Shown here piece by piece: positions 1 to 64,000 of a stretch of 64,000 nucleotides of DNA. The translations under genes were made by a program, and so were the position numbers. Below the pieces are notes generated by a model that was not told where the DNA came from, did not search any database, and saw only the letters and a program-made list of their open reading frames with translations. Origin of the DNA: Callorhinchus milii (taxonomy: Eukaryota); NCBI RefSeq assembly GCF_018977255.1, contig NW_024704743.1:8310001-8374000 (forward strand), in the 5' to 3' direction. Positions within the stretch are counted from its first letter, which is position 1, and each line of letters begins with the position of its first letter.

Positions 1-1039
1 AAATAAAAACCAATAATACATACTGTTAACTCTCTTTTGTTAAACTCTTCTCTCCCTCCAACAAATACCCTTTTGTTGTGTCTTTTGCCACGTCCTCATA
101 TCTCGAGTTCTGCTACATTGAGAATGTGCACAATCTTAAATATCAGTTTGTAATATTCCAGTCCAAGCTGTTTGAGATTGTACTATTGTACAAATCTATA
201 AGGGGAAAAGGCAATACCCATATGTTAAAGACTAAGATAGTATTACAGCGCAAAAAACATTTTACTTTTTTAATGAGAGATTAAGAACAATTGATCTGAG
301 ATTCCTAAAACTCATTTGTGATAAACTACCTTGTCATTTAACAGTAATATAACATTCTGGTTGTTGTGCTTTCAAACACTAATGAACCAAACGCTCTCAG
401 TTATCAGGACAATTACAGCTGAGGTGGCAAGTATGTGTTCTACAGATTATGTTGATGAAGCAACAGCCAGTAATCCACCATGCCATTGCAGCAAATACAT
501 TCTACTCAAAGGATTGTATAATACCACCCTGATCAGCAGTCTAGGGATCAATCTGAAACATAGGCCTTTAGAAAAAGTTTTAACCACTACAAAGTTCTGG
601 GTAGAGTCAAATTATACCAGTCTAAAATCTCTAGTCTACCCTACCATAGGACATTCAAATTTTCTAAAGGCAGGCAAACTTGTAATGTACTGTATTTTTA
701 AATCTGAAATGTGGTTATTGATAATCATTGACTTTCATAAATAAGTTAAAGAAATTACCACTAGACAGAACAGATTGCACTCACATCCCCATATTCTTTC
801 ATTTATAATAATCATAATCATTACAATTCATACAAAGTGCCTAAAAGCATTTCAGAGTTTTCTGTGAAGTGTAGTGACTGTCGGAGAAAACAGCAGTCAG
901 TTTGCACATAGCACCCACAAATAGGCATGGCGAATTTCATCTGGAGATTGCTGGTCAGGATTCCAAGAGAAACTCCCTTTTCTCTTTGAATCCAGTCATG
1001 GGAGTTTAACACTTACCTTAACTGTTAGACAGAATCTAT

Positions 1040-1210
1040 GTTTAATATCTCATCTGAAGGATGATGGCACCTTTGCGAATGCAGTGCTTCTACAAGCCCT
1101 GGGACTGGAGTGGCAGCCTATCCTATGAGTTCAAAGTGCCACCAATGCGTGGCTTAAACCCACAACCTTCTGACTCAAAAGGTGAGAGCATTACCCGACT
1201 GAGTCAGGCT
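1040..1210 (-). mobile_element. Old Deu-domain SINE fragment with tRNA-like head
   Basis: gtttaatatctcatctgaagg...aacccacaaccttctgactc resembles 62150-62350. Confidence 0.55.
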
Positions 1211-1572
1211 GGAATAACATTCCATTTCGCTATCAAATATTTGGCCAATTTACAGATTTGTACTTCTAAAGTAACACTTTTACTCCCATACGTTCTCCAT
1301 ACCCATTATTTCACTCCTTTAAATAACCCTAATTAATCACTTTTGGCAGCAAAATAGTTCCTATTCCTGAATCTCAAATACATATTTTAAATACTTTATT
1401 GCCACATTGAACCAAATTCTTATCCTCCTTTTTTCAGGAGGACAATAAAGATCCCAATACACTATTTAAAGAGAGAAGGGAATTTCGCCCGGTATCCTGG
1501 TCAACAATCTTCCAAATTAATTCAATGTAATCAGGCATTGCAAAAATAAAAGTTCTTTCAGTTAAACACAGC

Positions 1573-1713
1573 ATAATAATAATAATAATAATAATCCTTG
1601 CATTTGATATAGCGCTTTTCACGTCGGGAGGACGTCCCAAAGCGCTTCACAGAACACACTGTAAAGTGAATTGACTGTATATTTGTGGGCGAACGCGGCA
1701 GCCAATTGCGCAC
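1573..1713 (-). mobile_element. Young tRNA-derived SINE, 3' part, (ATT)n tail
   Basis: Identical to the copy starting at 63746. Confidence 0.9.
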
Positions 1714-2899
1714 GGGATTACATTTTTAAAGTTTATCATAACGTACAGTCTAACAAAAGCTATTACCCTGAAACGTTTAGGGTAATTATTACTCTATCAC
1801 CCTGAAATGTTTTCCCTTCACAAGGGAAACAACGTTGCTCACAAGATTATTTTGCAGTTTATATTTTTTTTAAAAACACGTACAAGTGATAGAACTGGAA
1901 GGACAAACAGGTTTGGTATAATATTTGCTTGGCCAACTGACAGCAATAAGACAGTATGTCTGCAAAACTATGCTCAGCGCTGTCAAACACAAATGTCAAA
2001 GACAATGGAGATCATTTTTGCCTGAGTATCAAAATTCAAAGATTTAAAAAGAAACCAGACATAATGCCAGAAATTTGCTTTCGAGAATTTCAGTAATGAC
2101 ACCTGGGTGTTGTTTGGAACTTATTTGTAACCTTCCATTTGGTATTTTCTGTTCTGAAGAGTTGATTTAAATGTACAGTAAAATACCAGTAGTTACATTA
2201 TGGGGGATTGCTGCTAAGGGGGCCGTCCCACAGCACTGGAGGCTCTCTGATACCTCACCAAAGTGGCCACTGTTCGTGTGAGCCTCATCAGTGAGCGTCA
2301 GCAACCCACTTGACTGTAGGAGGTGTCGTAGCCATGCTTCTTAACTCACCCTATTGCCACACACAGATACATACCCACCAGTAGAGGGTGCTAATAAGAG
2401 GGATCAAAGGCAGGAAATACGGCTAACTTTAACCTCCTTCATCCAGATCAGCAAACGCAGCACAGATTGGGATTCAATCCAACACGGTGCCAAAGCACTA
2501 CATCGTCACAATAATGAAAGAACATCTACCTGACAATCAATAATGCACAACTAGATCTGTTTCTCTTTCTTCCGATTAGAAAGCCTCTCACCATTGTAGT
2601 GTTATATTGATGCATAAACTGGAGAATCTTTTAACCATCAAGATAAATTAATTATAAGTCAACGATTAATGCATCAGTCAGATAAAATATACCCAGTTAC
2701 AGTATGTAATTTGAGAGATTTAGGTTTATAAAAAAANTACACAGATATTTATAACTATATTCTACTCCACATCCAGAATAAACATGATCTTTTGTTTGTT
2801 CAGCTAGGTGACAGAAGCACACAAAAAACCATCACCATTGGAGTATACAAACCAGGCAGTTTCTCTGTCCAGAAATCTATATGCTCCCCAACTCCCACA

Positions 2900-3345
2900 C
2901 AAGGCTCTCTCAGCCTATCATCTCCACCTCTATCCACTGGAACAGCTCCCCATCCCCCAGTGGATCAAATTCAAGATCCTTGTCCTTCTATTCAAATCCC
3001 TCAAACCCCACCCTATCTCTGCAATGGCCTCCAATCCTACTGCTCCCTTCACTCAGAAAACTCTGGCCTGCTTTTGTGTCCCCCACTTTATCTGCCTCAG
3101 TTTTCAGAATTTTCAGCCATTCCCTGGTCTTTGGAAGTCCATTTCTAACTTACTGCTCTCTCTCCACTTTCAAAGCCCATCTCAAGACTTAGTTCAACTG
3201 CACTTTCAATCATCTTTTCCCTTCCCATCCTCTTAAAATCCCACCCAGGACCCAGATGCTCAGCCAGCTGTAAACTCAGCCAGTGTAAAGCACTTTGAGA
3301 TGTCCTCCTGACATGAAAGGTATTTATAAGTGTAAACTGTATTCT
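2900..3345 (+). mobile_element. Degenerate L2 LINE 3' end
   Basis: LPIPQWIKFKILVLLFKSL remnant followed by the L2 tail stem-loop. Confidence 0.75.
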
Positions 3346-3924
3346 ACATACACACTTGGAAATTTCTCATTTGTCTGGAATGATTTGTGGACTCTCTACC
3401 CGGAGGGATGCACCCTACTTAACTAGTTAATAAAAGCCAAGTGAGATGAATTCTGCAGACCCACCTGGCTCAGGAAAAACTACAAAAGATCAACTCAATT
3501 CATGTATTCTATAGCAATGTAGACCACCTTACTCCTCTCCTCCTTCCACCAAGAAATCCTGTTTGCATCCCCAACAAGCAGGATACTCACTAGTTCCTAT
3601 TAGACACCTGACAGGTGCAGGTTTGAGCCCTCGCTAAGTGAATAGCAGGTACTAGGAACTATTTGCAAATCTCTTGGTTAGCAGCACAACTCAACATGAA
3701 ATGCACAAGAGCTTTGCCACCAAGGCTGTGCACAGCTCATTCGCCCACAAATATAAAGCCAATTCACTTTACAGTCTATTCTGTGAAGCGCTTTGAGATG
3801 TCTAGAATACGTGAAAAGCGCTATATCAAATCCAAGGATTATTATTAGTAGTAGTATCCCTATTCTTTGAGTAGTGATTCTATAAGATGGAAGTGCAGAG
3901 CTTGAGCAGCAGTGGTCCAGTGAT

Positions 3925-4255
3925 GGAGCACTGGAACTCCATCCCCCAGTGCCTTCGCCTTGCTTCCTCCCTTTCCTCCTTCAAGGCCGGTCTCAAAACC
4001 TTTCTCTTTGACCGTGCCTTCAGCTCCCCTCTCGACTCTCTTCCTCCTCCTCGCTCCCTCCCTTCCCTCCCCTCACCCTGACCATTTCCCCCCTCCTCTC
4101 TCCCTCCCTTCCCTCCCCTCACCCGGACCATTTCCCCCTCCTCTCTCCCTCCCTTCCCTCCCCTCACCCTGACCATTCCCCCCTGCTCGGGTCATGACCC
4201 AACTGTGCAGCGCCTTGGGACGTCCTCCTGACGTGAAAGGCGCTCTATAAATGGA

Positions 4256-4285
<30 letters not shown>
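3925..4285 (+). mobile_element. L2 3' end with internal ~45-bp tandem repeat and (TTG)n tail
   Basis: WNSIP..LRLASSLSSFKAGLKTFLFDRAF; tail cagcgccttgggacgtcctcctgacgtgaaaggcgct...(ttg)n. Confidence 0.9.
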
Positions 4286-4287
<2 letters not shown>

Positions 4288-7200
4288 TCTCTACGAAGTA
4301 GATACCAAATCCTGGCTATCCAGAGCAAAAGGATTCTCCATTACAATCGGCACATTTTAAATTACACAAGTTTTAACAGTCTGAAAGTTATCAACTCTAC
4401 TCTTCACAATGGATAGTTCATGGAACATAAAATTACTTTCAAGATCTTGAAAAAATGGCAAATAAAAGTCAAACGAGTGATTTATCTATTCATATGCACA
4501 TATCTGATCCTTATAATACACCAAGCGCGCGCACACACACAAAATTTGGTTCTATCAATTTCAGAATGGATTTTAAAAAATGAGAAAAAACAAAACAATC
4601 TTTCTCAAAATACCAGAACAATGTTTTTGAGAATGAGGAACTGAAGACACCACACATTATTGCTGCAAAGGCACAGCAGCAGACTCCCTTCATCAGTATG
4701 CATTTAAAGGTCAAATCTCAAGTGTGTCTGGAAGAATCCATCTTAACACAAAGGGAGAAATACTAATTGTTTGACATCTTAGATCATTTTACATTTTATG
4801 TTCAGGTGATCATTGGTTACAGTATAGGTTTCTTGCTTAGTATACTGTATTTATTAATACAACAATAAGTTGCATTTAAATACCTTCACGTCAGGAGGAC
4901 ATCCCAAGGCACCCGAGCTGGGGGTTGAATTCAAGAAGGGTGGGAGTTAAGGCAGTGGGAAGATGACTGAAGGCAATATAATCTTTGCATTTGATATAGC
5001 GCCTTTAATGTTGGCAAAGCCCTTCACAGGATATGCTGTAAAAACTGTAATAATATATTATTATTATAAAGACTGTGTATTTTGTTGGTGAAGGTGGCAG
5101 CCAATTTGTGCACAGCAAATGCACCACAAATAGCCCTGAAGTAAATAACCAATTTTATTTGTGGGAATTGTTGGTCAAGGCACCAGGAGAAACTCCCATC
5201 TCTTTGCAAATAGCACCACAGGATTCCTGAACAGGCAGACGGGACCTCAGTTTTTAACATTTCATCCAATTGGATGTTATCCTGATGAAGGGTGCATATA
5301 TACACAAGTTGTTGTTGGTGTTGATATTATTCCAAGCTATTACAACCTGAACTAGACTAACTCCTATTTGAATCAGACTAATGCTATTTCTATTTGAATC
5401 AGATGGTATAGATGCATTTAAGAGGAAGGTATACATATGAGAGTAAGGGGTGGGAGGGGAAGTAAGGTACAGGTGGACATTCAAGTGCAGTATAAGCATT
5501 GGCATAGACAAGTTGGGCTGAATGGCCTGTTTCCGTGCTGTATATTCTATGTAAACTGACCCTATAAGATTCAATTTCATGAGTTTCTATTAATATTTTA
5601 GAACATAACTGGCTATTAGCAAATTAAACATTATGGGAGAGGAAGGGGTTTGCGACCCATAAACAGTATCTGTGATAATAGAATGAACATTAAACTTAAA
5701 ATATTTCTCATAAAGAATGTCGGAAATGATTTCCAATCCTACACATAGATGCACACAAAGACGGATACATCAAAAATCCAGAGTCTTTCTGTATCTTACG
5801 AGCATTCTGTTCTTCAACAGTAGTCATCATATTCCAAACCACGAAAGGAACAAGGATTTCGCTAAGATACTGTCTCTTTTGTTCATCTAGTACTGTATAT
5901 GTATGAAATAATATTTATTCAAGAATTGGTTTTGCAGGAATGGGTGAGAAATCACAAGTTATACAGAGGAGAATCAATGGGTAGCACTGGAATAGCTAAC
6001 TTCCATTTCCTTCCTGCACAAGAGGTTTCACCATTCCCATGTTATCTCATACTAACTCTTTTCTCTCCCATCAGTTTGGAAATCATTTCATACTTGTATC
6101 CCTATTTTTAAGGGGAGAGGCGAACGGCGATGGAGAATAGAACATTTCCTTTAAGCCATATTCAGTGGTGAGCTATCATTCTAACGAGATACATAAAAGT
6201 CAATCTCCAAAGACAGAACACTGAAATTCCACCCACGTTGGTATTTCCTTGCCTAGCCATTAATTCAATGAAACTCAGAATTAGTACTAAATTATGGGAA
6301 GTTTTGTACTTTCAACGAGAGTACACAGAGATGCCCACAATTATTTCACTTCACCACTCAATTTAATTTGAAAAAATCAATTTTCTTTTTAAAAAAACTA
6401 CGTAAGTACATCACACACCACCCCTTCCGTCCCCAATCTTTGCAAGAGGCTTAATTTTAAAATTGACAATGCCAGCAAGTGTACTTCACTATCTAATAAA
6501 TTTTACTGCTTGGCTAGACTGTACTTCACCAACCAGAGGCACCCAGGAAAACTGAGGTTCTGCATACAGTAATATAGGTTTATCACACACTACAATTTAC
6601 TTTACAAACCGGCACTGTCCACTATTTGCCATTGTTGTAAATTTGCATTGTGTTGTGCATCAAAGCACACATCCTTTAACAATTGAGGTAAACAAAAAAA
6701 TCACATTTTCCTTTAAGCTAACAGACAACCATGACATGAATCTTCATTCTTCCAGCAGGAGTCTTTTTTATATTAATAATATGCGTCAAAGTGATTAAAT
6801 GTTAAATTGAAGAGACAGCATATTTTTAATTCAGTCTTTCAATTAAACTTATCCAAAAGTATGTGGGTAAGGAAGAAAGAAAGGACTAATATATATATGA
6901 TACATAAATACATACCTACTTGTCTAAGTACAATTTTCCTCTCCTTTATCATACAAGTTGCATGTATCTTGAATGAAAGTGCAATCTAATGTCTCACACA
7001 CTTTATAAGATGTTGTGGAAACCCAGATTTTAAATCTAACCGAGAATTAAAATAGTTTCTAAACTAGCAGTGGCAGGTCAGTAACTATTTACTTTAATCA
7101 GCAGGGCTTTATGTTGTATAAAATGAATGAATTAAATCTTAATACGAAGAACAAGTAAACTAATACTATCTTACCACAAAAAAGGTTTATCATTGTAGTT

Positions 7201-10200
7201 CAATTAAATGCCTAGTTTACTCCTGCCCTCCCCCCACAACCAGCAGCTGATGTCCCACAATTGTTAAATTGTGTTTTCTGTTTCCTATGCGTTTAAGGAA
7301 ACTATTCTACAAAGGAAAAAGTTTACCCATGGTCGTCACTGTGCCTACTCCGACAATGCTTTACTTCCGATTACAATTAGGAATGTTCTTTGGTGGAAAA
7401 ATGCTCTTTCTGAGAAAATAAGGCAGCAAGAGATGCATTCAATTGTCACATTTTGTAAATGGTGAGAAAGATATGACTGACTACTAACTACTAGAATTAC
7501 TTTACTCATGAAAAGATAAGTACAATTCAAAGTTAACACACAAATATTTTTAAGTTTCAGTTATCACATTCAATCATAATAAATATGCGCTTATTACCTT
7601 CTGCTTTGAATCCATTTAACTGGTCAAGTATTTTAGCTCTTTAACTACACTACACTTTCAACAAACTATGGTGTTCACCCGTTCTAGAAGCATTTTCTGT
7701 CAGCTGAGCTCTTGCAGCTGTGCAGCACAAACATGCAATCTCGCTGTGACAATCAAAAAACAGTCAACTGTGTGGCATTTTGTTTGAGTGTATGCATACA
7801 CTCCTACACTAAATTCTTTTGTGAGGAACGCCAGGAAAAAATAATTCCAACTTCTTTGCAGCACACAAGGATCTTAAGATTTTTTTCTACCAGTGCATGA
7901 GCCCTGCCTCTTAATGTCACCCAATTTATCAGAATTAGGTAGGTAATCAGAGTCAGAGGGCTTAAGAAGTTTCAACCTCCAATATAAAGCACTTAATTAA
8001 CAGTGTTCGTAGATCAGTCATGGAGAATTAACCCTCAAGTGAAAATTTTCTGCAGAAAGATATTGAATGGAGCAAGCATTTCTCATTCTGCTTATTTTCA
8101 TACTTCCACCAAATCACCATTAAAAAGGTAGTGTTTCAGCATGCGTACATCAGCTGATTTCAAACATTGACCTTTTACAATTAAAACAATTAGATTTAAA
8201 TGTTCTTTGTTGGTCCATTGTGATGACGTTAATCATTTTAATGTTGTTTTAAGAATTGGGCATACTCTTTAAAACATTTAAAAATGAACTGGTGTCTGGC
8301 ACCAGTTAGCCAAGCTTTGTACATGCCCTTTAGTTCGTGAACTCAGTTTCTCACTCAAAGTCTGTTAGCAATATAAAAAGAGAAATGGAAATAAGACTGG
8401 AAGGCACGGTTCCAGTTACAAGTTTCTTTCAAAAGCCTCTAACAACAAATAAATTAGCTTCGCTACGGTCAGAAAAGTAAATATTCTATAAACATTCAAA
8501 CTCCTCCAATGGCTCACTGGGTGAGTCCACAGTAGAGTAAGGTACTGCACATTGTACAGTTAGAAGAATTGCTGGATTGAGGCCAGTTAAAACTATGCAT
8601 TCCAAAAAAAATTCTCATCCCCTTCCTGTTGCTAATCATACATTTGTTCCCATTAAAAGTCTTCCACCCCTCTCCACCAAAATTATGTTTGGGCTTCAAA
8701 TACAAGTCAGAAGATTCCTGTATCAGGTGCTCCCACTTGGTGTCGCGACGCACACTTTCATTTTGGATCAGAGTCTTTTGAAGCCATCTCGTCAGATGCA
8801 CTATGGACTCAACTCCTCCCTTGCCTCTCTGAGGCTCTTGCAACAGCCATTTATGGCTCTTTCAGGAAGGTGTAGGAGTGCGGATGTGTGTGAGATGCTG
8901 CTGATTTTACAGCCTGCAAGTGTTCTCTACTCTGTCCCATAAGCTTTTTCAAAACCGCCACTCCTTTATCCGTCCACACATTATGAATAGCCCCTGGCAC
9001 TAAATGAGACATGCATGGGAGGCTGACATACTGGAGGGCCATTAGCACCAATAGACTAATACAGCAAATAATCTTCTGGGCAGGCGAAATGTGAGGAGGG
9101 CAACAATGTTCTAAACTCCATAGGAAACCACTTTTTTTTGTAAAAGTTTATCTCCTCACACTTAGATTCTTGCTTGTAATCATTGGCATTAATAAAACAA
9201 GTCAACCCAGGCCAATAAAAACATCACAGGATGGTTCCCTGGATTCATTTATATTTTTTGCATAGTTTCAAATGACAGTACAAACAAACATTAATGTCAG
9301 CAGTGCAGATTCGAAAAAAAACATTTCCTTCTGCCTACAGTGGCAAAGTTCAAAATTTAATTGAAGTTCAACATCTTTCAGCTGGCATATGAGGGTCCTG
9401 CTGCAATGTTAGTATGACTCATTGGAATACTCAAACAGGTTATTACCGTAGTTGCAGAAATCGACCAGTATTCAAGTCATGAATGCACAACACCAGCAGC
9501 AACATAGAAACAGATGTCTAGTGTGAAGGTACATATCCACAGTAGTTTCAAAGACATGAATTGTGACTGTTTACTCCTGTGCACTGTCTTACTAAGTAGG
9601 CACTTTTGGATTGATGTTTACCTACTGGTTCCAGGGAAGGACTTGTGGGCAAGTAACCAGTGTCGCTAGAATGTAATGATGCTAGCGAAGCCTGGCACCG
9701 CTCTGCAAATCTTGCTGTAGGCACAATACTTTCTCCATGTCTACATGATTTTAATGGAGGGGGTAAACTTTAGAAACATCAACACTAACTTGATCATGGT
9801 CATAGTTTAAAATGTGTGCTGCAAAATGTTGTACAATATTCAAATAACTAACTTACCACACCCAAATCTAATTATGTCAAGCTGTAATATTAATACGTTA
9901 AATATTTGGGATGTGGGGATGTTCAGCTAGGTTTGTGACGCAAGAATAAATTGGAGGAGTCATAAAACGACTTTTGCCCTGCAATGTTAATGGAATTGGC
10001 TAAAGAATACTTTAGTTGTGTGTAAGAGGAACTTCCCCTTGACATGCTAATTGATGTCAAGGGGGAAAAGAACAAACCTTGTGAGGCAATGCACTACTTC
10101 CAAAATCTGTGAAGCATATTTGAATTAAATAAGTTTGTGATCTTTAAATACACTGATGTAAAGGTTTACCAATAACTTGAGCACATAGGGCCTTCCACAT

Positions 10201-12129
10201 AGAACATTTATTTCAAAGCACTTTACAGAAATGAAATGGGGAGGCCAAACTGGGGGGAGGGAGAGGTAGCCTAATGCTCAGTGAAAGACAAGTGTTTAGA
10301 TGGATTTTGAAAGCAGAGGAAGTAAGCAAGATGGATTGATTGATATATATATATATATAGATATATTGACAAAAGGGTCCAGAGAATAGGGCTTAAATAA
10401 TAATAATAATAAGTGGCTTAAATGGTGGGGCAGAGACATGAAGCAGACGAGAGTTGGCCCAGCAAAGGGAGGGGGCACAAGAGTAAAATCATAGAGATCT
10501 GGTGGGGCAAGGCCATGGAGCCATTTGATGACAATTCCTTAAGCATGGTGAAGCATGTGTCAACCCTCCCACCTATCCCACCCCTAAAAAAAAGCATTGC
10601 GGTTTGTACCTCACAACAGATCTTTCACAATATTTGATAAAACATGACTAACCTGCCTTCTATACAGCTAAGACAACAGCTCATCAATCCAGCAGTTATA
10701 ATGCATGTGAGACTGCGCCACAGGCGCCCTTGACCCACTAATCTGCCAGCTCCATGTGATGGCTGTCCTTGCCAGGATTTCAGGGAATAAACTCAAGAAC
10801 TCATCTGCTTCACACCAATGGAAGAAAAAGAACCAGAAACAGATTTCAGTACAATTACTTTGCTATAATAGGAAGTATCCTGGAAGGATGAGATCATCTG
10901 TACCTCTTGTGTTCTTGTGTGAGTGATAAATGAAGAATGCATCCTAATGAATCATGGCATATTCACCTATGGTTTTCATTGAAAAACGAATTAACAAACA
11001 ACATTTTTCAGCTTACACAGCACTATTTACATTTATATAACGCCTTTCAGATCAGGAGCACGTCACAAAACACTTCATACATATTTCTCCCTTCTACCCC
11101 TGGCTGGACACCTGAACTAAGGTGTTGAAGGGAAAATGATGACCAAAAACAGTCAAAGTGGCAAATTATCCCACTTTCTGACAGCAACTTTCATTATTAT
11201 CGCTCTGAATTTTTTTCTTCAAGTTTTTGTATTTCCTATTTTAAATTTATAAACTAACAAGACACTTAGTAGTGGCAATGACATAAAAGTAATATAGGCC
11301 TTTAAATCTAACAGAAATCTAGTGATCTAATCGGGAGCAGGTGGAAAGCTGCTGTAGCAATATCCCAGGGCTATTTTTTAACCACACTAGTTTAGGCAAT
11401 TATTAGAAGAATTTCTTGAATATTTTGATTACAAGTAGATACTGGTTTGGCATAGCTCTGTTAGATATGTATGAGGTCTAATATCAAGGTGCTCAGTCAG
11501 CATGAAACCATTTTAATGTTCTGCAATCGAGCTACAATACATGCTACAGTTTTCAATCACAAAAACATCAAAGCTAAAATATTACAAAAACGGCACTAGA
11601 ACAGTCAAAAGAGACTCCTCAAAGGCAACTTATATGCTTTGAATTTCTTCCAACAACAAATAAGTCCGGATAAGCTGTTGCACATTAAACAAATGCTACT
11701 TGAAAGCAAAGGAAATGCAAACACCATAGAAAGTAAAATATTTAATCAGTATGTTTAAGAATTCGAGAGACCCAGGTAGCATACCACTAATAGGTTTCAG
11801 CCCACTATTTCCTGATTTGCAAGTTCCTAATCTCAGTCAGACCATTTATGGGAGGTACCGAGTTCCCTCGCCTCCACAAAATCGTGGGATAACTTGGCGA
11901 ACAAATCACCCTGTACAGTTTCTAAACAGCTTCTCGTGGCTCTTATATTAAAACAGCCAGAGAGAGACCTGAAAGCAAGTCACCTGTCCACTTACAGAAA
12001 AGAAAAATAATGCATAGGGGATATGATGCAAGAGGGATTTTATAATAATCCTTGCATTTAAAAGCAATTAAGAACAACAACTTACATTTGTAATTTGTTG
12101 TTGTTGTTGTTAATTGCTCATAAAAATTA

Positions 12130-12965
12130 TTATGAGCTAACTTTCTTCAGTTGAACGTCAACAAGACGGAGGCTCTCCTGATTGGCTCCACACCTCAGGC
12201 GCTGACAGCATGAACATCCATGAATGCACACTCCACCTTACTAAGCCAGCCCAGAACCTTGACATCTTGTTTGACCCTCAACTATCCTTTCTATCCCACA
12301 TCTGTGCCATGACCCGCTCTGCCTACCTCCACCTCCGCAACATTGCTCAGCTCCTCCACTGTCTCACACTGCAGGCCGCCGAAACCCTCATACACACTCT
12401 CACTACATCGAGATTTGACTATGCAAACTTCTTGCTTGTCGGCCTCCCCAACTCCTCCCTCCATAGGCTGCAGATCATCCACAACTCTGCAGCCCGGCTC
12501 CACCCCATCCTCGCCCGACTCCATTGGCTTTCCATCACACAGAGGATACAGTTCAAGATCCTGGCCCTCACTTTCAAAGCCCTCCATGGCCTTGCCCCTC
12601 CCTACCTCTGCGACCAGGAGACCCCCTATCCCCCTACCATCCTGCCCGCTCCCTCCGCTCAGTGGACTCCGGTCTGCTTCATGTCCCCTGCTTCACCCGC
12701 CCCACCAATGGCGGGCGGGACTTTTGGCACTCTGCCCCTATCCTCTGGAACTCCATCCCGCAGTCGCTCCACCTCGCCCCCTCCCTTGCCTCCTTCAAGG
12801 CCCATCTCAAGACCCTCCTCTTCGACCGTGCATTCGATAACCCTGCTTCCCCCCTGCCCTCCACCCTCCCCGACCCCAAGCTCGGATCCGAAACAGTGAC
12901 TGTCCAGCGCCTTGGGATGTCCTCCCGACGTGAAAGGCGTGAGACAAATATCATTTTGTTGTTGT
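12130..12965 (+). mobile_element. 5'-truncated L2 LINE, RT C-terminal region and 3' tail
   Basis: ORF 12210..12899 carries SRFDYANFLLVGLP and LHWL..RIQFKIL; FKAHLKTLLFDRAF in the overlapping frame. Confidence 0.9.
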
Positions 12966-15334
12966 TGTATATAGCGCCTTTCACATCAGGAGGACATCCC
13001 AAGGCACTTGACGTTAGGGTAAAAATAATCAATCGTAAAGCATTAACTCAAACAGCTAATCACATCATTTATTGTTTTATGGGACGTCCTCTTGACGTGA
13101 AAGGCGCTTTATAAATGGAATCTTGTTGTTGTTGTTGTTGTATCCATTTGAAATCCATTCCTCTACAAATGTTTCAAACCCTTGGACTTTTAAAAGAAAG
13201 CTTCAAACAAATGACAGCTGCTGCAAACAAAACAAAATATTTTACACAATTTCACGACATCTATTCAGTCCCTATGAGGCAATGTTGATGTTTGGAAGTC
13301 CATTCCACAGTCCCTTCGCCTCACCCCCTCACTTGCCTCCTTCAAGGCCCATCTCAAGACCTTCCCCTTCGGTCACCACCTTCGGTCACCCTCCCTGCCC
13401 TCCACCCTTCCTGATTGTTCAGCGACTTAGGATATTCTCCCAACGTGAAAGGCACTATATAAATGTAATTTTATGTTGTTGAAATACTATTGTGTGCAGG
13501 ACCTAATTGCACAGTAATTTAGGTAATAGCAGTGCAAGTAATTAAGTTTAGTTTGACAGGGCACTAAATCACTAGCTTGGACCAACATGCAAACCAGCTT
13601 TACTTCTATCTTCTTGCTGAAAATTACAAAATAGAGCTTGAATATACAAATCTGCATTGAATTTCAGATTTTTGTTGCCATATGATAGAGATTAGTGAAC
13701 ACATACTTTACTCAACAAATCACAAATGGTTCGGTTAAAGAAGGCCCTTGTAGAATATCTATCTTATTCTCCTCACATCACAAAGCTAAACTGTGTATTT
13801 TTTTAAAAATAATTCTGGTTCATGGCCTCAACCAGCCTCCTTGGTAACCAGTTGTTAATTATTTTCTAGGTAAAGAAATGCTTCCTGGTATCAGTACTGA
13901 AATTGCCCTTTGCAACCCTAAGCCTGTGTCCTTATTACACTATCGCAGTGCATCAGAAATTATTGTTCTGAGTTTAAGCAGAGGGAAGACTGCCAGCCTG
14001 TTCACAACGGTAAACTGTGCAGTTTTAGCAAGTTAATACTCCCAACAGTACACCAAAACACATTCAGGGGTTCCTCCATTCCCTGGCTCTCATTAACAAC
14101 TTGCGGGGTAGCCTAATGGAGAGTTTAACAGTAATGGAGCTTGATGCCGAGCCAGGGAGAGGGGAGCAAGCACGGTCAAAGAGTGAGCTCTTCAGTTGCA
14201 ATCCGAAGTTGGGCAAGGAGGAGGGATTGAGGCAGAGAGTTCTTTAGAGAACTCTTTAGAGTGTTCGATCTGAAGGCGTAGCGGAGCTGCACCTAATACA
14301 TTCTGGTATTAGTTAAGCAAAGTGGATTCCTCCAGGGAGAGTGCAGGCTTCCATTCCAGACACAGGGACATTTCCACATGTTGGTGGCATACATATGTGG
14401 AAGTCTACAGCTAATTAAGATTCTCTGAAGCATGGGAAGAATGGGTGTCTGTGTGTCAGCCACTCAGCAAAATACAATCAATCTGCACCCCCTCTCTCTT
14501 CCTCCGACCCCCAACCAAAATGGAAGGAGAATCACTAGCCTCAACTGGAAAATAATCCCTGAAGCCACAAGCCCATGCATACCTGCATACACCATTACTA
14601 TAGCTCGACGGCTTGCCATATGACTAGTGTATTCTCACTTTTTGGATAAAACACTGTAACTTTAAGAACTATTTTAATGACTAAATCAAATGGGATTTGT
14701 AAAATTAGTCTATGAATAGGATTGAACTTTAAATGAATTTGAGATATCCACAGAATTTCAACACGGGTTTAAAAAATTAAATTAATGAGCACAAAGTTCT
14801 GCTTGAAACTCAACTGATGAGTTGAGAGTAAATCATTTGCATTTGTGGAAAGCTAGCTCATTGACAATAATAGAGAACTGTAAATGCTGAAATTCTGCAG
14901 GACAACTACATTATAAGTCGCTTCACTAGAATGCGAGTTCGCTTAAAATATGATTGTCCTGAAAACCCGCATGCATGCAGGAAGCAGAGTCAGCCACAAC
15001 TGCTTCTCGCTCTAGAAACTCTCACGAGAACAACTGTAGCCGACTGCAGGCTTTGTGTGTACGAAGAGCAGACACCAGAATCCAGCATTGGAAACCAGAA
15101 GTGATGTCAGAGCAACCAGACAACCCAGAAGCAGGACCAGTGACCATTTCTCTCTTGCTACTCCTGTTATAACGCAGGGTCTAACTTCATATATCCAAAT
15201 GGATGGTTTTGGAATTGTTTCTCAAATGAGTAACAATTTAAGAAAATCTGACCTACTGTTTTTATCATTAATAATAATAATCATCATCCTTGCATTTGAT
15301 ATAGTGTCTTACAATTGCAATTAAATTAATTTAA

Positions 15335-15750
15335 TCCCTTGGCCTCGCTACCTCCCTTGCTTCCTTCAAGGCCCGTCTCAAGACCGTTCTCTTCGACCGT
15401 GCCTTCGATCACCCTCCTACCCCTCCCGTCCTTGCCCTCCACCCCCCGGGCTCCTCCCCCCGGCTCCTCCCCCCCCGGGCTCCTCCCCCCCCCCGGGCTC
15501 CTCCCCCCCGGGCTCCTCCCCCCCCCGGGCCCCCCCCCCCCCCCCCCGGGCTCCCCCCCCCGGGCTCCTCCCCCCCCGGCTCCTCCCCCCCGGGCTCCTC
15601 CCCCCCCGGGCTCCTCCCCCCNNNNNNNNNNNNNNNNNNNNNNNNNTCCTGATCCCAACCACCAGCTCTGGTCCAAAATCTCTGAATGCCCAGGACCTTA
15701 GAACATCCTTTCAATGTGAAAAGCACTATACAAAAGTAATTTGTTGTTGT
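15335..15750 (+). mobile_element. L2 3' end containing an expanded C-rich array and an N gap
   Basis: ccttcaaggcccgtctcaagacc before the array; degenerate L2 tail after the gap. Confidence 0.75.
15444..15621. repeat. (GGGCTCCTCCn) tandem array adjoining an assembly gap
   Basis: Read directly from the sequence. Confidence 0.9.
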
Positions 15751-16857
15751 CTTATCACATAGCTGAGACGACTCAAAGTGCTTCACAGGATATACTGTAA
15801 AGTAGATTGACTGTATTTTGTGGGCAAAATTGAGAACTATTGAAATCAATTCTGATGTTTTATTTACACAAAACTAAATATCTCAAGAACATAACAGAGT
15901 TATCAGCATGAAATGTTTCACAATGCCTCATAGATAATTACTGTCAACTGTGTTGTATGTTTTAGTAGGCAAACGCAACTGCCATTTGCACCATCAAGGT
16001 CCCACATACAATCACAAATGTTGACCAGAACACATCCTTCTCTTTTTGAATAATGTCATGTGATCTTCAACGCTCACTTAAGAACAGACGATGTGCTTAA
16101 GTCTCATGTGCTCAACATGGGGCTTGAACCCACAACAACAATGAAAATAGTGCCTTTCAGTTCAGGTGGACATCTCAAAGCGCTTCACGCAGCAAGCTGA
16201 CTGGGACACATTCTTCTACCAGAGGCAAGAGTGCTACCAGCTGAGCCAAGCAGTCAAATCACTTTCAAGCCAAATTGCATTCCAATGCATTCTATAAAAG
16301 CTGAAACTGTACTGTACCAATGTTGTGCACCAATGTAAAGTAGCTACAGATACACCAGAGTTTCAGAAAACACTGACTGGTTCCCCTATCTGACCATTGA
16401 CACATCTATTGTCACTTGCTAAATTTATCAGCTTCTCTCTACTATACCAAACCCTGTATCAAGCCCTACTAATCTTCCATGTATAAAAGTTATCAAAACA
16501 ACTTCACTTCCTATTTTAGCATACAGACTTAACTCAAATTCAAGAAATCATTTGATACTACTCCAAGTTGTAGGGAGAAAGATGTACTATACCAGAGGTT
16601 ATCATGGTTACAGAGACTTCAGAAGGCAGAATAATGTCATTTGACTGTTTACCCACATAAATCCAGTTACAGAAATACTTTAACGTTGTGTCAATGAAAG
16701 GGATAGGGAAGAGAATAGAGCTAAGCATTGTAGCACATACTTCAAGTATTACCTGAAATTGAATACAAATGTCCAATCCTCAATGGTCACATAATAATGC
16801 ACTACACTAAAGAATGCAAAAATCACAACCATCTGAACAATGAGCACTCACTCGTAC

Positions 16858-17556
16858 CTGCAACTGCTCAGTAGAACTGCTGCTAAATTCATCTCCAGAT
16901 TCAGAGTCTTGATGTTGTCTTCCTGAACTCTCAGAAGTCCATTCGTATGAGGGATCATAAAGTGAGTTTTCACCATCCATGGAATCAGAGCTCTGCGAGC
17001 GGCCTGCTCCCAAGTTCCAAGTTTGGTTTGGAACTCTTGGATACTGGGATTCACTCTCTCCAGGTCCATAGCTCTGGGTACTAGTTTTGGCACTATCTTG
17101 GACTGCAGTCTGTAAATGGAGAAGCCCTTGGTCTCGGTGATGTATCTGACTTGTATCTAAGTCTGTGGGCTGGGACTGCAATGGCCCTGTAGATGATTTA
17201 AAAGAGTTGGAATAATCTAGTGGTTTGTACGGGCTCTCAGTGGAATCCTGCAGTGGCTTGGTATCTACATTTAAAGCAGCAGATTTCATACAACTAGGTC
17301 CATGTTTCACTGGTGGCATCAAAGCCTTCCGAGGTAGCTCTTTAACATACTGTGCTGGAAGATAAAAAAGTTTTGAGGTTTCTTCCTTTTTGACCTGCCA
17401 CCAATCGTTGTTTGTCTTCTTTACCAAAATATATTTTTCGCCTTGCTTTATTGAAATCTTTCGATCCTTTGCTTCGTATTCATAATCGTACTCCACTTCA
17501 ATCCACATCTGTCCCGGTATGATTGGTAGGTTTGGTTTGCCATCTTTCTCAGCCAT
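16858..17556 (-). CDS. ARHGAP12: ARHGAP12 first coding exon: N-terminal SH3 domain plus Ser-rich linker
   Basis: ORF 16807..17556 contains IEVEYDYEYEAKDRKISIKQGEKYILVKKTNNDWWQVK (SH3) and QDSESGDEFSSSSTEQ; strong Kozak context AACATGG; donor at 16857 (alternative 16851); synteny with KIF5B. Confidence 0.95.
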
Positions 17557-17632
17557 GTTGAAAGCAACTCTTAACGTTCACTCTTTGAACGTCACAGTAA
17601 TCCACATGATTCGTTTCCAAGGAACAGAATGA
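17557..17632 (-). other. ARHGAP12: 5'UTR part of the ARHGAP12 first coding exon
   Basis: Acceptor tgtcttttcttcctcattttcag starting at 17633. Confidence 0.75.
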
Positions 17633-18182
17633 CTGAAAATGAGGAAGAAAAGACATACTAGTAAATACTGCCTCCTTACCCTGAAACTAAATGAGATTTT
17701 TGATGCGGCATTTTCATATCTCTGCTGTAAACTGAATCAATACTAAAATATTATTTTGTTCAATATATTTCCAATTATTTAAAATCAATGAAAGTACAAC
17801 AATAAAATACTAAGATTATTTTGCAATCTGAAAACTACCATCTAACTTTGGATCATTAAATCGGAGCTTGACTATAGAAGGATCTTTACAGAATTAAATC
17901 AATAAATGTTATAAAAGATGTCACCACAAGGAGCCAACTCATTGGTTGCTTTATACATCACACACAGCTCAACAACATTATTAAAATTACCAGAACAGAC
18001 AGAACACACAGCAGGATTAGAACAATAAAGACAACTAATTGATCAAGACACCACGAGAGAAAGCCAGATAAGAATTAGTACTCATTACAAGTCAAATCCA
18101 TGAGCTGTTAAAAAACATGATCTAATAAACAAAAAATAGCAGTGTGAAGACATGATAGAAACATGAAAAAAGTGCAATTCAA

Positions 18183-18550
18183 CCGGGCTCCTCCCCCCCC
18201 GGGCTCCTCCCCCCCCCGGGCTCCTCCCCCCCCCCCCCCCCCCCGGGCTCCTCCCCCCCCCCCTCCCCCCCCCCGGGCTCCTCCCCCCCCGGGCTCCTCC
18301 CCCCCGGGCTCCTCCCCCCCCCGGGCTCCTCCCCCCCCCCCGGGCTCCTCCCCCCCCCGGCTCCTCCCCCCCCCGGGCTCCTCCCCCCCCCGGCTCCTCC
18401 CCCCCCGGCTCCTCCCCCCCCGGGCTCCTCCCCCCCCCCCGGGCTCCTCCCCCCCGCCACGGCTCCTCCCCCCCCCCCCCCCCGGCTCCTCCCCCCCCCC
18501 CCCCCCGGCTCCTCCCCCCCCCCCTGTCTGGGCTCCTCCCCCCCCCCACC
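18183..18550. repeat. (GGGCTCCTCCn) tandem array, followed by a pyrimidine-rich tract with a ~44-bp direct repeat (18747-18834)
   Basis: Read directly from the sequence. Confidence 0.9.
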
Positions 18551-20033
18551 TGGGCTGCAGCTAATCCCAATGTGTGCACTCACACCCCCGCCTGCTGCTG
18601 CCTCCTCCGCTCCCCTTCTCCCCCCCGTCCCTCACTCCTCCTCTCCCCTCTTCCCCACCTCTCTGACACTCTCTCTCCCGCTTCCTCCCAGTTTCCTCAC
18701 TCCTCCCCTCTTCAACCACTTCTCCACCTCTTCTCCCTCTTCCCTCCCCTCTTTCCTCACTTTTTTCCTCCTCGCCCTCCCTCACCCCTCCCCTCTTTCC
18801 TCACTTTTTTCCTCCTCGCCCTCCCTCACCCCCTCTTCTCCTTCTGCCCTCACCCCTCCACCTTCTTCCCCCACTGTATAGCCGCACTTTAGTGACCCCT
18901 GGGCCACAAATTGGCCATGGCTGGTGCAGGCGGAGAGGTTTTGGGGGAGAAGAGCGTTGCTTTGTAAACATGAAACCCGTGTACAGGTGGACATTACACA
19001 TCCTGTTCGAAAAGAGAAGGGAGTTTATCCTATATCCTTGTCAACACTCATCTAAATAAAATTGGCCATTTAATCTTCTGGCTGTGAATCCAGTAACCAT
19101 TTGCTTCACAATGGGAATATCTACAAAATTGGTCAGAAAAATTGGTCATTCACTGCATGGCTGTTTGTAGGTTATTGCCACTGTACTCCTGCTCCTCTAC
19201 TCCCCCACCCCCAACACCACCCCACTTTCACTCGGCTGCCACACGTCTGCTGCATGTCCTTCGTCCCCTCCACTCCACAAGTGGCAGCCGTGTTTTCAGC
19301 CGCTGTGCCCCAGATCTCTGAAACTCCTCCATCCTTCTGCCTTGTCTGCTCTCTGCCTATCTGCAAATCGCACCTCATTCAGGCTACGTAGCTGTTCAGT
19401 GCTCCGAGATGCTATACCCACGTGAAGGATGCTATGTAAATGCAAATTGTTGTATTGCTGTATGCAGATTGGTTACTTGTCCATCTTGAAATACACAGTC
19501 ACTACACTTTACAGAAATCCTGTCAAGCGTTTTGAAATATTTTGACAATGTGATAAGGTGTTATGCAAGGATTATTGCTGTTACAAATTTTAGTTATTGG
19601 AGTGAGGTCAATGAAGAGACTAAGGTGCCAATATAAATCCTCTGAATGACCTTCCAGTAATTTATCAGCATCACCTCATGAAGCACACACTGTTCCTTAC
19701 ACATATATAGCTGCAATAAATGTGTACAATATTATCCCATTTTTGGTCATTTCTTTTTCTCAACAGAACAACAAGTTCTCAAGATCCACATCAGGTGTTC
19801 GTTATTTTTCTTCAATGTCACATGAGAAATACTTGAAAATTAAACAAATTGGATTCTGTACAATGCAGAGCTCTGATTTATCAGATTGTAGTCATGACCA
19901 TGCAGAACCTGCAAGTATTCTCTCTGCAGAATAATTTTAACGTTTAGATTTACTTCAGTTATTATTCTTTGCTGATAATATGTCCCATTGAGGTTTCGAA
20001 ACATAGACAACTATTGTGGAACAAAATGAATAG

Positions 20034-20220
20034 AATAATAATAATCCTTGCTTTTGATATAGCATCTTATCACATCTCCGAGATGTCTCAAAGCGCTTCA
20101 CAGAATATACTACAAAGTGAATTGATTGTATATTTTGTGGGCGAAATGGGGCAGCCATTTGCACACAGCAGTGTCCCACAAACAGTCGTGGATTGAAGTG
20201 ACCAATTTATTATTATTTTT
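20034..20220 (-). mobile_element. tRNA-derived SINE, 3' half (another diverged copy at ~20520-20700)
   Basis: Family core aagtgaattga...gtgggcgaaa...cagtgtcccacaaacagtc. Confidence 0.85.
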
Positions 20221-21006
20221 AATAGAATAGAATGATGTACAACATAACATGGATGATGTGAAATTTGAGTTCGTTAAAATAAAAGCAGCATCAACAGTTT
20301 TATTTATTACATTCTAAAAAAAGATACCCCTGAAAGCATTATAATGCATTATGGCACCCTAACTAAATTTTTGCCTTCCAAACCTGCTTTAAAACTTATC
20401 TTTTCGACCATGCTTTCGGGCAGCTTTCCCCTCCCTCTTTTCAGTCAGCCATGCAAAGTGCTTTGAGATGTCTTCCTGATGTGAAAGGTACTACATAAAT
20501 AGTATTGATGGTCCTAACAATGATAATCTTTGCAATTGATACAGTGCCTTATCACGCCATTGAGACATCTCAAAGTGCTTCACAGAATATACTGTAAAAT
20601 GAATTGACTGTATATTTTGTGGGCAAAATGAGGCAGCCAATTGTACACAGCAGTATCCCACAAACGGTCATGGATTGAGCGACCAAATCATTATTTTATT
20701 TATTTATTGTTATTGTTATGCAGTGAAAATATTTTCATAAAAACATGATAATGTTTTATGAAAAAGATTCATGTAACGAAAAATGACATAATTTACAGAA
20801 TCCAGGAGGGATAATATATTTGAAACATCATTACAACTTGCATTTGTATATCGTGGTTCACGCAGAGAGCCCAGCACAGTGGCAAAGAGCCCAACAATAT
20901 GAGGAGGGAACTGAGTGAAAATTCTGTTAAGGAATTTGGTGAGAGTGGGAATTCGGTGCAGAGGGGGAAAGAGGTGCATAATTATAAAATATATGCTGGC
21001 TGGAGA

Positions 21007-21310
21007 ATAATAATAATCCTTGCATTTGATATAGCGCTTTTCATGTCTTCTAGACGTCTCAAAGCGCTTCACAGAATATGCTGAAAAGTGGATTGACTGT
21101 ATATTTGTGGGCGAAACGCGGCAGCCAATTGCGCACAGTAGTGTCCCACAAACAGTCATGGATTGAAAATGACAAATTTATCATTGTTTTGTTTTTTGGA
21201 GGGATTATTATTAGGCTCTGTGTGGAGTAAGGAAACTTGCCCAAGGTTTCGCCCTGCCGGGAATTGAACTTGTGTCTCTCGCTTGTAAGGCAAGTGCTCT
21301 TCCCACTGAG
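21007..21310 (-). mobile_element. Near full-length tRNA-derived SINE, internally deleted subfamily
   Basis: Head, body and (ATT)n tail are all present. Confidence 0.9.
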
Positions 21311-22342
21311 GAGAAATGATGCAGAAAGGAGAGCTTCAGTTTCCTGGATCATTGGGACCAGTTCTGGGGCAGGTGGAACCTGTACAAGGTGGATGGGTTA
21401 CACCTGAATAGGGCTGGGACCAATGTCCTCACAGAGAGGTTAACTAGTGCTGTGGGGAAGGGTTTCAACTAATTTCAAGAGGGGAAAGGAATCAGGATGT
21501 AGCATCAGAGAGGAGAATCATGTTACATAGCAGGCTGGGAGAGATGAATGACAATGTAATAAGGAGTAGTCCATAAAAAGGAGCAATTAGACAGGGAAAA
21601 GATGCAGAGCAAACTCAGTCGGTCTTGGAGTGGTTGTGTGTAAATGCAAGAAGTGTGACAAATAAGATTGGTTATCTGCGGCTCAAATTGCCACATGGGG
21701 TTATGATGTAGTGGCAATAACGGAGACTTGGCTCAAACAAGGGCAGGAATGGGAGCTGAATATTCCTGGCTACAATGTATTCAGGAGGGATAGGGAAGGA
21801 AAAAAAGGAAGGGGGTGGCAATATTGATTAAAGACATGGTTATGGCACTGGAAAGGAACTATGTGCTAGAAGGTCCAAAAACAGAATCTATTTGGTGAGC
21901 TGCAGGCTCAAGCCACAAGTAGTGGCAATAACGGAGACCTGACTCAAACAAGAGAGAGTTAGGGAAGGAAGAAAAGGAGGTGTTTGGCAATAATAATAAT
22001 AATATTGATTAAAGACACGGTTACTGGAAAGGGCCGATGTGCTAGAGGGTCCAAAAACAGAATCTGTTTGGTTAGAGTTAAGGAGCAGAAAAGAAGCTGT
22101 TACTCTGTTAGGTGTATACTATAGATCACCAAGTAGTGGGAAGGTGATAGACGAGCAATTCTGCAAGCAGATTTCAGAAAGAAGCAAAACCAATAGAGTA
22201 GAGATAATGGGAGACTTCAATTATCCTAACATAGACTGGCAAAATAACAGTGTAAAGAGGAAGGATTCCTGAAATGTGTGTAGGAAAATTTTCTGTATCA
22301 GTATGTTTCTAGCCCAATGAGGAAGGAAGCAGCGTTGGATCT
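21311..22342 (+). mobile_element. CR1 LINE fragment: end of ORF1 esterase and start of ORF2 APE endonuclease, with an internal duplication
   Basis: DGLHLNRAG; YDVVAITETWL; GVYYRSP; IMGDFNYPNIDW; ~21706-21897 is repeated at ~21917-22070. Confidence 0.85.
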
Positions 22343-22344
22343 AA

Positions 22345-23430
22345 TAATTTCTACATTTTTAGTTCAATCATCACATATAAGGTATGATTTTATGTAAAAT
22401 ACAAGAGGTTACATAGACATCACATCACCGGCAAAACATCTTGGTCAGAATCTATGCCTCACGCTATCAGATTTACACACATTTACTGGATGCGATTACA
22501 CATCTGTCTTCATGAGAAAGGGAAAGGTTCATCCACTAGAGCTGGTTGAAAAAAACAGACACCTTTCTGCAAGCTTTTTGAAACCTCCACATTCAGAAAA
22601 TGCTGATCAGCTTACAGAAATGTTAGAGGAGATTATGTGTACTCTGTATGGCAAGCCAAAATTTAGGAAAGTTGAGTAAGTGCGTTATGCTATTTTCAGG
22701 GAAACATATGCTCCAACAAATTAGAATGCTCCAATCAATCTCTAGAGAAGATGAAAGGTGCTGACTAGCCTTCTGCCCCCAACACATTCTTGCAGGCGAG
22801 ACCCCTGGGTTCAATTCCAGGTACGGCAAAACCGAGGGCAAGTTTCCTTACTCCACACGCCTAATAATAATCCCAACAAAAACAACAATAAATTGGTCAT
22901 TTTCAATCCACGACTGTTTGTAGGCCACTGCTGTGTGCAAATGGCTGCCATGTTTCGCCCACAAGTATACAGTCAATTCACTTTACAGCATATTCTGTGA
23001 AGCGCTTTGAGACGTCTAGAAGACGTAAAAAGCGCTATATCAAATGCAAGGATTATTATTACTATTATTATATTCAGTTTGATTGAAAAAAAACAAATGG
23101 TTGCACTATGTTGCCTGTATGTGGAAAAAAACAGACTTACATTCACCTGTTCAGCTTGATCCACACGAATATGGATGGAAACTACTGGATGGCAAATGCA
23201 TGATCAATTGGTTTGAGGATGTCTGTGCTGCAATTGTTGACAAATTATTTCCTGATGAAAGTGATTCTGGTGATGAAAATCACAGAGTTCCTTCTTCTGG
23301 TGAATTAAATTATGAAATGAATGAAGATCCATTACTTTTAGATTTAGTTGTTATATCTAACAAACAAGTGATATTATTTTTGGTGAACACAGTTGACTCT
23401 TTGTTATTGATTATGTTGATAAATTCATAA
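22345..23430 (+). mobile_element. Decayed DNA transposon ORF with XPG-like nuclease motif (Academ-like), interrupted by a SINE
   Basis: YIDIT..AKHLGQNLC...LHTFTGCDYTSVFMRKGKV; CTLYGKP...VRYAIF; LLPP; YVACMWKK...DPHEYGWK...INW. Confidence 0.7.
22791..23071 (+). mobile_element. tRNA-derived SINE nested in the DNA transposon relic
   Basis: Partial head with B-box-like gggttcaattcc, body and tail. Confidence 0.9.
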
Positions 23431-23459
23431 TAAAAGTGCTATATGCTGAATTTTGATTC

Positions 23460-23722
23460 ATTGGCGAGAGAGCCTTCAGCCATTCTGCCCCCAACGTCTG
23501 GAATTCCATCCCCCAATCACTCCGCCTCACCCCCTCCTTAGCCTCCTTCAAGTCCCGCCTCAAGACCCTCCTCTTTGACCATGCCATTGGCCACCGCTCT
23601 TCCCCTCCCCTCTCCCACCCCGACCCCAGCTCGGGTCTGAAATGCTGTACTCTGTCCAGTGCCTTGGGATGTCCTCCCGATGTGAAGGGCGCTGTACAAA
23701 TGTAATCTTCTTGTTGTTGTTT
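23460..23722 (+). mobile_element. L2 3' end
   Basis: Close match to 29140-29405 and 3925-4285. Confidence 0.85.
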
Positions 23723-24247
23723 TCTATGACCTTTGCCTTGTGATGATATCACCATCATATGATTTGTATATGAGTCACCATCATATGAGTTGCTTTATTA
23801 TTAAAGAGCAGAGTATATCTGACCAAATCATAGTGGATTTATGAAGTTTGACCCCAAATTAACAAAGTTATTGATATTTCCTAACCCTACCCAAGGTTTG
23901 TTTTTCATCAAAAAACATAAGAACTGGCAAAATTCCATGTTTGAAATTGCAAAAGAGTACAGGTTGGTACAACTAAGACTGCCTAATTCATATTGCAAGG
24001 GCATAATCTTAAAATTAGATCTAGGCCATTTAGGAGTGAAATCAGGAGGCAGTTTTTTTACACAAAGGGTTGTGGATATCTGGAACACTTTTCAAGACTG
24101 AGGCAAGGAAAAAACTCGTAGGACTGGTTACACCCTACCCAGTTGAGTCACCTCAGTTGAGTTGCATCCAGCGAAGCCAACTTTGAGAAATGAGGAATGT
24201 TCAGTGTGGGTGCAGCAGTAACCTTAAATAAACACTGACATAATCTT

Positions 24248-24618
24248 GTGGAGTCTTGTAGCTCAGTGGCTAGAGCATTTGCCTCGCAAGCAAGAGGACC
24301 GGGTTCGATTCCCGGGCAGGGCAAAACAATAAGCAAGTTTTCTTACTCCACATACTTCTGTTTATCTAACAGTAAGTAGGAACCCAATTGTTAGTCGATT
24401 GGTAGATCGCTTTTCCAGGGGTAATAATCCCTTCAAAATAATATTTTACTTTGGTCACCTCAATCCATGACTGTCATCCACTGCTGTCGCAATTGGCTGT
24501 GGCGTTTCACTCAAGAGAAACAATCAATTCACTTTATTACAGTATATTCCGTGAAGTCCTTTGAGCCATCTCAAAGATGTGTTAAGGTACTACATCAAAT
24601 GCAAGGATTATTATTATA
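24248..24618 (+). mobile_element. Full-length tRNA-derived SINE with Pol III A and B boxes
   Basis: gtagctcagtggctagagca (A box) ... gggttcgattccc (B box), body, ATT tail. Confidence 0.9.
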
Positions 24619-25399
24619 TAATGCAGAATATTTAAAATATTTCTTTCTTTATCATTGAGTTAAAGTGCATCAATGTATTACAGAACACTAGTACAATTAT
24701 ATTCTTCTAAAATAAATATTTTTGATTCATTTAAGTCAAGGTGCCATACCATACATTGAGGACTTTATAGAAGACTTACAATATAATTTCCATAGTATAT
24801 TATGACAGGCAATGAGTCCCTTGTGGATGATGCTGGCATTTAGCACTTGTTAGTGTTTGGAAAACCCAGAAAGTTTTGCTACATGTTCCCAGTTACATTG
24901 ATTTGGCCTTCATTTTATATCTCTGAAGGTTTCTTCTCTTGGGCAGTTTGCCATGTGGCCTAACAGCATAGTTTCCTCAGTTTTAACAATGAAAACTTGT
25001 GTCTGTCTCCACTATCATCAGAAACATTGCCCCAAATTCTCAAATTAAGTCTAAATTTGGAAGCCATTTCATAATAATAATATATAATAATCCTTTCATT
25101 TGACCTTATCATGTCTTTGAGACGTCTCAAAGACTTCTTTTTGAGATCTGCAGCAACCAGCTTCTAAATTATGGCTGAGTTAAAGAATTTTCTACAATTC
25201 TATCTTAAATGTTAACTTTTACAACAAACTGAATTGAATTCATAATAATAATTCTTGCATTTGATATCATGTTGCACAGAATATATTGTAAAGTGGATTG
25301 ACTGTGTACTTTATGGGCAAAACATGGCAGCCAATTGTGCACAGCAGTGTCCCACAAACAATATACATACATTTTTTCAACAGAATCCTAGATGGTTAG

Positions 25400-25790
25400 G
25401 CCTCAGCTAAAGTACTGTGTTCAGTTCTGGGCCCCACACTTTAGGAAGGATGTCAAGGCATTGGAGAGGGTGCAAAGCAGATTTACCGGGATGGTACCAG
25501 GAATGAGGGACTTCAGTTATCAGGAGAGGCGAGAGAAGTGAGGATTATTCCCCTTGGAGCAGAGAAGGTTAAGAGGAGACTTAATAGAAGTTTTCAAAAT
25601 TATGAGGGGATTTGATAGGGTTGAACAAGGACTATTTCTACTAGCGGGTGGGTCAGTAACCTGAGGACACCAATTTAAAATAGTTGTTAAAAGAAACAGA
25701 GAGGAAGTGAGGAGAATTTTTTCGCACAGGGGTTGTTTGTATCTAGAATGCATTGCCTGAATGGGTGGTGGAAGCCGATTCCTTGCGTGG
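25400..25790 (+). mobile_element. CR1 RT C-terminal fragment
   Basis: YCVQFWAPHFRKDVKALERVQ and LEQRRLRGDLIEVFKI remnants. Confidence 0.85.
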
Positions 25791-27084
25791 AGGGCGCTAT
25801 ATAAGTGCAAGTTGTTGTTGTTGGTAGGTCTGGAAGAATTTGTTGCTTAGTCTCACAACAAAAGAATTGTACAAATTTCACTCACAAATATTCTGTGAAA
25901 CACTTTGAGACATCTCAACAACGTGATAAGGCGCTATATCAAGTGCAAGGATTATTATTATTAAATTGGATTGTTAGAGTAGTCTATTAAAGAGGAATTG
26001 AGTTGTGCACCACATTCTTCTAAGTGATATAGTTCTTTGTATTGACATAGACTCAACAGTGGTGTTTTCCTGGATTGCATTCAAACTACTTAAAAATGGT
26101 ACAAAGTAAGAGGAAGTATCACTAAAAAGCTTAGCTTTTAAGTTTCCATTTGATTAAACTCGGCTGTGCTGTCATTTAATTCCACAGCACAGAATCATCC
26201 CCAAAATAGCATTCCTTCCAAAATTAAAAACTTTCAAAATAAAGTAATTGCGAGTGACAAACTGATCACAAGACAAGACTGGATGACTGGACTCTTTGGT
26301 CCAATTTATTTGATTCTTCCAGAATACCTTCCTACCCTACCCTCCGCCTATTACAGTAACAAGCCATTTGTTAATGGCCTCCTGGTCTCAGTAAACTATT
26401 CTAGTTGTTAACCACTGTCAGGTTAAAGAAATAGTTCCTGTGTCTGTGCTGAAATTGCCTTTTATAACACCGAATCTCTGTCCTCCTGGTTTGCTGCATC
26501 GGCATCCATTATTATTCTGAGTTTACTTACATGATCCCATTTAAAATCTTAAAACACTCTATAAGGCCCCCTCTAAGACATCTCTTTCAATACTAGAAAA
26601 GCTCTAGGTTGTCTAATCATTACTCATCACTCATACCTCTGACACTGGGATCATCCTCATTGCTCTTCTCTGCACTGCCTTGAAGGCCTCAACTGCTCCC
26701 TTATGTCATGGTAATCAGGACTAGATATACTGCAACAGGTGCAGACAGACAAGAGCACAAGAGTAAGAGCTTGAGAAGTTTTTCTGTGGATCTCAACTCA
26801 ATTAATTTAACAATATAGGCCAGCATTCTGTTTATTGCTGCCTCACACTTCTTTGGCATGGTGAGTGATGAGTTAACAAACATCCAAGTTGACAAGTTCT
26901 AACCCATCCACATAGGACAGGTATCAGCCTGGCTCAGTTGGTATCACTTGTTTCTGAGTTAGAATATTGTGGACTCACCAGCAGTGATTGACTCCCTCAT
27001 AATGTCGGTCAGAGTTACACAAATCTCCTGCCTCGCCTCTCTACGTACTCCAGGGTACAATTCCTCCACTCCGGAGGACTTTGG

Positions 27085-28440
27085 ACATAGAATCATAGAT
27101 TAATACAACACAGAAGGAAGCCATTCAGCCCATCGTGCCTTTGCCAGCTCTTTGGAAGAGCTACCCAATCCATCCCATTCCTTCCCCCACTCTTTCCCCA
27201 TATCCCTGCAATTTTTTCCTTTTCACGTACCTATCCAATTCCTTTTTGAAAGTTGTTATTGAATCTGTTTCCACCATCTTTTCAGACAATACATTCCAGA
27301 CCATAAAGACTCTTTTTGTAAAAAATGGCTCTTCATCTCCCCTCTGGTTCTTTTGCCAATTATCTTGAATATATATCCCCTGGTTACCAACCTACCTGCC
27401 AGTGGAAACAAAGTCTCCCTATCTACTCTTTCAAAACTCCTAATAATTTTGAACCCCTCTATTAAACTTCCCCTTAATCTTCTCTGTTCTAAGGAGAACA
27501 GCTTCTCTAGTCTCTCCACATAACTAAAGTCCTTCATCCCTGGTACCATTCTATCTGGTAAATCTCCTCTGCACCCTTCCAAGTCTGCAGTCTGGGACCA
27601 TTCTCCTCACTGTTTACCATGTTTCCAATTTTTTTGTCATCTGCAAACTTTAAAGTGTTGCTCTTTATACCCAAGTCCAAGTCATTCATAATAATAATAA
27701 TAATCCTTGCATTTGATATAGCGCTTTTCACGTCGAGAGGATGTCCCAAAGTGCTTCACAGAACACACTGTACAGTGAATTGACTGTATATTTGTGGGCG
27801 AACGCGGCAGCCAATTGCGCACAGCAGTGTCCCACAAACAGTCGTAGATTGAAAATAACCAATTTTTATTATTGTTTTTGGAGGGATTATTATTAGGTGT
27901 GTGGAGTAAGGAAACATGCCCAAGGTTTCGCGCTGCCTGGAATTGAACTCAGGTCTCTCACTCGCAAAGCGAGTGCTCTAACCACTGAGCTACAGGACTC
28001 CACAGTATATATCAAAAAGAGCAGTGGACCTAATACCGACCACTGGAGGACACCACTGTATACTTCTCTCCAGTCTGATAAACAACCATTCACCACTACC
28101 CTCTGCTTCCTGTCTCCCAACCAATTTCATATCCATGCAGCAACTGTTCCTTTTACCCCATGAGCTCATCACAAACACCTTCTGACAGTTCATATACACG
28201 TCATCAACTGCACTACCTTCATCAACCCGCTCTGTTATTTCATCAAAGAACTCAATTAAGTTTGTCAGACAGGATTTGCCTTTAACAAATCCGTGTTGAC
28301 TGTCATTAATTAGCTTATGTTTTTCTAAGTGAAAATTAATTTTGTCCTGGATTATGGTCTCTAGAAGTTTTCCCACCACCGACGTTAGTCTGACTGGCCT
28401 GTAGTTACCACGTTTATCCCTCTCGCCTTTCTTGAGTGGT
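27085..28440 (-). mobile_element. CR1 LINE (RT to 3' end) interrupted by a SINE
   Basis: SQHGFVKGKSCLTNLIEFF; SVLGPLLFLIY; KFADD; LEQRRLRG. Confidence 0.9.
27688..28003 (-). mobile_element. Full-length young SINE inserted into the CR1 RT
   Basis: Splits the LFLIY and NDLD parts of the CR1 motif; tRNA-like head at ~27940-28003. Confidence 0.9.
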
Positions 28441-29064
28441 GGTGTTGTCGAAGAGGAGGGTCTTGAGGCGGGACTTAAAGGAGGCTAAGGAGGGGATAAG
28501 GCCCAACCTTGTTTTGACAATCCTTTTACTCTTTATGTGCTTATAGAAGACTAGTGTTCCATTTTATGTTACCCGCTAATCTTTTCTCATACACTCTCTT
28601 TGCGCCTATCACTTACTTTTTCAGTTCACCTCTGCACTTGCTGGATTCTGCTTGATTTTCTAATGTATTTTGAACCTGACATTTATCGTAAGCTTCATTT
28701 TTCTGTTTCATTTTAATCCCAATTTCCTTAGTCACACAGGGAGCTTCCAGCTTTGGATGCCCTACTTTTCCCCATCATGGGAATGCGCTTGGTCTGTTCC
28801 CTAACTATCTCCTCCTGGAGGGCCTCCCATTGCTTGTTTGTTTTCAGCCACTTGAATCTATCTAGAACCTCAGTCTTATTTATGTGAAAGTCTTGGAGCT
28901 CAAGCAATGTTTGTTAGATTGTGGAAGTATGTATTTATTGTCTGTGTTGGTTTTAAAAAAAAACTCTGGAAAGTAGTTGTTTAATATGTTCACTACCTCC
29001 TTTTCATTCTCTTTCTCACATTGAATCCGTTATGAAACAGCAGAATTTCAGGGGTTAACTCCCT

Positions 29065-29405
29065 ACCAACCCGCCCTCTCCCTCCGCTCAGCCAGCTCTG
29101 GCCTGCTCCATGTCCTCCGACCCACCCGCCCCACCATTGGCGGGATAAGCCTTCAGCCACTCTGCCCCCAACCTCTGGAATTCCATCCCCCAATCACTTC
29201 GCCTCGCCCCCTCCTTAGTCTCCTTCAAGTTCTCCTCAAAACCCTCTTCTTCGACCATGCCATCGGTCACCCCTCTTCCCTTCCCCTCCCTTCTCCCTCC
29301 CTGACCCCAGCTCGGGTCTGAAATGCTGTACACCGTCCAGCGCCTTGGGACGTCCTCCCGATGTGAAAGGCGCTATACAAATGTAATCTTGCTGTTGTTC
29401 TTGTT
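29065..29405 (+). mobile_element. L2 3' end
   Basis: WNSIP remnant and L2 tail stem-loop. Confidence 0.85.
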
Positions 29406-31829
29406 AACAAGATCTGAGTGGAAAGAGTCCCTGCCCCCAGTGACTGGTCTGCCCATCATGTCCTTCTGATGATCCAGCCTGGCTGTGCTATCATCAGCAG
29501 TGCCCTAGAATACTGCAGATCTGCCTGGCTCAGGAATTGGACAACCAAAATTGGCACGATTCTGATATTCCGTTGCCAAATACGTCATCCTAGAGCCAGT
29601 TCAGTTCCATGGAGACCCTGCTTAAAGCATAACCAGTTTTGAAAACTTGCCATATAGGGAATCACACAGAAAAAAACATCTTCTATGATCTATATCCTGG
29701 CACCACTGAATTGGGTCACTGGCTTTGTCTCAAATATTTCCCACCCCCCCACCACCCCCCAAGCCTTTTAGACTTCGTTGATCAATACAAATATTACTGT
29801 ACACTGACAATGTGCCTATAGATTGGGCAATAGACTATATACATAAGACAACTAGTACCAAAATATGACACATCAAAATATCACAACATACTTGTAAATA
29901 CATTACAGTGCTGTAACCTCTGAATACAGGCTCTAGTTTCATGGCATGAAATGAAAATAAAATCCAGCAAGCTGCCTCATGCAGATAAAGTCATAGAGGA
30001 AGGGGAGATCCCAACAGAGGATTACACAAACAATTAAAATAATCCTCACATAAAATTAAAAGTATTGGAGAGATCAAATATTTTGAGATAATTTGAATAA
30101 AGAGGTGACTGTCAGGCTAAAGGAACGGAAGAAAGTTCAAGTGATTCTGATTCATCCCACAATGATACTTAATGTGACCGTTGAACTGGTGTTCAGAAAT
30201 TTTGACACTTGAGCTGAGAAGGTTAAAAGGGTAACTTTATAGAGTCAAGATTATGATGGGTGACGCTAGAGAAATAGTAATAAATTTCCATTGGTTGGTG
30301 AGGTGCCAGCCTGCATATTAAATCATCTGCATGCTCAGTGGGACATTTAAGATCCCACAGCAATGTTCAAGAAAAAAGCACTTTTCTCTCCCAATTTTGG
30401 CTAAAATTCGGACATATTAATTGTCATTCATCTCTTGGGTGTTAGTGGGATTTTTCCATACATAAAATGTTACACGTACAGTCACATGACAATTACTTGA
30501 AGCTCTTTGAGATATTTTGACCTTACAGATGTTATAAGTACTCCAGTTTCTTTGCTCTTTCCTCAATGAGAAGGCATAATTTAGGAATTACTAAGAGAGT
30601 TAAAGGAGGTTACAAAAAATTCTTTACACAGAGGTCAGATGAAGAAAACCCTTCAGCACAATTTGATGTCATCCTTCCAGAGAACCCACCCTACCAATCT
30701 AAGAAAATTTGGAACTTTCTGCTGCAAATTGAGGGAAGTTAATAATAATATTTTTTTGTGTGGGTGAAATAATAATAATTAATATTAATAATAATAATCC
30801 TTGTATTTGATATAGCACCTTATCACATCTTCGAGATGTCTCAAAGCACTTCACAGAACATATTGTAAAGTGAATTGACTATATTCTTTCTGGGCAAAAC
30901 GCGGCAGCCAATTGCACACAGCAGTATCCCACAACCAGATTTTTTATTTACTGAAGGGATTATATGTCTTTTTGGAAGAGTCCAAAATTCTTTTACTGGG
31001 GGATTAGATAAATGCTTAAGAGAGAGCAATACAAAAGAACAGAGAGTGTGTGCCAGAGAATGAGATTAGATTTAGATGTGTATGTCCCCCGCCCCCACCA
31101 CATCACACGTTAGCCAATTTAGGGCCAAAAGATAAAGGGTCTGTGAACCTGAAAACTGTTTTTTATTGTTATTACAAAGCAGGAAATAATGAAGCAATTA
31201 GAGAAATATGGGATTCTAAGAGGGACTCAGCAAAACGTTATGGTATGATAATGACATATCTACTGCAGGTTTCTTTAAAGACAATTTTTTCACGTCTTGG
31301 AGGTGGTAACAAATTATATTTGTATAAGGCCTTTCATGTTAGGAGGACATCCCAAGGCGCTGGACAATCAAGCTTTGCACTTGAGTTGGGGGTTGGAATC
31401 AAGAGGGGTGGAGGGCAGGAGGATGACCAATGACAACCCCAGGAATGAGAGAGAATGGTGTGGGATTACTCATATTAATGACTGTTTCTGGGACATTGAT
31501 ACGAGTAAATTAGCTGCCACATTCGCCTACAATACACAGTAACTACATGTCACCATATATCCTGTGAAGTACTTTGAGAAATCCTCCCGACATGAAAATG
31601 TAGCACAGACACAATGTGCTGAATGGCTTTCTTCTGTACCATAAATTTCTATGGTTTTAGGGAAAGACACTATATCAAATTCATTATTATATTTATTTTT
31701 CTTTAATTTTGGGACAAACCAGTTCATCCACATTTTTTTCTAATTTTGTACATAGGCACCAACAACCTTTCAGTACATCTTCCCTCTCAAGCTCTAGGAT
31801 TTGGAAGCTAACTACAATTGTCCTATTGT

Positions 31830-34212
31830 CACCACCCGGCTACACCTTCCATCATATCCCATGACCTAACCGCTGCACTTCACCTTCTCCTGCTCTATCT
31901 TCACTGACTTTTCCACCTTCCTCTCCTCCCACAATCTCTCCCTCCACATCCATTCCTCCACGCCCCTCAACCTGGTAATCACCCGGGGCCTCACTGTCTC
32001 AGACCTCACCATCATCGACAAAGCCATTTCGGATCATGACTTCATCTCCCTTAACTCCTCCAACTCCCCACCGCCCCCTCCCAACCCACATCTATCTGCT
32101 TTGGAAAAAAATCTCCCCCCACTTCATCTTCGCTCTCCTGCCCTTCTGGTCCTCTTCTTATAATGACCTACCCTCCTCGCTCCCTCTTCTCCATAACTCC
32201 CCTCCTCCATTCTTGACTCCCTTGCCCCACTCACATCCCAAACTGCCTCCTACTCCCGTAAATGCCCCTGGTACACCAGCCACCTTTGATTCCTCAAGGT
32301 ACAAGTGCATGCCGCCAATGCACCTGGATCAAATCAAACCTAACAGTCCATCGGCTAGACCAAGGCCTACCTCTCTGCCTTCGCCTCCGTCAAATCATTG
32401 TTCTACTCCAAGATAATCTTGGAGGCCAAGAACAACCGCAGGCTCCTCTTCTCCATCACTAACTGCCTCCTCCGTCCACCTTTCCATGCCTCACTCATCC
32501 TCTCCTCCAATTGTAACTGCGAGGAGATGTTGGACTTCCTTGAGTCCAAAATTTGTTCGGTTACCTCTCCTCCATTTATAGCTACACCCTCCCCACCTCA
32601 CGGCCTGGCCCATACACACCCCTGTCTTCCCTCTTCCCTCACTGCCATCATCTCAAAAATGAATCCCACCACCTGCTCCCTCAACCCCATAACCACCCCT
32701 CTCCTTAATCTCCCACATCCTGGCCCCTCTTTTAATCAACATCATCAACCTCTCCTTATCTACTGGCACTCTTTTCACCCCTCTCAAAACAGCTGTCATC
32801 ACTCCCCATCCTCAAAAAACCTTCCCTGGACCCATCTCTGCACTCCAGCTATCACCCCATCTCCAATCTCCCTTTCCACTCCAAATCCCTAGAATGAGTC
32901 ATTGCATCCAGGCTTTGCTCTTTCCTCTCCCGCCATTCCCTCTATGAACCCTTCCGATGGGTTGTTTCCACGCCCACAGCATGTAGTCTGTTACTAACGA
33001 CATTCTGTCCATCTGCGATCAGGCTTCTCTCTGCCTCCTTGTCCTCCTTGATCTCTCAGCTGCCTTTGATACTCTTGATCATTGTATCCTCCTCCAATGC
33101 CTCTCCTCTCAGCTCAACCTTCATGCACCTGCCCTTGCCTGGTTCAAATCCTACCTCTCCCACCATCTCCACTAGTGGCTTCTCCTCCAGCCCCCGCACC
33201 CTCAGGGCTCTGTACTTGGTCCCTTACTTTTCAACATTTACAGGCTCCCTCTTAGCAAATCATCCGTAGACATGGAGTCAGCTTCCACGTGTATGCAGAT
33301 GATGCCCAACTCTACCTCTCCGCCTCCACCCTCGATTCCAGGACCACTGCTGTCCTCACAGACTGCTTGTCAGACATCAAGTCCTGGATGAGAGCAAACT
33401 TCTTCCAGTTGAATGTCAACAAGATCAAGGCCCTTCTGCTTGACTCCCATCAGCGCCTCTATACCTCGGATGCTGACAGCATCAGCCTTCATGGATGCAC
33501 TCTACACCTCATGGAGCCAATAGAAAACCTCTGCATCCTGTTTGACCCTCAAATGTCCTTCATTCCCCACAACTATGCCATGACACATTATGCCTTTCCC
33601 GACTTCAGCAACATTGCCCGGCTCCACCACTGTCTCGCACCATAGGCCTCCAAGACCCTCAACCACACATTGATCACATCTAGGTTCGACTACGCAAACA
33701 CCCAGCTTGTCGGCCTCTCCAACTCCTCTCTCCACAAGCTTCATTCAGAACTCTGCAGCCCGTGTCCTCTCCTGCCCAGGCTCCGCGATTCTATATCACC
33801 CCATCCTCAGCCGGCTCCACATCACTCAGAGGATACAGTTCAAGATCTTGGTTCTCACCTTCAAAGCCCTCCACTGTCTTGCTCCTCTGTGACCTCCTAA
33901 CCCTCTATGAACTTGCCTGTTCCCTCTGCCTGCTTCACGTCTCCTGCCCTGATTATGCATTGGTGGGCAGGTCTTCAGTCTCTCTGCCCCCACCCTCTGG
34001 AACTCCATCCCACAGTCCATCCGCTTCACCCCCTATCTTGTCTTTTTCAAGACCCATCTCAAGACCCTTCTCTTGACCGGGTCTTCAGTCACCCGGCTAC
34101 CCTTACCCTCCCTACCCTCAATCCCTCCCAATCCCAACCACCAGTTTGAGTGTGATCCCTGACTGTCCAACACCTTGGGACGTCCTCCTGACAAATGTAA
34201 TTTGTTGTTGTT
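31830..34212 (+). mobile_element. Long degenerate L2 LINE (~2.4 kb; endonuclease end, RT, 3' tail)
   Basis: LLVLLDLSAAFDT; YADDAQLY; CLSDIKSWMRANFFQLN; SRFDYAN; many frameshifts. Confidence 0.9.
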
Positions 34213-34324
34213 TATCCAACTGAGATTACGTAACTCAGCAAAGCAATTAAGGGATCTACTAGGTTAGTGTCTTACTGAGGCATTAACCTTTCAAGTCAGA
34301 TAGCATTAGATTATTAAAAAAAGA

Positions 34325-34930
34325 GGTATTGAGCTTTATATCCAGAGGGACAGAATATAAAAGTGAAGAGATGATGTTGAATTTATACATATCCTTGGTT
34401 AGACCGCATTTGCAGTACTGTGTCCAATTCTGGTCTCCACACTATAGGAAGAATACAGCAGTAATGGAAAGAGTACAGCGTGGATTTATGAAGATTATAT
34501 CAGGACTCACAGGCAACTGCTATCCGGATAGACTGGTTTGGTTGGACCTTTTTTTTAAAAAAGAGGAGACTTTAGTGGGACCCAATAGAAGTGTTTAAAA
34601 TTATATGTGTTCGATAAAGTTAACATAAATAGGCTGTTTCCACTGGTTGGGGAGCCTGTAACCAGGGAATAAATATAAGGTAGCATCTAGGGAGAATCAA
34701 AAAGAGAATTTAGGAGGAACTATTTCACTCAAATGCTGGTGAGAATATGAAACTCGCTGTCTGAAGTGGTGGTTGAATCAGATACATTCAAGAGGAAGCA
34801 AGACCCGAGGGAGAGGGGAATAGAAGGATATGGGAGGGAGTAAAGGAATGGGTGGAGACTTGTGTGGAGTATGAACAGTGCCATGGACTGATTGGGCTGA
34901 GTGGCCTGTATACCACTCAGTGCATAGAAC
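34325..34930 (+). mobile_element. CR1 3' fragment
   Basis: LYISLVRPHLQYCVQFWSPHYRK and CR1-type 3' tail. Confidence 0.85.
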
Positions 34931-37366
34931 ATTTTATTGACCCGCTAACTCTCAGATGAAGGGAAAATATGTAAATACAGATACAAGATTCTGCCCGCAA
35001 ACTTTTGAAAATGTTTTGCTGACACATGCTGGAAGTCTTAGGCTCTTTCCAGTTCTTCAGAATTTGTTAGGCCTGTGTTGAACCCAGATTTGTACTGAAC
35101 CACTCATGAACAACAGTGTGAGTCTTTTTTAGCAAAGACCATACAAAGAATACCACATTTAGACAGCAACAAAACTCAAACAACAGCAAATATTAGCAGT
35201 ATAAAGGCAAAACACATCAGTGTGAGATTTGAGTTTTTCCTCAATCAATTCCTGAAACTTTGGTGAAAACGATTGTGAAACTGCCCAGTGCAGTTACGAA
35301 GGGTAGAAACATCAGAAGGTGCAAGTTGTATTAATTTAAACATATGGAAAACTGTTGTGGGAATTGTGCTTAATATACAAATCTACGTCATTATATTGTC
35401 GCTCAAAAAATCCTATCAATCGAGGATACTTGTTCTGTCCGGTAATGCAGGCAAGTATTATTTTGGATGACTATTTCAACTGAGTATTCAAAAAGCTTGA
35501 CAAGAGAATTGTTTACCTTATACATATAACACGTTTAGCCATGCACACGACCCTGCAAGCTAATTGTCAGCAAGAATTATCCGAGACACGTGCTTTCTGC
35601 TGAACCTAGGTTGGCTATTGATCCTTCTCGAGTCACTGTGGTTTGAAAAATGCTGTGTTAGGCTGCCATCTGGTGCCCTGCCTATTAGACCACAGATTGT
35701 CTGTATAAAAGGTATCACTGCAGATTCAGCATTCATAGGTTGAGTCACCCACCCGTTCACAACAACAACAACAACAACATCATCAACAAATTACACTTGT
35801 TTAGTGGCCTACACATCAGAAAGATGTCCCAGGGCGCTGGGGAAAAAACAAACTGGGGAGGTTTTAACTAAAGAAGGCATCACATTTGCAGATAAATGGA
35901 AAATGCTAGAATTAGAACTTGCTCCAATTATTGAATTATTTCCAGATGGGGCAAAATCTTAGGCAAGTTTCCTTACTCCACACACCTGTTTACCTAGCAG
36001 GAAGTAGGAACCAAATTGTTAGTCGATTGGCGGATCACTTTTCCGGGGTAATTTAGTCACTCAATCCACAACTGTTTGCGGGACACTGCTGTGCTCTAAT
36101 CCCTCTTCCCTCTAACGTTCCTTATCTGTTTATCCAATTGCTTACTTGAAAAGAAGAGAAATTTCACCCAGTATCCTGGAAGATTATAGTAATTGCACAT
36201 TCACCTTCTGGGTGTTTGTGGAAACGTTATTGTGCATTTGCCTACAAAACAGATACTATAATGTGAAGTGTTTTGAGATGTTTTAATGTGATATGATGCT
36301 TTAAAAGGTAATTAGTTCTTCCTTTTAAATTCTATGGTCCAGCCTCAATTGTCCTTTCCATATCCGAATAACCCTCTGTGTGAAACACTTTTTGACTGAG
36401 GTCTTGCTGAACTTATTTAAGAAACAGTTTAATGGGAGAACAGTACAGACTGGTATTCTGGAAGAATGAGATCAAATGGGCCAAAACAAATTCTTAATCC
36501 AAACCAATCTTGTGAATTGATACCCGAAATAAAAAATGCCAGTTGAAATTGTGATTAAACAATACACAGCTAGAAAAACAACCATTAGCAAACAGAATTA
36601 AAAAGACTTTGAAAGTATTGACTGAGCATATGCTCCCTTATTACCAAATTAGCAACCAAGCTCCTTAAGGACTTTACCGACTGACAGACATGCATTTATA
36701 AGTGATGGAAAGCATAATTTTGTAAACTCCGTGTTTTGTGTGTGTTTTTCAAAAAAAGTGAATAATTACTTTTTTTTCTTAGTGGAAACTCTGCTTAACC
36801 AGAGACTGAAAACTGTATCTCCAGCAGAGCAACAGAACAGCCAATTGAAATTTTCTCTTCAAAATTTTGTAATTGACAGATTGTACTGGAATCACACGAT
36901 TGATCATCTGCTGTCAGCAAGTTAGAAAGAACGTGATTTACTCCAAGTTGGGACACTTTCCTCAAGGACTGATATAAATTACACAGAATTCATTTCAGAT
37001 GTTAGTCACTGTGAATTCACCATTTTCAAACACAAATAACAGGTGCAATTTCATACCACTTTATTTTACATACAATGTATTGTTCAACTTGAACAGCTGT
37101 CCTGGCTGTTACAGTGCCAGTAATCAGTGGACAATGCTGAAACAGAAGTTTGTATTAGTTGGTATTTGAAACTGCTTGTAGTTGACGCATTGGAAGTGTC
37201 AACGACATTAACTCACCTGGTTTTAATGTTACAATATTACACCATACAACAACGAATTGCACTATATAAATGTATCATGGGAGCAGACCCACAGGCCCAA
37301 AAGTCAAGGGTTTGCACCTGAGCTAGCGGTTGGATTCTAGAGAAGTGGCGCGGGGGTAGGTAGAGA

Positions 37367-37690
37367 TAATAATAATCCTTGCATTTGATATAGCGCCTTA
37401 TCAAATCTTCAAGACGTCTCAAAGCGGTTCACAGAATATACTAGAAAGTGAATTGACTGTATATTTTGTGGGCGAAATGCGGCAGCCAATTGCGCACAGC
37501 AGTGTCCCACAAACAGTCGTGGATTGAGTGACCACATTATTATTATTTTTTAAGGGATTATTATCCCCGGAAAAGTGATCTGCTAATCAACTAAACAGCA
37601 GTAAAGGTAAACAGAAGCGTGTGTGTCGAGTAAGGAAACTTGTCTAACGTTTCACCCTGCCCAGAATTCGAACCCAGGTCCTCTTGCTTA
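37367..37690 (-). mobile_element. tRNA-derived SINE
   Basis: Family match from the tail to the B box. Confidence 0.9.
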
Positions 37691-37739
37691 GTACAGATGA
37701 AAGGAAATGACTTACATGTTTTTATAAGGCCCTTTTCAC

Positions 37740-38500
37740 ATTGAAACATCTCAAAGATGACTGAAGTCATGGTCAAAAAGGAAGGTCTTGACACAGATCT
37801 TGAAAGAAGTGAGAAAAAGGGCGAGGTGAAGGGACTCCAGGATGGAATTTCAGAGATTGGGGGCAGAAAGGTTGAAAGCTCGACTGCCGATGGTGGAGCT
37901 GGCAGGGCAATCGGTTGAAGCAGACCAGTGCCTGTCAAGCGGAGAGAATGGGCGGATTGGTAGGGTTTAAGAAGGTCGCAGAGGTAGGATGAGGACAGAG
38001 TGTGGAGGGATTTAAAAGTGAGGATAAAGATCTTGAACTCAATCCTCGGGGGGAACGGGGAGCCAGTGGAGCGAGCGAGGATAGGGCTATGGCGGAAGCG
38101 TAGGAAAGCTTATCGGGCCAGAGCACGGATGTGGGGTTTAAAGGATAGTTGAGAGTTGAATAAAACACAAAAGTTTCCACACTGGCTGTGAGGTGGAGTG
38201 CACATGTAGATTGAGGCTGTCGGCGCCTGAAGTGAGAAGATGCTGATGGGAACCAAACAAGTCAACATTTAACTGGCGAGGGTACCTCTCGTCCAGGACT
38301 TAATGTCCAACAGACAATTGGTCAGAACAGCAGTGGAGGCAGAGAGATAGAGTTGAGTGTCATCTGCATACATGTGGAAGTTAGCCCTATGCCTGTGGAT
38401 GACATTGCTGAGTGGGAGTATGTAGATATAAGACAGAGTATGGAGCTGAGGAACATTGCATGCGATGGAGTGGCAGTGAAAGGAGAAGTTGTTGGCAGAT
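37740..38500 (-). mobile_element. Degenerate L2 LINE
   Basis: HMYADDTQL and IEFKIF on the minus strand. Confidence 0.75.
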
Positions 38501-39527
38501 ACTAACCTTCATAGGATGGGAAAGAAAAATTAAAGGGCCACCTTATAGCTCTTTATTAGGGGTTCCTTTACACAGAAAAAAATGGATAAACATGAGACAT
38601 TTCCTTTCCGAACAACTCTCACTGATAGTTGTGCTAACGGTCAACTCTTGAGTCTGTGGTGTCCAAAACTATTGATCGGATGAGTATCATGACTGACATT
38701 ACATTAAACATTCTCTTTCTGTTGGAATTTGATTTTCTGAATACTCACCCCTTGTTTTATTGGTACTCAAACAAAAATCGACACCTTCTCTCAAAACATT
38801 AGAAATGGGTCTCATTTTGTCAATCCCAGCTATGGTTTCCAATGGACTGCTCAATGCCTGATGAATTATGTTCGTTGTAGCCAGTAATTTCCACCTACGT
38901 CTTCCTCAGCAACATGTGTTCATTAAACTCAGATGATTACCCTGTAGATATATGAGCCAACACCTGGTCACACTGATATTCTGGAGGTCCAAATCCAATG
39001 TCATGTACCAGGTTTATTTGTCACTATCTGCTCATTCCAGATCCTCACAGAAGGGCTCTTGGCAGTGATCTGTCTGCCCACTATAAAGTTGACTGTCTCT
39101 GCGTGCTCAGTTACATGTCAATGTAGGCTGCAGCCTTACCCTTTTTATCACAAATTCAACTGACAACTTGGTCCTGGACTGCACAAATGGGCTGAAGAAA
39201 ACTCCTCCATTGCACATGCAGGAGCTCCAAACCAAGGACAAGTCGTAAATCCACAATTCTTAACGTGCATTGGGATTTTAGATTTCGTTTCAGGCAAGTA
39301 GGCTAAACTTTGGCTAGAATTCTGATTTGACCGTTAAATGTTTTCCAAGTACTAAAGCTGATTTACAGTTTCAACTTGCTTCCTTGACTCTGTTAAACTT
39401 TACATTTTGTTGAACAGTAAAGTCAAATAGAAAAAACAGCAATTTGTGTATAGCAACTTTCAATTCTGGGAAAATATAATACAATTGATAATTTCTTCAC
39501 CAGAACACAAAGTTATTTATGTACATT

Positions 39528-39893
39528 ATAATAATCCTTGCATTTGATAAAGCACTTTTCACGTCTTCTGGAAGTCTCAAAGCACTTCACAGAATATGCT
39601 GTAAAGTGAATTGATTCTATATTTGTGAGGGAAACGGGACAGCCAATTGCGCACAGCAGTGTCTCACAAACTGCCGTGGATTGAGTGACCAAATTATTCC
39701 TATTTTTTTTGAGGGATTATTATCCCCGGAAAAGTGATCCGCCAATCGACTAACAACCGGGTTCCTACTTATTGCTAGGTAAACAGAGGCGTGTGGAGTA
39801 AGGAAATTTTTCCCAACATTTCGCTCTGCCAGGAATTGAACCCAGGTCTCTCGCTTGCGAGGCGAGTGCTCTAAACACTGAGCTACAGGACTT
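39528..39893 (-). mobile_element. Full-length tRNA-derived SINE (undeleted subfamily)
   Basis: Complete head, body and tail. Confidence 0.9.
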
Positions 39894-40229
39894 CATAATG
39901 GAGGGAGGGAACATTGTTAGACCAGTTAAGGTTGCTGGGGCTTGACAAAGTGCTGTATTCCTTCATTTTGTTTCAAGAGTTTTCAAAAGTTCACTGAATT
40001 CCCAGACAAAAGTCATGTTTATTTAAACACAAATACATTTACAGCATGCAGTCAGTTAAAACTAAATTGCTTAACCAAACAGAATTTAATGTGCCTTTCT
40101 CTGTACGACTTATTCTGCACCATATTCCACAGGCGGGAAAACCTTAGTGTCATCTCATGTCAAATTTAGAACAATTCAGTAATTGCCATAGATAGCATTG
40201 TTCATATTATGCAAATAATTTAGTTGATC

Positions 40230-43120
40230 ACCATGAATAAATACGAGGTTTATTCAATTGAGTTTATGCCTTAAAAACCACTCATTTTGACAATAAGTTC
40301 TGAGGAACAAACTTACAATAAGCACTTGAAGAATACACTGTAATGCAATCAGGACAGCAAGGCATTTAACTATTGAACAATTGAGAATTCATTTGCATTT
40401 AACACCCAGTGTATTGTCCTGTCCAGATATCTGCCATGGCAACTTTGATGCAGAAGATTTCATATTTGAAATTCCACAAAAAAAATCATACAAAGATCAT
40501 GAAACAGGTACTTGAAACAGCAATGTTAAAGTGTTTTACCATATAAAAATACATAATGTTCAGTAGAATTGAACTGCATCGCTTTTATAATGTACTGATG
40601 CTTCATTGCTGGTATTTGTAAAACTTCAGGAGTTGTAGGCACATGCAATACCTCTAGTTTATTCAGAGAGATTAGAGCAAGAGACAAATCAACCTTTCTA
40701 CTAAATACTCAGTAACCATTCTCTCTGAACACAAAATCTGACAAGTGAAAATGTAAAATTCAGTTAATTATATATTATTTTTAAGACAGTGTAGACATCT
40801 TGCAAATTAAAAAAAATTGTTTCACCTCAGGAAATGAACTAGCCATTTACAGTCAAAAACATTGGCTGACTTTTTTATGAAAAAAAAGTGCATTTTGAGC
40901 TGGCAGATTAGAAACCAAAGATCAAATTAATGCTGTTGATAGTGCATCTATGTTGCCTTTCATCAGGTGTCTTGATAAACTGACTGGTTGATCAGTAGCA
41001 AGAACATTAAATCCAAGTGGATCGATCATCCCTGACTGAAAAGGCTCCAGATACAACTGTTCCACAGTAATGTTGGGAGGACTTAGCCATTATACTTTAA
41101 GTCACAGTTGCTTTATTGGCTGATTTGTCAGTCAGCCTCCAGCATCTGAGAGAAGTGAAGATGGGACCCAGTAACCACACTGGGGACGTTACACTACATC
41201 AAATTATCTGCCTTTTTCATTGCCAAAATTTCACAAAATAAACAATTACCTATTTTTGTTTAAAGTATTCAGCACATATTGCTCATTTATCCTGTCTACA
41301 CAAAAAACACCTGAACTCCCTACAGTTTGGCTTCGCTTGTAAATAACTAATTTACTTTCATACATAAATTAACTCACTTATTCACACAAAAACATCCTAT
41401 GTCAGCCATGTACACTATCAGAAGGATTTACGCACTAAATGTAGAAAAACTAATTGGTGGAGTCTTCTGCAAACAGAATTACATGAATGACAGGGAGATA
41501 ATCCCAATTGAATTCACAATGGGATCTGGCTTTATAAAAACGATGTATCATTTTAAATTTCAGGCTGTACAACTTCCTGTAAATCTCAGCAAAATTTTGT
41601 TCAATTTTAGAGATTGAGATTTTTGCTTTCGTCCATGGGGATGCTTCTTTACCGGGGAGCATCCTATTGAATTTATTGCTTTCTCATTTCATCCACAAAT
41701 CATCTAATCCCATAACCTACTCTAGTCGAGAAACCAATTATTCCACCAGTTAGCATGCTTTAGTCTTTTCTGCCTACATTAAGCTAATAACCTCTTATTC
41801 TACACCCATCTTGGTCTCTAGGCAAACACTAGGGTTAAACCTGAATTCTCTTATGGATAAAATGTTTTTAAAGACACGGGAAGGTCTCGTCAACTCCTGT
41901 ATTTTCTGGTACTAGACATCTAGACTAATACTGAGTTTTTCCAAACTTATAAATGATCCAATAACAAACTGCATTCCGCAATCTTGCAACTATGTCGCAT
42001 TTGTAGCAAAGAACAGTGCATTTCGTCAACCACGCTGCATTGCACTGGCTATCAGCGAATGCGGTGAGCACTAGCATGCACCAAGCATTAGCCTCATGCT
42101 AGATGAGGAGTAACATGCATCTCTCAATCATTTACTTTGTGTCAGAAGCAGTCTACTATATTGTGAAAGGTTTCGCCTACAGTGCAAACAATTAACCTAT
42201 TAAAATTGCAGCCAGTGCATTGCTTGAACTCAAAATATTTTAAGGATGTCTACTTGTTGCAAGGGATCCCAGCATAATGCAGCACGGTTTGTGGTATACA
42301 ACCGAAAGTCATGGTAAGAATCTGGACAGGACAAACCAAGTAGTATTCTAGATTAGGCCAAATGCCTTCATCTCCTCTCCCCAAAATGTTATGGTCAACC
42401 AATGTGTTTTAGCATTGTTTTATTTGGAGAATTAAAAAAATATTCCATAACCAAAGTCAGGCAATGCAACATTCATATCAATTGGCCTCATCAAAATGCT
42501 GTATTTCATTCAACTTTAGCAGCTTTTTTTGTGCAACCCACCCTCACCAGCTCCGAAGCTCTAACCACCTACTGTCATGAATGCACTCAGTATTCAAGCT
42601 ATATTGACTAATCCTCTTCATCTCTCCAAAAAACAAAAATGTAGGAAAACAAGTTCAAGTACTATCTTAATTTACACAAGGGTGATAGTTGTGTTCCTCC
42701 AAATCATTTTCATTGTGAAACAAGCTTATCAAATCTACTTGGCGACATTGTTTCACAAATCCTAGAACAATGAAATGTACACAAATTAGGCTTCAATGCT
42801 TTTGCTAAGTTTTTTTTCCCTGCAACATACATTCAACTTGGCACAGTGCAGACTAAATTTAAGACATGAATGACAATTTACTGTGCAATGGAGCTACACA
42901 TTAAATCACATGTAGTTGTTTGCAAGCCTACATTGCAATCCTTTTTTTTTGCAGGGTGGGGGGATCAAGGAGGAGAATCTGCCAAGGGTAGAGTTGTACA
43001 GTTTTTTTTATTTTCAAAAAATAATCCTGTGAAAAATCTCAGTGGACGAGTTCACACTGCCTTGGAATGAAGGGTTGATTTGGATGCTGTCTGCTTCTCC
43101 TCTTTGATTATGTTGTTGCT
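40230..43120 (-). other. KIF5B: Probable KIF5B 3'UTR (~2.9 kb) with candidate AATAAA signals at 42419, 41672, 41112, 40638 and 40249
   Basis: Long AT-rich stretch with no recognisable SINE/LINE after the terminal acceptor; plus-strand TTTATT hexamers; true 3' end uncertain. Confidence 0.6.
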
Positions 43121-43127
43121 TTAGCAG
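43121..43127 (-). CDS. KIF5B: Coding part of the probable KIF5B terminal exon (C TGC TAA; default end ...SDKFC*)
   Basis: Strong acceptor ttgtttttcctccctttgcag starting at 43128; phase-2 junction gives one Cys and then a stop. Confidence 0.7.
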
Positions 43128-43549
43128 CTGCAAAGGGAGGAAAAACAATCAGTACATAGAGAATTCAAAAGGCATCACAGATCCAGTGTTGAGCTGTATG
43201 AACATGTACATCATCAAAATTCAAATACAGTATTTTCATTTATATAATCCTATTTACAACAGTTAAAAACTCAGAAAGCCATTTAAAATCTTACATTTGT
43301 TAATTAATAGACTAAGATGATGAAAGGTAAAGGATTATTTTAGTAAGTTACTCACATACAGTGAACATAAATCCACACCCCCCCATTATTAAGAAAAAGA
43401 ACGTGAGACACAGAAGGCTATTATTGGGGCTGCTTTATTGATTTTAAACAGAATGACGATTATTTAAAAATAGCCATATTGTCTGAAATCCCGCTAAAGT
43501 TAAAATACATCTGGTATAATCTGTCCTGCCTCCCCACATTTGGTCCCTA

Positions 43550-43830
43550 ACCAAGACCTCCTTCCTCCACCTCCGTCACATTACCCGCCTCCGGCCACCC
43601 CAATGCAGCCAAAACCCTTGTCCACACCTTAGTCACGTTAACTATTCCAATGCCCTCCTCGCTGATCTCCACAGCTCCACTATCCACAAACTACAACTGA
43701 TTCAGATCTCTGCCGCCCGTATACTTGCCCACACTAAACTCCTTTCCCCTATCACACCAGCTACTCTGGCTTCATAGCACAGAACAAATCTATTTCAAGA
43801 TGCCCTCACTCATCTTCAAATCCCTAAATT
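43550..43830 (+). mobile_element. Old L2 fragment in the last KIF5B intron
   Basis: FLHLRHI; YSNALLA; IHKLQLIQ remnants. Confidence 0.65.
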
Positions 43831-44800
43831 AAATATTACCACAAAATGGGTAATAAAAATTATAGTAAAATGACCAAAGGCCAAAGCTGAAGTTTGGACG
43901 TAGGAGAAAGTGGCAAATATTTTCAATTGATAATCCCTGAATAATTTCAGCAAAAAGATGTACAATTTTCTGTTTAACAATGTTATAATGAATATCTAAA
44001 CAGATTTGTTAATTTAGAATCTTTCTTATTATGTCATAGGTCAAGGTTTTATAATCAAAAGGCTTGTATGTTTTCCAGAAACATGTAAAAGGGTAGAAAC
44101 CTACAAAAGTCAACTATTTAAATCCTTAATTGCAGGTTAGTAAAACAGCAACTTGCATTTGTATAGAGCCTTCACGCAGGATAGCAACTCATAGAGCTGA
44201 AATTACAGTGGTAATTATTTTCTTTAATGCATAAAAAAATTACAAATATGCAAATGGTTCAAAGTGATATGTTATGGAAAGATTTGGAATGTTTAGTACA
44301 AATGTTTGTTAAGTGAGCACAAATATGACCTAAATAAGCAGCCTCAAATTAGTTGCTGTTTGATGTGTTCTTCAACAGAAAGTAAATGTTCGGTGAAAGA
44401 GACAAACAGTACATGAGAATAAACATTGTTTTTAATAGGAGCATTAAATAAGTTAAAACAAAACTAATGTAAGACCATTATACAGTATCTTGGAATTCAA
44501 ATTTGCGATTCAAATTCAAATTCAAATGTACCTAGGATGAGAGGAAAAAAAGTGTGGAGACCTGCATGGACAAATTCAATAAAGGATTACTGTGCTTTTG
44601 GTAAGAACAAAGGGTTAGCGTACAGCCACAGGATTACAAAATTAATTGATTGGCACTAAATTGAATGGTAATTATTTTGCTTTATGCATCAAATTATTGC
44701 AAATCTGGAAAATGGGTCAAAAGGAAATGTTATGAGGAAAGATTAGGGGAAGATTAGCTACCACTATTAGAGGGAGAATAGCGGAGAATATAGTATTCAC

Positions 44801-44828
44801 CTATTGTCATTTACATCTCTCACGTCAC
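44801..44828 (-). CDS. KIF5B: Candidate KIF5B 28-nt cassette microexon ((G)DVRDVNDN(R/S)), KIF5A exon-27-like
   Basis: ccttcag acceptor preceded by a tttcttttct tract; TAG|gtgaat donor; phase 1/2; resembles recalled KIF5A GNATDINDNR. Confidence 0.7.
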
Positions 44829-46909
44829 CTGAAGGTCCATGAATATTTAGAAAAGAAAGTGAAATATTATCATTAATGCAGAATAAGTTTTGTGAAGTAT
44901 TTTCAGTGAAAAAAAAGAGTCTAAAGATAGCCTTTTCCCAAAAGAAGATGTTTTATAGTTAAGTAGAAGTCAACAGTCCTCAATTTTAATGAAATAGTCC
45001 CACTAGTTTCACACAATATGTGAGTTCAAACAGATTTGCATTTAAAATACAGATAACCAAGTTATACCACAATTATGCTGAAGGTATTGGTGGAATGTAT
45101 CCACCAGACTGGTACTGTACAAGATAACATTACAGTTGGGAGTAATGCAGAACACATTAGTGAAGCAAAGGTCTAAACGCATAGAAAATAGAGCTCCATT
45201 AACTGACAAGATGGCCTGTTCTTCAGCACTGAAATGCAACAAGAGTCCAGTTGACTGCCTCTAAACATTTTTAAAAGTTCAAATTACTTCAGCTCTTAGA
45301 CATAAACCAAAAACAGTTACTCCTGCAGAACATTATCTGGAATACATTTATAATTTAGCCAGGTTTCATGAAATTATAGAAAGTCAGCACATCTATATAT
45401 ACAAAAAACTCTTGTAAAAACCTGCCATTTTTTGAAAAATAATGTATAATGGCGTATCAGTCTAAAATCAGAACTAAATAAACTGACTTAATACTATGAA
45501 TCTAAAAGGTTATCTACAATGTTAATCTTGTTGCAGGATTCAGCGGGTAGCTTGTTATAGGATTCCCCATGAGCAACAGGGAATGTTGCCAGTAACCAGC
45601 GGTACATCATGGCTGGTTTGAAGGAACTCTACCTCCGACACTTCCAAGTGAATGATCTGCAGTGACGTTCTGCCGATTACAAGCAGAATTCCCAGAGACT
45701 GACTCTGAGTTCCTATTACTTAATTCAGTTCTGAATCACTGCTTTTTACATAGAAAATTACAACATGGAAACAGGCCATTTCATCATTAGTCTGTGGCGT
45801 GTTTAGCTCCACGTAAGCCTCCACTCCTCTTAATCTCCTGTCCCTCACGTTTAACTGCTTGTTCTTGAGGTGGAGATCCATAGCATTGTGTTGAAGAGAA
45901 GCAGGGAATTCTAACCAATATTCATCTCACCCAAAGTCTCCAAAAAGTTATTTTTAATCAATCAAATTAAGTGTGGGATGCTGCTGCATTTCTCCACTTA
46001 ATACTCCTAACTTGTAGATTTATATGAAGCAAATTGCTGTTTTGTTGCAATAGGCACCAAATAAGAAAATCAGCAGAGCCTCATTACAACACAGTGGTTG
46101 GATCCTTAAAATCCTACAAGGTTGCAGTAGCTGGTTTCAACATGCGCACACAGCCAGCAAACCCTGCGTGGTGTGCTTTTATTAAATGTAGGTGGAGGAA
46201 AAAAAACAGGCACGATAAAGAAACCAGAGAAAATTACAGGAGCTATAGGATTTTGTGTACATCAATAACACAAATAGAGACAACGTGTAATTCAGGAATT
46301 AAATGAAACATTTGATTCATCATTCTGTACAACTACCATGCTACTGAACAAAACTTAACTTCTAAATTATGTACTGAAACCATACATCAGTAGAATGCCA
46401 ATTATCCACAAGTCTAACTGCATCCGGCTCCAGTGCAGAAGTGGATGCAGGGTTGCAAGTCACTGGCTAAAAAAAAATCCAGTTACTTGCATGTATGAAG
46501 TTGTATGAATGTGTGCAAGATTATTAAGGACACTATTCAGCCATGTATCACAAATAACTTGAAGGTATCTTAATCAAGCACTCAACTTCATACATGCTAG
46601 TAACAAAAAATTTTTTGGGATGCCAGTAACACAAAACGTCACTTATATTTTTGTCTTAAGTTTTAAGTCAGAGAAAAAATAGAGACTGAGACAGAAAGGG
46701 AGAGAAAGAAAAAGTTAAGAGTCAGAGAGGTTGACAGAGTGTGGTACTATGACACCTGATAGAAAAAAAGTTAGTATTTTAGCCAATTAATATTTAGTGA
46801 AATGATCAGTTATCCATAATGGTCCCTTATCCACAATGAGGCCAGTCCCAATTAGTGCTGATAATTGTCTCTCTACCAAAGTCACTACTATATCTGGACA
46901 ATAACCTAC

Positions 46910-46977
46910 CTTTAACAGATGAAGGCATGAAGCCAATGTCTCCAATTTCAGCATTATTAGTCATCCCTCCACTGACA
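46910..46977 (-). CDS. KIF5B: Candidate KIF5B cassette exon, 68 nt ((F)VSGGMTNNAEIGDIGFMPSSVK)
   Basis: ttttttatag acceptor and AAG|gtaggt donor; stop-free in the phase-2 frame from the tail exon; ends in phase 1. Confidence 0.65.
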
Positions 46978-49900
46978 CTATAAAAAATTCAAGTTCCTTT
47001 TAGTACAATTGTAGATTTCTAAACAATATTAAGATGGAAATTATGAAATTTATTGGATTGTGAAAGTCCTAAATCTACATGCCTATAACAGGCTTCGACC
47101 TAACTGGTTTGTAAACTCGGCCTGTACAGAAAGTGCACATTGTCTGGGAAGAAAACAAAACCAGCACTAGGTTTCCAATGAGAAGAATATTATAATTGAA
47201 ACACGACGATAGTATATTGAATGTTGAAGCATTCCCTCATAACCCAGACCTAGCTTGCACTACCTGAGAAAGATGACCATTTTCTTTCAGGTGACCAGTG
47301 ATGCATTTTCTGAGGTTATCTTTTGTGTTTAAAAAAAACTGCAAATATTTCAGAAATGTTACTATTGTAATTTTGTCTAAATTCGACACCAATGATATTC
47401 AGAACCAGAATTCTTAACATTCTTCTTTTGTATCATATACTGTAATATACATCAGAAAACAAGATTGCACTTTCAAACTTGTGGTTAGCATTGGATTAGC
47501 ACACAGAATCTTATTCTTGTTAGTTCACAAAATGACATTGAAGAACATTTCCAGGAAATAATTTAGCTGCAATAGGCAGCTGTTGGCCAGTTTTCTTGTA
47601 GATTGTTCACTTCAGCAGATGTCTGAATCTGAATCTCAATTTTATTGACTGACACTCGCGCAGTGTTTATCGAGCTTTCAATAGTTCTCAGCAAAACCAC
47701 TAGATGGAGGTTTTTACTGTAGAGAAGGCTGAAAAAACTTTTTTTTGACAACCAAGAGCATCAATGGCAATAGATTATTGGGTTGTTCAGTGACTGGGAA
47801 ACTGTGATAATGGCTTAATAAGTTAGTCTCAGATGAAAGTTGGACTTGTCAGAAACAATGTCATGTACAAAACATTAATGTTCATTCAAATATTCATTGT
47901 AAAGCACTACAGTGCATCTTAAAATGGGTGCAATTTGTAATCTTGACCAAAACTAACAAAATATGGCACCTAAATTCGTGCAAATTTTCAATGACCTCTG
48001 AATCCTGTAATATTTGGGATTAATCCTGCAATAATACAGGAAGGGCCTTGGGACATCTTCCTGATGTGAAAGGCGCTATACAAATGTAATTTATTGTTGC
48101 CATTTACAATGGTTGACCTACATTTCAGCTTGGTAATCCAGGTGTCTGAGACACCAAAACTCATCACCATGCTTAAGAATACCCAAACCAGAGTTTCATA
48201 TAACTATGCCACTTACACGTGAAAAATTCCATGCATCTGGAATGGAACCCACACTTTCTCTGCTTAGCTAGAGAGTATATTCTAGAGAGTATTAGGTGCA
48301 GGTTGTCAACTGCCAAAACTTGGGGTACCCAAGAGTGTGCGTAGGGTTCTGCTGGAGTTTAACCAGCTAAACCACACAGCTTGCCATCAGGAGCAATGTA
48401 TAGCAAGCTTCCCACTATCTGTTGGGTAGGACTACCCTATCCATAAAGGCATTGACTGGCAGGGTTAAGGGAGCTGAATGGGAAGAATCACTACCCCCAG
48501 TCTCACTGAACTTCACTCAAGGAGCAAGGCTGGCTGGGCTGTCATCAACAGTGCTGTGGAGTATTGCCCAATCTGGCTCTAGAACAGAACTACCAGACGA
48601 CCACAGAAGGTTGACTTAATTCTGACATCGCGTGTTACCTTGGAGCCAGCTCAGCTTCAAGCGGGCCCCCCAAGGTGGATAACCTACATATTGGTTTATA
48701 TTTCTGGCCATAACTTCAAAGTAGAACAAACACGTAAAGGAAAACATCTTCTGCATAGAACTATTCAGGCCATCGTGGAATTGCAGGAGATTTCCCCATC
48801 CCTCAAGTTTAATAAAAGGTCAAACACGTACAGCAAAATAGTATTAGAATAGGGACTAAGGAGTTTCAAAAATGGAACTAGATAAATTCCTGGAAATTAA
48901 GAGGATTTGATGAGAATTAGGTGATGAGTTTTTTTAAAGATGTTTTTGTTGGGAAATTAACTGGGCTGACTAGATGGAAAATAGTCTGTACTCCCATGAA
49001 ACCATCACCTGTATTATATTACTTTCCCCCCAACAAGTAATTTTGAAGCAAAGATCAATTGAATAGGATTGTTTATTTGAGTTCAATACAATACAATATT
49101 AATTTTAGTTCTTTTAAGACAGATACAAAAGCACACATCGATTGTATACACTTTTCATCTGAAAAAAAATTGCAGCCATTTAAAGTGATGTAGCTTCATT
49201 GCTCCATCAAGGTCTTGCTTATAGTGCTAAATGGAAACTAAATTTCTCACATAGTTCAATTTTGTAAATGTGTTATCCTCATCAACACAGATGTAAAATG
49301 TTCTGAATTAAGATAGGAAAACAGACCATTCAGCTCAGAGCTTGTTTTATGGTTCATTAGATCTTGTCAGATCTTTTAATCCCAATCCCCTGCCCCTTGC
49401 CATAACCTTTAATATGTCAACTACCCAAAAGATTATCTCATTGTAGCTTTTCTATGCTTATTTCGAGCAAGCAGAAAAATAGGCAGATTAATTCCTGCTG
49501 AAATCTACAGATGACTGTGAAAAGATGGTTAGGATGCATGTAGAGCAGGAACATTGATGTTTATCTCCTTAAGAGCAAAACATTTTAGTTCCTGGATATG
49601 AAAATACATTACTGTAATAAATAAGGCTTTGCAACCCGATCAAGCTCACTGACACTTATTTTAGCAGTGAGTGGAAATACTCTACAAAGCATGACCAGAG
49701 CAGAACATTTTATGTCAGTATTTTCTTCCAGTGACAGAAAAAATGCATCCGGACTGAGACATCATTTTGGCACATACTTTCATCATGAGAACAGGTTGAT
49801 AAAGCATGCAACCAAATCAATAAATACAATTCTTCTCATTCTCAAATAATGCTAGTTTATACTCTACTTTGCACACCAATTCAGTGCAAAACAGTATAAC

Positions 49901-50702
49901 ATCACATTTGTAGAATGGTGATAAGTAATGGAACCTTGGGTTTATCTATAGTAGGCATTTTCACTGAGACATCCAATTAAAATCACTGCAACAGAAATGC
50001 AGGCAGTCCAAAATGATCAGATGTCCCCTCAAAACTTTACAAGCTTTGAAGGAACTAATTTTTAAATGAGCCAGTGGCATAATCAGCTCTTTAAAAAGTT
50101 AAGAAAGTAAATAGTATTTGGCAGAGCCACCTTCATTTGGTTCACCTGGTAGCACTCTAACATCTGAGTCAGAGGATTGCGAAACACCTGAATGAAGATG
50201 CTGTAACCTTTCTTTGCAAGAACAATTGGAAGTGGAAAGAAATTCTCGCTTCTAGCAGAATAATAGGTACCAAGACAAATCCACTCCATTTATTTGACAA
50301 TCAAATTTGATGGGTTTACAAAAATGTACATTTTAGCAATGGTTCTCATCTGAGTCAGTCACTCAGTCCAGAAACTACATCTCAGTATAATTCATCTATT
50401 ATTGGTGACCAGTATTGAATTGCATATGTAAAACTGTCTTAAGATTTTCTCCAATGAAGACAGGATTAGCAAAATTTAGAAAGGGTGAGAATTAACATTT
50501 TGTAGATATTTGGAAAACTTGATGCAACAAATCCATGAAAGTAATAAAAGCAACATATACAGGTTCTTTGCTTGCAATGAGGCTCGCTCCATGAAAACAG
50601 AAAAAACAGATGAGGTGATTTTCAAACCTTAAATACACACAACATATCTTGATTTCGGCTGTTTTAGAAACACGTTTCTTTGAACTGTCCCATCATACTT
50701 AC

Positions 50703-50844
50703 AACTTATCCGATTTGGTGTTGCCACCACCACCTCCACGTACTGCAACAGCCTGGCTGTTCTGGAAAAATCCACCTCCCCCACGAATTGCACTTGGGTG
50801 AGTTGGGGAAGCCATCGGAGGCTGGCCAGGACGTACAGGCTTAG
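50703..50844 (-). CDS. KIF5B: KIF5B tail exon completing the autoinhibitory IAK motif ((A)[24 protein letters not shown]...NTKSDK), 142 nt
   Basis: Within ORF 50699..50884; [12 protein letters not shown] and VAVRGGGG are KIF5B-type rather than KIF5A/C; TAG acceptor, GTAAGT donor; phase 1/2. Confidence 0.92.
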
Positions 50845-51625
50845 CTAGAAGAGGGAAAAAAAATCCACTTGTGATAAATATCAAAGCAAGATTTAAACAA
50901 AGCTACTTAATAGTTTGTGGCCAATATTTTGCTTACTTGTTGTAGTTCAGTTATGTTTGTTGTTGTTTTCTATACGTTAAAATGATAAAATTACAAAAAA
51001 ATGCCATGGATGGCAGAGTAAATCATCATCTTTGAGAACTACTTTAATCCCTACATTCTACAGATACTAAAACCAACTAGAATTTATACTGTTAACCAAT
51101 AATCCCAACGTAATTTCATTTTTGAACTACCAGAGTTTCGTAACTGAACATTTCTAGATGCTGATGGTCTACAACTATGAGATTTAAATTTAGATGTTAA
51201 TTTTATTTAAATTGCACTTTTAAAGATGACCATTATTTCATTTTTCCACAACTGTACAAAGATTGGACTTGTTGCCCAAAACAGTTTTTAAAACTGGTTA
51301 CTAATCCAATGAACAAAAAGGTCCCTTTTGACTGCTCCTCATAGATTACTAAATCTACACAAATTACTTTAAACTGCATGTTAGTATATACCATGATATA
51401 TTGCATCTGAAACAAAACCATTCATTGTAAAATATAGTTGCTCCTCACAAGCCGAATTGTACTACAGCAGAGCAGCACAGCATGTTTGATTATAATATTC
51501 AGTAATTAATTTATGAAATTAAAAATTAACCGTGAATTAAGTACAGGACAGAATTTCTAATGCTGATAAAATGATTATTTCACAACTATTACCTGCTGAA
51601 GTAGAGAATAAACATTTTACTGCTA

Positions 51626-51934
<309 letters not shown>

Positions 51935-51985
51935 CTAAATGCAATTAATGAAGTATAAAGATTAGTCGCAAAGCTTGTCAAATTT

Positions 51986-52141
51986 ATAATAATAATCCTT
52001 GCATTTGATATAGCACCTTAGCACATCTTTGAGATGTCTGAAAGCGCTTCACAGAATATACTGTAAAGTGAATTGACTGCACATTTTGTGGGTGAAACGC
52101 GACAGCTGTGTCCCACAAACAGTCATGGTTTGAGTAACCAC
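51986..52141 (-). mobile_element. SINE 3' part
   Basis: Family match. Confidence 0.85.
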
Positions 52142-53181
52142 ATTGCTTTATTTGAGGCAATGATGGAAGAAAAATGGTTTGTTTAATGCATTTGTTCATG
52201 AAGATGTTGCCCACAAAACAAAGTCACTATACTTTACAGCAAATTCTGTCAAGTGCTTTGGGATGTCCTTCTGACATCAAAGGCGCTACACTAAATGTAA
52301 GGATTATTATCATCATAAGAAACAGAACCTGCACATATCAATTTTATCAACACATCAAGTATATTAGTTATAAATCAGTTCATAATTGGAAAACAGCATT
52401 TCCAAATGGGCACTAACACTGAAGTAAAGTGGGCTGCAATGTTGGGATTTTAAAAAATCGTTGCATGTGCCTAAGGTTCTTTTGTAGTTCTAGAAGCCAA
52501 ATTAAGGAGTTTTTGTGGTCCATGTGAAATTTTATTGTTGGGTCAAATGAATAAATAAACACAATCCAGACACTAGGATGCCTGGTGAATCCTTTGTGAG
52601 GTGCCAATTACATCAATGGAAGATAGTTCTATTCTATATTCTAACTTTCCTAACTTTTGAATGGCATCGCCCATTAGAATAAGTGAATTATTTTCAAACT
52701 ACTGAAACGAGTATTTATGTACAATTTGAGTTACTAATATTGAAAACATAAAAGTATTACAATATCAATTTGATTACATTTACATGAATCTTACATTTCT
52801 GCAAGATTCACATAATTGCTGATCTGAAACATTTGGTACAGCAAACAGTCTGTTACAATTGTGGGTCCAGACTGGATAATGTGTTCAACTGTACCATATA
52901 GATTTGTAAAATCCAAACAAATCTGTTTGGATTTGAATAATTGTCACAGCATTAAGAGTTAATTGGAACAAAAATAATCCTCACATTTGATCCTCACATC
53001 CTTTATGTTGGGAGGACGTCTCAAAGTGCATTGCAGGACTTACTACAAGTGTAGTAAGCGAATGCCCATTTTATAGAAATTCACTACTTTTCAACAAATC
53101 CTACAAGATCTTCAACACCCAACTGAACAGGAAAAACATTAAATGCATCCCACAAAAAAGCTAGTGTTACTAATAAGATCA

Positions 53182-53307
<126 letters not shown>

Positions 53308-53819
53308 CTAATTTAGGAGGGAGAGGGAAAAGAAAGAAGAAAACGATTCACATCCACTAAGTGTTTCAGCAATAAATTTCTGAGCAAAAGAGTCAAGAGA
53401 ATGCCCCCCACCACCTGGAATCAGCGGTTTTGCTATTCACCCAAAGGTAGTTGAAGCAACGCTGTTCAATGAGACATCTGAAAGTAGTTCTTCAGGTTCC
53501 AACAGAAGAAAACTTTCTTGCTTAGCCCTTTAATAGAAGCCTAGTACTGCAGAACCACTGCTGTATTGCAAGCTTAGTAACTGAAGCTGCAAGGCAGATT
53601 GGGTTGAATTACATTTACACAATGAATATGAAGTAATTTTCATAATTTAACCATCACCAACAAGAGAATCATGAGAATAGCCGCCAGTGATTATGTGCTG
53701 ATCAAGTGTGAAAAATGTGCAGATTATGTCTATCAAATAAAAACTTTAATTTTTTAAGGTTATTACGATACAGATATTAGAATTTGGGACAATAAAACAT
53801 TTAGTAACTTTTAATAACT

Positions 53820-54340
53820 GTCATTTATCTAGCGCTCCTCATGCAGGGTAGCGTCCCAGAGCGCTTGATAGTGTCAGAGTACGATGCCGAGCCGGGGGAG
53901 CGGAAGGTGACACTAGGGACAGTCGAATAGGAAGGTCTTCAGGCTCGACCTTAAGATGGGGAAGGAAGGGCCAAAGCAGAGGGATAGAGGAAGAACATTC
54001 CAGAGTTTCGGGCCCTAATGGCTGAAACCGCCACCACCAAGGGTGGAACGGAGGACACAAGGGACATGAGAAGGCCGGAGCTAGTCGAGCGGAGGCAGCA
54101 GGTTGTGGGATGAGCAGGCAGGAGAGGTAGGGAGATGCCAGGGGGTGAAGGGATTTGAAAATGAGTGTGAGGATCTTGAAATCGATCCGTTCGGCGATAT
54201 GGAGCCGGTGGAGCCTGACTAGAACTGGTGTGATGGGGGGACGGAGTTTAGTACGGGTGAGTACACGGGCGACAGAGTTTTTGATCAGCTGGATCCTACG
54301 CATGATGGAGCTGGGGAGACCGGCAAAGAGGGCGTTTGAG
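53820..54340 (-). mobile_element. L2 3' fragment (different subfamily)
   Basis: ORF 53839..54303 carries NSVARVLTRTK..PITPVL..LH..ERIDFKIL. Confidence 0.85.
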
Positions 54341-54886
54341 GGGATTCAAGAAATTTAACATTATAAAAATACAAAATATGTGAAAGATAAATGCCAGTGA
54401 GTGCAAACACAGAACATTTGCATACACAAGAGTTCATGCATCCAAACAGGCAAATTCTAACAGCAATGGCAAGATTGGGAAGTTAAGAACAACAGAAATT
54501 AGCTGTTCTGCCAACCCACTCCACCACAAACTCTGCCTTCACTGAAATATTTTCTCAAACATTACCAGACAAGATAAATACTGAAAAAACCTCCTTATAT
54601 GAAAGAGGTTGAAGTTGATTAGACCCATGATCTGGAATCTGCATTATGCAGATGGAGACCAGTAAGGATTATTTTGTAAAATAGTGGATTTGTGTAACTC
54701 ACAAATAGTAGTGTTTGTCTTAATTATGCTGCAAGGAACAATCACAACTGGACTGTCATAATTGCTTTCCAGTGACCCAGTTAGCACAGCTCAGAGAGAA
54801 TCCATAGTGGCATACAGCAGCAAGTGTACAAATAAATAAGGAACTTGGCAGTTTTCTGATTCTTTGCTTTGAGCAAGGTAGCAAAA

Positions 54887-55206
54887 GTAATAATACTTAC
54901 ATTTGATATCACGTCTTCTAGACGTCTCAAAGCGCTTCAGAATAAACTGTTTTGTGGGTGAAATGCAGCAGCCAATTGCTCACAGCAGTGTCCCACAAAC
55001 AGTCGTGGATTAAGTGATCAATTTTTTTTAAAAAGGGATTATTACCCTGGGAAAAGTGCCAATCGACTAACAACCGAGTTCCTAGTTACTGCTGGGTAAA
55101 CAGATGTGTGTGAAGGAAACATTCCTAAATTTTGCACTGCCAGGAATCAAACCCAGGTCTTCTTGCTTGCAAGGCAAGTGCTGTAACCACTAAACTACAG
55201 GTCTCC
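54887..55206 (-). mobile_element. Diverged full-length SINE
   Basis: Family match. Confidence 0.85.
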
Positions 55207-56348
55207 AAGATAACATTAGTTACTACCATAATACTCAGTTTAGTAATTCCTAAACAGACAATTAAAAAGTCCCAAAACACTGTTTTAGCCACACAGGACT
55301 TCAACTTTAGACTGCGTGCTTCCTTGAAACTGAACAAAGATTTGGGAAATGCTTTAAATCTAGTTACAATAAATGAGCTGGAATAATGGTACTAGACATA
55401 ATCTAACCATGGAGAAATGAAATCCCAGTCATTAAGGACTTTTAAAGCGTTAGACACTTCGGTTGGTGCAGTTGCCGTCAACTTATCCAGCATTGTGCCA
55501 AACACACAAAATGCATTATAAATGCAACTGACTGCATAATGTAGTCTGATCTCATCCTTCCAGAATACCCAACTACACCCCTAACAGCATAATGCTGCTT
55601 TTTAAATAAGAGTCCAGTGCTTTGGCCTGCACCATCCCTAGCACAACATAATGCAATCAGTTTGTTTTCATGGAGTTTAAAGTACTCTTTAGTGCTCAAA
55701 ATGTGTTTCAGGATGCACAAGCATTAGTTCAGACTTCACATTCATAACAGATTACATAAACCACAGATGCTTGAATTTTGTACATGTAATGAACTAGAAG
55801 CTAGTTGCAGTAAGCATGTGTCAGTAGGTTTTTACTGGTTGAAACCAAACATTCTCGTCAGTGGTTCTAAGTAAATTTACTGATCTTAGTCGAGCAGACA
55901 AATGCCAGTTTAAAACAATCCCACCCTTACTTCTTCTCCTCCAATTTTTTGCTCTCTCTCCAAAGGGAGTTTTGATTTTTTTTTCTTTTCATGGGGAAAA
56001 GACACGATACAAATGTAAATTATATAATATTGTATAGGTTTCCACAAGCAACATTTGCCCTCAGATACCTTGTTTCAGTGGCGATTATTCATGTGTGCAC
56101 CTTTTCTAAGTTTTCACAACTAATTCCAATCCTGCATCGTATAACATCCACAAATTTGGTTGGTCGACCAAAAAGACTGACAACCACTGAACCAGATCAT
56201 TGAAGGGGTCCATCCATATTTTTAAGGTTGTCTTAGTTTATTAAAAGTGTTATGAATCAATGTGCTTCATCATGTTTATGGATAATACCAGCACATGTAA
56301 TATGATCATCCTGAAAAAGACATGGTCACTGTTCAATTTCTTGCTTAC

Positions 56349-56420
56349 CTTTTTAACTCTGGTTGCTAGGTCTTGAACAAAAAGTTTCCGCAGGTTATGT
56401 AATGTCTGCAGTTCTTTTGC
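56349..56420 (-). CDS. KIF5B: KIF5B coding exon ([24 protein letters not shown]), 72 nt
   Basis: Highly conserved kinesin-1 peptide; TAG acceptor, GTAAG donor. Confidence 0.95.
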
Positions 56421-56531
56421 CTAAAAGTGTGAAAACAAGCGAGAACACATCAATAAATCATTGCAGAAATGTATAGATCTCACGTGGCAATTTTAAAGTA
56501 GAATCAATTCAACTTCAAAACTGCAACGTAC

Positions 56532-56592
56532 CACAGTTTCTTCCAGTCCTTTGAGATCCTGCCGAGCTTGTTCTCGCCTATCCTGCATAATC
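56532..56592 (-). CDS. KIF5B: KIF5B coding exon (IMQDRREQARQDLKGLEETV), 61 nt, light-chain binding region
   Basis: Manual translation; TAG acceptor, GTACG donor; phase 2/0. Confidence 0.93.
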
Positions 56593-57912
56593 CTAAATAA
56601 ATAAAAAAGTTTATTTAGAATACATTTATACAAGCAATGTACCATTGGTAATGCCACTGGAATGGAACACATTTAACTGTTTCAATTTAACATCCTTTTT
56701 AAAAAAAATCAAATCTGCTGAGCTTGATGTACAGGGAGAATAATCAATGCAACCCAGGCACTATTATTAGATAGAATTTAGTGGTATTTCAATTGAAAGG
56801 AAAACTTTTCAAGGTGGCCTGCACATCACAAGCTATCCTATTAAGATCCTCCCAACACTCTGAAGGCAGATGCCTATCGGATAGTTGTCAAGAACTTGAC
56901 AGCTGCTGGAAAGTGTTACCTGGAGTATGAGTATGTGTACGCATGTTCGTATACACAATGCCTGGAATCCTCCTTGATAAGTCTTCAGAGGTAAGCAGCT
57001 GCTGCTCCAGCTCCACCCGGTGGAACCATCGCTCAATGGGAAGGAATTGTGTGTCCGAGCTACAGACAGGAACATGGTGACAATGCTCTCATGCATTTTA
57101 TACTGAGCTGTGATGCCCACCTGGGAGCTCGTATGGAGTTCCTGGTATCTGCCTGCCACCTACTGAGGGCTCAAACGCACACTTGATAGATGTTAAATGA
57201 TCAACTGGTAACTCTCCTGGGGGCAGGGATGGGGGGGATGAGTAGGGTCTCCTACGAGCTGAACTAGTTCCAAGGTTACACATTTGGCAAAAGAATGTCA
57301 GAATTGAGCCAGCCCTCTGTGCCAGTCTTGATGGTCCAAGTCCTGAACCAGGCAGGTCCACAGTACTCTAGGGCACGACTGATGACAGCCATTGGCAAAC
57401 TTGGAAGGGCAGACCAGTCACTGGGATTTTTCTCACTTGGTCCTATTATCCCTGAAAGCCAAAGTCCTAACAGGTAGGGTGTTCCTAGCTGAACAAGCAG
57501 CAGAAAAGCTTGCCAGACAGTGATAACAATAGCAAGCTATGTAGTTTTAGCTGGTTAGACTCCAGCAGTACCACAATGTATACTTTAGGTCCCTAAACCT
57601 TTGCTCTGAACCAACCTGTGCCTAATGCACTTCGGGATTAGGTAAGCAGGATGTATCCCTCCAGGGAGAGAGGGCACAATCCATTCCAATAAATATCTCA
57701 GGTAATTCCATGCATAGGTAGGATGCATGGAACTCAGGTTTGGTTTGAACTCGCTTTACTCTTAAACATGGTGATGGGTTTCCACATACATCAAACACTT
57801 AGTTGACCCTAGAAAAAGGTAAGCTTTTTTCCAATGTGTTAAATCTTGAATGCAGTACCAATTGTTTAGCTGTAATAGAAATCAAATGGCCCCAGCGTTG
57901 CCTTTTACTTAC

Positions 57913-58014
57913 GTAAGCTCATGTAATTTGCGGCTTTTCTCCTGGTCCACAGACTTGAGTTTTTCATGCTCTAAATGGAGACGTTCCTGCTCCAACATCA
58001 TCTTTTGATTTTGG
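57913..58014 (-). CDS. KIF5B: KIF5B coding exon ([12 protein letters not shown]...KSRKLHEL), 102 nt
   Basis: Manual translation; CAG acceptor, GTAAG donor; phase 2/2. Confidence 0.93.
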
Positions 58015-58349
58015 CTGTTACAAGACATGAAAATAAAGTGATCAATAGGGTACCAATTATTAGAAGCCATAACCAGCATATTTTGGCCATAGCAAAGTAG
58101 TAACCGCTACATTGGGGGAATTAATCCAGAGCAGCTTTGTTATAATGCAGTGTTTAGAATCCATGCAATCCTAACCTATGTTACACTCAGGTGGGCTGAT
58201 GAGCTTCAGTGTCTACATGCAAGGAGTTAGCTGGCTAGTTACCATTTTGAAAGAAATGGGAACTGGCCAACGTATGGGTCACCTCAACCTCACTTCCAGT
58301 TTTGTGCACATGAGCAAAGCTGGAGGTGATGTCGCTGGTGACCGAGTGA

Positions 58350-58630
58350 CCTGGAAGTTATGTCGAAGATGCCGTCCTTTGGGTGAGACATTAAACCGAG
58401 GTCCCTTCTGCCTGTTCAGGTGGACGTTAAAGATCCCATGACACTATTTGAAAAGAGAAGGGAGTTTCTCTCGGTGTCCTGGCTAACAATCCCCCAAATA
58501 AAAGTGGTCACTCATACCAAGACTGTATGTTTCGCTCACAAAATACAGTCAATCCACTTTACAGTATATGCTGTGAAGCGTTTTGAGAAGTCTTGACTAC
58601 GTGAAAAGGGCAATATCAAATGCAAGGATG
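58350..58630 (+). mobile_element. Deu-domain SINE (AmnSINE1/SacSINE1-like core) with a tail like that of the dominant SINE
   Basis: tgccgtcctttgggtgagacattaaaccgaggtc...aaagatcccatgacactattt...ggtgtcctggc matches my recollection of the Deu domain. Confidence 0.7.
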
Positions 58631-59065
58631 TTTTAAAAACAAATACAGGAAGCTAAAGTGGCTAACCTCTGGTCATTAGGTTACCAGCATATTCTGCTCT
58701 GTACATGTGCAACACAATGGAAAGTGAGTTTGACCTAATGAACTGGAAGTTGATTATTTTAGTGCAAAAAGCCAACAGCAAAGAAGTAGGCTGGCTGCAC
58801 ACACGTGCACTGGGGTCTTCAGTCCAACTGTGTTTTAAACAAATTTGTGCTTTTGTTATAATGGATTTGTTATAATGGAGCTTCAAAATATCCATCAAAC
58901 TTAGGTATGTGGGACACTGCTGTGCGGAATTGTTTCGCCCACAAAATTCAGTTAATTCACTTTACGGTATATTCTGTGAAGCACTTTGAAATGTCAACGA
59001 CATAAGGCGCTACGTCAAATGCAAGGATTATTAATACTGATCTTAAAAATCACTACAACACATAC

Positions 59066-59175
59066 TCTTGGAGATCTGTAATGACTTTTTCTTTCTTCTC
59101 AATTTCATCTCTCAGGTTGCTGATCTGTTTCTGGTGGGCTTCACGGTGACTCTGCATTTGCTGCTCCACAGCTTG
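59066..59175 (-). CDS. KIF5B: KIF5B coding exon ([24 protein letters not shown]...TDLQ), 110 nt
   Basis: Manual translation; CAG acceptor, GTATG donor; phase 0/2. Confidence 0.93.
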
Positions 59176-59377
59176 CTGCAGGTAGCAATGAACAGCATAA
59201 AATACTTTCATGCAGTAAATTTACACACCAACTTGGTTAAAATGTCTTGAATAATCTCGCCAGAAAAGTACTGCATCATAATCAGATGTGTAGCAAATGA
59301 CATTTTTCGAAATCAGAATAAGATTTCACAAGAAGAATTTGGTGAGCTAGAAATTTCCAGCAGTAAAAATGACATAC

Positions 59378-59439
59378 CTTCACTTCGTTTGCATTTTCTA
59401 CTTTGTTCAAGTGCTCCTTCTCCATTTCATGTACTTTCT
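59378..59439 (-). CDS. KIF5B: KIF5B coding exon ((E)KVHEMEKEHLNKVENANEVK), 62 nt
   Basis: Manual translation; CAG acceptor, GTATG donor; phase 1/0. Confidence 0.93.
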
Positions 59440-59539
59440 CTGCAAATCCGTAAGAAATTTGTTATCTATTTATACAAAACAGATTTACATCTATATCGTG
59501 CATTTCATATGGAAGGATATCCCAAAATGCTCAATAATA

Positions 59540-59850
59540 AATCATAGAATTATACAGAACAGAAGGAGGCCATTCGGCCCATCATGTCTGTGCCAACTCT
59601 TTGAAAAGAGCTATCCAATTCAATCCCACTCCCCCGCTCTCTCCCCAAAGCCCTGCAAACTTGTCCTCCCCAAATAATTATCTACTTCTCTCTTAAAAGT
59701 TGTTATCGAATCAGTTTCCACCACCCTTTCAGGCAATGCATTCCAGTTCCGAACAACTCACTGTGTGAAAAAAATTCTCTCTCCTCTATTTCTTTTAACA
59801 ACTATTTTAAGTCGGTGTCCTCGGGTTACCGACCCATTCCCAGTGGAAAT
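59540..59850 (-). mobile_element. CR1 3' end
   Basis: Similar to 27085-27420. Confidence 0.8.
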
Positions 59851-60478
59851 GACTTAGCACTCAAGGAGTTGAGGGGGTGGGCAGGGGGAAAGATGACTGA
59901 AAATGGTCAATTAGGTCTCGAGACAGACCTTGAACAAGGTTAGGGAGTGAGCGAGTTGGAGGAACTCGGCATTGGAGTTTCTGAGAGTGTGGACAGATGG
60001 TGAGGCATGGGACATGAAGTGCTCTGAGACGCTGCCCTGTATGAAGGGCGCTATGCAAGCGCAAGTTTTATTTAAGCATGCTGGTGTGCCCTGACCGAAG
60101 GGATGCAGCTAGGTGGGTAGGGTTTAAGGAGGTTGTAGAGGTAATGTGAGGCAAGACTATGGAGGGATTTAAAGATGAGATAAACATTTCATATACATTC
60201 ATATGGAAATCAACAGATTTGCACATTTAACTTAATATCTTCATTTTGGGTACCAGATTCTGATTACGTTGACAAGAATGATCAGGGAATTCTTAACATG
60301 TGGTATTATACCTAATAAAGTTGGGAAGCAAAATTATGCAGAAAAATAATTTGTGCTTTGATTGACAATCCGAAAATTATCTTGCAGGATTTTGTTTTCA
60401 TGAGAAAATACAGGAGGAATTCAGCATCCTGCACATATTACACATTGCTTTACTAACAGAAGGCAAATCACACAATAC

Positions 60479-60596
60479 CTTGTGCCTGAAGTTTTACTAA
60501 CTCTTCATTGAGTGAATCGACATTCTCCTCCAGATGTCTCTTTTTCTGCTCCACATTCTGCAGATATTCTGTGAGAGACTTGATCTTTGCCTCATG
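60479..60596 (-). CDS. KIF5B: KIF5B coding exon ([20 protein letters not shown]...KLQAQ), 118 nt
   Basis: Manual translation; TAG acceptor, GTA donor; phase 0/1 joins the next exon. Confidence 0.95.
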
Positions 60597-61176
60597 CTAG
60601 GATCATTAATAAAAGAAAAATAAGTAACGCAAAGCACACATTCCCAGACACGTGAATTTCTGTGTGGAAATGGCACCATAGAAAAAGTACCAGAAAAGGT
60701 CCACCGTATCTACGCTGGCTCTTTTAACAGCAAATCCACTTGGTCCCATTTACCTGCCCCTTTCCCGCATCCCTGTAGTTGGGATATCTATATCTTAAAT
60801 TGATGCCCTCTAGTCATTTAATCTATGAGGTGGGGAAGGCGTCACCAAGGTGAGGCAGGTTTTCTGTGAGAGCTAGGATTCCAATGTTGTAGTCCAGAGT
60901 GAGGTCACAGACGGTGTGGGTTTTGTTGGCGAGAGAGTGTTTTGGAGGCGATGACTGAAGGGTAGAGGCAGCAGTGGAGTCTGAAGAACAAGGGGAGGAT
61001 TGGCAGGAAGGCTGGGGATGTGTAGGAGTGAAAAGAGAGTCACTTGAAAAGTTAATTTCTAAGCCCTATTGTAATCCAATGCAAAGGTCTTTTATTCTAA
61101 TTATTGCTCTAGTTGGATAAGCATTGCAGGAGTGAGGCTCAGCGACAACGAATGCTTTTCCTCGACATCCCTTTCA

Positions 61177-61416
<240 letters not shown>

Positions 61417-61944
61417 TTAAATAACTGGTTAAAATGCCAGCACAAAATTCTCTCACTACACCAAGCCACTTCATGAATATTACTGATCTACTTCCCAAGG
61501 TGTTTTCATAGGAATAGGAGTAGAACGTACAGTCCCATGAGCTTGTTCAGTGAGTTCATTAGATTGCAAATCTTTCAATTATATTTCCTCACCTTTTCTC
61601 CATACTCCTTAATACCATTACCTCTAGAGTATTTATCCATACCCTTTTTATTATTATTAATAATATATTTTAAACATCTTAATTGAAGTGGAGTGACTAT
61701 ATTTGTACACAATAGTGAGTACAGAGCAAATATTTAGGGTGAAAACAGAATTATTGTGATGGCAGTCAATGTAGAGTTTGAACAAGCTTAACATTCTTCA
61801 GTGGAAGCTTAAGCTACAACAGGTATAACTCAACAAAGTAGTTGATTCTGGGTCCAAAATATCAACCACCCGCGACAAAGCTGGAGTTTCACAATCTGTA
61901 CAAGACATAACAAATTGGTTTTGCAGGTTTGGTTGTTAAAAATT

Positions 61945-62350
61945 GTAATAATCCTTTCATGGGATATAATGGCTTTCACAGTGGTAGGATGTCTCAAAGT
62001 ACTTCACAGGATATCCTGTAAATTTGTAGGTGAATACTAAATTTGTAGTATTTTGTAGGCGAGGCCGGCAGCCAGTTTGCATACAGCTATGCATCACAAA
62101 CAGCCATGGAGTGAATGACCAATTTTATTTGGGAGATTGTTGGCCAAGACACCTCTGTTCTTTGAGTAGTGCCATGGGATCTTTAACGTCCATCTGAACA
62201 GGCAGATGGACCTTGGTTTAATGGCTCATCCGAAGAACAGCACCTCCCAACAATGCAGCACATCCAACACTGCAATGGAGTACCAGCTTAGACTTGGGAG
62301 TTCAAAGTTCTGACGTTGAGCTTGAACCCACAAGCTTTTGACTCAAGGTA
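61945..62350 (-). mobile_element. Near full-length Deu-domain SINE
   Basis: gccatgggatctttaacgtccatctgaacaggcag...gtttaatggctcatccgaag; tRNA-like head; ATT-type tail. Confidence 0.7.
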
Positions 62351-62371
62351 CAGTAGTATTATGAGGAGCTA

Positions 62372-62638
<267 letters not shown>

Positions 62639-62848
62639 TCAGAGATCAAACTGCTAAAAATAAAAGTAGGATACTGGCCCAGAGGGAAAAAAAATCAATT
62701 TGTTTGACTGAAGAATTCTTGATTATTTAGTCTTCAAGTTTGTTCTTATTAGAATAATTGAGCACCTTTATAAAATGTACACTTTTTAAAAAAAATTACT
62801 AGAGACAATTGTTGACAGGGAACACAATTTGAATAGCAGTGCAATTCA

Positions 62849-63235
<387 letters not shown>

Positions 63236-63745
63236 CTAAGGCAGAGAAACTGAGAAGGACAAGACAGACAGAGCCTTGGTCACCTGTAACTTTGACCAGA
63301 GCTGACTCTGTGTTGTGGGCAGCATCGAAGCCAGATTGGAAGGGGTTTATAGAGGGAGTGCCAGGAGAGGAAAGCAATGATTTACTAAGCGCCTTGGGAT
63401 GTCCTTCTGACATGAAGGACACTACATAAGTGTAAATTTGTGTTGTATTTTGTTCATTTAGATCAATTTCTATTAAATCAAGCTAAGAAACACCAAGAGT
63501 ATTTTTTATCATAAGCAAAATATGAAAAATGAATAAATTGCAACCAAGCCCACTTCAGTCATTTTATTCTCTTCAGAAATAATAAAAAGATGGTGGTCTT
63601 TATTCTATTTCTCAGGAAAGCAATCTAGCACAGCAAGCAAACACATTGGTACGCTCCTTGGTAAAGACCAGTATGGAGTCATTGAGACGAGGAAGTGTCC
63701 AGGTTCAACCCCTGGTCTACGGTAAATTCTGAGTTTTCAGATTTC

Positions 63746-64000
63746 AATAATAATAATAATAATCCTTGCATTTGATATAGCGCTTTTCACGTCGGGAGGA
63801 CGTCCCAAAGCGCTTCACAGAACACACTGTAAAGTGAATTGACTGTATATTTGTGGGCGAACGCGGCAGCCAATTGCGCACAGCAATGTCCCACAAACAG
63901 TCGTGGATTGAAAATGACCAATTTATTATTGTTTTTGGTTTTGGAGGGATTATTATTAGGCTCTGTGTGGAGTAAGGAAACTTGCCCAAGGTTTCGCCCC
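63746..64000 (-). mobile_element. Young SINE running off the window edge
   Basis: Family match with CpGs intact. Confidence 0.9.

Follow-up and report, generated by a model that had tools for sequence, protein, structure and literature searches.

Does the short tail exon whose loss or skipping in KIF5A causes familial ALS (delta-exon-27) belong to KIF5A alone? The last 73 residues of KIF5A are described as unique and as the basis of neuronal cargo specificity in passages of PMC12172243 and PMC7028368, and the latter describes the carboxyl termini of KIF5A, KIF5B and KIF5C as sharing little similarity. The question is raised by a 28-nt segment in the last intron of KIF5B, a motor gene of general use, in Callorhinchus milii, within the 64,000-nt stretch of DNA analyzed here (the window).

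Tail exons and paralog identity of the window gene

Exons of the window gene, which lie on the minus strand, are numbered 24–27 by analogy with KIF5A. Exon 24 (51643..51859, 217 nt) is the last coiled-coil exon and ends in phase 1, and exon 25 (50703..50844, 142 nt, phase 1/2) carries the IAK autoinhibitory motif end and two RGG motifs, IRGG and VRGG. The optional exon 26 (46910..46977, 68 nt, phase 2/1), present in RefSeq X1 and X2 (P0060, P0059), is the positional counterpart of KIF5A exon 26. Coding in the last exon begins at 43108..43127 and can follow two frames, Cys-stop in phase 2 and AAKATT-stop in phase 1; these ends match P0052 (SDKFC) and P0059/P0060 (AAKATT). The 28-nt segment at 44828-44801 (minus strand) sits between exon 26 (46977-46910, ending in phase 1) and the last exon (from 43127), with CAG at its 5' edge and GTGAAT at its 3' edge, just as the initial annotation had claimed. 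The phase 1/2 reading (G)DVRDVNDN given there, continuing with R or S, was reproduced by translation: splicing to 43127 adds Ser-Cys-stop, and reading through the donor adds Arg-stop. Its acceptor has 12 pyrimidines in 20 positions, against 15 for exon 24 and 16 for the last exon, and its donor lacks a G at +5. As an observation, the 28-nt exon of C. milii KIF5B (44801..44828) is confirmed.

Because exons 26 and 27 total 96 nt, using both or neither preserves the frame of the last exon, and the phase-2 frame ending in Cys-stop serves both the direct and the full-inclusion forms. Exon 26 without the 28-nt exon shifts that frame, giving six residues and a stop (AAKATT). The C. milii RefSeq models comprise this skip form (X1 and X2) and the direct form (X3, P0052); the 28-nt exon is in none of the 11 C. 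milii protein entries seen.

Other ends were also noted at this locus. Reading through the exon-25 donor GTAAGT (50695-50703, minus strand) meets an in-frame stop, and four C. milii entries (P0028, P0046, P0049, P0054) have the resulting end, SDKL. The KIF5C exon-25 junction likewise yields a stop, and the exon-27 donors of KIF5A and KIF5B both read Arg-stop. An acceptor at 44531 (18 pyrimidines in 20 positions), followed by a short TTTGAA repeat (44400-44531, minus strand), had been proposed as the partner of 44801 in an alternative junction; no stored protein uses it and its predicted ends match no protein tail compared, so that this junction is unsupported.

The assignment to KIF5B was examined by phylogeny and synteny. 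Proteins identical over exon 24 carry the name Callorhinchus milii kinesin-1 heavy chain, and an exon 24 query has three matches in the genome, one in the window and two at loci on contigs C6 and C27. In a motor-plus-stalk tree of 18 sequences with tails removed, the window gene falls in the KIF5B clade (100/100), the C27 gene in KIF5A (100/99) and the C6 gene in KIF5C (100/100), with KIF5A and KIF5C as sisters (97/97); the rows of the C27 and C6 genes were pieced together from tblastn segments (813 and 815 columns). This second tree excluded a C554 gene, Diaphorina, Hypomesus, Melanerpes, Amblyraja and Protopterus and gained six rows relative to the first, which had placed the window gene with KIF5B at 98/97, and the two agree on its position. 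Constraining the window gene with KIF5A was rejected by the AU test (p-AU 0.0012), and the KIF5A slot among bird and mammal sequences is occupied by the C27 gene. Downstream of KIF5B and in the same direction lies an ARHGAP12-like gene, recognized from a large coding exon (17556-16846, minus strand) encoding an SH3 domain and linker. The fused model P0076 gives the same KIF5B-ARHGAP12 adjacency in turkey, and P0076 and P0360 together indicate that other vertebrates have the same neighbour pairings; ARHGAP12 is the downstream neighbour of KIF5B in human as well. A phylogeny placing the gene in KIF5A would have refuted the initial annotation; trees, AU test and synteny all give KIF5B. The two RGG motifs of exon 25 are a KIF5B feature according to passages of PMC7028368.

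The C27 gene has exons of 148, 83, 28 and 97 nt in the same phases as those of the window gene, ends in ETAAS and has a PIP4K2 gene downstream, while exon 25 of the C6 gene runs into a stop. Both KIF5A marks, the exon 28 ending in ETAAS and the downstream PIP4K2, are found at C27 and not at the window gene, and no likeness to KIF5A exon 28 was detected within the window (86/300 and 338/500 shuffles). Neither the KIF5A exon-28 peptide nor the first exon of PIP4K2 had a match in PDB.

A fourth, divergent KIF5 gene with introns is located at G000:C554:28500-40200 (plus strand, loci L015-L016). It shows 64% identity to P0060 over 547 columns, its exons are 75-85% alike at the nucleotide level to both the C27 and C6 genes, and it forms a long branch inside the KIF5B clade. 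The gene, possibly a fourth duplicate outside the three mammalian genes, can be followed as far as about residue 670, where it nears an assembly gap at 41381; the sequence past the gap (G000:C554:41400-55000, L016-L017) looks unrelated to kinesin.

Likeness to KIF5A exon 27

Passages of PMC5837483 and PMC12983328 place human KIF5A exon 27 at c.2993-c.3020 (28 nt, phase 1/2, residues 998-1007), limits that agree with the length and phase from which the initial annotation had argued. The peptide it had given for human, (G)NATDINDN(R), was seen as GNATDINDNR in KIF5A of Mus spicilegus (P0276). Mouse, bird and further KIF5A-type proteins have GNATDINDN or close variants, and the C. milii KIF5A exon on C27 encodes (G)NETDINDN(R).

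The window exon matches this KIF5A exon 27 of its own genome (L007:3762-3789, 28 nt, phase 1/2) at 20 of 28 nucleotides, and four of its eight mismatches fall at the third position of a codon. No other of the 459 AG-28-GT segments on the two strands of the window comes as close (runner-up, 16/28). When 5000 introns matched in length and composition were simulated with a Markov model, none contained an AG..GT-flanked match above 17/28, and 4 reached at least 20/28 anywhere when splice flanks were not required. A profile built only from the KIF5A exon-27 peptides of six other species ranks the window exon first of 287 open-frame AG-28-GT candidates, with a score of 27.2 against 11.7 for the second. 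By itself the peptide is a modest match to the mouse tail (64/10000 shuffles); the case for homology rests on position, length and phase. Taken with the nucleotide identity, the null distributions and the KIF5A-only profile, length and phases uphold the proposed relationship to KIF5A exon 27.

The introns flanking the KIF5A and KIF5B exons have nothing in common (282 and 874 of 1000 shuffles). The 68-nt exon agrees in its phases with KIF5A exon 26 of the same genome (83 nt) and is weakly like it in DNA (7/1000 shuffles) and in protein (278/5000 shuffles). A genome-wide pattern search hit two places, namely the window exon and exon 27 of KIF5A, and a reversed control hit one; the pattern was derived from these same two exons, and the result shows only the absence of a third exact copy.

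Occurrence, use and control of the exon in KIF5B

The initial annotation had pointed to other chondrichthyan KIF5B loci as the place to look for conservation, and the exon peptide was found there. RefSeq KIF5B inclusion isoforms are present in at least 5 of the 18 named chondrichthyans seen and in the sterlet. The X1 isoforms read GDLRDINDNSC in Rhincodon typus (XP_048469271.1) and Stegostoma tigrinum (XP_048412801.1), GDLRDVNDNSC in Scyliorhinus canicula (XP_038654189.1) and GGPRDVHDNS in the sterlet, Acipenser ruthenus (XP_058879242.1); a KIF5B isoform of Amblyraja radiata reads DDPRDINDNSC, and the only Leucoraja erinacea model seen (P0406) ends in DINDNR, with the donor read through. Altogether the homologous peptide occurs in nine RefSeq proteins (P0158, P0161, P0163, P0170, P0176, P0405, P0406, P0413, P0415). 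The window peptide equals that of S. canicula at 8 of 9 residues and that of Rhincodon at 7 of 9. These counts are lower bounds, given that 15 of 22 members of one cluster and 120 of 741 matches were listed.

Exon 26 is more widespread, being present in all 18 chondrichthyan species seen, the sterlet and the gar, whose X1 model combines it with the skip end. Inclusion and skip forms are both annotated in Rhincodon, Amblyraja, S. canicula and the sterlet, the last with all three tail forms. The P[IV]RPGQ motif occurs in 221 stored proteins, of which 9 contain exon 27, 24 contain exon 26 without it and 188 lack both. For 12 of the 17 chondrichthyans other than C. milii, exon 27 was in no entry seen. 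Full-length proteins derived from Logan in a skate-like cluster (n = 7) comprise five direct and two skip forms and no inclusion form, so inclusion looks like a minority form. Exons 26 and 27 are both missing from the teleost, lungfish, coelacanth and tetrapod KIF5B proteins among the cluster representatives and listed members, though representatives can mask isoforms (the gar X1 sat under X2). The direct splice with its Cys-stop end is found in KIF5B of birds, marsupials, lungfish and coelacanth. Several bird and mammal models are labelled X2 or X3 (P0226, P0241-P0245, P0251, P0265, P0266), which implies other, possibly longer X1 or X2 isoforms, and one woodpecker KIF5B model ends in DKVVS, resembling the start of exon 26.

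The RefSeq X-isoforms are automatic predictions that come without visible read support. As regards the proposed alternative KIF5B isoform, annotated inclusion forms in six other species speak for it, and the 11 C. milii entries do not contain it; conservation suggests that C. milii also splices the exon. The exon-27 skip, as widely annotated, is a normal KIF5B splice form in cartilaginous fishes.

We consider it probable that the 28-nt segment is a genuine and conserved KIF5B cassette exon, which descends, together with KIF5A exon 27, from a kinesin-1 gene that preceded the split between KIF5A/C and KIF5B, and that it forms a two-exon tail switch with the 68-nt exon. The switch would act on a presumably disordered and short tail behind the IAK motif. 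Joining exon 25 to the last exon would give a short form ending in FC; 25-26-last would shift the frame and end in AAKATT; and 25-26-27-last would stay in frame, add an acidic DxxDxNDN stretch and end in SC. These three tail forms exist as annotated proteins in other species. From the weak splice sites and the absence from most models, inclusion is probably minor and tissue-restricted.

The net charge behind the IAK motif of C. milii KIF5B is +5 in the direct and skip forms and +2 in the inclusion form. The C. milii KIF5A tail has a net charge of -5, and its skip frame reaches +9 by the end of exon 28, where it is Arg-rich and still open. Inclusion would tune the tail charge from +5 to +2 and, through it, autoinhibition or the choice of cargo, both of which the KIF5A tail influences; KIF5B with the exon would thereby come slightly closer to KIF5A in its autoinhibition or in the partners it selects. 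A point against a role for charge is that a conserved motif need not work in this way. The conserved D-[IV]-N-D-N motif may contact a partner. The KIF5B skip form would be harmless, since its stop comes after six residues.

The strongest competing explanation, to which we give a small share of the probability, is that the exon is homologous but silent in C. milii, a relic still used in some elasmobranchs and sturgeon. Its absence from all C. milii models seen and its weak acceptor and donor are as expected of a relic; however, its splice sites are intact, its frame is open, and it retains its close agreement with S. canicula and Rhincodon between flanking introns that are unrelated. Holocephalans and elasmobranchs split about 400 million years ago, and such retention since then would be unexpected without selection. 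Somewhat less plausible still is that the exon is retained because it affects the transcript or serves as an alternative terminal exon (DNR-stop), rather than for the SC end or a charge switch. The Leucoraja model ends in this way, the window donor also reads Arg-stop, and the following intron contains ATTAAA at 44436 and 44228 and AATAAA at 43439. Against this, 8 of the 9 inclusion proteins lack a DNR end, those of sharks and skates end in SC, and the exon encodes residues conserved with KIF5A, a sign that the peptide itself has been under selection.

For the cassette exon, the weak splice sites suggest regulated splicing. The intron directly 3' of it (44601..44800, minus strand) contains four CTAAY motifs in 200 nt where 0.44 are expected, three of them in the first 80 nt; three or more occur in 93 of 19593 80-nt windows of the gene. 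CTAAY-type motifs are bound by QKI, and the enrichment, which is post hoc and the only one among seven motif classes tried, suggests a candidate QKI-type splicing enhancer. A second QKI-like signal, two ACTAAY motifs where 0.15 are expected, lies 3' of the 68-nt exon (46710-46909, minus strand). Neural microexons of the SRRM3/4 type are 3–27 nt long, preserve the frame, have a TGC near the acceptor and are included specifically in neurons. The window exon is ruled out as one of these by its 28 nt, which is not a multiple of three, and by its nearest TGC about 52 nt upstream; any neural inclusion, which the initial annotation had raised as a possibility, may be under another regulator.

Origin of the tail and comparison with known systems

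In this genome exons 26 and 27 were not found in KIF5C, where the 4859-nt last intron and further downstream sequence were searched: the best spliceable segment matches at 10/28 nt, the best spliceable profile score among 52 candidates is 5.7, and tblastn gave only E>0.2. Lamprey kinesin (Petromyzon P0404, Lampetra P0268), which falls at an open fork in the second tree, joins a KIF5B-like exon-25 tail (scores of 108-110 against KIF5B and 60-66 against KIF5A and KIF5C) to an end like KIF5A exon 28 (0/10000 shuffles each for mouse and C. milii). The annotated lamprey protein lacks the exon 26/27 peptide, which may reflect in-frame skipping or absence.

Since KIF5A and KIF5B share exon 27 and KIF5A and KIF5C are sisters, the exon is placed at the root of jawed-vertebrate KIF5 and was lost in KIF5C; the KIF5A-type end of the lamprey protein makes the tail exons old, with exon 28 predating KIF5A and lost in KIF5B. 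Taken together, these point to a tail that predates the KIF5A/B/C duplications and was later partitioned. After duplication, the exon would have been fixed in KIF5A, lost in KIF5C and left optional in KIF5B of cartilaginous and early-branching ray-finned fishes. Hox linkage would tie the split between KIF5A/C and KIF5B to the first genome duplication. Homology of the exon and its origin before the duplications are thus supported. The wider claim that the whole tail predates them needs a qualification: of the KIF5A tail exons, KIF5B retains only exon 27 and, with weak likeness, exon 26, and no exon-28 end was found in the window.

Later transfer of the exon, by gene conversion or exon copying from KIF5A to KIF5B after duplication, or its independent origin, has little to recommend it. 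KIF5C, the sister of KIF5A, lacks the exon here and the annotated lamprey protein has no 26/27 counterpart, so that ancestry requires at least one loss. Yet KIF5B and KIF5A lie on different contigs (C2 and C27) with unrelated flanking introns, phases agree for two consecutive exons, the exon is in both shark and sturgeon KIF5B, and the lamprey KIF5A-type exon-28 end on a KIF5B-like exon 25 indicates that the tail exons are old. We dismiss chance resemblance in an intron, despite the short, D- and N-rich motif, on the simulated-intron and profile nulls and conservation in six species, and equally the gene being KIF5A, on the trees, AU test, synteny and separate KIF5A with its own exon in this genome.

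The ancestral cassette exon invites a broader scenario, which we offer tentatively and rate somewhat below even odds. A four-exon ancestral tail (25–28) with regulated short and long splicing may have become fixed as long in KIF5A and as short in KIF5C, with KIF5B losing exon 28 while, in its cartilaginous and early ray-finned fish forms, 26–27 stayed in use as a switch under tissue control; the skip seen in ALS would then be an ancestral, once-tolerated route. If so, the toxicity of exon-27 skipping in KIF5A would come solely from a shifted exon-28 frame that is open and Arg-rich, unlike the KIF5B skip frame, which closes after six residues.

A full-text literature search, with subscription journals, supplements and splicing databases outside its scope, found no description of a long KIF5B tail isoform or of the origin of the KIF5A tail. 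Automatic RefSeq models of six other species already contain the exon, unremarked, and the literature searched gave no link to KIF5A exon 27. An ancestral KIF5A tail, lost or made optional in the other paralogs, reverses the polarity given in reviews and is a candidate case of paralogs sharing out ancestral splice forms.

Among known systems, kinesin light chain also combines duplication with tail splicing in a kinesin-1 subunit, through alternative C-terminal exons (PMC8318374); the subunit is different and its sequence unrelated. Mammalian and avian KIF5B (kinesin-1 heavy chain, about 963 aa) is orthologous to the window gene and has an exon 25 with two RGG motifs, but cluster representatives and listed members lack the exon 26/27 peptide. 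The RefSeq X1 models of Rhincodon, Stegostoma, S. canicula and Acipenser KIF5B have the same exon in the same place; they are named just 'kinesin-1 heavy chain isoform X1', names that make no link to KIF5A exon 27.

The closest system is KIF5A exon 27 itself: it too has 28 nt in phase 1/2, stands second in a pair of short exons that follow the IAK exon, encodes a G-x-x-x-D-[IV]-N-D-N peptide and, when skipped, shifts the frame of the next exon. It is normally included, with low baseline skipping (passages of PMC12983328), whereas fish KIF5B uses the exon optionally and its long models are most often of the skip form. KIF5B also differs in having no exon-28 coding end after exon 27. The KIF5A tail sets cargo specificity and autoinhibition, and in mammals restrains some cargoes and binds GABARAP (passages of PMC7028368 and PMC12172243); according to a preprint (bioRxiv 10.1101/2022.03.05.483071), exon-27 skipping relieves KIF5A autoinhibition via the new 39-residue tail and not by truncation. 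Skipping has a different outcome in each gene. Human KIF5A gains 39 aberrant residues, C. milii KIF5A enters an open frame rich in Arg, and KIF5B adds six residues and stops. The fish KIF5B forms, one with exon 27 but without exon 28 and one a natural exon-27 skip with a six-residue end, could serve as comparison molecules for ALS in which losing the exon-27 peptide can be told apart from gaining an aberrant tail.
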